Of a stretch of DNA of 64,000 nucleotides, positions 1-64,000 are shown piece by piece (position 1 is the stretch's first letter; each line of letters starts with the position of its first letter). The stretch comes from Sphyrna mokarran (taxonomy: Eukaryota): assembly GCA_024679065.1 (NCBI GenBank), contig JAGIQG010000020.1:7998001-8062000 (forward strand), given 5' to 3'. The position numbers were made by a program, and so were the translations under genes. Below the pieces are notes generated by a model. The model had not been told where the DNA came from. It searched no databases and saw nothing but the letters and a program-made list of their open reading frames with translations.

Positions 1-877
1 TGAGTGCGGATTGGAACTTGGCCCAGACTGTAATAGTTTTATTGTCGAGATCCCCCAAAATGATCTCCGCGGTTACTTTTTTTCCATAGACAGTAATGAG
101 ACCAATCATTGGTTAATCTGCTTTCGCACAATGAGGATAGCCTGTCAATACTTCCTCCAAAACTGTAATACCTAGTGTGTTCGGCCCATCAATTGAGGAG
201 CTTAGTTTAATTCTAATCCAAAAACTGTAACCACCGCCTGAGCCACTTTCCCTTCGCGGGACTGTCAGTCCAGATAGCGCGGTCAGCTTCCCGTGCGGAG
301 TTGAAACCATCTGAGCCGAGAAAGGAGAACCTCACAGGGTGAAACTGCCAGTGAAACTGTAACTACACTGCTCAGCATAACATAAAATTACATCAGTAAA
401 AACATGATGGTAAAACTGATCAACATTTCTTTCCATGGGAACACAATAGAGCAAATTTAATGCATGTTCAAACGTTTCTAATTCTATTTCTAATTTTAAC
501 TGGTAACGCAGATTTTCCATGTGGAAACACGGCGGCTAAAAATAATACCGTTATTTTCAATAACGTGTTATGAACCAAGGGATCTTTAATGGTATTCTGG
601 GAGACATTGCGAATAGTAAAATTGTTGTCTATAAAATTGAACAGAGTCAACTCCAGTTCAACGCCAGTCAGTCATTAAAACTGAACTTCGCTTTTTAGAT
701 CCAAATGTCTCATCGATCTCCCTCTCTCACCTTTCCACCGATGAAAGCACAAAGTAAAGGGATCTATTTATTGTATTTAATGAATGACAGAATTTGGATC
801 ATATTGTTTGGAAAATCATAATGCATCAAACAAATCAATTCCTCAACACTACTCAACCTATTTTGTTTTAAAACCAG

Positions 878-1200
878 GTCCGCAGAAACCATCTGTCTCT
901 CTCCTCCCGCCTTCATCGGATCAAATCACAGCGAAGAACACGGCGACCCTGGTGTGTTTGGTGAGCGGTTTTAAACCGGGAGCGGCGGAGATTGAATGGA
1001 CTGTAGATGGCAGCGTCAGAGGGAATGGGGTTGAGACCAGTCGGATCCAGCAGGACGCGGACAACACATTCAGTGTGAGCAGTTATCTGACTCTGTCAGC
1101 CTCAGAGTGGAACTCACACGAGCTTTACTCCTGTCTGGTCAAACACGAGGCTCTAGCAAACCCGCTTCAAACAACCGTCTCTAGATCCAGCTGTATGTAA
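878..1200 (+). CDS. Ig light-chain constant exon, lambda / type II (NS3-like), cluster A; its V-J lies upstream of the window
   Basis: Splice acceptor ttttaaaaccAG at 876-877, then a phase-1 open frame (G)PQKPSVSLLPPSSDQITAKNTATLVC...W...YSC...SRSSCM* with C1-set Cys/Trp/Cys and a penultimate inter-chain Cys; closely resembles shark type II (lambda) CL as I recall it. Confidence 0.95.
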
Positions 1201-1508
1201 ATTTAGAAACTGCTCTCAGCCCAGCTGCGAAAGTTTGTTTATTTCTGTTCATTTCTTTCATGCGATAAAAAGGGTAGAAATTGATCGTGTTTCAGAAGTT
1301 TAAGAAAATGGCCACCGCGGTTGGACCTTCGGGTTTTAGCACTTGCTCTTTTGAAAGGGTCTTCGTTCGGAACATTGTTAGTGTTCTGTGAAACCTCGTT
1401 GTTTATCAATTTACATTTATGTATCTGATAATCGTAATTAAAATGCAACAATCTGGTTATTGCAATTTAAGTGTCTACTTATTCGCAGACATTTAGATAA
1501 AAACGTTC

Positions 1509-1514
1509 AATAAA
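1509..1514 (+). promoter_or_regulatory. Putative polyadenylation signal of cluster A
   Basis: AATAAA about 310 nt after the stop codon. Confidence 0.6.
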
Positions 1515-3229
1515 ATAATTAAGATCAAATGCAATACTACGCACCGTCTCTTTTATTGCTATATTCAAGATAAGTCAAATCTAACATTTTGTTGTTATTT
1601 AGTCTTACGTAACATGTCATATTGTAAATATTTTGTTCTCAACTTTGGAAAAGAAGCTATTGCTTGCACTCCCTGTTGGTAACTGAGATGGCCGATACTG
1701 CCCAAGCTTTAGACCAAGTAAAATTTACGAAGCCAGTATCTCTGTATTAAAGACATAACTTTACTCAAACCAACGATCGCCAGGAGTTCGTCAAAGAGAT
1801 ATGTAACTCTGAGGTAGAGCAGAAAAACATCTCCGATCTAACATATACAATCAAAAACAAATCAATCATACTTTTTTCCCTTACGAATCATTTGCGACTT
1901 TCAGTAAGTTTAAATCAATCATTATCAAGCTGCACAAATCAACAGTAATACACGTCAAATACATTCTACCCTCAGCATAATGGTATTTTGTTAGTCCTAG
2001 AAATCTGGAATGTAACTCTAGTCTTGCTTGACTCCACATACTGGTTGCCTGGGTAACCTAAGACACTTAGCCCAGAGTTCAAATGAACGCTCTCACAGGT
2101 TCCCTTAAGGTTGACTGTACATCCACTTAACTCGACATCACGTCTTGACACCAGTCTACCTCGTCCGGACAATGAATAAACCTATTCATGATATATGAGC
2201 CGTGTTCGATATGTTCCTTTCATCCAAAACTTTATTAATAAATCTTGCATATTTCTAAGGCCTAAGCTTCTCTTGAAATTTGGCTTGCCATAATGATTTG
2301 TATCATGATGCCTTGCTGTTTGACTAAAGTGAGCAATATTCCGTAAAATCAATAACAATGCATCCAAAATATCAGCATAGGTGTTTTATAATCATAATCA
2401 TTCGTTTGAATCAGGTACTGCGTTTCAAATGTGTGAATTGCTTCTTGTAAGCTGATAAACTATTTTAACAGCAATTTAACTGAATGCTGTTAGTTCTGTC
2501 AGTGCTTTAATGTCTACTGGTTCAAAAATCTTATACCCCATCAAGGGTTCCACTTACACACTCTTTCATCAAATCTTAGAAGCCTCTTTGTTACCCCGTA
2601 TAGTGTTTAAAGCTCCTTGTATCTGGCTTCACTCTATTTCTCTGCTGATTTACGCATTAAAGTTATCTGGAAATAAGACCCACCGCTGTTGCAGAGTCTG
2701 GTGAAATAGGATTGTTGTTATAGTGAAAGGTTGTTTATCAATTACCTTCATGCATCCGATGATATTTATTAAAATGCAGCAAATCAAATCAATCCAAGCA
2801 ATATGGTCATTGTAGCTTCAGTTTGGGATCAGTGTTAGAAGCTCCAAATAAAACTGATAGATAAATGAACTGACCTAAGATCAAACGCAATACGTTTTTT
2901 CGTGTCTCTTATTGATGAAGAAAATTTGCCAAATCTAAAACTTCATGGACGTTAGTAAGGATAATTCAGCAAACAGGGCGCAAAGTTATCCGGAAACAAA
3001 TTTCACCACTGTTATAGAGTCAGGTGAAATACTCAAAGTCATAGCACTTAACAGCACAGAAAGAAGCACTTTGGCTCACCGTGACTGCACCGACCATCAC
3101 GCACCTACCTATTGTAATCCCATTTCCATACACTGCATATTCAAAAGAGTTGTAAGATAGGGGTTTTGGGGTTTTCAGACTTCCACAAAGGAGGACCAAG
3201 GAATTCATGAGGTCAGAGGAAAGATTTGA

Positions 3230-4210
3230 CAAGCAAGAGTCCTAAATACAGCTTGCAACTTCATCCAAACAGATACAGGTAAGAAGGGATCCGTGGATAT
3301 AACGTGCGAATGTTAGTGGCAACAACTGGTGAAATCATAAGGAATTACGAAAGAGAAGCAAACCAAAGGTAATTAGAAATCTCTGGTTCAGCAAGAACGA
3401 AGAAGTTCAATAAATTAGTATAAGGCAAGAAGTAGTAGATGTGAAAATAACGAGAATAAATCGTGACAAATCCCATGGGACTGTGTGAGTCCACATCATA
3501 TAGTTTGTGGGACTGCAGGTAACAGCAAGGAGATATTCCGGGATCCTTTGATTCTGCAACATTTCTCGAAGTTTGGAATGTTTTAAAGTCAATCCTGATA
3601 TTTACGGAAGGAGGGAAAAATAAATCGTGAATCAGAAGGCAGTCAGAAAAGCGCCAGGGGCAGGCAAAAATCTAGAACATCTTTCTTGGAGGCGTGATGA
3701 CTGGGCATTTAGAAAGTGATCTTTTTGAGATGTTACTGGAAAGAAGAATAAGGTGGGATCAGCGGGTTTATTTGCATTTTTACAAAAAAACTATAAATCA
3801 GGTATCACTACACACGTTTCATAGATAGAATTCGGACACGCGGGGTTGGGTGCAATATATGAACCTGAATTTCAATTGGTGAATGGACAGAAAACAGGAA
3901 ACAAGAATAAATTGGTCATTATCGCGTTGGCTGAGTTTAGAGAGCAGTGTTTGGACAAGATCAAGACTTGCAACGCCACAACGTGCAAGATATTAATAGT
4001 ATTTCAATTTTCTACGCAGAGAGCTGTGGAATTGCAGTCACCGTGTTTATTCGAGGCGGAAATTTATTTTGGGTTATTAAGCCAATTACCGAATTTGGGG
4101 ATAGCGCAGGAAGGTGGTCTTGAGGTAGATGATCTGTTCATGACCTTGCTGAATGGCGCAACAGATTCGAAGGGCAAAATGCCATCTTCCTGCTCCTCTT
4201 TCTTATGTTC
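3230..4210 (+). mobile_element. Old degenerate CR1 LINE fragments (ORF2 and 3' tail)
   Basis: Patchy similarity to the better-preserved CR1 copies in the window, ending in a CR1-type tail (gaatggcgcaacagattcgaagggc...ttcttatgttcttatg). Confidence 0.6.
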
Positions 4211-5629
4211 TTATGTCCAGCTGTTATGTGTTCTCTGGTGTTGATTACCGACGAAGGGAATAGGACGTAATTTAATTTTTATGCGGCTTGGCCCATGTTG
4301 ATCAATCACAAGATGAAGAAGTTTGCTGAAACCACGTTGAAAACTGTCAGTGCAAGACTTTAACAGAAACAATGCAACGTTTGGATTCATCCTTTGCTTG
4401 AGCGCGTGACTGCTGATTTTGGCTTCATCACAGATATCCGCATTCAATTGCCAAGTCTGTTATCCAATGTGTCCTTTGACCAAGCACGGTTCTGAAACCT
4501 GCAAACCTGCTCTATCTCCTGTGCCAGCTGAAAAACTCTGTCTAGGTACTACGAATGACAGTACAACCATTTAGCAATTAGATTGATGAATTCCACAGGC
4601 ATTGGGCAAAGAAAATAAAAGCTGATATACATTATTTTCTGGCCACTGAAACTGATTTAGGGCATTTTTAATCATGCCAACCTATTGACTCTGACACCCT
4701 TCAGAAGAGACTTGAAACCGTGTCTCCCTTTTGTATCCCATAGAGATGCAATTTTTATTGAAAGAACAGTATAGCACAGGAACAGACCCTTCGGCCCACC
4801 AGGTCTGTGCCGACACGGATGTCTTATTAATCTAATATTTCTTGCCCCTATGTGGTCGATATCACTCCATCAAAGAAAATAAATCCATGAAATCAACCAA
4901 TGAAAGTATTCAAAAACAATTTTTCCCCCAGTGAACAACACTGGAAATGATTATGTTTTGATGGCGTTTCTGCTTGCGAAAGTTTGATGTGCACAACATT
5001 TTCTGCCGTGATCCCTGTTTCACAACAGTGACTAACTTCAAACCTATTTCATTGACTGTGAAGAGCCTCAGGACGTCCTGCTACCATGAAAGGCGCCATA
5101 TAATTGTAATGTGGAGAATTGTCAAGAGAAAAATTGTCAGGAAGCAAATTGTCAGGGGAAAGATGAGTTGAGTGGGATTTCACGGATCACCCTTCCAAAG
5201 CGCCATTCAATCTTGATCGGCTGGGCCGCCTCCTTCTGTATAACTACTGCTCCATGGTTGCAAATGATGAGTTCGAAGGATGGTCTGAGATTGTGAGAGA
5301 GGAAGCGTCCAAAAACATTTCTTTTTTTGCCGTGAAGGAAACGTGGGAAAGACATCCATGATCGCCTCACACTACTGAATGATCTCTAAATAAAGGAATG
5401 TGTTCATTTCAATTATATCATGGAACCAACTGCTTCGAATTTTCCAGTGCGCCCTTAAGGAATAGACTCCACTTCCAGCAGTGCATGAACTCTACCCAGA
5501 TTAATTCAGTTTCATTGAAATGCACAACACCTGATCTCTCTTATTCTTGAGTCCTGATACTCAATTCTCTATAAATAACGTGCTTCCCAAATAATGGACA
5601 AATAGCCGTGAAAATTCAATAGGGACGCA

Positions 5630-5880
5630 TTATTTTTTATTCATTTGTGGGACACGGACGTCGCTGGGTGGCCAGCACTTATTGTCCATTTCTAGTTGCC
5701 CTTCATCAGAGGGCATTTGAGAGTTAGCCACGTTGCTGTGACTTTTGTGTCATATGTAGGCCAGACCAAGCAAGGACGGCAGATTTCCTTACCTAATGGT
5801 ACATTAGTGAACCAGGTGGAGTTTTCCGACAATTATATCATGGTTCTCAGTGAGCCTACAGGACATCCTCTGAGTTTCTG
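5630..5880 (-). mobile_element. Partial SINE of the same family as 55710-55995
   Basis: Reverse complement matches the body and 3' end of the 55710 element; its tail is shared with the YKAQVR-type LINE relics. Confidence 0.5.
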
Positions 5881-7739
5881 AATTAATAGTTTAGCAATAA
5901 TACCAATCGGCCATCGATCCACAACTGAGATCAATTGCTTCCAAAAAATCTCAAAGTGGGAAATTGCAGGGACTCTGGCAGAAATACCCTAGAAATTGCT
6001 GAATACAAGGGAAGTATCTGGATACTTGGGCAGAAGCCGGTTAATTCTTTTAATGGTAGCAGAGTGATTTATAGAAACGAATGTGGTGAGTCTACCGTCC
6101 ATTGGGTGGAAAATTTAGGAGGTGTTTATTCGAAATAATATCATCGAGCATCTGTGCAGAAAGCAGATTTGCAAAGATAGGACCGATCATGACCGAGAAT
6201 TCATTAGCCTAACATGTTGTGTTTCTTTGGTAAACGGCCTTGATAGTTGGAAAGTTTGGTACTTGGATTTCAGAGAGGCATTTGATACAGATCCTGCGGA
6301 AGGAATGTTATTGGAATTGAATAATGCAATAACGATAGGAAATATGTTAGAATGGACAGTCTTATAGCCACTTGAAGAGGAGTGCACATGAATCCCCGAT
6401 CACACCTCTCCAAGTCTGACCATAACAGACCCTTTTTGGGAAGGTGGGAGGAGCAGGGTGTGGCGGGGAAATGTGGGTGCCTGGGGCCGTATTAAACGAA
6501 GATGAAGTTAACTGTCTGCTAATCAGTTATGTATTGTTTCCAAAGAGTTAGTCCATGAGTTTAAAGCAAGAAAAATGGTTAAATTGCGTTCGTACAAAAA
6601 CCCGGTTAGTTAAAGATATAAACGTATTTCACAAGGTAAATCTCGACTTCGGAATTCGCTCATCCATACAGTAAAAGACGCCGAATTACAAAGCTATGCA
6701 GTAGGCAGTTGTTTCCTTAGCAAAATTAGAATTCAATGCTATAAGGAAAATAAAGCAAAAGTTCACTGTGATGAGTATTTTACTGGTATTTGTGGCTTTG
6801 GCAGATTTTCTGCATGTTGGCCTTGAGAACACTGGAATTAAAGTCGGTATAAAAGTGTATTCCCACAAGGAATTTATTTTAAAATTTTTATCCGTCTTTT
6901 CCTAAAGTTCATGAAATTTGCACCCGCTCTTTCTTTCGATGTATAGTCACTGTCTCTGTGCTATGTTGTTAAATTGTAACAGAGAGAGGATATTAACTGT
7001 GGAGAGAGAAAAGTGTTTCGGCCCCACTGGCACATTAACCTCCGATAACTGTTGTCGCAGCTTATGTTCTGTATTCTGTTATTTGTGTCACCTGACCTCT
7101 CTCGCCATAATGATTTCAGCTGATATCAGAACACACATCCGTAAAATCCCTGTCATGAGATAGATCAGATTCATTATGCATCTTGATTAGTCAAGAGGCT
7201 TGCGTGTCCATTTAACTTTTGTACTGGTCGTCTTTCTGAATCTGATTAAGAGATAACATTATAGAAATGTATATTTGAGGTGCAGTACAGTTTCAGTAAT
7301 GATTTTAAAATAGTTCTCGAGATCGGCAGGCGGTAGATTCGAAGGTGTCTGAGTATGTCTTGGTTGTATTCCTTATCGGAGCTGTCAGTAAAACTGATCA
7401 GCTAGTAATATCAGACTGCAGGTGACTTGTGCCAGCCATCTTAATTCATTGTCTTAGCTGGTTTTGCAAACATACTTTAAACAGCTGAAAATGCATTCAA
7501 TCAGCTGATTAAATGAAAGATCAATACCACTGATGAACAAATAATGTGATTGTGTGAATAAATAATTGTTAATCAATAGAATCCAGAGCGGATGCCCCAA
7601 AGATTTTCTTCATCCTTGGAATAGTATCCACGTGTGCAATGTGGGAGAATGTATTTTGTTTAATATTTTTATATGCGACCTGAGCTGGGAATCAAGGACA
7701 CGATGATAAAAAAATGTATCTGAATGTAAGCGAGGAAAA

Positions 7740-8020
7740 AGTGGACTCAGAAGTCTCCATCTGCTCGCCCAAATGGATATAAAGAAATCCCTGAACGTAT
7801 TCGAAGAAAACAAGGGAAGTTAATCCCTATATCCTGTTCTAATATTTGGCCGTCACTGGACATGATTAGAAATAATTATTTTGTCTTGATGAAATTCCTA
7901 CTTAATAGAAGTTTGCTGCGCTCACATTTGCTCCGTGAGTGCCCTTCAAAAAGCATTTCAGTAACTGCGAAACGTTTTAGGACTATCTGGTAACCTAAAA
8001 AGCGTTATATAATTGCAATG
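7740..8020 (+). mobile_element. DeuSINE-like (SacSINE1/AmnSINE1-related) fragment
   Basis: Resembles the Deu-domain SINE consensus as recalled (tggatataaagaaatccc...ttcgaagaaaacaagggaagtt...cttcaaaaagcatttc...aaaagcgttatataattgcaa). Confidence 0.55.
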
Positions 8021-8631
8021 AGGAAAATTGGCAAGGCGATGGGAAAAGATTGTTACCTAGAACGAATAGGCCGACACTCTTGCCATATTACAACTCTTGG
8101 GTAACTTCGCACTTTGAGTGCCTTGTATGTTTTTTTCTTACCCTGGGACCAACACATTAAAGCAATTGAAACGATAAAATTATTGAGGCGATAGAGAGTT
8201 AGCATAATGATGAACGATAATGTAAGTGTGGCTGACTGGATAGGAGAAGTCCGAGAACAGATTGATTTGATTTTTTTAGCGTTCTAATGTAACTAACTAA
8301 TGGTTCGGATATTTCGGGTGCCAACGACAATGAAATAATCTTATGTTAATGTCATTACTCACAATTAAGTTCCGGAATCCCCACTTCCGGAATTGAAAGA
8401 GGCAATTTAAATATTGTTGTTACTTAATTTAGCTGACGGAGTCTGCGCTGTTGAGGTTCCCAGAGAACAATCAATTCGGAATTGTTGAACTGTCGAAGAG
8501 TTCACTGCCATTAGTTTCAGTGTAGAATCCTTGGTTTACAGATTATTGAGTCGGGTGTTCCTGGGGTTTTAACGGCAGACGAATTTATAATTGCTATCAA
8601 AAGGATTCACTGGCCTTGAAATAAAAATATA

Positions 8632-8875
8632 GACCTTTGCCAATTTTCCTCTTTGCAATTATTTTTTCGACACCAGGAAGTCCTGCAACGCTTCGCAGTT
8701 ACTGAAATGCTTTTTGAAAGGCAGTCACTGTATTAATGGAACAAACCTGAGTGCGACAAACGCAAGTAGGAATTTCATCAAAACAATACAATTATTTCTA
8801 ATCTTGTGCAGTGGGGGCAAAATATAAGTACGGGATTTGGGGGTTAACTTCCCTTGATTTCTTGAATACGTTGAG
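8632..8875 (-). repeat. Inverted copy of about 7791-8037
   Basis: Reverse complement aligns to 7791-8037 at roughly 75-80% by eye, including sequence beyond the SINE 3' end. Confidence 0.8.
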
Positions 8876-10254
8876 TGTCAAGTGTTCCCATTATGAAAAA
8901 AAAAACACATCATGCCAACATGGTTTTTAAAGTTTATTTACAGTCAAAGCACCCAAAAACGTCACTACAGACAACAGGGCACGGCAGGCAGAAGGCGGTC
9001 TACTCCTCTGCTGTGGTTCCTGGGCAGACCGAGAGCTGGGTTTAGGAAAGTGAAGAGAGTTTAGTTGCAGCGAGTGGTCACTGGCATTATGAAGCAATTG
9101 TAGATAGTGAGCATTCATGTAATGATTAATCCTCCATTGTTAATGTATTAAACCTCACTTTTTGCACCGTATTTCTACCTGCCAATTCTCATTAGATTTC
9201 TCCACGGATCCACGGTCTGAGCTCCCTCGTCTAACAAGAAAAAACAACGCAGCACAGGAAACGGGCCCTTCCGCCCGACAAGCCCCCGCCGCCATTTTAA
9301 CATTCAGTGAGTACCTCATTCTAATCCCTCTTCTATCTCTGACCTCATCGCTTATCTCTGAACTCCCCCTCAGAAATGAGGCCGCCAAGTTCCCAGAATC
9401 TGCTGTAATACACGCGGATTCGAAGTCGCGCCACCGGGCGACAAGTAATTGAGTGTCAGGGCAGGTGACAGCCGGATGGGTCGCTACTGATATAATACTA
9501 AATATCCCCTCCCCCCCGCCGCTCCTCTTCATCACCGCAACCCCCGCCCACCCGCCCCCGAATCCATTGACGCCCGTTGCAAACTGCGGCCCAAAAATCC
9601 CACCCAGTTGACAAATAAGTTAATTGCGGGTGTGAAGTGATCTTGTTAATAAATCAGAGGAAATAAATCGGCAACGAAACAGGCGTGAGTCTTTATTGCA
9701 ACTAAATTTCAGATTTAAATTGTTCAAAATTCCCAATGAATTCTGAGATAATATGTCCTGATAAAAGTACCACGCTCAAGTCCATGCTGTCAATCTAGTC
9801 TTGCCATATTGTGTTTCTATTCACATTAAATCTATCATAAATAAGGCGATCTCTGAACTCTTCCTTTTTCCTTCTCTGCTCACTTTTCCTTTTCCAATTT
9901 CCCCTCTTGATCCCACTTCAATTGATTCCCATTCCTTAAACAAGAGGCGTCCCAGGTAACCTTATAGTCCCAATAACCACCATTGATCAAGAGTTGCCGG
10001 TAACTGCGAATCTGCTCAAATCTACATCAATCTCAAACTGTGATGTCCTTATCTCCAGTAAAACGTCTTATTTCTCGTTCCAACTTCCCTCGGTGCGTCC
10101 TTCACTCCGCCCTTTTAAATTCAAAGATACAGGTTGGAGCATTCATGGTTTAGTCTTTCACCGCCTTACCTGAATGGGCTACTTATAGCTGCATTAGACT
10201 CTGTTCTCCACTGTCAAAACTGCCAAAACAATCCCCGTTTCTTTTCTCCATAGA

Positions 10255-10790
10255 CCAAAAGACCATATGACATAAGAGGTGATGTGGGCCATTTAATGGA
10301 GTCATGGCTGATCTGACATCACCTTCAACCCACTTTCCCGCCTTATTCCCACAACCCTTCATTGACTTACTAATTAAAACTGCTGTCTGTCTCATATTTA
10401 ACGTTGTCTCTACAGATGTGTTAGCTAAATAATACTACAAATTGACCACTCTCAGTGGGAAGAAATTTCTGCTCATCGATGTCTTAAATGGACAACTCCT
10501 TACTCTGAAATTATGCCCTCTGGTGCTACGGAATGGAACATCCTCTCAGCATCTATTTCCTCAAGCCCAAAGAGAATCCTATACGTCTCAACAAAATTGC
10601 CCCTCATTCTTCTGAATTTCAATGAATATTGGCCACAACCTATGAAACCTGTCAGCATGAGAAAATCCCTCCATATGTGGGACATCCTAGTAAACTTTCC
10701 CTGGTCTATCTCCAATGTCAGTGCATCTTTCTTTACATAAAGGGGTCAAAGCATTTCACAGTATTCCAGGTGACATTAGCAGTGCTTGTT
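10255..10790 (-). mobile_element. CR1 LINE 3' fragment
   Basis: Minus-strand ORF fragment YSLKFRRMRGNFVETYRIL and a CR1-type tail. Confidence 0.8.
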
Positions 10791-10791
10791 A

Positions 10792-11116
10792 TAGAATCAT
10801 AGAAACCCTACAGTACAGAAAGAGGTCATTCGGGCCACTGAGTTTGCACCGACCACAATCCCATCCAGGCCCTTCTCCCATTCCCACCCGTTAATCTCTC
10901 TAACCTATACAACTCAGGACACTAAGGGGCAATTTAGGCATGGCCAATCAAACTAACCCGCAAATCTTTGGACTGTGGGAGCACCCAGAGGAAACCCACG
11001 CAGACATAAGGAGAATGTGCAAACTTCACACAGACAGTGACCTGAGCCAGAATCGAACTCAGGTCCCGAGAGCTATGAAGCATCAGTGCTAACCACTGTT
11101 CTACCGTGCCACCCCC
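10792..11116 (-). mobile_element. V-SINE (HE1-like) with tRNA-derived head and CR1-type tail
   Basis: Head with A/B boxes (ggtggcacggtagaacagtggttagcactg...gagttcgattc), V-domain (gtttgcacattctcc...gcgtgggtttcctc) and tail ending ttctatgattctat. Confidence 0.8.
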
Positions 11117-11599
11117 ATCTTCCAGAATTTCCCAGATTCTGGAAAGACTCAGTGGGTTGGAAAATGTAAGTGCTTTATTCCAGAAAGGGGGAAGACGCGA
11201 AGCTGGAAATTATAGGCCAGTTAGCCTCCATCTGCCACAGGAAGAATGCTAAAATCCTTTGTTAAGGAGATAGTAGCAGGATATTTTGTGAAAGGAAAAT
11301 CATTGTTTGATCAACTTATTTGAGTTTGTCCATGTGGCTTTTATTTCATGTCACATGTGTATTAATCAGTTAAGTTCGGATGTTTGTTTTTTTTCCTCTT
11401 AATTGTCATAAAGGTAAATCACTACCTTGCTCACAAGCCCTGATGTCCTGTGTATTCAACAGATTTTAGTCTCTTCAGTGCCTGCTGAAAGACATTTCGG
11501 ATAGCAAATACTATCATTGAGGCAGAGCTGTAACATTAGTTTCATGGTATGGTTTTGTATGAGATGTTTGGGAAGGAAAGATTGCCCTTGTTCTCGGAC

Positions 11600-12410
11600 G
11601 GAAGAAAAGCCTTGGGAGGCTTGCTGAACAATCGTTGAATCACGGCCTCCCTGGTGTACCTTCCTCCCTGAAAGAACCTCATTTCTGGTTCCTCATCTTA
11701 AACATGTGCTTGCCAGGTCTCACATCTGAGTCATCATTGGATTCCTCATCTGCAGCAAGTACATTTGCCTCAGAGTCCTCCTGGTCCACGAGTCTCTACC
11801 TTGAAAAAGAAAGATTAAACAGAGCACAGCAGACAATGACAACGAGCGACACTCTGGCAAGTATTATGTAGCAGCAGTCTGTGCACAGGAACACTATTTT
11901 CAGCAGACTTATTTTTCCCTCCACCACCGCTCTTTAGGAAGCACGGCAGAGATTGCATTTTTTAAAAACCTCTAATCTCAGATGCCTGAATGGCGCCCTC
12001 ATGCAAGTTGTAATGGAGACTTCTTGTCATCTGTTGAGAACTGCAGCTGTGAAAAGCCTTTGCATTTGAATATGTCAGTATGTAGGCATCTTGGCAGCTG
12101 TACCTCTACCTTGTAGAGACCTGTAGAATCTAGGTCCTTTGGTCACAGACGACTTGGCAATTCATGCACTGATACACCTTGATATCGACAAAGACACCTG
12201 TCTGGCTGGCTGGCGCCTTGATGACAACAAAGATACTATCGATGGCACCTTGGATACCTGGGAAGCCTGCAGTTACTGCAATGCCGCTAGCCTGGATAGA
12301 TTGGCTTAACCCATACTCAAATGGATGAATGGACTAACGCAGCTGAACAAGGCATTAGCCCCAGCTCGATGCAGCTATGCATAACTGAGTGGGAGACTCA
12401 GCAAAGTTCA
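11600..12410 (-). mobile_element. PIF/Harbinger DDE transposase relic (HARBI1-like), disrupted
   Basis: Minus-strand translation gives AGFPGIQGAIDSIFVVIKAP...FVDIKVYQCMNCQVVCDQ (about 12270-12140) and RVSLVVIVCCALFNL followed by an acidic tail, matching Harbinger motifs GFPxxxGAIDxTH...NxQxVCD and CxxLHN. Confidence 0.75.
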
Positions 12411-12419
12411 TCCAAATAT

Positions 12420-13400
12420 ATTCGTGCAATGACTGCCATTTCTTCATTCCCCATGATAATTCCTTTGTCTCTGCTTCTAAGCGACCAAAGTTTATCGTGA
12501 ATATTTTGTGATTGTCTTTTCTGCAGAGAAAAAAAAATTAACAGAAATGGCGAGTAACTGAGGAGACCACTAAAAGTGAAGAACAAGGCAGCTATTATAC
12601 GTGCAGGAAAGATGCTGGAAGAATTGAAGGAACGACAATCTGACAAATCCTCAGGACCCGATGGCACACAACATGGATTTGTAAAATAACTAGCCGCAAC
12701 CACAGTTGATGCCTTGTGTTTGATTTTCCAATAGTCCCAAAACTCTGCATCAGCCCTAATAGAGTGGAAATTACAATTTTTTAAGATTATTGGGTTCCTA
12801 AAAATAATAACAATTGTCAAAATTTATTAAGCCTTTGCTGGTTTTCAAAAATATTTCCAATCTTCAGACTTACTAACAATATTTTCAAAATTATAAGATT
12901 CTGGTTTCAATCAAATGTTACCCTCGAACACATTAATGAGCCATGGATTGATTTACACCACAGACTTTCAATGGAATTTACTTTTGATGAAATTGTTGAA
13001 TTGTTATTTAAACGTTTTCCACAGTTTATTCACTCCCAAACATTATAGCCAATTAACTTTAGCCATCTCTCCCCTCAAATCTCCACAACCGGTTTCATTT
13101 AATTTTCTTGTTTCTGATTTGTGTATGTTGCTTACAAACGTAATGTGCAATACAACTGCAATATGATCACTATTTTTCAATAGAGTTTCCACTATGACAA
13201 CATAGGTTAACCCTGTCTCGTTATACAATACAAGATCAAAAAGCGACTTTATCTCTCGCTGATTCCAGCTGATTCCACAATATATTGTTCTAGGAAGCTC
13301 TCATGGAGCAATCTATGGAGTTATCTTCCAGACCACCTTCGTGAATTGTAGGCAAGTCTATATGAAATTTAAAGTCGTCACAACTTTTATAGTGCCTTTG
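12420..13400 (-). mobile_element. Old CR1 LINE ORF2 fragments
   Basis: Degenerate CR1 motifs (e.g. GIIMGNEEMA; DKSSGPDG on the + strand, so part appears inverted). Confidence 0.5.
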
Positions 13401-13414
13401 TTGCCTTTGCCATA

Positions 13415-15900
13415 TCTGATGGGAGTTACATACAGGCACCTTAGGAGTAGTCAGGATATGGGGCAGAAAATAAATCAAGAGAAAGAAAAGACAGATAAAA
13501 AAGGCAATATCACAATAATCGTAGGGGACTGCAAGTTGCAGGTGGATTGGAAAAATCCGGTAGGTAGTGGATCCTAAGAAAAGAAATTTATGGAAAATCT
13601 AACAGTTTTGTTTTGGAGTAGCTTGCGACAGGCAATTCTGATTTAGTTGTGTGTAACGAGGTAGAATTGAATAGGAAACTTAAGATGAAGGAGCACTTAG
13701 GGAGCAGTGAGCACAGTATGATAGAATTTACTCTCAGTTTGAGATATAGAAGCTGGAATCAGATGTGATGATACTACAATTAAATAAAGGTGGGAGAAGC
13801 TGGCCAGGGTTGATTGGAAAGGGTGCCGAGCAGAGAAAACTGTGGGACTGTTGAGAGTGGAGTTTTTGAGAGTTATTCTGGAGGCACAACACAAATTCAC
13901 CCCAAGGAGGAGGAAACATGCTAAGGTGAGGACGAGGCATCCATGGCAGGCGAAGGAAGTCAAGGAAGCAAAAAAAGCAAAAGAAAAACCGTACAAAGTG
14001 ACAAGGATTAGTGGGAAAGCAGAAAATTGGAAAGATTTTAAAAGAGAGCAGAGGATAACTAAAAAAAAACAAGGAGAGAGAAGATGAAATATGAGTATAA
14101 GCTAGCTAGTAATATAAAAGGAGATAGGAAGATTTTCTTCAACATACGGAAGACAAGAGAGAGGCAAAAATACGCATTGAACCACTGGAAAATGAGGCTG
14201 GAGAAGTAATAATAGGAAATAAAGCAATGGCAGAGGAACTGAATCGTTACTTTGCATCAGTCTTCACGATGAAAGACACCAGTGGGATGCCAGAGCTCCA
14301 GAAGAGTCTACATGTGAGTGTAGTGGCTTTCACTAAGGAGAAGGTTCTGAGGAAACTGAAAGGTCTGAAGGTGGATAAATTACCAGGACTGGATGGACTA
14401 CATCCCAGGGTTCTAAAAGAGATAGCTGAGGAAATTGTGGAGGCATTGGTGGTGATCTTTCAGCAATCACTGAAGGCAGGGAGGATACCAGAGGACTTGA
14501 AAGTAGAAAATGTAAGTCGAGAGCTGTTTAAGAAGGGAAGGGGGCAGCAGACGGGCCGTTATAGGCTGGTTAACCTGATTCAGTCTTTGGCAAGATTTTA
14601 GAATCTATTATTAAGCATGAGGTCGCAGAATACTTGGAAATGCATGATAAAGTAGATTGAATCAGCACGGCTTCATCAAGGGGAAGTCATGTCTGACAAA
14701 TCTGTTAGAATTCGTTGAGTCAGTAACAAGAAAGTTAGATAAGGAGAACCAGTGGACCTGATTTATTTAAGTGTTCAGAAGGCCTTCAACAAAGGGCTGC
14801 ATAGGAAACTATTATATTGCCAATGGTTCTAAGCGTAAAATCCTGGCATGGATGGAGGATTGGCTAACTGGCAGAAGGCCGAGAGTGGGGAATGGCAGCT
14901 GGTGGCTCGTGGTGTGCCTCAGGGGTCAGTGCTGGGAGCAAACCTTTTCACAATATACATTAACGATTTGAGGAAGAAAGTGAAGGTACGTTGCTAAGTT
15001 TGCAGATGTATAGAGGCACAGTAAAGATTGAGGAACCGGCGGGCTACAGAAGGAATTGGACAGATTAAGGGAGTGGGCAAAGAATTGGCAGATGGATTAC
15101 AATGTGGAAAAGTGAGAGCTTATGCATTTGGAAGGAGGAATAGAAGCATAGACTATTTTCTAAATGGGGAAATGCTTAAGAAGTCAGAACCCCAAAGAGA
15201 TTTGAGCGTCATTGCTCAAGATTCTCTTAAGTTTAACGTGCAGGTTCAATCAGCAGTTAGGAAGCAAATGCAATGTTAGCATTCATGTTGAGCGGGCTAG
15301 AATACAAGAGCAGGGATGTACTTCTGAGATTGTAGAAGGCTCTGGTCAGACTTCACTTAGAGTATGTGAGCAGTTTTTGTACCCCATATATAGGAAATGA
15401 TGCATTGGCCTTGGAAAAGGTCCAGGGGAGGTTCACAAGAATGATCCCTGAAATGAAGCGTTTGTCATATGAGAAATGGTTGAGGACTCTGGCTCTGTAC
15501 CATTGGAGTTTAGAAAGATATTGAAACTTACAGGATATTTCAAAGCCTGGATAGACTGGGCGTGGGGAGAATGTTTCCACTACTAAGAAAAATTAGAATT
15601 AGAAGGCACAACCTCACGCTGAAAGGACGGCTCTTTAAAACAGAGATGAGAAGGAATTTCTTCAGCCAGACAATGATGAATCTGTAGAACCTTTTGCTGC
15701 AGAAGGCTGTAGAAGCCAAGTCATTGAGTGTCTTTAAGCCAGAGGTAGATAGGTTCTTATTTAATAGGGGGATCAAGGATTATGGGGAAATGCAAGTAGT
15801 ATGAGGATGAGAAAAATATCAGGATTGATTGAATGGCAGAGCAGACATGATGGGCCGAGTGGCTTAATTCTGCTCCTGTGTCTTATTGTCTTATGTTCTC
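13415..15900 (+). mobile_element. CR1 LINE, 5'-truncated, degenerate ORF2 (end of endonuclease plus RT) and 3' tail
   Basis: ORF pieces MAEELNRYFASVFT...KLPGLDGLHPRVLKE, RT motifs, and a CR1 tail ending gtcttattgtcttatg. Confidence 0.9.
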
Positions 15901-17027
15901 ATGCTTTTTTTACAATCTACACTCATTTAATGTTTGGTGCCCTATATGTAAGTAGGATTACTGTTAGGAGGTCAAAAACTATTCCCACCAGCTAGACTGA
16001 TCCTTGTTATTCCAACTCCATCTGTACTCATACTATTTTCTGAATTTTTAAACCAAGTTTGTTTCTCATCAATATCCTTATGTCATATTTTATTTCAACG
16101 GCTGTTCTCCTCTCTATTCCATCGTGCTTGTGTCCTCTAAATGTTGTGACCTCTGGAACATTTATTTCTCAAATTTGGTTACCTTGGGTGAAGACCGTTC
16201 TAATAATACAGCACTCACTTTCCTCAAGACTTGGCCGTGACTTGAAGTTCATTTTCGCACTCCAATATTTCAGACAGACGTTCAACTCTTATTTACTCTG
16301 TACTAATTTGTCCATGGTACTAATTGCTTTATGGCTCCATTTTTAATTAAATGTCAGCACTTAATATTTCCTTAGCAGAGCCTCTTTCATAATCCTATCT
16401 ATGTTGATACCACCTTGCACCACGACAATCCGATCCTTCCCCTCCTAATGATGTCACTCACGTGTATGGAGGAGATATTTTTAACCTTGCATCTGACAGG
16501 AAACTCAGCCTTCGAGACTCATAATTTCGGATGCAGGAAATAGGGTTTCCCCATAACTATACTAGGCTTATTACAAATGCATTCATTTTACTCTAATTCC
16601 CCTCTACACGATTGTGTCGTGGTCAGTTTGCTGATCCAGCCTGACATCCCACTCTCGTCCACACACGCTGCAAGAAGCTGGATTCTGCTGCTTAATATGG
16701 AGAGTCTGCGGCTCCATTATTACTACCCTCTGGATTCTCACAGCTGCTTTACTGGAACATATCTCATCCTGTCCCAAGTACTTAGCATAACCTGAGAAGA
16801 AACTAGCAGAAATACTACTATTGTATTAAATTCCCAAGTCAACGCTAATTCCTCGTCCTGTTGTCTCCAGGTGTAGTCCTACTATTTAGCAGAGTCCCAT
16901 TCATGCTCTGCTAAATAATTATCCAATGAATTATGAAACTGACATTTATATTTGATCTCATTAACAATGCTGTATATGGCCTGCATCTTCGAACCCACTT
17001 CAACCATTCAATGCAATAGTTCATTTC

Positions 17028-17348
17028 AAAGAACAAAGAACAAAATAGCACGGGAAACAGGCCCTTCGGCCCAACGAGCCCACGCTGCCACCCCGATGTT
17101 CCCACCTTTACCCGTGATCCCTGTCTATGTCTATAGATCTATGGATTAAAAACCAAATTTGAGACAATTTAGGGAGAATTTGTTTTCCCAATTAGCCTAA
17201 GAGCACACCTTTGGGATGTGGGAAGAAACCGGAGCACCCGGAGAAAACCCACGCAAGCACGGGGAGAATGCGCAAACTCCCACAGACACAGGCCCAAATC
17301 CATGTATCTGCACAGCACAGCGATAGTCACTGAGCTGTCGTGTTGCCC
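17028..17348 (-). mobile_element. V-SINE, short-head subfamily with CR1-derived tail
   Basis: Highly similar to 49468-49789; V-domain present; tail matches the CR1 3' UTR at 57661-57802. Confidence 0.85.
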
Positions 17349-20063
17349 ATCAAATGGTCAAGCGTACACTAACGATGTGAAGCACTAGAAATTTAGTTTG
17401 GAAACCTGAAGTTTCAATTAAAAAAAGTTAAAAAAAAATACCCTTGTAACTACTCAACTATCTTTCACCCACCCGAATCCTCCAAGATAATAATTGGCAC
17501 AAGCTGCCTTTGTACCCCAGCTTCTCACCCCACCAACAATGAAGCCCCGGCTTCCAGGGGCTTCCATCTGGGAGGGTATTTCAGGCTGAGGTTGCATTTG
17601 GATAATGGGCACCAAGTTAATGTCTAGCAACTAGAACATATGCAGCACTTCTCATTCAATGTGTTTTCATCATACATTCTGTTGGTAAAACCTTCCACAT
17701 TAGTACATAAAATCCTAACCAGTCTCTAGTCTCCTATTTGGTTTAAATTATTCTCTATTTCCATGCCTTTAATAATCTTACATGCCTCTGCAATATCGTT
17801 TTTTTGTTGACCTTATTTCAGTTTGAAAAATGCAGTGTTCAGTTACTATCTAATGTACCAACACAGTTAAATTATTCCATATGTTTTATTGTTCTTAGTC
17901 CATCCAGATGATTACGTACATTCTAAATTTAATCATGTAACTATAAGGTAATGTCACCTTTGGGTACTAAATTCTGGAGTACGATTTCAGTTTCCAGTAA
18001 TCTGAATCCTTGTTTGTAACAGAAGTGTTATTGTTCCAGTTTTAAGTTTTGCCTTTAAGCATTATCTCTGCGCGTGGACTTAGTGCCACAAAGACATGTA
18101 GATAAAGTATCAAGCGAAAAGAACTACAACACATAGGAAGCCTTAATTTAAAACACATCACGATTGGCACCTTCCCGACATCTGATATTTCGTCAAATGC
18201 AATTGCAGTATTTCAGATATTTTCATTCGAATAAGCGTAACGTGTCAGCTTGGGCATGTACCCACTTCTCAGTTTCAAGACCAGAAAAAAAAAGAAACTC
18301 GAAAGAATAAATAAAAATAGAAACAGTGTATTTCACTTTAAAATGGCGAATGCAATCCCGATTTGTTTGCTCATCTATTTACCCTAACTATCTAACCCCA
18401 CACCCCCTCTGAAGCTACAGCTTTTATTGGGGCTGTTCCGATTGAAGAAATAAACTTCAGCAGTTGAGCAGGCATTTCTTCCTACAGAGAATTTAGTATA
18501 CGGTCAGCGGATCCCTAACGAAAATCACCAAATACAATTGATCTTGATTTTCTATAACCATTGCCACCAGAGAATAACCAGCCACTGTAAACAATACGTA
18601 TACCTGCATACACTTGCGGCCTTCAAAACTTTTCTCACACTTTTAAGTCATTTTTTCATAGCAAATTATTCTCTTTAGAAAACCTATTTTAGAAAGCCGA
18701 TGTAAAGTGTAATTTTATAATTAATGTTACTAGCAAGATGGCCCTGTAGTGCCTTTGTTACATTATGCAACATCTGAGCTTTAACTGTGCTCAAACCAAT
18801 TCTACTCGTCTACTTTCCAACTTGAAGGACGTTTGGTACTTAAGTTTACAGCAAATTAGAAACTTGAAGTATAAACCTCAATAAGGACGCACCATATCTT
18901 AAAAATTGAACTAGAATGTGCTGGTCTGCCTTGATTCAATTATTTCCCGTCTTCGAATGGAGAGAGAAACACAATCAACGTTTCATGTCGACAACGTTTA
19001 CAGAACCTCCGAGGATAGATATAGATTTGTGCGACTTCTTAATTTGAGAGCAATTGCTAGCAGGCAGATCAATTTGCTACAGTTCACGACTTTCTTTTTC
19101 CATTGCCTTCCACTCAAACTAAATGGAGAGAAATGTAAAATTGGTTACGCATTGGGTCTTAATTGTTTTATACTATCACTAAAAGATCTTGCCATTTTGC
19201 ACCTAGATTGCACTTGATCTTTACTGCCCATGTACATTGTCAGATCGATCTTAGACATCAATCTTTTTACGTAAAATAAATAAACTATGGCCTTGAAATG
19301 TCAAGAACGTAATGCTGGAATCAAGTAATTGTAAGAACATAGGTTGGTTCAACTTATGCAGACTTTACAATATCAGGTACCAGGCTCAACTAGAATGCCT
19401 GTTTGGGTAAATTTTGTTTTGGAGAACAATGCAAAAAGCATCCGCTCCACAATGGGTGAAAAGCGTCTTAGGATTTTCTTTTCCATTTGAATCAAACTGA
19501 GTCTCATCATTCCAAATTCAAGTGCTATGAGAGTTCTTCTGACAAATCTTTCTTGCACTTTCCAGAAGTGCAGGAATATTAGACTCAACTGTCGAACAAT
19601 AGGTACACAAAGTGACCGGAATTGTCTCCAAACTTCCATATTCAGAAGTAATTTAGGATGCATTTTTTCGCTACCTGGTACTTTTAATCTGAGATCTTCA
19701 ATACCCCATCCTAAATAATAGCCAGTGTAATTTCTGAATCTTCAGATTCAAAAATAAAATCATAGTTATTTCAACAATAAGGAAATGAATGGCGTTTACC
19801 TTGAGTCAGACTCTCACATTGATTTTTAGGGGTGAATATTTAAAGCTGCATTGAATACTGTGAGATAATCATGAAATATCTTCCAGTATGAGTATTGACA
19901 TGCTTCACAGAAAAAAAAACACGCGATAAAACGAAAATGAATTAAAAGATGTATCAGAAATGTTCAGTTAAGGCACTGTTTTGTTTATAATGTTAGCAAA
20001 GCATAGAGCTGCAAAAGCAATTCCTTGTGATAAATCTGACACATGGCGAGGATCTGGCAGCTT

Positions 20064-20155
20064 CTGATTGGCGTTAAGGTGTAGGGTGATTTGCATAAAC
20101 AAAAGTACGCGGTGACACCTCCATTGACAAGTTCATAAGCGGCCTTGGGATAAAG
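20064..20155 (+). promoter_or_regulatory. IgL V promoter of cluster B: CCAAT/Y box, octamer, conserved motif, TATA-like element
   Basis: CTGATTGG 20064-20071; ATTTGCAT 20089-20096 (decanucleotide TGATTTGCAT) about 118 nt before the ATG; GGTGACACCTCC 20111-20122; GATAAA near 20148. Confidence 0.85.
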
Positions 20156-20213
20156 TTTAGAATCAATTTCACCTGGAAATTGCCGCTGTCTCTGCTCCAT
20201 TCAATTGCTCACC

Positions 20214-20260
20214 ATGTCTTATTGGATACGTGTTGTGTGCGCTGGTGTTTTGCGTGGTTT
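20214..20260 (+). pseudogene. Leader exon of cluster B, frameshifted
   Basis: ATG in accATG context, MSYWIRVVC..., donor GTGAGT at 20261; 47 nt (phase 2) versus 49-52 nt (phase 1) in the intact leaders; restoring 2 nt (tgc gcg ctg) gives hydrophobic MSYWIRVVCALVFCVV. Confidence 0.75.
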
Positions 20261-20385
20261 GTGAGTATTATACTTTAATTCTATCATTATTAATCTCGAA
20301 GAATATTATCTGGTAATCTTTGCCCCACTTTAATTCGAAATTATAACTCTCATTGTCCTCCCACTTCTTTGTTCTTTATTTTCAG

Positions 20386-20730
20386 TTTCAAATGCGGAAG
20401 TTATAGTAAACCAGCCGCTTTCGATGTCAACTTCTCTGGGAGGAGACGTCCGAATAAGTTGTACGCTGTCCGGTGCGTCTTTGGGAAGCAGCACTGTATC
20501 TTGGTAGAAGCAGGTTCCTGGGAACACTCCCAGGCTTTTAGTCTACTATTGGTCAGGAAGCAGCATTTACAGAGGCCCGGGTATTTCAGATAGATTCTCC
20601 GGTTCCGTGTCAGGAAACACAGGAGTCTTCACAATGTCCAATGTACAATCGGAGGACGCGGCGGACTATTACTGCGCTATGTGGTAAAATGGCTTAATCT
20701 TCGGTAAAGGAACGAGGCTGACTATTGGCA
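20386..20730 (+). pseudogene. Germline-joined VJ exon of cluster B (lambda type) with two in-frame stops
   Basis: Acceptor ttttcAG 20384-20385; SNAEVIVNQPLSMSTSLGGDVRISCTLSG...VSW*KQVPG...DRFSGS...EDAADYYCAMW*NGLIFGKGTRLTIG; TAG 20505-20507, TAA 20685-20687; donor GTAAGT at 20731; no RSS between V and J. Confidence 0.92.
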
Positions 20731-23332
20731 GTAAGTAAAATCCATTCCTTGGGAAGTTCTGTAAATGATTGTTACGAGAGGAAATTTAATGATGCACGTG
20801 ACGTTTAGCTATTGAACCAAATAACTTGATTTTAAAATTGACAATTTCGGAGCTTCGGGATTTTAGCGGGCGTCACTTCATATCTCGATCGATAGTACCG
20901 ATTCAAGCAGGAAGTGAAATATCCAGTATTTGAAGACTTTTACCATACTATTGTCTTATTGGCTGCTCAAAATTGAACTGAATGGGCAACAGGAAATGAT
21001 CAATCAAGTTTCTTGTTCTTAATCTCGCCTCGGTGCTTATATCAGTGGCAGCATTTTGTGTTTCTCCGGCGATGACAGAATCGAGCAAGGATCTAATGTC
21101 TGATTGCAAACCCGACAGATAGCCATTGCCAAAGGTCGCCTAACAAATCCGACCGACGCCCGTGTAACCACAGTGCAATAAAAGCCAGCATGTAAAGGAG
21201 CAAAATGTACATTGCAAGGTGAAAGACTGGCAACCTATCACAAATTGAAGTTCCCAAGCAATATCTAATAGCCTCCCTAAATTGAATGAGCTGGAACCAA
21301 TTTCTGTAGTCTTGCATTGTTGCATTTAACAATGATATTAGTCGGATATGTCTTCTTTGACATATTTTATATTCCGAAAATAGCACTTACCCCCAGCACC
21401 CACTTATTAATGGCGAAAATGAGGAGATTTAGCTCATCTGTAAAGCATTGACTCCCAGATCTCTTAGACTTTCCCTATAATATTCTGCAAAGTTTCTCAT
21501 AGGATTTGTATTGATGACTTAGCAATAAGAATTGAACGGTTGTTAAAATATTAATGCAATTACATAAGCCGTTTTCCTACTGTGCTATGCTGAAACAAAG
21601 TAGTATGGGGTTGTCTGATTTTTCGCAACATGCGAAATGGCAAACAATTTCTCAAACAATAATATATATCACTCATAGAAGCTGTATTACAACAGGAATA
21701 AATGAATCATCGAATGATGCATGTAGATTGTAGCTGTGCCAGGACAAAACCCATCCCGCATTCATTGAGCCTATGCTGATAGGAAGTATTTGTATGTTTA
21801 TCTTCGCACGTTTAAAGTAATGGAGAGCCCTTTAAATTTGGAGCTTACATCATTGCCAAAGTAAAGAATTGCTCCCCATTCTTCCAGCGCACTCGTATGC
21901 TGATAACTGACAGTCACATTTCAGTCCAGGTGCTGCTTTGGACCGAATGTGAATAGTGAACCAGAGTTCATAGAATTCTGAATTCTATGAATTCTAGCAC
22001 AGAAAACCGTAGCAAACCGTAAAAAGCATCAATAGAATGGGACACCCGCTGATTAACGTGACGTTGGGATTTTGCGTTTTGAAATAGCCAAACTTTATGA
22101 TTCTGTATATTTTCTTTTACTGATTTATTCTTTTCACTGATATAGTTCTCCCCCAACTTCCGCAATGATCTATAGCGTAGCTGATCTCTCTTTCTGTTTC
22201 ATCTAAAGACCCTTTCCTTTCCTTTTCAGTCTCTTTGAACTTTGAAATGACTTTACATTTTGTTAATCGCGATACTAATGTGTTCTGAGGTGAGATAACA
22301 AAGCTGGTACATACTTTCAGTGTATTCAATACGCACCGCTATGTTTAGTGTGTCCATTAAATCATGAAAAATACCATGGTGCTCCCGAGAAAACCTGGAC
22401 TAGTTTCGACTTAAATCAAGAAAAAAATCTATAAAAATGCAAAATCCTGTAAAGAAGTGTAAAGTGCGTGAGTCCGTGTTGAAGCTACTTCTGATTTTTC
22501 TTGAATTATTTCAATATGACTGAACTTTCTAGTCCAAGGTAGAACATGTGTGGCGGATAGATGTTTCTTTTAAGGTGTCCTCCACATGCGCAGTGCGGAC
22601 ATCTGATGTAAACTCATAGTTGTTCCATCGTACAGAGAAAGCAGATAAAAAATTGTAATGCCATTAAAGATTTGTTACTCTGCAAGATTGGCGTTAGTGC
22701 CAAACAATTTGTGCTGGCGAGTTCCAACAGCGGCTACATTTTAAAATGGAAAAGCTATTTTACTGGTACTGCGCTGGCTCCGAGACTCTACATTAAGGAG
22801 ACATGCGTTGCCCCTATATTCATAAATACATGAACCATATGCTGGCTTCTGCTCTTGAACGCTTAACAGCTAAACAGTGTGAACCACATCACAATGAGGG
22901 TGAAGTATTAGTGGAGGTTGGTTTATATTGTGTGACAGTGTGAAACCGGCGATAGCGAAATCGGCAGCCTATGTTACACCGCTCCGGATGTTTGTTTAAG
23001 TTTCAATGGTAATAAAAATAGCTGACTCACTGTCATCCATCTTAACACTGCGCAGAAAAATCAAGATATATGCAAGTATCTTTAATGACAATTATTGATC
23101 AGAAAACCAGCATTGGTAAATGTTGAAAATGCCCACATTGTGACTGTAATATTTTGAAGCATATAGCATAAACACTAATATAATAGTATATAGATACGCA
23201 AGTATTTATATTATATATTCTATATATAATAAAGTAAACTAGCCCGATGTGTTAAGAATAAAATATTTTGAGAAAATCATATGTTTCAACCAAAGCAGTT
23301 CTCACCACTAACAAATCTATTTCTTTAATCAG

Positions 23333-23655
23333 ATCCTAAGAAACCATCTGTCTCCCTCCTCCCGCCTTCATCGGATCAAATCAAAGCGAAGAACACGGCG
23401 ACCCTGGTGTGTTTGGTGAGCGGTTTTAAACCGGGAGCTGCGGAGATTGAATGGACTGTAGATGGCAGCGTCAGAGGGAATGGGGTCGAGACCAGTTGGG
23501 TCCAGCAACAGGCGGACAACACGTTCAGTGTGAGCAGTTATCTGACTCTGTCAGCCTCAGAGTGGAACTCACACGAGCTTTACTCCTGTCTGGTCAAACA
23601 CGAGACTCTAGCAAACCCGCTTCAAACAACCGTCTCCAGATCCAACTGTATGTGA
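23333..23655 (+). CDS. Ig light-chain constant exon, lambda / type II, cluster B; exon intact but upstream VJ disabled
   Basis: Acceptor tttaatcAG 23331-23332; (N)PKKPSVSLLPPSSDQIKAKNTATLVC...SRSNCM*; 17 differences in 323 nt versus the cluster A exon. Confidence 0.9.
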
Positions 23656-23860
23656 TTTAAAAAACTGTACTTGGTTTAGCTGAAAAAGTGTACTCATCTT
23701 TATTATGTTCCCTATTGTGACAAAACGCGTAGAAAAAATGTATTTCGAATGTTGACGAGAAAGAATAGCCATTGCAAATGGGAACTTCGTCAATTTCGAC
23801 GTGATCATTTCAAATAACAGCCAATCAAATGATTTCAGTGTCAGGTGAAACTTCAGTGTT

Positions 23861-23866
23861 AATAAA
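23861..23866 (+). promoter_or_regulatory. Putative polyadenylation signal of cluster B
   Basis: AATAAA about 205 nt after the stop; an ATTAAA near 23972 lies in the segment homologous to the cluster A poly(A) region. Confidence 0.45.
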
Positions 23867-25424
23867 CTTGTTAAATTTATCCAGAAAGGAATATAAATCA
23901 ACAGTATGATTATTGCATCCTGAATATTTGCTTACTGTTATTCTACATAAATGCAGCTGTTCAATTAATGCATTAAACTATGCTCAAATGCAATAACATT
24001 GTTCGCGTTCTTTTACCTCTGGCACGATAGAAGTCAAATGTGTGTTTTTCCCATTGTTAATGCCCTGGTATTAAAAAGTGGGAAGATTTTACAACAATCA
24101 ATGATAGCTTCTTGGGCACCAATATTGACACGGGTTTTATTGCCCGAATACAAATTCTACTAGCAGCCATGTTGAAATTGGATTCCACATCCTCACAGCC
24201 AATCTCTCTCCTGACCACGCACTTGCAAACTCAAAATGACTCTTATCGGTTAAATGCAGTTAGACTTAAGTTCCCACTGCATTCAAAGAAATAAAATGTC
24301 CCCAGAGTTTAATTAATTCTTGTTAATTTACATCTCTCTTTGTCTCCCGCAAAGTGATAGATCAGCAGAGAATTTAGGGTCGATATAACTTACATGTTCA
24401 TTGAAGTCAAAGGATTAAAATCCGGAGTTCGTTGAAATTACATCTGATAGCCCCCCAGAGTATAGAATGTAATTATTTTAAAAACGGGCATTTAAATAGA
24501 CCATTATCAGAATATAAACATCAAAGAGGAGGCCTTGGGATAGAAGTTATTCTGAGTCTGTCTCACGGGTTTCTCGAAGTTCAGCCTCTGGCTTCATTAC
24601 ATCCTCGGTGTGAAATGTTCCGCTTGTCACACATGCAAAATTAAATCACCTTTGAATGGATTTAGACCTAAATTCGTGATCCCCAAAATAACACTGCTGC
24701 ATTCGCCTCTCATGAGGGTTGCAACGGCATTGTAACTTCCGGGGAGACACTTTACGCTCAAATCCGGATATTGCAGTGCACTGAATGGGATCCGGGAAAG
24801 CTGATAGTGCGTTTGTACTTGTTAGTGTGCAAGCTTGGCTGAGTTTCAACTTGCGTTTGCATTGCTTTATTTGGGGCTACTTGTGGCAGATGGAGATCCC
24901 TTTAAGTTAACAGGGGTGTTAAACATTCACGCAGCCTCAGCAGCCTGGATCCCCGCGCTTCCCCATCCACGTTCCCCCTAGTACGTGACACAGTAAATTA
25001 AAACGTCCTTCGGCACTTCACTAACATATCCATTGGGCCTCATGCCTGTCAACCATCGCTGTCAAAAATAACATTCAGATTTATGCCTGCATTACTTCGA
25101 CATAGAAAATCATTGCTAAATGTGTATAATTTGCGTGAATACTATGCCCTGGAAACAATTCTCTTCCCATCCCCGCACCGCCACCGTCCCCCCTCACCCC
25201 ATGCTGCCCACACCTCCAGCCCCCGCCCCCACAGCCCCGCCGCCACGCACGCACAACCTTTTCCGAAAGATGAATAAAAGCGAAGTGAGATTTGTGTTTA
25301 AAAGAGAACCCTTTAAAGTATCGCGTGTTTAGAGAGTAGATTCCAGTTGTCGGGGGTTGGTTGCTGAAGGCTCAGCTCCCATTGCTGGTGAAAGAGGAGT
25401 GGGGTATGTACAATACTTGTACAT

Positions 25425-25882
25425 ACTTGGAATACTGCGTCCCGTTCTGGTCGCTGTACTATCGGAAGGACGTGGAGTCCTTGGAGAGGGTGCAGAGGAG
25501 GTTTACCAGGATGCTGCCTGGTATGGAAGGACTGTCTTATGAGGAACGATTAAATAGACTGGGGTTGTTTTCCCTTGAAAGACGTCGGCTTAGAGGGAAT
25601 CTCATAGAGGTGTATAAGATTATAAGGGGTATAGATAGAGTAAATGGAGGTAAACTTTTTCCGCCTTTAGAAATGGATAGGTCGAGGGGTCATGGCCATA
25701 GGGTGAGGGGGGCTATGTATAGGACGAATATTAGAGGGCAGTTTTTCACACAAAGGGTAGTGGGGGTGTGGAATGCACTGCCGAGTAAGGTGGTGGGAGC
25801 AGGCACGCTGGGGCTGTTTAAGGGTCTCTGGGACAGCCACATGAGCGGTATGCAGATAGAGGGATATATTAGGACTGTTTAA
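25425..25882 (+). mobile_element. Young CR1 LINE 3' fragment with open ORF2 C-terminus
   Basis: LEYCVPFWSLYYRKDVESLERVQRRFTRMLPGMEGLSYEERL...FFTQRVVGVWNALP, uninterrupted; very similar to 56727-57602. Confidence 0.92.
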
Positions 25883-26033
25883 CTACGGCTTTTTTCCACA
25901 GGTAATTCGGTCCATACTTGACCAACATTGAGCATGCATTCGGCAGGTGGTGCGGGTACAGCTCTTGGATGTTGATTCATGGGTTGCCTGGTACCTCATG
26001 TCGTAAATGAGTGCTTTCTGTGGACCATCTGAA

Positions 26034-26373
26034 GGGCACCATGACAGCTCAGAGACTATCGATGTGGCTGTGCAGACACTTGGAATTGGGCCGGTGTCTG
26101 CGGGAGTTTGCGCGTTCTCCCCGTGATTGCGTGGGTTTTCTCCTGGCACTCCGGTTTCCTCCCACATCCCAAAAATTCGCTCTTAGGCTGATTGGGAAAC
26201 AAATTGTCCCTATAGTGAGAATTTTCCATATTAGGAATAATATATATATTATTACATAGGAATAATATAATAGGATAATGGATTTGCTACTATATAGTTA
26301 TGACGGCGGCGCGGGCTCGTTGGGCCGAAGGGCCTGTTTCCCGTGCTGTGTTGCTCTTTAATAAAAAAAAAAA
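26034..26373 (+). mobile_element. V-SINE, short-head subfamily with an alternative AT-rich tail
   Basis: Head gggcaccatgacagctcagagactatcg and V-domain as in the 17028 and 49468 copies; different middle tail; CR1-type terminus and A-tail. Confidence 0.8.
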
Positions 26374-26504
26374 TCCCTGATGGACATTTTCAGCTTTCTT
26401 AGAGTTTTACGGGAGTTACATGGATACTGTGAAATAGTCATGCAGGGAATTTAACATGCCGGTCAGATTTTCTAAGTTGAGGCATTAAATAATAAGGCAT
26501 TAAT

Positions 26505-26832
26505 CTTTCTTTGGCAGCATCTGCGAGCTGAGAAAGAGCTCACGTTTCGAGTCCAGATTACCCTTATGCAAAACTAAAAGGCATAGAAACTTCGCATCCC
26601 TAATCAAATCATTACAGTGCAGCTAAAAAACAGAAATCTATCCGCCTATTGTGGAAAATTAGTCAGATGTGTTCTGTCAACAGTAGCAGCCCAAACCTGA
26701 CCAGTTCAATTAGCAACATCAGTCTATGCCTTTCAGCTTTAACAAAGATTACAGATACTGCCAGACTTGCTGAGATTTTCCAGCATTTTCTCTTTTGAGT
26801 TCAGATTCCAGCATCTGCAGTAATTTGTTTTT
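26505..26832. mobile_element. Penelope-like element relic with inverted ends
   Basis: ggcagcatctg...cacgtttcgagtccag at the left and ...cagatactgccagacttgctgagattttccagc at the right; aaaactaaaaggcataga is mirrored by tctatgcctttcagcttt. Confidence 0.5.
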
Positions 26833-27299
26833 TTTTATTCTTCCGTGGGATGTGGGAGTCACTGGTTAGGCCAGCATTTATTGTCTATCTCTAATTAGCC
26901 CTGAAAAGGCGATGGTTAGTCGCCTCTTTCACGTGCTGAAGTACATGTGAAAGGTCTCTAAGTAATACGCACGAACGAAATTTAATGTACATCTTTGAAT
27001 CAGCTAAAGTTTATGGAAGGTGGGAAAATTCTGTTCACCAGCAGAGTAATGAAACAGTCAAGCCAGTTAAGAATAATCTGAACGAGGGTTTCATTGATGA
27101 ACTGTCAGGCAAGGGGCAGTTATTCTTATAGAGTGATAAGCAGCGCTGTTTGTGACATAGGAAATGACCCAGGTGGAAGTCCAGTTCCAGTTCAAATAGA
27201 ATGCTGAAATTAGACACAGACCGAAGGGTCTCTTCTGCACTGTAATAACCCATGATTCTGTGATAATATTCAGATTAAAATTCCACAATTCTGCCACAT

Positions 27300-28400
27300 G
27301 TTGTCACTGTGGCACTTCGTGCATATTTTAATCATGTTCTTCGCAGTTCTAAGCATGCGTCGAGTTGCCTGGCTAGATGGCCTTTTATTGCATCTTAAAT
27401 AATTTAAAGGGGTTTTGTTTATTATTAATCTGGGCCCAATGCACTCTCTGAAAGCTTACGACTGAAGAATTGTTGACTAACGATTGATTGATAGGTCAGG
27501 CGGGACAGGTTTTTGTTTTACTTTCAGTTTTGGTGGCTGGCTAGATAGAAGCTGTTTGCACTCCAGGTTGGAAGTAGTGTGTTTATCTCTCTCTTTGGTA
27601 TGAGAAATTCTGCATGCTAGCTGGAAGCAGGTTTTCTTGCCTTCCTGGAGGGAACATTTTGCTGTTGGTGGTTTGCGAACTAGAGTCAGCAGTGGCTCTG
27701 TCTGCCTTGAGGAGCTGGGATTTCCAGAACGGAGAAGCCAAAGTTTCAATTCTCCAAGCAAAGCACTAATTCACAACAAATGTTATACATTTGCAAAACC
27801 GCATAAACATTTTTATTTTCTGTGCTGAACTTGAGTTGATTGTATGTTTGTAGGGAGGTTTGTTGTGTTTGAACAGTGCATTTAGCTGTTAAGGTTTATA
27901 CAAGACCATGATTTTTTTCTTGTTTGTAATTGATAAAAGTTATTACTAATTTTCTTTCTATATGTTAACTACTCTCAAATAAACTTTGTTTGTTAAAAGC
28001 TCCCAGTTGGTCACTTGAATCATCTCTGGAGTAAATGTCTTATGTTATTCGTGCCTAAATTAAAATGCAAACCTTATGTCTGGGCTAACTTCATAAAACC
28101 ACTTGGGATTTCAACCTGAATTATAACGATTGGGACACCTTTGATGGATTAACATCTATATTCCTTGACTGATTTGAAATTATTGGACTCAAAGATAGTG
28201 AGTGTATTTCTGTATTGTATTCAGATGTTGTATTCTGATTTAAAAAGAGAGTGCCTTGTGGAGTAATGGCTTTTTCAGGGGAGTGAAGCTTTTGGAGGTG
28301 GAACGAGTTACTCAGAATGTACAACTACTTAAACCAGAGAGATATACTAAATTTGAAAACCCATTTAAATTACTGGTTAGACATTGCGCTGAGATTCAGT
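27300..28400 (+). mobile_element. LTR retrotransposon relic (LTR plus start of internal/gag region)
   Basis: LTR-like stretch with AATAAA near 27978 ending ...ttataacg near 28128, followed by a PBS-like attggg and a decayed gag-like start; boundaries uncertain. Confidence 0.4.
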
Positions 28401-30983
28401 TAATAAGGAGATATATTTTTTGAACTTTTAATAAAAATTTAAATCCAAATTAAAAACTAATGAAATAACATAGAGATGGAGGCGATGTATTGTTCATGCA
28501 TGACGTGGGAGCTGATGGACCCCATTGTGGTTCCCACTGAGCATTCCTGTATTAAGTGTTGGTTCTTCAAGAACTCCAGCTCAGAGTAGATGAGCTTCGA
28601 AGGCTGCGACATATAAGAGAGGGGGGATGATACCTGGGCACTATTTCCCGGGAGGCAGTCACACGCCTTAGGTTAAATAGTTTGAATTCGGCCAGTGGAC
28701 AGGGTCACGAGGGTGTGGCTGCGAATGAGGCAGGTAGAGGGATCCAGCAGGCAGTGTTGCAGGAACCTCAATCCCCGAACTTTTTCAACAGGTTCGAGAT
28801 TCTTACTCCTTGTGCGGACGGGAATGGTTACTGCAGGGAGAATGAACAAACTGAACACGGCATCGTGGTATAGAGAACCGTTCAAGTGGGAGGAGAAAAA
28901 AGAAATATAGTCGTAATTGGAAATAGTGTAGTTAGGGGCATTGACACTGTTCTCTGTGACCAAGATCAAGAATCCCGAAGTTTGTCTGCCTGATGTTGGG
29001 TTCGGGATATCTCATCTGGGCTGCAGAGGAATTTGGAATGAGAGTGTAGAGACTTAGTTGTTGCGGTCCATAGGTAGAACAGGAAGAAAGGTTCTGCTAA
29101 GGGACTATGAACAGCTAGAGCTAAATTACAATGCAGAATAAAAAGGTAATTTTCTCTCGATTACTACCTGAGCCACGAACTAATTGGCTCAAGATCAATA
29201 AGATTAAGAAGATAAAGCGTGGTTCAAAGATTGATGAGGGAAGAATAGGTTCGAATTCGTGGGACATTGGCACCAGAATTGGGGCAGAGCAACCTGTTCC
29301 AATGGGATGGTCTTCATCTGAATCATGATGGGACCAGCGTCATGGTGAATCCTAGGGCTGTAGATAAAGCTTTAAACTAACTAGTTGGGGTGGAGGGGGT
29401 GTGGCGGGGAGGATTCAGTTGTATGGAGAATTAGAAAATCAAAGTTAAAGGACAGTGTAGAAGGGCAGGTTAATGGAGCTGAGGGCTCAAGAAAGATTAG
29501 TAAAGTTTCTAGACCACGCAATTGAACAGAGAATATAAAAGATGGCAGAATCTCACCTCAGGCAGAGCAAAAAAGGTATCAAGTATGAGAAGGAAGGTGG
29601 TCAATGCAGGACTGAGGGTATTGTACCTAAATGCGTGCCATATACAGGATGAGGTAAATGAGCTTGTTGCACACATTCAAATTGGTTGGTATGATGTTCT
29701 GGGCATCACAGAGACGTGGCTGCAAGAGGTCAGGGCTGGGATCTAAATATCAAAAGATGCAAGATATCAAAATATCCTAACGGAAGAACAGGTAGTAAAG
29801 AATGACGTTAAATCAATAGCAAGAAGTGATTTCGCATCAGAAGGCACAGCATCTTTGTGGTAGAGTCGAGGAATCGCGAAGGTAATAAGATCCTGATGGG
29901 AGTTATGTACAGACCCTTCTCCTCCCCCCAGCGGTCCGGTGAAGCAAATAAATCAGGAGATAGAAAAGGTATATAAGAAAGGCAATATTACAATAATACA
30001 AACTTCAATATGCCGATAGATTGGGAAAATCAGGTAGGTAGCGGATGCTCAGAAAAGGGTTTTGTGGAGTATAAAAGAGACAGATTTTTGGAGCAGCTTG
30101 TGACCAAGCCTACTAGGGAACAGGCAATTTTGGATTTGGTGATGAATAATGAGGCAGACTTGATTAGACAACTTAAAGAGAAGGAATCCTTATTGAGCAG
30201 TGACCACAATATGATAGAATTTAACCTGCAGTTTGAGAGATAGGAGCTGGAATCAGATGTAACGATATTACAATTAAATAATGGTAACTACAAAGACATG
30301 TGGGAGGAGCTGGCCAGGCTGAGCAGAGAAGACGGTGGGACAGTTGAGAGTGAAGTTTTTGAGAATAATTCTGGAGGCACAACAGAAATTCACCCCAAGG
30401 AGGGGGGAACATGCTAAGGGGAGGACGAGGCATCCATGACAGGCGAGGGAAGTCAAGGACAACATGAAAGCAAAGAAAAACCGTACAAAGTGACAAGGAT
30501 TAATGGGAAGACAGAAGATTGGAAAGATTTTAAAAGCGAGCAGGAAACAACTAAAAAAAATAAGGAAGGAAAAGATGAAATATGAGTTTATGCTAGCTAG
30601 TAATATAAAAGAAGATAGGAAGAGATTTTTCAATATATAAAAGGTAAGAGAGGGGCAAAAATAGCCATTGGACCACTGGAAAATGAGGTTGAAGAAATAA
30701 TAATAGGAAACAAAGCAATGACAGAGGAACTGAATCGTTACTTTGCATCAGTCCTCACGATGGAAGACACCAGTGGGATGCCAGAGCTCCAGGAGAATCA
30801 AAGGGCACAGGTGAGTGTAGTGGCCATCACTAAGTAGAAGGTTCTGGGGAAACTGAAAGGTCTGAACGTCGATAAATCACCTGGACCAGATAGACTACAC
30901 CAAAGGGTTCTAAAAGAGGCAGCTGAGGAAATTATGGAGGCATTGATTGTAATCTTTCAGGGATCAGTGGGGGCAGGGAACGT

Positions 30984-31315
30984 GATGTGGAGATGCCAGA
31001 GTTGGACTAGGATAAAAACAGAAAGAATCTCACAACACTAGCTTAAAGTCCAACAGGTTTCTTTGTAGCAAATGCCACAAGCTTTCAGAACACACTGTTC
31101 CTTCATCAGGTAGGTGGGAGTTCTGATCACAAACAGGGCATAAAGGCACAAATTCAATTTACGTGCATAATGATTAGAATGTGAGTTTTTACAGCTGATC
31201 AATTCTTGAAGGTAAGGCAATGTGAGTGGAGAGAGCTTTAAGCACAAGTTAAAAGGATATGTATTGTTTCCAGACAGGAAAGTTAGTGAAATTTTGCAAG
31301 TCCAGGCAAGTTGTG
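30984..31315 (-). mobile_element. Penelope-like element end (pLTR) inserted in CR1; carries a hammerhead ribozyme core
   Basis: Flanked by agggaacgt (30975-30983) and agggagcgt (31316-31324), a 9-bp TSD with one mismatch; the CR1 reads through once it is removed; related copies at 52124 and 61851. Confidence 0.75.
31075..31113 (-). ncRNA. Putative minimal type I hammerhead ribozyme
   Basis: Minus strand CUAC-CUGAUGA-A-GGAACA-GUG-UGUUCU-GAAA-GC-UU-GUGG: core boxes, 6-bp helix II, 4-bp helix I, palindromic AGCU in place of helix III. Confidence 0.55.
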
Positions 31316-32859
31316 AGGGAGCGTACCAGAGGACTGGAAAATGGCGAATGTAACGCTGCTGTTTAAGAAGGGAGGATGGCAGCAGACGGAAATTATAGGC
31401 TGGCTATCTTGACTTTGGTCATTGGCAAGATTTTCGAGTCCATTATTAAAGGTGAGATCGCAGGGTACTTGGAAGCGCATGAGAAAGTAGATGGGTCAAC
31501 ACGGCATTGTCAAGAGAAGGACATGTTTCATAATTCTGTTAGAGTTATTTGAGGACGTATCAAAAAAGTTAGATAAAGGAGAACCAGTGAATGTAATTTA
31601 CTTAGATTTCCAGAAGGCTTTTGACAAGGTGCCACATAGCAGCCTGTTAAATAAATTAAGTGCCCATGGCGTTAAGGGTAAGATCCTGGCAAAAATGGAG
31701 GATTGTCTGACTGGCAGAAGGCAGAGACTGAGGATAAACAGGTCGTTTTCAGAGTGGCAACCTGTGATTGGTAATGTTCCTCAGTGGTCAGTGCGAGTAC
31801 CACAACATTTTGTGATATACATTAATGATTTGGGGGAAGAAACTGAAGGCACTGTTGCTAAGTTTGCAGATAATACAAAATATGTAGAGGGACAGGTAAT
31901 ATTGAGGAAGAAGGGAGGTGGGGTGGGTGGCTCAGGATGGACTTGGACATGTTAGGAGAATGGACAAAGAATCGGTAGATGGAATACAATGTGGAAAAGT
32001 GTGAAGTTATGCACTTTGGATGGAGGAATGGAGACATAGACTATTTTCTAAGTGGGAAAACGCTTAGGAAATCAGTCACACAAAGGTACTTGGGAGTCAT
32101 TGTTCAAGATTCTCTTCAAGTTAACATGCAGATTCAATCAGCAGTTAGGAAGGCAAATGCAGTGTTACATTCATGTTGTGAGGGCTAGAATGCAAGAGCA
32201 GGCATGTATTTCTGAGGCTGTATGAGATCAAGCCCCGTTTGGAGTATTGTGAGCAGTATTGGGCCCCATATCTAAGGAAGGATATGGTGCCATTGGAAAG
32301 GGTCCAGAAGAGGTTCACAAGAATGATCCTTGGGATGACGAACTTGTTATATGAGGAATGGTTGAAGACATTGGCTGGGTTGTCCTTGGAGTTTAGGAGG
32401 ATGAGGGGGGATCTTATTGAAATTCATAGGATGCTGCGAGGCTTAGATAGAGTGGACGTGAACAGGATGTTTCCACTAGTCGGAAAAACTAGAACTGGGG
32501 GCACTACCTCAGGCTAAAGGGGTGATCCTTTAAAACAGAGAGAAGGAGGAATTTCGTCAGTTATAGAGTGGTGAATCTGTGGAACGTTTTGCCGCAGAAG
32601 GCTGTGGAGGCCAGGTCGTTGAGTGTCTTTAAGACAGAGATAGAGAGGTTCTTGATTAATAAGGGGATCAGGGGTTATGAGGAAAAGGCAGGAGAATGGT
32701 GGGTGTGAAAAAAATCAGCCATGATTGAATGGTGGCAGAGCAGATTCAGTGGGTCGAGTGGCCTAATTCTAATGCTATGTCTTATGGTTTATGGCCTTAC
32801 GGTTTACAAAAGGTAATTAAAACAAAATTTTTGAAATTGATAAAAAAACGTTGCCAAAA

Positions 32860-33905
32860 TTGATTATCTTTGACATCAGGGCAGCATTTAACTGGGTATG
32901 GCAGTAAGGGGGCATGCAAAATTAAAGTCAGTGAAAGAAAATTTTCCACTGGCCCAAGTCATATTTAGCACAAAGGAAGATTGTTTTTATTAGCCGATAC
33001 GAGTGATCGCAGACCTGCATTCCACTGTAGTATTTTCTCAGGGCATTGCCAACGTGCTTTCCTCCATCAAAAACCTTCTCCTTAAAACAAGGACGGAATT
33101 AGAGAATTTCACTGATAATTGCACAATGATCAATCGCATTTGCAGTTCCTAAAAAATTGGAGAGCGTTTGCAGCAAGACCCGTATTTAGGCTTGATTGCA
33201 GAGTAGCGGGTCAAATTCTTACTGCACAAGTACTAATTGACTTTCAATAGCATTACTATTCCAGAATTCCATACCATTAACTTCCTGAGGATTACCATTG
33301 ATCAGCTCCTGAATCTGACATACCACATATAAGAGCAATTCAGAAGCTGGGAATTGTGTAGAAGATAGCTCTCTTGCAGACTTCCCAAACTCTGTCCACC
33401 ATTACAAGGTACACATCAGGAATCTGATGGAATATCCTCTATATTCTGGATGAGTGAAGCTCAAATAACATTCAGGAAGCATCCAGGACAAGTATTCGGA
33501 TTAATTTGAAGCACAGTCGCCACTTTAGCCATTCCTTTCACCAAGGCACGCAGTAGCAGCACTGTATACCCAGTACTAGACGCATGAAGCAAATATCTAA
33601 AGTTCCTCGCACAATTCCTCTTACGTTTGTGGCCTCGATCACTGGAATAACTAAGGCAGGAACTGCACTACCATTTATAAATTCCTCTATTAATTTCATA
33701 CCTCCTAGGCTTAGAAATGTGTCACAGTACATAAGTTGTTGGCCCAAGGCCCTTGAGCTTTCTCCCTAACTGAGTTGATGCAGCTTCATTGCATAGACCA
33801 TAACGCTTCAAGGAGATGGTTCAACACCACTTCCTGAAGGGCAATTAGGGCTCAGCAATAAATATAAGACATACCACCGACCACAAAATCCCATTGAAAA
33901 AATAA
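32860..33905 (+). mobile_element. Old non-LTR retrotransposon relic (family with YKAQVR-type RT C-terminus)
   Basis: Decayed RT (ttgacatcagggcagcatttaactgggtatggc ~ DIKAAFDRVWH; ccattacaaggtacacatcagg ~ IYKAQVR) and 3' end gggcaattaggg...aataaat shared with other copies. Confidence 0.6.
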
Positions 33906-34069
33906 AAAACAGCTGAAACTATAGTTAGCATTTAGCTTTGTTGACAGTTCCTGCTGTCCTTGATCTATATTAATAATCCTGACATGTGCATGCAGGATAA
34001 AATAGAATACAGTAATGTGAATAATGAGGAGGATAGTAAGAGACTTCACGAGGAAAAAGACAGTCTGGT

Positions 34070-34922
34070 GCATTGGGGGTATGCGGGGAGGAATGGGGGA
34101 GTGACACATGCAGATTTAATTTCATGCAGATAAGTGTGCAAGGACAGATTTTGATGGGAAAAACGAGTAGCGTCATTGTAAACTAAAGGATACAATGCGA
34201 AAAAATGTGCAGTAACAATGGCCCTTGTACTTACTGTGCCCAAATCATTAAAGTTTGAACGCCCGGTTGAGAAGGTGGCTAGAAAGGTACTTTGAAACGT
34301 GGTATCTATGAATAAAGACATAAATGGTAATAGCAAGGAATTTAAGGCAAACATTTAGAAAACGTAAATTCGATCTCAGCTAGAGCGTTGTATCCAATTT
34401 TCGATACGGCAGTTCAGGAAGGGATATGAAAGCCTTAAGAAAAGGGCAGAAAAGATTAACGAGAACGATTACAACGATAAGCTACTTCGATTAATTGGCT
34501 TGATTCGAGAAACTATTTGCCTTCGAGCAGAGAAGGATGACACGAAATTTGCTGGAGTTGTTAAAAATCATGAGGGATCTGGGCAGAGCAGCTTGAGAGA
34601 AACTGTTCTCATTGATGCTTGGATTGAGAGACAGAGAATCACATTTCGAGGTGACTACCAAGAGGGCCAAAGGAAAAAGGGAAAACCCTTCTAGCAACTG
34701 TGTGGCTAGGAGCTGGAATTCACTGCCCTGAGAATATATTGGAGGTAATGCCATTTGCCTCTTTCAGAAATGAATTGCTTAATTACGTATAATGAAAGAA
34801 ATTGCAGGGCTGTGGAACAGGGCAAGGGGTATGGCTGACTGTGTTGACTTTACAGAGAACTACTTCAGACGTGATGGGACGAGTGGCCTCATTCTCTGCT
34901 GTAAACATTTTGTGATTCTATG
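34070..34922 (+). mobile_element. Old CR1 3' fragment
   Basis: Degenerate CR1 RT C-terminus and tail (gatgggacgagtggcctc...ttgtgattctatg). Confidence 0.6.
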
Positions 34923-35004
34923 GAAGGTTTGAGTCAATTGTGTGGAATAATATTTCAATTAATTTCTCAAGAAGTATATTATTATAGATCTATTGTATTG
35001 TAAG

Positions 35005-35300
35005 TCGGTGGTTCGCACTGATGCCTCACATTATTAGGAATCAGGCTCAATTCCGGCCGCAGGTCACTGTCTGTGAAGAGTTTGCACGTGGTCTCCGTGT
35101 CTGGATTGGTTTCCTCCGGGTGTTTCGGTTTTCTCCCAAAGTCCAAAAGATGTGCACGTTTGGATGGGCGGCCAAGCTAAAATGTCTCTTGGTGTCAGGG
35201 AATTTGCAGAGTAAAAATGTGACTGGGATTTTTGTCAGCGGAGGCTCGATGGGCTGAATTGAGCTCTTCTGCACTGTGGGAATTCTATGATTCTATGATT
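35005..35300 (+). mobile_element. V-SINE (HE1-like)
   Basis: tRNA-like head, V-domain (gagtttgcacgtggtctccgtgtctg...ggtttcctccggg) and ttctatgattctatga tail. Confidence 0.75.
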
Positions 35301-35719
35301 TTCAACAAATCTGATCTCAAATGTTATTTCCAAAATTAAATGTTTTTATTTAGAAACATTTACTGTAATGAAGCAGGATTGTTTAATAATTTTGCAGGAA
35401 TAGATCTTCAAACGACAATGGTATGATTGATTTCCGGAATGAGATCGCGAGTAATATGGTTCAGTCCAAGGTTATAGAATATGTTTAAATGAAGACAATA
35501 ATATCCATAGAAGGAACAAGTTAGTGAAGGGAGTTTGGGAAATTGGCTTAAAGCTAAGGTGGTAGGTAAGTAATGGAAAATATTTATTATAGTAAATTAC
35601 AATTAATTTATAACTTAGATTAGATATTTTGTAATTTATATTTATAATGCAATTAATTTGCAATTTAGTACTTATCCTTTTAGTAATTTACAAGTTACTT
35701 AAATTTTCCGACCACTGTA

Positions 35720-38260
35720 CATTTCATTAAGTAATTAGCACGACACAAGAAAAGAGGCAATGGCGGGGCTTCTGGGAAGTTAAGGTTGAAGCTAGGTCAG
35801 AAGAAGAGGGATAAAATATTGTCAAAATGAGTCTTAAGCATGAAGATTGGGAGACATTTAACTCATGGCAACGGATGACCAAAGAATTGATCAAAGGCGA
35901 GAACATAAAATGAAAAAATACAAAATAATTTATGAGAGCATCGATATGGGGAAACAGTGAAAGTAAACCTGGATCCTTGAGACAGAGACAATAAAAAAAT
36001 ACAACATAGAATCGTACATTTATTTCAAAGAAGTATACACACAACATACCAAAAATAGTGGGGAACCAAGGGTTCAAAGACAGTGAATTAATCTTAGTGG
36101 AAAAAAAGGTTTTGGTGAATTAACGGGATTTAACAGAAATGAATCTTCTCCAGTGATATCTTGTTATTAGGCATTAAAAGATGTAGCTGCAACAATGTTG
36201 GATCCATTGACTTTAATCCTCCAGATTTTATTAGATTCTAGACCAGTGGTTGTGCATTGAAATATAGGAAATACAACTCCGTTGTTCAGCAAAAAATACA
36301 AACACAACATAGAACATACGGATCTATTAACCTGATATCGGGAGTGGGGAAGATGTTAGAGTGCATTGTTAGGGATGTAGTACCAGACACCTAGAAAATG
36401 ACAGCACAGAGCAAAAATGCTTTCATGAAAAGGGAACCTTTGTATCTATTGGAATTTTTGAGGGTCTGATTGACAAGATGGATAAGTAGGAAATAGCGTG
36501 TGTATTGAATTCTCAGAAAGCATTTGATAAGAAGCTCCACGGAAGTTATTATACAAGATTAAAACTCATGGGATTAGGATTACTACATTGACATGGTTGA
36601 GAATTGGTGAATGCGCATAGAAGGTGGAGTAGGAATAAATGCTCTTCTTCAGGATAGAGGGCATACATAATGTAGCGCTGCAAAAATCTGCTCGGGCACT
36701 GCTTAGGTTCCCACAGTTTAGAATCTATATCAGTGACATAAAAGAAGGCATAAGTGTAATATATTCAAATCTGAGGATAATCCCGAAACTAGGAAAACAA
36801 GCTATGAGATGGCTGAAAAGGAAATGGACTAGTCAGGTGATTAGACCAGAAGATAGAAGTTGAAGTGTGATGTGGGAAAATACGTAAAATGTTCACTTTG
36901 ATAAGAAAAAAAATCGAATATTTAATATTTTTTAAATTTGAAAGGTCAGTTAAAGTTCATATTCAGAAATATGTGGGTGTTTTTGTGCAGAAATGCATGA
37001 TGCAGATGCAGTATGATATGTTTGCTTTTATTTCAAGTTGATAGGAGGATAAGAGTAAAGTGGTATTATTGTAATTATATTGAGCTTTGGTGGTAACAAG
37101 CCTAGAGCAATGTTTATAGCTCTGTTGCCCCTACTTAAAAATGATACACCTGCATTAGCACTGGTGCAAGAAAGGTATACTAGATCGATACTTAGGTTGA
37201 AACGACTAGAGGAGAGATCCACTAGAATAGATCTACATATTCTGGAGTTTAGGGGAATGAGGGATGAGCACATTGAAATATAAGACGCTTTGATAAAACT
37301 TGACAGCATTGTGGCCAAACGAGCAGCCTAAAATGGCGATTTGGAAAGCACTCTGGGACAACTGCTTAAGGTTGCTGCCTAAGACAGAAATAAGCAGGCT
37401 GCAGCTCAGACGACTGAATATACAGGATGTGGGCCAACTTCAGGACAAAGGGAACTTTCTGGGTTGTTCACCAGACATAGGGACGCCACAACCCCTTATT
37501 TTGGGAAGGAAATGTGTGTCCTATGTGCCCCCAACATGGCCATAACTGGCGTGAAACCACTGGGGTATAAAGGGTGCTGCACAACCAACAATCTCTCCCT
37601 CTGACCCCGCAAAAGTGCTAAAACAATGGTGACCATCGCCAACAGTGACCAGCACGAGGACAGCCACCATACCCGAGAAGGCAGGAAGGCCAGGGCCAAA
37701 GTGTCAGACCAGACCAAAGGACCAGACTACGTGGAAGACTACAGAAACCAGCGCACAATATCGGCTTAGGTATTTGCCAATCACGCAAAGTTTAGCCAAC
37801 TGTTGAATTTGAGCTTTAGTATTTTCTGTAAGGTAACTTATTGTCGGTTGGGTGTGTGATTATTGATTGTGTGTTTTAAATAAATATGTTTTTGTATTAA
37901 CAAGAAGTCTACTCTCAATTCTTTGTCCACCCTATAAGGGTTTAAACAGACTGTGCGGCAGCGCAACACTATATAGGTTGAAATGCTTTTCTCCTGACGG
38001 GGAAGTCCAGAACTAAATGTTTATAGTCTCAAGTCAAGGCGCTGACAATTTGGGACTAAAATGAGAAAACACTTCTTCATTCACAGATCTTGGGCTGCTT
38101 GGATTTTTCTACCCCGGAATGCTGCGGGTGATAGTTTCTTGGTATCTTCAAAACTTAAATCGCCAATTTTTGGACACTAAGGATGTTGAATATCAGCCAA
38201 GATCTTATTGCCTGAGCCAACAGGATTTGTTGTGTGGCCTACATGTAGTTCTATTCTTTA
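35720..38260 (+). mobile_element. Old CR1 ORF2 relic interrupted by a solo LTR
   Basis: Decayed QKAFDK and LEFRGMRDEHIEI motifs; CR1 resumes after 37968. Confidence 0.65.
37310..37968 (+). mobile_element. Solo LTR inserted in CR1
   Basis: TG...CA termini, internal TATAAA near 37565 and AATAAA near 37879; interrupts CR1 sequence; TSD degraded. Confidence 0.6.
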
Positions 38261-39024
38261 TATTCTTATCCTTCCATGCATACTAGCTGGCCTTATGAAT
38301 ATGTTGGAGAACATTGAACAGGGAGTTAACAATATTAGGTGGCGTTCTGAGTTTATACAAATTGTGCATTGCCCATTTTCTTCACCCAATCATTGACGGC
38401 GAGTCGTATAATCTCTAATCTTTAAATTTAGATCTCAAAATATCTACACTTCTTCCCCCTTTTCTCCTCCCTTAAAATATGCCGATTTGACCAAGTTTGT
38501 CTCGATAAAAGCCAGGAAGCTCGCCAAAATATTGCGAGAAACAAACTGTGACGTTTCGATCAGACATTTCATTTTATTTAAGCCTATGTTCACACGGTCA
38601 TTGCTTCACCATTTAGAGAATAGTGCAGGAAGCGGCCAAAGGATTTAGCCGTAATGAAGGCTGCTTGCGTGCTTAATGCGTGTTGACGTCAGAAGCGATT
38701 CCCGAGATATGGCCCCACGGGAGGTCCGCTGCCACCACAAGATCTCGCGAGACAGCTCATGGGGTACGGTTGATGGAAGCGAGCGCAAAGTTCAATACAG
38801 AACTGGCTGATTATTATGATAAAGAGTTTTAAGTTACAGTTATACGAGGTTGAAAAGACCCATGAATGCAACATGAGTTACAGATAGGAGCTGTTTTAGA
38901 GGAAATGCTTATACTTAATCAGTATTTTGGAATTGTCCTTAAGAAAGAGACAGACAATAACAGAGGCACAGATAGAAAAGTAGAGAGAGACGGCCAGACA
39001 GCAAATTGAGAGAGAGAGCAAATT

Positions 39025-39930
39025 GGAAAAGCAAACTGCGTGGAAGGTGTGGAAAGCCTGCAGAGGGATCTGGATAGGTTGAATGAGTGGGCGAGGACCT
39101 GGCAAATGGAGTATAATGTTAGCAAGTATGAGGTTATCCACTTTTGTAAGAATAATGGTAGGAAGGATCACTATTTAAATGGAGAAAAGCTGCAGCTTGC
39201 GACGGTGCAGAGGGACCTGGTGGTCCTTGTTCACGAATCGCAAAAACACAGTCTGCAGGCGCAGTAGGTGATTAAGAAGGCGAATGCAATGTTGGCATTT
39301 ATAGCTAGGGGGATAGGATATAAAAGTAGGGAGGTTCTGTTGCAGCTATATAGGGTGCTGGTGAGGCCGCAGCTGGAGTACTGTGTGCAGTTTTAGTCTC
39401 CGCATTCGAGGAAGGATATATTGGCCTTGTAGGGGGTACAGAGAAGGTTTACTAGGCTGATACCGGAGATGAGGGTGATGGATTATGAGGAAAGAGTGAA
39501 TAGGCTAGGCTTGTACTCATTGGAGTTTAGAAGGCTGAGAGGGGATCTTATAGAGACGTATAAGATAATGAAGGGGATGGATAGGGTAAAGGTTGAGAGA
39601 CTCTTCCCGCTTAGCAAAGATAGCAGGACTAGAGGGCACAGCCTCAAGATTAGGGGGGTCGGTTCAGATCGGAGTTGCGGAGGGGTTTCTTCACGCAAAG
39701 GTTGGTGAATCTTTGGAATTCTCTGCCTGATGAGGTGGTGGAGGCTTCCTCGCTAAATATGTTCAAGTCAAGAGTGGATAGGTTTTTGATTGACAAGGGA
39801 ATTAAGCGTTACGGGGAGAAAGCGGGAAAGTGGTACTGAACCACTACAGATCACCCATGATCTTATTGAATGGCGGGGCAGGCCCGGGGGTTGTATGGCC
39901 TACTCCTGCTTCTATTTCTTATGTTCTTAT
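39025..39930 (+). mobile_element. CR1 LINE 3' fragment, lightly mutated
   Basis: LQRDLDRLNEWARTWQMEYNVSK...YSLEFRRLRGDLIETYKIM with few stops; CR1 tail. Confidence 0.9.
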
Positions 39931-40847
39931 GAGAGGGACAGTGGCTGGCTGCGATAGCTTTCGAAGCAGCACTCAATGAGTTAAACACACTGCTCAGATT
40001 AGAAACCGCGTTGTTTTCGATATTAATGTAATTTATGAGGGTAAGCAGGAATCTCAAGTCCAATATAAAGAAAACAGTTTATAAATGGCAGAACTGATTA
40101 CGGTCCATCTTCTGAGAAGCGGCAGTAATTTCGATAAAATTTATCGGCGAATAGCGACTGTGCTAATACTTTTGTAATTGGAGTTCCTCCTTGCTTTCTC
40201 TGATAGCGTAGAAAAAAGCATTGGAAATGATTGAACTTTCTGCGTTCTGGATTAATTCCCCCTTTAACTTAATTTACAAATTATTTCTAATTACATCTTG
40301 GTAAATAGTAAAAATGCCATGATTAATGTATTGAGTTTTTTTAACGGTCAATCACAAAATGTATAAGTGTTGACACTTTTATTGTCACTGTATAAATTCT
40401 TTTTGCATGGAATTTGTAAAAGCTGATTCAATCCCCGCTGGAGTTAAGTCATACATATAAAATGCCAACTCACTGTTTATTTTTAAAAGTGACATTAAAT
40501 GCCCTATTATGTGAAAAACGCTCCTTGTCTGATTTCAATCGCGTTTATAATTTGTATTCGATTTTTATCTTCATGAGAGTCAAAGATTTTGAGGGATAAG
40601 CAGAAACATTGAGCCAAGGCCACAATCAGGCCAACCATAATCTTATTGAATGGTGGAGGAGGCTCGGGAATTAAATGGGCCACTCATGTTCCTTTTTTCC
40701 CTCATGTAAGTCAAATTGTATGTATAAGATGATTCAACAGTGCAACGCATTTACCATTTTATCAATGGCAATTATTGCTAAACTGGTTTGCTATCTCCAA
40801 AGAGTTCACTCACAAATAACACCACATCTAACAACTGAATATCATCA

Positions 40848-40853
40848 TTTATT
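40848..40853 (-). promoter_or_regulatory. Putative polyadenylation signal of cluster C
   Basis: AATAAA on the minus strand about 160 nt after the stop. Confidence 0.6.
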
Positions 40854-41015
40854 AAACATCTTTTTCTACAAGGATAAACGTTTCTGCCATAGTGTGCATA
40901 GATTTAAATCACGAACATAGGCCAAACGTATACAAATAGAAATGCATAGTGAATAACTAAACCCGTAGAAATACTATGAATGTTAGTTTTCACCAAATGA
41001 ACGCGATTGTCTCTA

Positions 41016-41344
41016 TCACTCGCAGCCTGATCTCCTGATGCTCTGCTGAAGCTGAGACCCGAGAGACTCATGTGTAACCCCGCACGTGTACACTTCGTGT
41101 GAGTTCCACTCGGAGGCGGTCAGGGTCAGGTAACTGCTCACACTGTACGTCTGGTCCGTGTCCCGTATGGTCCGACTCGTCTGAACACCTGTGTCCATTG
41201 TCTTGCCGTCTACGCTCCAGGAAACTTGCACAACACCCGGAAAGAAATTATTCACCAAACACACCAGGGTTGCCGTCTTTGCTGCGGAGATTTGATCGGG
41301 TGCCGGCGGGAGAAGAGACACCGAAGGACGGGACGATCCTCGAA
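41016..41344 (-). CDS. Ig light-chain constant exon of cluster C (divergent lambda-like)
   Basis: Acceptor gttctcattacAG (41345-41346); (I)RGSSRPSVSLLPPAPDQISAAKTATLVC...W...YTC...IRRSGCE*; C1-set residues and penultimate Cys; phase matches the VJ donor. Confidence 0.93.
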
Positions 41345-41484
41345 CTGTAATGAGAACGGTTGTGTTTATTGAATATGATACACATTTCACAGAGGGATGA
41401 TGAAACTTCTTGCTGAGCCCGTGAGTCAATAAGTTGTGGGTTGAACTCCCAACGCAAATACCTGAGCAAAGCATATATTCTAAT

Positions 41485-41800
41485 TTTCCAGTGCTGTACA
41501 GTGGGCGAGTTACAGTTTATAGCTGAAAGGATAGCATCTTCAAGGAATCATTCAAGGTAGTTTTAAAATACCCACTGACATTATTTTGGTGGAGAATCTT
41601 AATACCAGTATTTATCTTTCAACCAATATTAGTTAAATAGATAATCAGGATATTATTGCATAATAATTTGAGGGATCATTCTATGCCAAGATTGGCCGCC
41701 AAATTTCCAAATTGCAATAATGATTTCACTTGCAAAACGTTTAATCTGCTGAGAAGCAATTCTCAGAACCGAGAAGGCGCTAAGTGTGAGTTTTCTTTCA
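41485..41800 (+). mobile_element. DeuSINE-like relic in the J-C intron of cluster C
   Basis: ccagtatttatctttcaaccaatatt...agataatcaggatattattgcat...aagattggccgccaaatttcc...gaaggcgcta resembles the Deu domain and SINE 3' end. Confidence 0.55.
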
Positions 41801-41939
41801 TTTTATTCAGCAAATTGCAGCCAGGATAAATATATCTAATCACATATGCTATGATCTAATTGAATGACGGAGCAGGCTCCAAGGGCTATATTTGGCTCCT
41901 TCTGCTTCTAATTCCTATGTTCCTATGATGAACACTTCA

Positions 41940-42590
41940 TTTTTTTATTATTTCATGGGATGTCAGCAGTTCTGAAACGCATTCGTCGCCTATCCCGAAT
42001 TGCCTTTGAGGAAGTGGTGATGAATTACCTTCCAGACCAACCGCGTCCATCTGATATAAGTACACCCACAGTGCTTACACCAAGGAAGAAACCGTACATT
42101 TTTGACGCAGTGACAATGAAGGTTCCCGGTTAGGGTAGTGTGTGGCATGGAGGGAATTTGCAAGTGGTACATTTCCCATGTGTCTGACCCCCTTTGACCT
42201 CCTAAGTGGTAGACACTGCGGGTTTGGAAAGTATTGCCAAAGGAACCTTAGCGAGCAGGTGAACTGCATCTTGTTTATAGCCTGTAGTGCTTCATCGTGG
42301 TGGAAGGTGTAAATCTTTAAGGTGACGGATCCGGTGCCCACCAAATGACCTACTTTATCGTGAATGATGTCAGGCTTCTTGTTCTATACTCAACCAAGCA
42401 AGTGTATTCAGTCACACTGCAGATTTATGCCTTGTAGATGGTGGGCAGGATGCTGAGTTAGGGGTCATAGAATGTCAAGCTTTTGGGCAATTCTTGAAGC
42501 CAGGATGTCGATATGACTGACCTGGTCAACAGTAACCCCCGCGATGTTGATTGTGGGGTATTCAGCGATGGTATAGCGTTACAGTCAATG
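41940..42590 (-). mobile_element. Non-LTR retrotransposon relic (YKAQVR-type family)
   Basis: Aligns with 58952-60038; gccttgtagatgg motif. Confidence 0.65.
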
Positions 42591-42849
42591 TTACGTATTT
42601 CTACTAATCTTTACAAAATAAATATACGATTCAATTCCATACAGTTCGGTCTCAGAGGTAATCTTTCCACAAGGGAGTAAATTAAGACTGCCATCTTATT
42701 CTGTATAATAGTTATCTTCAAATATTAAAAACATCATGTTGCAAAAGAATTCAAGGATTATGCACATTGCAGTAAGAGTTTGCTACTTTGAATAATATTA
42801 AACTAACATGATTAAAACGAGAATTGTATGTTCTACGCTGTCTCTGCAC

Positions 42850-43130
42850 ACAGCTTTGCACTGCTACCACAAGCGGCAGAGACGCGAGTTCAATTCCGGC
42901 CTTGGGTGACTATGTCGAGTTTGCACATTCTCCCCGTGTCTGCGTGGATTTCCTCCGGGTACTCCGGTTTCCTCTCACAATCTAAAGGTGTGCTGGTTAG
43001 ATGCATTGGCCGTGATCAGTACTCGGGGTTACGGGGATAGGGCGGGGAGTGGGTCTGGGTTAGATACTCTTTCAGAGGATCAGTGCAGATTCTATGGGCT
43101 GAATTCTGCACTGTACAGGTTATATGGATA
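42850..43130 (+). mobile_element. V-SINE (HE1-like)
   Basis: B box gagttcaattcc and V-domain gagtttgcacattctccccgtgtctgcgtggatttcctccgggtactccggtttcctc. Confidence 0.8.
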
Positions 43131-44019
43131 CTGCACGGATTAAATCGCCCGTTCGGCATTCATTCCGAAAGTAATACACCTAAATGATATCCTGTTCCTT
43201 TAGTTTATCGTGCTAATACTTAGATCGAGACATGAAACTTTCGCTCGAAATCAAAATCACTTTTGAGGAAAAATACGTGGAAAACAAAACACAGATATTT
43301 CATATCGTATTCTGGATTTTAGCCTTATCTCTACTATGGGCGTTAATGCAGCCTTCCCACTTTGATTACTACACGTGTATCTGTATACTTAGGACACCAG
43401 AAAAGTTATCGCACTGAAAGTGGCTATTTAACTCACACTGTCTGGGTGGTCGAGAAGGAGTTAATAAATATACAAATAAATAATAAAGATATTAAAATAA
43501 ACAATTTAAAAGAACTAAATGTCCATTCTAATCCCACCTCCCAATACCCGATCCGTAGTCTTGCAAGTTAAAGCATTTAAGCGCGCTCAAATGATATATC
43601 TTTTTTTAATCGTAATATACCAGCAAGCTGTTACACATTAAAACTTAAATAGTCATAAAGAACGGCATTTGCCGACACGAGATCAACGTGAAAAGAAGCT
43701 CTGTGTAAATAAATCGCAAAGGCTCTTACATAGAAAATGTCATTACTCGTAGCGTACAGACGAAGCTTTCTTCGAGGAGGAAACAGATCTTTTTATAGAA
43801 AGTGAGTGTTTTGCACCCAGTGCTATTTCTGGGGCATTACAGGAACTCATGGTGATTATAATATTCAACATTCGAAATTAACATCCTTCGATTTTCTCAT
43901 GGCATTAGGAATTCAAAAAGCTACCCTACCGTGTTTTTTCCACTCTATCTATTGTTCTTTCTTTCTCTTTATTTTTAACTCTCTCTCTACCTTCCCATAC
44001 AGAGGTGCAGCAGGTAAAG

Positions 44020-44800
44020 AAGGCGAATGATACATTGTCCTTCACAGCCAGTACAGGAGCAGGGATATCCTGCTGCAATTATACAGGATCCAAGTGAGAC
44101 CACACCTGGAATATTGTGTGTAGTTTCGGTCTCCTTGTCTTGCTATAATAGGAGGGAGCGAAGGTTTACCAGATTGACTCTTGCAATGGCGGGACTGGCA
44201 TATATATGGAGAGATTGAGTCGAGTAGGTTTATATTCGCTGGAGTTTAGAAGAAAGAAGGGGTGGGGTGTCATAGAAACTTATAAAAGTCTAACAGGACT
44301 AGACAGATACATGCAGGAAGGATGTTCCTGATGGTTGGAGTGTTCAGAACCATGGGTCATAATCTAAGAGGGTAGACCGTTTAGGACAGAGATGAGGAGA
44401 AACTTGTTCACCCAGAGAGTGGTCAGCCTGTGGAAATCGCTACCATAGAAATCAATTGAGATGAAAGCATTGTGTGCTGTCAAGGAGTTAGATGTCTTGG
44501 TGTGAATGGGGATCAATATATATGGGGGAGGGGGGCGGTGGTAGGATCAGGCTATTGAGTTGGATGATCAGTCATCATTCCTGCCCAGTGAAGCAGTTGA
44601 GGCTACCTCTTTGAAGGTTTTTAAGGCAAGGATAGATAATATTTTGAACAGTAGAGCAATTAAGGGTTTTAGTGAGCGGGTGGATAAGTGGAGTCGAGTC
44701 CAAGAAAAGATCAGCATGATTTTATTGAATGGCGGGGCAGGGTAGAAGAGCCAGATGGCCTACTCCTGCTCCTATTTTCAATGTTTCTACGTTTCTACAT
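44020..44800 (+). mobile_element. CR1 3' fragments (two juxtaposed tails)
   Basis: CR1 RT C-terminus and 3' UTR motifs; tail ends gtttctacgtttctac. Confidence 0.7.
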
Positions 44801-45104
44801 TTCTGACTGTGTATTTGACTATTTTGCATAGTTGGCATAAGTGGGGCACTTTCACCTTATTTTTAATAACGATAGTTAAATTCTATGATTTACGTTGTTC
44901 GATATTTAGCTCGAAAATTTAAACATGGTGTTCCTTTATGATTCGAACATGTACTTGTTTCATATCCCTGGTAAGCCTTTATTTAAAGTTGATTACCATC
45001 TACAAAGCTAAATCTGCCTCATTAATGATCCAAATGAGACTGTATTTGATTAAAAGGAAAAACAATATCCAGTGTTCAGAGCGAATTCAGTAAAAGTTAC
45101 TTAC

Positions 45105-45455
45105 TCAGAACAGTCAATGTGGTGCCTCCGCCGAAGTAAAGCATGCTGTTCTTCCACCAACCACAATAATACACGGCGTCATCCTCTGATTGAACATTGG
45201 TGATGGTTAATTGAGCGGTGTTAGTGGACGATTGGGTCCTCCCAGAGAATCGATCAGGGACTCCGGTACCTTTGACATCACGGTTAAGATCATGATAGAG
45301 CAGGAATCGAGGACCGCTCCCGGGTTTCTGCTGATACCAGCCTATATCATTATTTCCCAAGTTTCCGCCAGACGCTGCGCAATTTAACTTAACCGTTCCT
45401 TGCGGCGCGATGGACATCGATTGCTGCTGAGTTAATGTAATCTGCGCGTCTGAAC
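45105..45455 (-). CDS. Germline-joined VJ exon of cluster C, intact
   Basis: Acceptor ctgtcctAG (45456-45457); (C)SDAQITLTQQQSMSIAPQGTVKLNC...WYQQKPG...VPDRFSG...EDDAVYYCGWWKNSMLYFGGGTTLTVL; donor GTAAGT after 45105; open frame; no RSS. Confidence 0.95.
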
Positions 45456-45567
45456 CTAGGACAGATGAAAGAATATTAGAACATGGACTTCATGTGACCA
45501 AGATCTTTATTATACTTTTCTGTACAACGAAACATTACTCCGAATAGAATATGCGTTGAATACTTAC

Positions 45568-45619
45568 AGACTGCGCAGATTATCAAAGTCGTAACGACAC
45601 ACACCCACCCGGACATCAT
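45568..45619 (-). CDS. Leader (signal peptide) exon of cluster C
   Basis: MMSGWVCVVTTLIICAV plus 1 nt (phase 1), donor GTAAGT, 112-nt intron. Confidence 0.9.
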
Positions 45620-45689
45620 GAATTCAGTGAAGCTCAGAAACCTCGGCAGGTCGCAGGCAGAAAGTATTAATGTTTACCAAACTCACCTT

Positions 45690-45773
45690 GCCTTATCAAT
45701 GTTAAGGGTGAGGGCGTGTTACCACGTGGTCTTTGACTATGCAAATACAGCTTGAAGTTACAAGCCCCCAATC
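45690..45773 (-). promoter_or_regulatory. IgL V promoter of cluster C
   Basis: Minus strand GATTGG (45768-45773), ATTTGCAT (45739-45746) about 120 nt before the ATG, E-box CACGTG, GGTAACACGCCC (45712-45723), GATAAG. Confidence 0.85.
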
Positions 45774-46517
45774 CGATATTGAAATTCGCAGTTCTTTACA
45801 TCACAGGTCTGTGACTAGGTGCAATCTCGCATAGGATTTATTAATAAGTACAGTCACATATTTATAACTGCATAAACAGCACATTGAAGCTGATATTCAC
45901 AATAATTTGATCTTTCATTTTACATGTAACCTTCGGGAAGAAAATTTAAATTTGCGCATCTCTTACTGTGCAATATACAACAGCAATGTTGATAAACTTA
46001 AACATCGATCCGTAGAAATTCAGCTACTGTACATTCCGACAAAATATAAGCTAAGATGTTAGCTTTACATTGAAGTGCATTGTATGATGAGCTAAAAGGT
46101 ATTAACGCATTGCGGTTATATCAGCTTTCCTTATTAAATGCATTTACAGGAGATTTTCTTCAATGAAAACTTGAATCCATAGCACACGCTGATAACTCTT
46201 CTCTCCGGTACAGACACCGAATACTTTAGGATGGATAACTAAACACTTTGACACAGATTTATTCTTGGGGTTTGTTTAATCTTGTGCAATTTGAAATTAC
46301 ACAGAAATAAAATGGGGGAATGGGTAGATACGTTTCAGTTATATTTACCACAAAGAAGTTGCATTGGTAAAGGAAAAATGAAGCAACACGATAGAAAGAA
46401 AATGCTACAATTTAAAAAGGAATCCCAGAACAAAAAGCTGGAATGTTCGTAGACAAGTTCTTGATGGTGCTGGAGAAAGTGGAGCAAACTGAGAAAGCTT
46501 TCATTACTTAAGCACAC

Positions 46518-46585
46518 GAGGCTGTGTGGTGCAATGGTAGAACCCCTACCGCGGGACCAGAAGCTTGGGTTCCAGTCCAAGACTA
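46518..46585 (+). mobile_element. tRNA-derived SINE head fragment
   Basis: A box TGGTGCAATGG and B box GGTTCCAGTCC at tRNA-like spacing; no complete cloverleaf. Confidence 0.45.
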
Positions 46586-47239
46586 AGCAGGGCCTGCGTT
46601 TAGAGCGCGGTTCAACCGTTCCATCACATTCTCTCTCTCTTTCCCCTTCCCTCCCACCACTATTCCCCACAAGGTAAACAAGTATGGGTGTGAACGTAAG
46701 CTTAAAAATATTGAAACAATCGAGTACAAAAATAAGAAAGTTAGACTAAATCTTTATAAAACATTGTTTAAATCGTTAAAAGTGTGGTCAAGCTTAAGGA
46801 TTTGAAAATATTAGTAAAGATACCGATGAAAATCGCTTCAGAAATAAAGACTTTCAGCTGAATGAAGAGATCAGAATCACTGTTATTCTTGGAGAAGAAA
46901 TCGTTCAGAGAAAATTCAATGCAGGTGTTAAAAATGAGGAAGACTTATAAAATAAATAGGGGTCAAATGTTGTAAAAGATGCAGACTAAATGTAATCCGC
47001 ATAGGCAATGATGTAGATTCTCGGGGTCAGATCAAGCCCAAGATTAGGTATCATTCTTTTCTTGACTGATTGGATCTTGTTTGTCTCTCTTGTGGGGATC
47101 ATGAATTGAATTGAATTTGAATTGGTTTTTGGATCAATCAAGGAGATGGATTAAGTGCTTGCCCTGCCCACTCTCCGCATTTGCTTTGTAACTTTAAGAA
47201 GGAAGGATTTTTTTTAAGAAGAAAATGTCACGTGACTGA

Positions 47240-47860
47240 GGTCGAAAGACGTACAGCAGAGGAAGACCTTTCGACCCATCGAGCCTGCTGCGCCATTCAA
47301 TGAGATCATGACTGATCCGATCTTCGGCTCCACCTTGCCCCATTATTCCCATAACGCTTGATTCCTTTACTAATTAAAACCTGCCTATCTCATCCTTGTA
47401 CATACTCGATAACTAGCCGCTAAAGCCCTTTGCAGTAAATAATTCCACAGGTTCGCTATCATTTGACAGAAGAAATCCCTCCTCATTTCTGTCTTACAGG
47501 GACAATGCCTTATTCTGCGATTATGCCCCCTGGGCCGAGACTTTCCTATATAGGGAAACCATCTCTCAGCATCCACTCTATCAAGACCCCCACAAAATCT
47601 TATGTGTATCAATAAGATCATCTCTCATTCCTCTAAAGTCCAATACTTATAGGCCCAACTTACTCAACCACTCCTCCTAAGAAGATCCCTACATATCCAG
47701 AATCAACCTAGTGAACATTTTCTGAGTGCCTTCAATATAACTTGCCTTAGGAAAGGGAAACAAACTTGTTCATAGTATTCCAGGCGTAATCTAACTAGTG
47801 TGTGTAGTTTTTGCAAGAATTCCTTATTGATATACTCCATTCCCTTTGAAATAAGGGTCC
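47240..47860 (-). mobile_element. CR1 3' fragment
   Basis: GLDRVDAERWFP...RGHN...KTEMRRDFFCQ...NLWN. Confidence 0.8.
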
Positions 47861-47869
47861 ATGATTTAA

Positions 47870-49420
47870 TTTGATTTGATTTATTACTGTAACATAAAAT
47901 GTTAAAGGGTTACAGTAAAAATTATTATTTCTTACGCGTTATACAGACAAAACACTCCATACATAGAGGAAGAAAGGAGATTGTGCAGAATGTGGTGTTA
48001 CAGTCATAGCTAGAGTGTGAAGAAATATCAACCTAATATGAGGTAGATCCATTCAAATGTCTGATGGCAGCAGGGAAGAAACTGTTCTTGAATCGGCTGG
48101 TATATGTCTTCAGATTTTTGCATTTTTCCCAATGGAATATGTTGAGAGAGATTCCATGTCTGGAGTCCTTAAGTTATGCTTTTCCGAGGCAACGGAGTGC
48201 CTATTAAAGGAGGCTAGTTTGAGTGATGGACTGGGCTTCGTTCATAACCCTTTGTAGTTCTGGTGGTCTTCGAGAAGGAGCCATACCAAGTTGTGATGCA
48301 ACCAGAAATAATGCTTTCAATGGAGCATCTGTAGAACCTAGTGAGAGTCATAGCTGACATGCCCTTAGTCGTTTGAGAAAGTAAAAGCGTTGGTGGGCTT
48401 TCAAAACTATAGCGTCAGCATGGGAGGACCAATTCAGACTGTTGGTGATCTGGACACCAAAAAACTGGAAGCTCTTGACCATTTCTACTTCATCCCCATT
48501 GATGCATACAAGAGCATGTTCTCCACCACGCTTCCTGAAGTCTATGGCCATCTCTTTCATTTTGTTGACATTGAGGGGGAGATTATTGTCATTGCACCAG
48601 TTCACCAGATTTTCCATCTCGTTCCTGGACTCTGTCTCATCATTGTTTAGGCTTCGACCCACTGTCGTCAGAAAACTTATAAATCGAGTTGGAGGTGAAT
48701 TTGGCCACACTGTTATAGGTGCATAAGGTGTGTAGTAGGAGGCTGAGGACACAGCCGTGTGGGGCATCATGTTGAGGATGATCGTGGAGGAGGTGCTGTT
48801 GTCTATCCTTACTGATGGCTGAGGTACTGATGGCTGGGGCCTGTGGGTTAGGAAGGTCAGGATTCAGTCACAGAGGGAAGTGCTAAGGCTCAGCCCATGG
48901 AGTTGGATGTGAGTTTCAGAGGAATAATGGTGTTGAAGGCTGAACTGTAGTCAATAAATAGGAGTCTGACACAACTGTATTCTTATCTAACTGTTTCAGG
49001 GGTGCATATAGGCCAGTGAGATGGTATTTGCCTTGGGCCTGCCGCGGTCGTAGGTGAACTGTAGTGGATCCAGAAAATCTGGGAGGTGGAATTCATTCAT
49101 GCCATGACTAACTTTTCAAAATACTTCATAATGATGAAAGTCAAAGCCAGCAGAAGATAAGGCACGCTGCTTGGCTTTTCTTTGGTATCAGAGGATGGCT
49201 GGCTTCTTGAAGCAGATAAGGACCTCAGGTTGTTTTAAAGAGAGGTTGGAGATGTTTGCAAATACCGATCTGCGCAGGATCTGAGTGTTCATCTTGGTAC
49301 CAGTTGCTCTCTGTGGATTGACCTTTGATATAGCTGCTCTGTCACGTGCAATGGTGACCTCAGACATAAGTTCGTCCAAGGCTTCTGGGTTGAAGGACAT
49401 GCTGTCACTGATCTTTTACT
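47870..49420 (-). mobile_element. Rex1/Babar-type non-LTR retrotransposon relic
   Basis: LVNWCNDNNLPLNVNKMKEMAIDFRK...FFGVQITNSLNWSSHADAIVLKAHQRFYFLKRL and DYSSAFNTI-like motifs, characteristic of Rex1/Babar RT. Confidence 0.75.
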
Positions 49421-49467
49421 CAAAACGGGCACAGAATAATCCATAAGCACCCAAACTGTAGATATAT

Positions 49468-49789
49468 GGGCAACACGACAGCGCATTGACTATAGCTGTG
49501 CTGTGCAGATACATGGATTTGGGCCTGTGTCAGTGGGAGTTTGCTCATTCTCCCCGTGCTTGCGTGGGTTTTCTCGGGGAGCTCCGGTTTCCTCCCACAT
49601 CCCAAAGATGTGCTCTTAGGCTAATTGGCAAAACAAATTCTCCCTAAATTGTCTCAAATTTGGTTTTTAATCCATAGATCTATAAACATGGACAGGGATC
49701 GCGTGTAGGAGTGGGAACATCGAGGTGGCGGCGTGGGCTCGTTGGGCCAAAGGGCCTGTTTCTCAATGCTGTTTTGTTCTTTGTTCTTT
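49468..49789 (+). mobile_element. V-SINE, short-head subfamily with CR1-derived tail
   Basis: Same family as 17028-17348; 49648-49789 matches the CR1 3' UTR at 57661-57802. Confidence 0.85.
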
Positions 49790-49794
49790 ATATA

Positions 49795-51735
49795 CCGTAG
49801 GGCAGAGAATAAATAAGGACATCATGAGTGTATGTAGAAAAGGCAATACATTAATCTGTGGTCAGTTTAATCTTCATGTAGATTGGGAAAATAAAAATAG
49901 CAGAGGTGGCCCTGAAGAAGAATTCATAGCGTGTAGTTGGGATAGTTTCCTAGAGTAATATGTTTATGATCCAACTAGAGATTAGGTTATTTGGGATCTG
50001 GTAAAGTGTGATGAGGGGATTTATTGAACAATTTGGTGTAAAACATCACCTAGGAAACTGGGACCATGACATGGTAGCAGTTAGCATTGACTGTGAGAGT
50101 TAGAAATTTGGAACAACTATGTCCAACTTAAATAAGGATAATTACAAAGGAATGATGGCAGAGGTGGCAGGAGTGGACTGGGAAAGTAGTTGAACAGAAA
50201 AGACAAGTAACCAGCAATGGCAGACATTTACGAAAATAGTCACAACAAAGATAGATCCCGCTGTGGAAAAAGGATTCTAGGAGGGGGTTAATCAACCCAT
50301 GGTTAAGCTCAGAGGTTAAAGGTCGCACTAAACTGAAAGAGAAAATATATAATTTGGCAAACGTTAGTGGACAACCAGAGGATTGGGAAAGTTTTAAAAA
50401 ACAACAAAACCTAATCAAAATTAAACAGGGAAGAGATCAGGATAAATTAGCAAATATTATAAAATTGGTCAGTGAGAGTTACTTCAAATACATCTAAAGA
50501 AAGAGAGAGGCCAGAATGAACACAGGCCGCTTATATAACAAGACTGGGAAAATAATAATGAGGAACCTGGAAATGGCAGAAGAATTAAATAAATATTTTG
50601 TCTCAAACTTCATGATAGCAAGGATGGGGTTGGGGAGGGCGGGGGAAGAGGACCCAAACACATAACTATCACTGGAATATAAGCATGAAACAAACTAATA
50701 GTTTAAAGGCTATAGGTGCTCTGGACCTGAAGGGTTTCATCCTAAGATATAAAAGGAAATAGCTGCTAAAGCAGTGGGTGCTCTGGTAGTCATCTTTCAA
50801 GGATTCCTAATTTCTGGAAAAGTCTCAGAGGACTGGAAAACTGCTAATGCATCAGCCTTATTTAGAGCATTTAGAAACATATTACATAATCAAGACATTG
50901 AGCATTGCTTCCTGGTGGGGTTTCGTATCTGACAAATGTATTAGAATTCCGTGAAGTGGTAATGAGCAAGAAAGATAAGTTCAAATAACATACTTGGATT
51001 TCCAAAAAAGCATTCAATAAGGTACTGCACAAAAAGATACTTAATAAGGTAAGAGCCCATGGTACTGGGGGTAGTATATTAGCATGAAAAGAAGACTAAC
51101 TACCTACCAAAAGACTAGGTTAGGCCAAGAAGGATATTTTCTGGATGGGAACTTGTAATTAATGGAATGCCACAGGAATCAGTGCTGGGGCCACAATTAT
51201 TTACAGTACATATTAATGATTTGGGCAAGGTACGCGAACGTACTATTGCCAACTTTGTGGATGAGACAAAAATAGGAGTGAGAAGGCAAATGGTGAGGAC
51301 CATGCGATGAGTTGAGAAAGGGATATAAAAACACAGAAAATGCTGGATAGAGGAATATAGATAAGTGAATTTTAAAAATTGATTTATGGGACGTTGCCAT
51401 CGCTGGCTAGTCCAGAATTTATTCCCACTCCTGATTGCTCTTGAGATGATGATAGTGAGCTGCCTTCATGAACTAAGGAAGTCATCAGGTATAGATGCAA
51501 GCACAGTGCTGTTAGAGATGGAGTTCCAGAATTTTGAACTAGCGACAGTGAAGGAACGGTGAAAACTTGGCAGATGAATTATAATGTAGGAAAATGCGAG
51601 GTTATTATTTAAATGAAAAAAGACTGTAGAAAGTTGCAACACAAAAGGACTTGGGGACCTCCTGTTTAAATCATAATAAGCTATCGTAGAAGTTCAGCAG
51701 GTAAAATGGAAGGAAAATAGAATGACAGGCATATC
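49795..51735 (+). mobile_element. Old CR1 ORF2 relic with a nested LINE fragment (about 51380-51560)
   Basis: Decayed FNLHVDWEN, DFQKAF and GxPQESVLGPQLFTVHINDL motifs. Confidence 0.75.
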
Positions 51736-52123
51736 AAATATGCCTACCACTCTATTGCCCAGTCACACTTTGGCAAATCAGACCCTAAGGCTGTGCTTCT
51801 GCACCCGGCTTACTCTCTCAGAAGACTAAGGAAAGTTGCATGTTAGCTGCGACTCTGACCAATTTTTACAGATAGAAAGTATTCTTTCTGGTTGTATCAG
51901 AGTTTGGTATGGTTATTGTACTTACTCCATATCGTATTAACAAAGCTAAATTACCATCCTTTCATTCCTGTCTATCCTTCAGATCCCTGAATATTTCGTT
52001 CTTAGCTTTCATCTCCTGTGACCACGTCGCTATAATGTCTATAATATCATACCTATTACCATCAATTTGTATGGTGGGTTCATTCATTTTATGCAGGACT
52101 CTATGTGCATTTAAGTAAAGAAA

Positions 52124-52380
52124 TTGTGGAGATGTCAGCGTTGGAATGGACTGGGCAGTAAGAGGTCTCGTAACACTATGTTAAAGTCCAACGGGTGATG
52201 TGGAATCACTAGTTTTCGCAGTATTGCTCCTTCACTGGTGAGTGGAGAAGTAGGTTTCACAAAAGTTGCACATGTAGACAAAGACACAATAACAAGATAA
52301 TGGTTGGAATGCGAGTCTTTTCGGGTAATTAAGTCTTTACAGATATAGACAGTGCCAGTGGAAAGAGGGGTAATCACAAA
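52124..52380 (-). mobile_element. Penelope-like element end, hammerhead core decayed
   Basis: Aligns with 30984-31315; minus strand cac-cagtga-a-ggagcaatactgc-gaaa-act-a-gtg has a broken CUGAUGA box. Confidence 0.6.
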
Positions 52381-53269
52381 GAAAGAGTCATTAATTTTAC
52401 ATTTTAATAATTTCCCCATTTGACCCTATTTGTTTTATTTTTAGTATTTGCATACGCTGCCCCTCCTTTCACACTATGGGTACCATCATCTGAATAGCTG
52501 CTGTACCTGTTTCCACTTAGTGTGCACTATCTGAAAGAATGGCGGGAACACATTCAATAATCCATTCAAGATGGCATTGGATAGGCAATTGAACTGGGAG
52601 GATGTTCAGAGAAATGGTTTCTTTCCTCTTTGCTATTTCATTCTTTGATCGTCCAAAGCAACAGACTCCTACACAGAACCTCATTCGTTTCGTTCGATTC
52701 ACTCAGCTGCAGAATATGTCTCACAAGTACCTTTACTGATTGATTCAGGGGAAAGACTAATTCCTTGCAACCCGCTAAAAGCAACAGAAGCATTATGCTA
52801 GACCGTGTCGTTTCTTTTCATTATCACCTGCTCACAGTTATTCATCTATTGAATGGTCAAACTGAAAATATCTGGATCTGCAGAGAATCGGACGGGTAAA
52901 ATGTTCTAATCCTAACAATCCAATTAATTCTAAAATAAATAAAAGCCAATTTCAATAATTATGACCGTTATAAATATTATTGCCAAGCAAACTCAGTTCA
53001 GGAACACTTAGAAATGAACAAAAATATTACCATTGATGCGTGTTATCCCAGAAAGAATATATTTTATAAAGGTGAAAGGTAAGAAAATAGGTGTAAATAA
53101 TTTAGCTTCAGTCAAGCATCATTATCCTTTCATGGAATATAACATGCGACACATTTATGGCATTTATTCGGCAATAACTTGCTGAGTTTTGTTTCTGCCT
53201 GATCACACAGCTGCACAAATATGTGTTAAAGAGTTTGGGAAAGAGCTAGAGCGAGGGCGGAGGCGAGAG

Positions 53270-54140
53270 GTAACATCAACAGAGCATTTGACCGAGTAGG
53301 AGTCGGGGAAAATACTCGATTGGTTTGAAATCGGCTATTATGTTAGACATCAATCTCCTCGGCTTCACCATATTGCTACAGGTGTTCCTCTGTGCAGAGT
53401 CCTAAGTCTACAACTCCTTCATCAGATTGGATGTGTAGATGTTCGCTGATGATTGCACAATACTCACCGCCATTAGTAACTCTTCAGCTACGAACCCAAC
53501 CTGTGTCCACACATAACAAGATCGGGATAACATTTAGATTTCGGAAACTTGCAAGTACCAGCCAATCATCGTCACCAAAATGAGAGAATCTAAGCATGGC
53601 TCAATGTGAAGAGTTTTAACGTCACTGAATGCTTCGTCGTTAATAATTTAAGGAATTCCTCCATTGACCTGAAACTTAATTGGATCAACTATGCAAATTT
53701 TGCTCTATAATATTAGGTACTCGGCAATACCTAATGCTACCAGATTGGCTAAAGCGTGCTAACACTCTCCAAAGCACAAATCAGAGTGAGTGAGTGTTGA
53801 TACTTGCTTAGATGAATGCAGTTCCAGCAACACTCATGAAATTCGACATTATTCAGGCCAAAGCACTTGGCTTGGTCAGTGCCTCGTCCGTCACCATAAC
53901 CAGTAGCTCCTCCCTACTTAGACGCAAAATAGCAGCAATGTGTGCCATGAACAAGATACGTTGGAGGAACTCAACAAGACAGCACCTTCCTTACTTCTAC
54001 CATCTAGAAGAAGAAGATCAGCTGACACAAGGAAATACCACCACCGTCAATTCACACATCTAACTCACTTGGAATTGTATTAAATTTTCTTTTCTGTTCT
54101 TGCCTCAAAATCCGGAACTCGCTTTGTAGAAAAGTCGGAA
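53270..54140 (+). mobile_element. Old non-LTR retrotransposon relic (YKAQVR-type family)
   Basis: Decayed MFADDCT and KAQIR motifs; aligns with 32860-33905. Confidence 0.5.
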
Positions 54141-55034
54141 AAACGGATTTTACCTTGCCTTTACCATATTCTGGTATCATACCGTGTATATGTGAATGTT
54201 GTTTGCCGTGTTTCCTACAAATTCTGCACTGCCTTCCCTTACAACACATCCCACAATTGAAGAAGAAACTGATTCTTAACTGCTTCTCCGTATGTTGCGA
54301 AACAAAACAGTAACTGGAGTTGTATCTGTCCTGGTATATGTCTTCTTAAGTCACTGGTTCAGGGCATCATAACCAAGGCTGTATTTATTGCCTTTCCCCA
54401 GTTTCACTTGAGAGAGTAGGAGTGCATCATCTATTTAATCCAATATCCCTGTATAATGAAGATGCTCCGAAGGTGCTCTGGCGGGGGAAGTTCCGAAAGA
54501 TTTATGCCTCAATGATGAAGGAGCAGTGCGCCATTGCACAGGAACCCCAGAGGGAATGGTTGCCCCGTGTTTTTGCTTCCATTGTCCCTCTAGACGCTGA
54601 AACTCCCAGGTTTAGTAAATGTGTCAAAGAGGCCTTGGTGACGTGTGCTGAATAGCATCCTGCTGATAACATATTTCGTTCACAATGCATCCGTGGGAGA
54701 AGGAGTGGATGGGAATGATGATGGGTCAAGGACTGAACGAATGGATTACTTTAACCTGGAAGATGCCAAACCTCTTGGTTATTGTTCCAGCTGCACCAAA
54801 TCAATCGCTCAGTCTTTCATAACGCTCATGACTTGTACAATATCACCGCCAGCACAGTAGCAGCGGCAGCACGTTGGCACAGTACAGATGGCCTCTTTCT
54901 GCACTGTAGGTTTCTGTGATATCCAGGTATTGGGAGAGAGTCCAAAACTGAGCGATTTGCTACAGTAAAACCTTATCTCTCAGCTAGACTTCGCCACAAA
55001 TCGAGTTCTTTGATCTTGAAGAACAGTAAAGGAA

Positions 55035-55378
55035 TCTTAGGAACCTTACAGTGCAGAAATAGGCCAATCGGCCCATCGATTCTGCACCGACACAATCCCA
55101 CCCAGGCCTTACTTCCATGTCCCTATATATTTTACCCGCTAATCCCTCTAATTTACGCATTTCAGGACTCTAATTTATCACGGCAATTTATCGTGTCCAA
55201 TCAACCTAACTCACACATTTTTGGGCTGTGGGAGGAAACTGGAGCATCCAGAGGAAACCCATGCCGATACGAGGAGAATGTGCAAACTCCAGACGGATGG
55301 TGACCCAAGATGGGAATCGAAAGCAGGTCCCTGAAGCTGTGAAGCTGCAGTGCTAACACTATGCCATCATGCCGCCCA
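55035..55378 (-). mobile_element. V-SINE (HE1-like)
   Basis: Head gggcggcatgatggcatagtgttagcactg...ttcgattccc, V-domain and CR1-type tail; similar to 10792-11116. Confidence 0.8.
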
Positions 55379-55709
55379 ACAGTAAAGGAACGTTAATCAA
55401 TTCCAAGTCAGGTAGATGTGTGAATTGAAATTAGTGGTGTTTCCATGTGTCAGCTAGTCTTCTTCTAAATGGTAGACATAAGGAAATTGCTGTCGGAGGA
55501 ACTTTGTTGAGTTTCTCCAGTGTATCTTGTTCATGGTACACATTGCTGTCACTCAATGGCACCATTTGGTTGAGTTTCTGATCAGTGATGTTCTCATGAT
55601 GGTATCATCTGAGTTTGTTTAAGAAAATACAATTGAATTCAAGGAAAGGCTGGATCATTACTTGTTTTGGACAAGTATAATATCTTGATTATCTGAAGAG
55701 ATTGAGAAT

Positions 55710-55995
55710 GGGGCAGTGGTGTCATGATAATGTCACTGGACCGGAAGCCGAAGCTAATGTTCCAGGGACACATATTCAAATCCCACCACTGTGCCTGGAA
55801 ATGTGAGCTGTAAAACTTGTTGGCCAAGGAACTGTCACTGATAGAACAATACATCCAAAATTAACATTAACACTTCGTGGCAGAAAATTATCTGTTCATA
55901 CCTACCGTGGCCTACATCTATGATCCTACAGAAATGTGGTTAACTCATAGCAAGACATTCAGTTTAAGAACAAATAGGATTGGGCAGCAAATGTG
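55710..55995 (+). mobile_element. tRNA-derived SINE with tail shared with the YKAQVR-type LINE
   Basis: A-box-like ggcagtggtgtcatgataatg, B-box-like ttcaaatcccacc, 3' end aataggattgggcagcaaatg. Confidence 0.5.
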
Positions 55996-56726
55996 ACAGA
56001 TGATCAACCTGAATCAGAAACTCACTAGAAAGCCGGGGGGAAACAGATGCAGGAGTTCAAATTGACAGCACTAGCCCTGATGTGCTGTACAGCAAAATTC
56101 AATTCCCTGACATGTTTCAAAAGTCCACATGATAAATCCGTTAATGCCAGATGAACTCTGCTATGAGGACTATCACTTTTATATCTTCGTCAACACTAGC
56201 GCCTTGGCTTCCTGTGGTCATGAACACTGCACCAGTTTAATGGCATACCCCCAAATATGCAGTCTCAAAAGAATACAACTGTTCCATCAACAAAGACAAC
56301 TTCTATGTTCTTATAGGCTGACTTGACCAACATTTCACCCGTTCGAAAGTTAGAAGGCCACTTGGAGTGTCGCTAAAGTATTCAGCAATGACTCCTCGGT
56401 CTTGACAACCGATTGCAAACTACTTGGAAGAATTGCAACAGAGCAAATTCATCCCAATAGCACAACGCGATAGTTCGACTCTTCCCTTTCAAACTGCCAG
56501 CCAAGGTACTTTTTAGGATCGGCCATTGTAGAAGTTGCCAACGTCACTACATGGAAGATTAGAGCAACCCCACTCTCTGTGTGCAGAGCTATTAGTCAGA
56601 TCCTGGAGTGCATCATTGAATATCGCTCTCAGAGCATACTCACAGGCAGCCTACAAGGAAGATATGGCCTGGATTTCTGATTTAATTGATATCTGATGCG
56701 TTATCATGCTACTTCCATAGAAAATT

Positions 56727-57802
56727 ATATATATAAATGACTTGGAAGAGGGAGTAAGTGGAGCGATCAGCAAGTTTGCAGACGATACAAAGATGGCTGG
56801 ACTTGCGGATAGTGAGGAGCATTGTCAGGCGATGCAGCAGGACATAGATAGGCTGGTAGCTTGGGCAGACAGATGGCAGATGGAATTCAATCCTGATAAA
56901 TGTGAGGTGATGCATTTCGGGAGAAAGAATGTAGGGGGGAGGTATATGATAAAGGGTAGACCTATTAAGAGTATAGAAACGCAGAGGGACCTGGGGGTGC
57001 AGGTGAACAAGTCTCTGAAGGTGGCAGAGCAAGTGGAGAAGGTTGTGAAAAAAGCATATAGTATGCTAGCCTTTATAGGAAGGGGTATAGAGTACAAGAG
57101 CTGGCCTTTAATGTTGCAGTTGTATAAAACGTTGGTTAGACCTCATTTGGAATACTGCGTCCAGTTCTGGTCGCCTTACTACCGGAAGGACGTGGAGACT
57201 CTGGAGAGAGTGCAGAGGAGGTTTACCAGGATGCTGCCTGGTATGGAAGGTCTGAGTTACGAGGAGAGGTTAGGCAAATTGGGACTGTTTTCCTTAGAAA
57301 GACGTAGACTTAGAGGAGATCTAATAGAGGTGTACAAGATTATGAGGGGTATAGATAGAGTAAACAGGGTTAAGCTTTTTCCTAGGATGGACTCAAATAG
57401 CACGAGGGGTCACGGGCTTAGGGTGAGGGGGGTAAGGTATAATTTGGATGCTAGAGGGAGTTTTTTCACACAGAGGGTGGTGGGGGTATGGAATGCGCTG
57501 CCAAGTAAAGTGGTGGAGGCAGGTACTCTGGAGTTATTTAAGAAATACTTAGATGGGCACATGAACAGAATGGGAATGGAGGGGTATAGAAAACTGATTT
57601 AAAATAGGGATCATGAGCCTTGGGAGTCCCTGGGAAGTGTGTAAATAGATGATGATATTGATTGTCTCAAATTTGGTTTTTAATCCATAGATCTATAAAC
57701 ATAGACAGGGATCACGGGTAGAGGTAGGAACATCGGGGTGGCGGCGCGGGCTTGTTGGGCCAAAGGGCCTGTTTCCCGCGCTGTTTTGTTCTTTGTTTTT
57801 TG
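56727..57802 (+). mobile_element. Young 5'-truncated CR1 LINE with an uninterrupted ~290-codon ORF2 C-terminus and 3' UTR
   Basis: IYINDLEEGVSGAISKFADDTK...QLYKTLVRPHLEYCVQFWSP...FFTQRVVGVWNALP with no stops to 57602; tail ends gttttgttctttgtt. Confidence 0.95.
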
Positions 57803-58569
57803 TTAAAAGAAAGAAATAAAGTTATGACAGTTGGTAAGATTCCACGTGAAAATCTAGTCTGTAAACTCAAATCTGTCGGCAATCAATGTAAGTCTTGTGC
57901 ACTGTTAATAAACTGATCGTTGTTCACTGTTTGAGAGGGGAGAGTCGATCTATCGCGTTGTACTATTGGGATGAATTTGCTCTGTTGCAATTCTTCCAAG
58001 TACTTTGCCACCGATTAGCATGACTAAATACTTTTTTCATTGTTAAATACTTCAGCGATCGTCCAAATTTCGAATGGATTAACTGAGTAAACCTGGATAC
58101 GCTTTCTTCGCTGATGTAACGGTTGTGTTCTTTTGAGACTGCACACTTATGGTGTATGTCATTGTTTTGATCATAGGCAGAATAGAAAACAACGGGCACC
58201 CATCAGAGAAATTACACCAGGCTAATGGAAGTCATAAATTTTCTGTCCAAGGCATTACTCTCACAACTCTGCCTCTTTCCGGATCGTTTTGCCAAATGCG
58301 CATGCGTGCAGTGCGCCGTGGTATGAATGTTGACGTCATCAGAGCGCGCCCATATTTTGCCGAGGCTCACGCTAATTCACGCATGCGCACGTCATCCGCG
58401 CATAATATTGTCTCTTGACGTCACGTAATTGGGCGTTATAGATTAAGAAGTGTCAGTTTTGGAGGATTTAATGATAAGGGGAGAGCCGAGCAACTTCTTA
58501 GGATCTTAACCTTGAAATTAGGCACCTGACGGGTTATTTTATTACAATGTATAAGATAATGAACTCTCT

Positions 58570-58950
58570 CTGTTCAGGTACAATCGATTTTTCCCATCAG
58601 CTTTTGACTTTCTAAATCGTTCATTCTTATGAGGTGCCCAAGAAATTCCAACTTTCTCTTCCTCATCTTGGTCAACGGAGTTGTTCTGGTCTCAGCGTTC
58701 ACTAGATCTGTTTATTGTTGCTGTGACTTGCCCAAGATAATTTCATTATTTGCCTCAAACACAACTTTGCTGTTTCAGTTCTTCCCTACCTCGTTTCCCT
58801 GATTGTCCAGCATTCACTTCACTCCAAATTAGTGTGGTGGAGCATTCCAGGGTTCTCAGCTTTGTTTCCATGGTAAATTTTTAGTTGATCATTATCTTTT
58901 TCAGTTTATGGAATTTATATTTGGCCATTTTAATCCTTTGCCTTATTTCT
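58570..58950 (-). mobile_element. RTE-clade LINE relic, 3' part; continues at about 60040-60240
   Basis: Minus strand EIRQRIKMAK...SECWTI...IMKLSW...MRKRKLEFLGHLIR; upstream piece KQIDKIDYPGSMLRSTGKCKQ joins to it once the nested LINE is removed. Confidence 0.65.
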
Positions 58951-58951
58951 T

Positions 58952-60038
58952 CTCTTTATTCATTTATGGGACATGGGCATCGCTGGCTGAATAGCATTGA
59001 TACCCGTCCTTAGTTGCCCTTGAGAAGTGGTGATGAGCTGCCTTCTTGAAATGCTGCAGTCCAAATGCTGTATGTTGACCCACAATGCTATTGAGAAGAA
59101 AATTACAGGATTTTGATCCAGCATCTGCGAATGACACATTTCCAAGTCAGGACAGTGAGTGGCTTAGAGGGAAACTTGAAGTTGATGGTGTTCTGATGTA
59201 TTTTCTGACCTCATTCTTCGAGATGGAAATGGTCGTAGGTTTGGGAGGTACTGTCTAAGGATCTTTGCTGAATTGCTGCAGTGCATCTTATAGATAGTAA
59301 ACACTGCTGCTTCTGAATGCCAGTGCTGGAGGGAGTGGATGTTTGTGGATGAAGTGCCAATCAAGGGGGCTGCATTGTCCTAGATGGTGTCAAGCTTCTT
59401 GAGCTGCACCCATCTAGGCAAGTGGGGAGTTTTCTATCACATACCTGACTTGTGCCTTGTAGATGGCAGACAGGTTTTTGGGGATCAGGAGGTGAGTTAC
59501 CCACTGCAGTATTCCGAGCCACTGGCCTGTTCTTGAGGCCACTGTGTTTATATGGCGAGTCCAGTTGAGTTTCTGGTCAACGATGACCAACACGAGGGGA
59601 CATAACTTTAAATTAAGAGGTGGTAGTTATAGGACGGATGTCAGAGGCAGGTTCTTTACACAGAGGGTGGTGAGGGCGTGGAATGCCCTGCCTGCAGCAG
59701 TTGTGGACTCGCCTACTTCGGGGGCATTCAAATGGTCGGTGGATAGGCATATGGATGATATTGGAATAGTTTAGGTTAGAGGGTCCTCTAACCTAAACTG
59801 GCCGGTGCAACATCGAGGGCCGGAGGGCCTGTACTGCGCTGTAATGTTCTATGTTCTATGTTCTATGTTTAACGATAAGGACCGTTCAAGGATGCTGGGG
59901 AATTCAGTGATGGTAATATGATTGAATGTCAAGGAGCTGTGGTTAAAGTGTCTCTTATTGGTGATGATCATTGCCTGGCATATGTGTGGCGTGAATGTTA
60001 TTTGCCACTTGTCTGCCCAAACCTGAATATTGTCTAGA
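58952..60038 (-). mobile_element. Non-LTR retrotransposon (YKAQVR-type family) nested in RTE and itself interrupted by CR1
   Basis: QDLDNIQVWADKWQITFTPHICQAM...IYKAQVR; 3' end gggcaactaaggacgggtatcaatgc...cccataaatgaataaa. Confidence 0.75.
59585..59870 (+). mobile_element. CR1 3' fragment with 6-bp TSD
   Basis: TRGHNFKLRGG...FFTQRVVRAWNALP; (TATGTTC)n tail; TSD aacgat at 59579-59584 and 59871-59876. Confidence 0.9.
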
Positions 60039-61334
60039 TCTTGTTTGCACTTTCCAGTTGATCTTAACATACTTCCTGGGTAATCAATTTTGTCTATCTG
60101 TTTGGCCTCTTCGTTCTTCACTGTGACCTTATATTCTGATATGACTTCCTTTTTGCACATTTCTACACAGTTTATTTCTTACAATTTATGCTCAGCCCTT
60201 TTTACTTTCATTCACTGCTCTGTCTAAAACAATTTGCAATTTTTCTACAGAATGGACAATAAGAAGTGTCATGAGCATATTATATATTATTAAAGTTGTA
60301 ATCTACATTTAGCAATCCAGGAAGGCATTTGATCTCTGGTAGAATATTTTCACAATACAAATGTTAACACTGTAAGGTTACTGTCAGTAAAATTGAAGTG
60401 AGATGATGGAACAGATGTTTAACGTCATGACAAAACGTAAAAATAAATCTGATTCCCAGATGTCTCATAGTAACACGGAATAGTCCAAGAAGGAGGGCAC
60501 TGGAGATATGACCAATTTTACTTAAAGCTGTAAGATTTCGAAAAGGTGCTACAGAAGCAGAACAAGATGCAGACAAAGAAAGAGTAATGAAGGGATTTCA
60601 TAAAGGTGCTAATTCAACACGGTTAACAATGGTGGGAGAAGATAGAGAGAGATACAACCGTGAAGTGATGATAAATACTCTGAAGAACCCACCTTTACAG
60701 CTGCGATGCAGAGTCTTTACCAGTGGATCTTTGCACTAGTCTATTGAACTATCAATACTTGCAGGGTTTAGCGATCCCTATATTTTGTAGCAATTAAAAT
60801 ACGGCAGGGCTAATTGAGAGCAATTTTGACTCTGCGATAACATTCGAGATAATATTCGAGTGAATCGATAACCCATTTTGCATTTTCCCTAATTTTTATT
60901 TCCATAGACTTCTGTCTCTTTCAGTACTTAGCTGCTCCAGTGAGGCATTCACTACTTGCATACGCTCATGATTAAAATAGCCTTAAAAGATTTGTCTATA
61001 AATCTCATCGCCTCCTGCCAGTATCACACCTGTAGGTGCGTCTCCCTGTGTAAACGTTATCAGGTCATTTAAAAGAAGAGTTGTAGAATTTTCAGTCCAC
61101 ATACTCCACAACGTCAAGTCATCAAAACAATTGGCCTGGTAACCGGCCAGTAGTTATACCAAGTACAGCATTGTCTAATTCATATCGGTTCTGTTTCAGA
61201 TGCAAGCACCAGGGTAGAAGGTCATTTGACTTTTAACTGGAAAGTGTAACCAACGGCTGCTCTGTGAAGTAGCGAAAAGCTGAATGCATTTTGTACCCAA
61301 AGGGAAAGGGTTAATGTATTTTGTACCTAGAATA

Positions 61335-62100
61335 TGTCATAAACATAACCCCTCATCATGACTAACCTCCTTTAGCTTATACTGTTCTTTAACTTAAGTT
61401 ATTTGTTCATGTCTTACATGCTTTAACTTTAATTTATATAAAGACAGATAGTTTAATGTGGCTGTTATTTTGTAGACTTTGTAAATCTTACCTATTTGTG
61501 TTAGTTAGATATCGTTACACAGATGGTAGTTTACGATACCGGCTTTTAAAAGCTGCTGATGGCAGATCGCGATACCGGCTTTTAACAGGAAAAGTCCTGC
61601 TCGGACAGCCGCGATCGCATAAGTAACTTCAAAGACAGGGAAGCGGTACTGTTGCAGAAAGAGCTCCTGTATCCTGACTGCAGAACTGTAATTCCTGATT
61701 AACTCTGGGGCTGCATCACGACCCAGGAAGGAAGAACTGGAGGTCTGGCAGGAATTGGAACTTTGATTCGTGATTCCTGCTGGAGCTCATCATGTACAAA
61801 TGCCTACTTGTGTTTGTGTTCTATGAGAAGTCTAGTAAGCTTTAATCGGAATGTAGCGATGCCGGCGTTGGACTGGGGTAAACTCACTAAAGTCTGGCAA
61901 CACCAATTTTGAATCCAACCGATTTATTTGATAGTAAATTTACTATCTAATGTACTATCTGATATTTACTATCAAATAAATCGGTTGGATTCAAAATTGG
62001 TGTTGCCAGACTTTACTGAGCTTTAATCGGAGCCAGTTTCTCCCCAAAGCTTTGGAATGTTCTGACTCATTGTCTCGGAGGTATAATTTTACCTACGACA
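61335..62100. mobile_element. Possible solo LTR upstream of cluster D
   Basis: TGTCAT...ACGACA termini; internal tandem duplication with 36-nt period (cgataccggcttttaa at 61534 and 61570); no TSD seen. Confidence 0.3.
61851..62020. repeat. Fold-back insertion derived from a Penelope-like element end
   Basis: Perfect 52-bp inverted arms 61888-61939 and 61964-62015; direct repeat agctttaatcgga at 61838-61850 and 62019-62031; 5' part resembles the 30984 and 52124 elements. Confidence 0.8.
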
Positions 62101-62518
62101 TCTGTAAATGTGGATTCAATTCTCTCCCGCAATAAATGCCGCAAAACAAATTCCTCCATTATAGAGCTGGCTCTGTGGGTCACAACCCTTCAACCAGTGC
62201 AGCACAATGGGTCTCTGCTCTTCACCTTACCCCGTTATATCCTCAATTGTAACCGCAGCGATCTTATTTTGCACAGTTCAGTAAATCATAAACCTAACGG
62301 TCCTCAGTTAATAGTAATTGTAATGCATTCGATACTGTTCTATGACAATTTTATCAATGGTAAAGCCATTCACTTCACGGTAGATAAAATCTGTAATAAT
62401 GGAGGCTAAAGTGATGAATAATCTGCATCATGAATTTCTGAAGATTCCTTTCCCCAGTTTCTGGAAGACCAACTACTTTCCTGGTGAAACTGGCTGCATA
62501 TTATTTAGTTGGGATTGT

Positions 62519-62600
62519 CCAATTAGATGTTGCCCTTACAGGGAGGATTTGCATACATACAGAACAGACAGGTAACGCCTCCTTCACACTGTTAATAAAA
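62519..62600 (+). promoter_or_regulatory. IgL V promoter of cluster D
   Basis: CCAAT 62519-62523; ATTTGCAT 62547-62554 about 126 nt before the ATG; GGTAACGCCTCC 62571-62582; TATA-like TAATAAAA near 62593. Confidence 0.85.
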
Positions 62601-62679
62601 AGATATCAGGAGGCAGATAATTCATTCGTTTCATCCAGATACCTGTATCGGTATTTCTGCCCTCCTTCCTGTCGTCACC

Positions 62680-62728
62680 ATGTTTGAGTGGCTCACTGTT
62701 GCCGCCGTGCTGTTATCTTTTATGTCAG
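62680..62728 (+). CDS. Leader (signal peptide) exon of cluster D
   Basis: accATG, MFEWLTVAAVLLSFMS plus 1 nt (phase 1), donor GTAAAT at 62729, 104-nt intron. Confidence 0.9.
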
Positions 62729-62832
62729 GTAAATAATTTGACGAAATTTCGTGTTTGTTCTGAATAACGTTTTATTGCCATTTTCGATAGTGACTAAAGG
62801 TGTCTGAAGCTTTCGCCTTTGTTCCCTTCTAG

Positions 62833-63189
62833 GCTCAAACGCGGAATTTACATTAAAGCAACCACTGTCTCTTTCCATTGTCCCGGGAGGAAACGTCGAG
62901 ATAAGTTGTACATTGAGCGGGGTCAGTCTGGGAAACGCAGATATAAGCTGGTACCAGCAAAAACCTACTAATGCTCCTCGTTATATGCTGCGCCATAATA
63001 CCGAAACTGTAAACAGAGGCTCCGGTACTCCAGATCGGTTCTCCGGAAGGAGTGACTCGTCCGCCAACACTAGATACTTAACCATCAGCCAGGTACAAAA
63101 GGAGGATGAGGCCGATTACTACTGCGGAGTATGGATTGGCTCTGCTGGATTGTATCTATTCGGGAGTGGAACCAGGCTTTCGGTTTTGA
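62833..63189 (+). CDS. Germline-joined VJ exon of cluster D, intact; C exon beyond the window
   Basis: Acceptor cccttctAG 62831-62832; (G)SNAEFTLKQPLSLSIVPGGNVEISC...WYQQKP...PDRFSG...EDEADYYCGVWIGSAGLYLFGSGTRLSVL; donor GTAAGT at 63190; no RSS. Confidence 0.95.
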
Positions 63190-63699
63190 GTAAGTTATTT
63201 CACATCGTGATATCATAGGAATGGTGCAAGTTTACAATGTCCTTCTCAAAACAACAAGGTGCTAAACATTGAAAATCAGGCGACACGGAGTTATGAAATA
63301 GGCAGTTCATGTCCAATAATACTTAAAGCATAAACTTAGAAGGTACTACGGACAGGGTGACCTTGCCGTTATGATTGAAGGACTGAGCGTATTCAGTTGA
63401 GTATTTTAAGCCTTTCTTAATCCAAATATTTGGTTAATATTTACACTGTTCCCATCGCCGAACCAGTTTTAATGATTTCTTTTCTTCTCGCACCACCATT
63501 CCCCCTCCCGTACCCACTGATGGATTGAAATGATTTAATTGTTCGGTCGAAAGGGACGCATTGTTTGCAGTTGTTTCCTTTTTCATCTTACAGTCAAAAT
63601 TGCCTATTGTAAGAGGGAGTAGATAGCTAAAGATAATACGCATCAAAAAGCAACTTGCGTTCATTTGGTGCCTTTCATGATCTCAAAACTGTCAATAGG

Positions 63700-64000
63700 C
63701 CTTCATGTATTGTTACTTTTAAAGTGTAGTCATTGTTGCAATGCAGGGGAATGCGACAGGCATTTCAAGCACAGCGGGTGCAATAAACAGCCATGTGATG
63801 ACTGATCATCATGTGAGGTTATCCATTCTGTCGGGAAAATGGAAAGGCAAGTTAGTATCTAAATGATGAGAAATTCAGAGCGTTTGGCAGAGGCAGTTGA
63901 GTGTGCTCATATAAGATTCAGAGAAAACTAGTATGCAGATACAGTATGTAATAGGGAAGACAAATGGAATGCTGGCATTTATTGCTGAAGGAATGGAGAA
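63700..64000 (+). mobile_element. Old CR1 ORF2 fragment running off the window
   Basis: tgtgaggttatccattctg...ggaagacaaatggaatgctggcatttattgc (CEVIH...NGMLAFIA). Confidence 0.65.

Follow-up and report, generated by a model that had tools for sequence, protein, structure and literature searches.

Publications as recent as 2025 credit cartilaginous fish with four light-chain isotypes, and the C-domain tree of the five-isotype study included only three chondrichthyan lambda sequences. Lambda chains in the broad sense have a CDR1 of 3–9 and a CDR2 of 3–7 residues, and lambda-2 a CDR1 of 5–7 and a CDR2 of 2–3; gar carries its lambda-2 and its lambda genes on separate chromosomes (PMC5985310). In surrogate light chains one gene encodes the V-like part and another the JC-like part, and unique tails are present (PMC9614664); PMC4279169 and PMC5192425 describe an early expression advantage for germline-joined chains. 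Here we analysed a 64,000-nt stretch of Sphyrna mokarran DNA (the window), whose cluster C contains a gene that we read, with a probability of about 0.6, as a functional, low-copy, germline-joined light chain of an old second lambda-type lineage with a conserved, innate-like half-site role. We found no description of this lineage, made up of the V families alpha (to which the gene belongs), beta and gamma, in the searchable literature, beyond whose reach key subscription papers lay.

The cluster C gene lies on the minus strand and is intact from its octamer promoter through leader, joined VJ and C exon to a poly(A) signal. The octamer (45739–45746) stands 127 nt before the first ATG, a spacing close to that in cluster B (125 nt) and cluster D (133 nt), and is followed after 15 nt by a second promoter element, GGTRACRC (45716–45723). 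This motif, defined post hoc from the same three V promoters (B, C and D), occurs 14–16 nt behind the octamer in all of them, is absent behind the other three of six octamers and has five matches across the whole window. A 52-nt leader exon with a phase-1 donor (45568–45619), a 112-nt GT-AG leader intron (45456–45567) and a 351-nt VJ exon with V and J joined in frame (45105–45455) are followed by a GT-AG J-C intron of 3760 nt (41345–45104), which carries repeat fragments and shows no similarity to the introns of clusters A or B at E 1e-3. The divergent C exon (41011–41344) codes from 41344 to 41017, includes a penultimate cysteine and closes with the stops TGA TAG. The AATAAA signal (40853–40848) lies about 160 nt outside the interval in which the first-pass annotation had placed it.

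Splicing joins leader, VJ and C across two phase-1 introns into a 243-residue frame with no internal stop, bearing out the earlier description of an intact light-chain gene with matching phase-1 junctions; the C-terminal GCE (not SCM/NCM), the J sequence FGGGTTLTVL (FGKGTRLTIG in cluster B) and the PRFLLY motif are likewise as first described. An alternative in-frame acceptor 6 nt inside the C exon (start 41338) would give 241 residues, but the 17 alpha rows measured all show the longer C junction. The V domain retains its two cysteines and the conserved tryptophan, CDR1, CDR2 and CDR3 measure 8, 6 and 9 residues, and the domains match Pfam V-set (E 6e-22) and C1-set (E 4e-29). Of the chain's 243 residues, 222 are shared with the RefSeq model XP_078083761.1 from Mustelus asterias; the V and C domains of the window have no exact match in the protein collection consulted. 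A scan of the whole window for heptamer/nonamer recombination signals found none. A pseudogene is ruled out by the intact signals and frame, and an assembly artefact or lone drifting copy by orthologues in 13 species. The gene very probably encodes a working conventional light chain. Searches of the PDB returned generic antibody chains only, with no shark light chain among the 60 matches listed per search; the best two single V domains listed are lambda-like.

The alpha orthologues come from 13 sharks and rays, with 2–3 copies in several species, so that alpha is not strictly single-copy. Its sister V families are beta and gamma, the latter including a chimaera gene; chimaera and skate yielded no alpha or beta. 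The lineage is low-copy in sharks and rays, ordinary lambda is expanded there, and in 13 of the 13 species where both are listed the two lie on contigs of equal length, taken as one chromosome. Records of orthologues and sister genes include XP_078083761.1, XP_048467583.1, XP_043572005.1 and XP_059839177.1, and for gamma AFK11423.1 and AFM88275.1. The orthologue records carry automatic names that do not separate them from ordinary lambda, and every alpha or beta record returned is a genome-predicted model; chimaera gamma has two GenBank records with a correctly spliced leader, unlike the genome model. Fragments shorter than 131 residues gave 11 matches, none of them alpha or beta.

The C domain is as divergent as first proposed, although the original count of 63/107 (~59%) identities to the type II C of cluster A becomes 62/106 (58.5%; 213/320 or 66.6% at the DNA level). 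The C of cluster B matches at 60/106 residues, and clusters A and B are identical at 304/320 nucleotides (95.0%), in agreement with the earlier estimate of ~95%. Among 65 relatives, 22 share 68–94% of residues with the cluster C domain and 43 share 53–66%, and 13 C-domain positions are near-fixed in the lineage and different from ordinary type II. Alpha and beta genes compared within eight species are 68–98% identical in C and 41–55% in V, and a single clade of alpha-gene C domains is rejected (AU p 2e-49). In the trees, the C of the lineage remains distinct from the ordinary type II pool yet close to that of its beta partner. The suggestion that it had escaped homogenisation thus holds towards the ordinary clusters and fails towards the beta partner, with whose C it evolves in concert, presumably through gene conversion.

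Phylogenetic analysis very probably places the gene in a second lambda-type lineage apart from ordinary shark lambda, as the first-pass annotation had suspected. In the C tree (67 rows), alpha and beta group at 97/98, and at 100/100 when gamma is added; with outgroups (63 rows), alpha, beta and gamma, including Callorhinchus, group at 96/94. The VJC tree (39 rows) recovers alpha/beta/gamma at 97/95 and ordinary lambda at 98/95, and the V tree (60 rows) recovers alpha at 100/98, beta at 100/99 and both together at 98/94. AU tests reject a position of the cluster C domain within carcharhiniform type II (p 1e-40), of alpha/beta C within elasmobranch type II (p 0.008) and a split younger than the chimaera divergence (p 0.005). 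Since the clade holds a chimaera gene, the lineage split predates the chimaera-shark divergence. A looser constraint, uniting the cluster C domain with all ordinary type II in one clade, is not rejected (p 0.09) and can be satisfied by re-rooting.

The lineage branches at isotype depth in the VJC tree and, judged from sequence, is about as distinct from ordinary shark lambda as kappa is. Kappa forms its own clade (100/96–99) in the V and VJC trees, and its markers, a CDR2 of 3 residues and a longer framework 1 (FR1), are not matched by our gene, with its CDR2 of 6 and short FR1. A shark plus tetrapod lambda clade without kappa is absent from the best trees but is not rejected by AU tests (p 0.52 for C, 0.35 for V and 0.26 for VJC); a sister relationship to tetrapod lambda (p 0.53) is not rejected, nor are alternatives such as a sister relationship to kappa (p 0.21). 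It is a speculative and rather improbable proposal that the lineage is a fifth isotype-level chain in the lambda locus and the true tetrapod-lambda counterpart, in place of type II/NS3, with a semi-invariant alpha CDR1/CDR2 surface held by one ligand or heavy-chain partner since the shark-ray split.

The lineage also has length markers of its own. The J-to-C junction measures 17 residues in all 37 alpha/beta/gamma rows and 15 in all 39 parsed ordinary rows of 47, a marker observed here and not a published one; our parser failed on six ordinary and four sigma-2 rows, gave no junction length for two more ordinary and two kappa rows, and misread CDR2 in two kappa rows and one sigma row. Framework 1 is one residue shorter in lambda than in kappa. 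The Gln6-to-Cys23 distance is 16 in our gene, in all alpha/beta/gamma, ordinary and tetrapod lambda rows and in both sigma rows, and 17 in 6/6 kappa and 4/4 sigma-2 rows. The J does resemble that of tetrapod lambda, as first noted, but we discarded this likeness as proof of special kinship because the junction length is common to sigma and, by eye, to sigma-2; tetrapod-like J and junction length therefore look ancestral. CDR1/CDR2 lengths are 8/6 in alpha, 8/6–7 in beta and 8/3 in gamma; a CDR2 of 6, previously singled out as long, is no special trait, since in cluster B's own family it is mostly 7.

These lengths bear on the idea, raised in the first-pass annotation, that the lineage is the missing cartilaginous-fish orthologue of ray-finned lambda-2. 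Low copy number, branching at isotype depth, the 3-residue CDR2 of gamma and the expectation that lambda-2 might persist in cartilaginous fish not yet studied (PMC5985310) would suit this idea, but the CDR1/CDR2 lengths of all three families depart from the 5–7/2–3 of lambda-2, and the lineage sits on the lambda chromosome where gar lambda-2 lies elsewhere, making such orthology highly improbable.

Between sharks and rays, CDR2 identity is 0.84 in alpha and 0.35–0.61 in four comparison sets, and the ratio of CDR1+2 to framework identity is 1.06 in alpha, 0.77–0.84 in the comparison sets (0.84 in beta); the comparison spans 14 columns, counts related species as pairs and includes two sets with only two rays. 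Alpha CDR3 is not conserved (0.40–0.50), and four of the 17 alpha rows have three residues fewer in it. Conservation of alpha CDR1 and CDR2 at the level of the framework suggests a semi-invariant binding surface, and alpha could have a specialised semi-invariant role, to which we give somewhat less than an even chance. The lineage might instead be an old paralogous lambda branch with no special job, three extra germline V families whose C drifted once conversion with the main array had stopped. We consider this unlikely, given the low copy number kept while ordinary lambda expanded, the alpha CDR2 identity across the shark-ray split and the 13 near-fixed C positions, even though promoter layout, chromosome and hotspot density are shared with ordinary lambda, beta CDRs show no more conservation than those of ordinary lambda and the tests do not reject uniting all shark lambda in one clade (p 0.08–0.42).

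A second member of the lineage lies head-to-head with our gene on the plus strand, the octamers being 16.8 kb apart. This beta-family partner in cluster D (62547–63189) has its octamer at 62547, a leader at 62680–62728 and an intact joined VJ at 62833–63189; its C exon falls outside the window, and we assigned it by its V, which is 83% identical to a Mustelus beta model (P0010) and falls within the beta clade (100/99). Between clusters C and D, tblastn found neither a gamma gene nor another Ig remnant, and a comparison of the clusters' introns and flanks found no common enhancer-like blocks other than repeats in cluster C's own surroundings. The CDRs of the cluster C gene contain 7 AID hotspots in 69 nt, a density similar to that of clusters B and D and thus no sign that the gene avoids mutation; counts of hotspots and serine codons do not differ among B, C and D.

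We propose that the lineage has resided in the cartilaginous-fish lambda locus since before the chimaera/shark split. By general Ig biology, B cells would transcribe the cluster C gene with no need of RAG rearrangement, and its product would partner an IgM or IgW heavy chain by way of the penultimate cysteine and of intact VL/VH and CL/CH1 faces, with somatic mutation as the only source of variation. Selection, in the weakest step of the proposal, would keep alpha CDR1 and CDR2 nearly constant from sharks to rays, through a ligand that is itself conserved or a favoured heavy-chain partner, and so preserve a fixed, innate-like half binding site.

A surrogate-like role, also suggested earlier, in which the chain would probe the heavy chains of precursor B cells, would need no rearrangement and would suit the conserved CDR1/2; fish have no known surrogate chain (PMC5192425, PMC9614664), which leaves the role vacant, and an unsupported fork of the V tree puts alpha/beta V in an open group together with tetrapod V-lambda of long CDR2. 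The anatomy lends no support, since the gene is a single spliced L-VJ-C frame whose product keeps V, J and C together in one chain and bears no unique tails, in contrast to VpreB plus lambda5. Joining is not special, every shark lambda gene being germline-joined, and PMC9614664 found true surrogate genes in eutherians only. We give this reading very little credence.

At ~65% DNA identity, the C of the lineage would probably escape NS3 probes, and studies of repertoire, exclusion and ontogeny may consequently have overlooked the lineage. It bears on the relationships among kappa, lambda and lambda-2 and on why light-chain isotypes persist, with alpha as a named, testable candidate innate-like light chain.

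Among known systems, ordinary type II/NS3 shares with our gene the L-VJ-C minicluster, the joined VJ, the octamer with second motif, the lambda-type short FR1, CDR lengths in the lambda range (8 and 6 fit the broad ranges of PMC5985310) and the chromosome. Its C is only 48–63% identical (14 rows), compared with 52–54% for shark kappa and 49–56% for sigma-2, and it departs from the lineage in its 15-residue junction, its separate supported clade, its higher copy number and the 13 near-fixed C differences. Tetrapod lambda has the short FR1, an LTVL-like J end and a 17-residue junction (7/8 rows), and its V groups with ours at 94/91 (VJC at 81/49), but its C is 42–54% identical and its genes rearrange in a translocon. 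Lambda-2 of ray-finned fish is, like the lineage, a low-copy, deep-branching lambda paralogue, set apart by published CDR lengths and linkage; the single catfish V (P0145) in the V tree grouped with kappa. Sigma-2 (sigma-cart/NS5) shares a germline-joined form, the 8-residue CDR1 and the 17-residue junction, but has an FR1 one residue longer, a CDR1/CDR2 marker of 8/7 where our gene has 8/6, and a separate chromosome in Hemitrygon; grouping it with our gene is rejected for VJC (AU p 0.015), though not for V (p 0.085) or C (p 0.23) alone. Among its members is a germline-joined neonatal gene whose product partners IgM1gj, which offers a functional precedent for a light chain that is fixed and used early, and it is to such germline-joined shark chains used early in life that we liken the proposed half-site.

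In the window, four immunoglobulin light-chain clusters lie amid repeat fragments. Cluster C, a joined light-chain gene (41016–45746, minus strand) and our subject here, has an octamer and a leader, a VJ exon of 351 nt set between introns of 112 nt and 3760 nt, and a C exon followed by two stops and an AATAAA, with phase 1 at both junctions and a 243-aa spliced frame with zero internal stops. The intact gene with matching phase-1 junctions described in the first-pass annotation was recovered with every listed signal, except that the poly(A) signal, though present, lies just outside 41016–45746. Aligned without a gap, the predicted protein and XP_078083761.1 agree at 222 of 243 residues. The closest named proteins to the window's genes belong to carcharhiniform sharks, Mustelus asterias among them, which suggests a source within that order. 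Read from sequence, cluster C is an intact transcription unit that encodes a complete secretory light chain, keeping the cysteines of both domains, V and C, as well as the penultimate one.

Cluster A (about 878–1200, plus strand) is a C exon only. Cluster B (about 20089–23655, plus strand; C at about 23333–23655) keeps promoter, leader and C exon intact, but its joined VJ is interrupted by two in-frame stops, one behind the conserved Trp and the other within CDR3; it is a young pseudogene of the long-CDR2 ordinary family (type II/NS3, the ordinary cartilaginous-fish lambda). Cluster D (plus strand; octamer from 62547, leader and joined VJ at 62680–63189, C outside the window) is an intact VJ gene of a second V family, beta, and the head-to-head partner of the cluster C gene. 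Each of the three V promoters, in clusters B, C and D (20089–20118, 45746–45716 and 62547–62578), combines an octamer with a GGTRACRC element 14–16 nt behind it; the element, absent behind the window's three other octamers (3770, 52446, 53698), is a possible second conserved lambda promoter element. The space between clusters is filled by reverse-transcriptase fragments (Pfam RVT_1; 31491–31955, 56721–57602) and dispersed short repeats (families D1–D20). Inverted-repeat pairs 0.7–1.8 kb apart, plus one 60-bp near-perfect hairpin (7804–8863, 53933–55548, 56253–58148, 61880–62023), are probably either elements with terminal repeats or retroelements copied in inverted orientation.

The claimed divergence of the C domain was borne out: it is identical to that of cluster A at 62/106 residues and to that of cluster B at 60/106, while the A and B exons share 304/320 bases. 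Of 731 candidates in a C-domain search, 65 proteins were retrieved; all of these are chondrichthyan and fall into two identity bands (22 at 68–94%, 43 at 53–66%); further members and outgroups came from a profile search (best 120 of 179), a short-protein search (11 matches) and cluster look-ups (10 proteins). The divergent C is borne by two V families, alpha (that of the cluster C gene) and beta, and a third, gamma, carries a sister C 61–73% identical to the query C. Counted as lower bounds in a word-indexed database clustered at 90%, alpha occurs in at least 13 species (8 sharks, 5 rays; 1–3 copies per species), beta in at least 12 (6 sharks, 6 rays) and gamma in at least 8, including the chimaera Callorhinchus milii; in that database skate and chimaera yielded neither alpha nor beta, and the window contains no gamma gene. 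Gamma proteins (P0017, P0018, P0023, P0024, P0066, P0150–P0159) have an acidic CDR3 and a 3-aa CDR2, and the chimaera gene carries an additional Cys in each of FR1 and C.

Trees built on chosen subsets of the named matches separate this group from ordinary lambda. Without outgroups (67 C rows), alpha plus beta received node values of 97/98, and 100/100 with gamma, against 41 ordinary rows. With kappa, sigma, sigma-2 and tetrapod lambda as outgroups (63 rows), alpha/beta/gamma received 96/94 and ordinary type II 92/90, each containing chimaera genes. The V tree (60 rows) recovered alpha (100/98), beta (100/99), alpha plus beta (98/94) and gamma (100/100), and joined all three to all nine tetrapod V-lambda at 94/91, below the star support mark. 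The VJC tree (39 rows) recovered alpha/beta/gamma (97/95), ordinary lambda (98/95), kappa (100/96) and tetrapod lambda (100/99), with alpha/beta/gamma plus tetrapod lambda at only 81/49.

Approximately unbiased (AU) tests on 44 C rows rejected placing the query C inside carcharhiniform type II (p = 1e-40). They also rejected placing alpha/beta C within elasmobranch type II (p = 0.008) and dating the lineage's split after the chimaera divergence (p = 0.005). The C therefore does not nest within ordinary type II, the alternative that the first-pass annotation had itself raised; a looser hypothesis, in which the query joins the whole of ordinary type II, survived at p = 0.09. The chimaera split dates to about 420 Myr and the shark–ray split to about 270–300 Myr. 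On 38 VJC rows, a sister relation to ordinary shark lambda (p = 0.08), tetrapod lambda (0.53) or kappa (0.21) was in no case rejected, nor was all lambda as one clade (0.26); grouping with sigma-2 was the sole deep placement rejected (p = 0.015), and C-only and V-only tests singled out none. The groups in these tests were chosen after the first trees, which weakens p-values near 0.01.

Within eight species, alpha and beta are 41–55% identical in V and 68–98% in C (Narcine 98%, Pristiophorus 93%, Heterodontus 91%, Mustelus 82%); between different species, alpha C averages 76%. A single clade of alpha-gene C was rejected (AU p = 2e-49). The lineage thus forms a small array whose C exons evolve in concert with one another and apart from the ordinary array. 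The proposed escape from C homogenisation holds with respect to the ordinary clusters but not to the beta partner. Gene conversion between neighbours probably accounts for this similarity; repeated C-exon duplication would leave the same picture. From source-sequence lengths, equal for lineage and ordinary lambda models in 13/13 species listing both, we read that the two lie on the same chromosome or scaffold; lengths differ for kappa (Cetorhinus), sigma-2 (Hemitrygon) and sigma (Heterodontus). In Scyliorhinus torazame, an alpha model's locus number adjoins that of a model of cluster B's family, matching the window.

The query has a short lambda form of FR1 and CDR1/2/3 of 8/6/9. In four alpha genes (P0002, P0004, P0013, P0146), from three carpet sharks and a sawshark, CDR3 is 6 aa long instead of 9, which suggests either a deletion or independent joining in the germline. 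All 37 alpha/beta/gamma rows have a J-to-C junction of 17 aa, as do 7/8 tetrapod lambda rows and sigma; in all 39 ordinary rows that parsed it is 15 aa. Because tetrapod lambda and sigma share the 17-aa form, the ordinary type II junction looks derived, and the tetrapod-like J is not, on these comparisons, evidence of special kinship with tetrapods. At the query C exon lies a pair of in-frame splice acceptors separated by 6 nt (41345–41338, minus strand); use of the downstream one would give a 15-aa junction as in ordinary type II. Thirteen C positions are nearly fixed between the lineage and ordinary type II; at two of them, exon residues 32 and 54, which we take to be heavy-chain-contact positions 138 and 160, the lineage appears more kappa-like.

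When seven sharks are compared with five rays, alpha shows a CDR2 identity of 0.84 and CDR1+2 as conserved as framework (ratio 1.06), compared with 0.35–0.61 and 0.77–0.84 in beta and three ordinary sets; another row choice gave CDR2 identities of 0.78 for alpha versus 0.36 and 0.50. Since CDRs fell below framework at p < 0.05 in only 1/4 comparison sets, tested within and not between families, the unusual conservation of alpha CDR1/CDR2 is suggestive only; CDR3 showed none between sharks and rays. Such a semi-invariant CDR1/CDR2 surface would serve a conserved ligand or partner. The octamer would drive B-cell expression without need of RAG, the chain would pair with IgM or IgW, and somatic mutation would be its sole source of variation. 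Expression-type records exist for gamma only: two C. milii GenBank entries, AFK11423.1 and AFM88275.1, presumably cDNAs, which have a proper leader where genome models mispredicted it and differ by two substitutions and one gap.

Nurse-shark NS3 studies reportedly count six NS3 loci, and it seems rather unlikely that one lineage gene is already listed among them there or in later reviews. In the openly accessible literature searched (including PMC3308330, PMC9614664, PMC2435157, PMC9207270, PMC11372145, PMC3964593 and PMC2192082), we found no description of a second chondrichthyan lambda C lineage. The separate lineage proposed in the first-pass annotation stands as a distinct lambda-type lineage on trees and AU tests, but neither of its two candidate identities is supported: judged by the published markers the gene is not lambda-2, and judged by its anatomy it is not a surrogate chain. 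On sequence grounds, it is a conserved second lambda-type lineage of near-isotype depth, apparently without an existing name. One account recognises five light-chain isotypes, with lambda-2 not found in cartilaginous fish and three chondrichthyan lambda rows in its C tree (PMC5985310), a 2025 count gives four (PMC12227049), and another leaves fish light chains untyped and suspects unrecognised subtypes (PMC13320880). Early life is described as favouring germline-joined chains, and neonatal IgM1gj as having a joined sigma-2 chain for its preferred partner (PMC5192425, PMC4279169).
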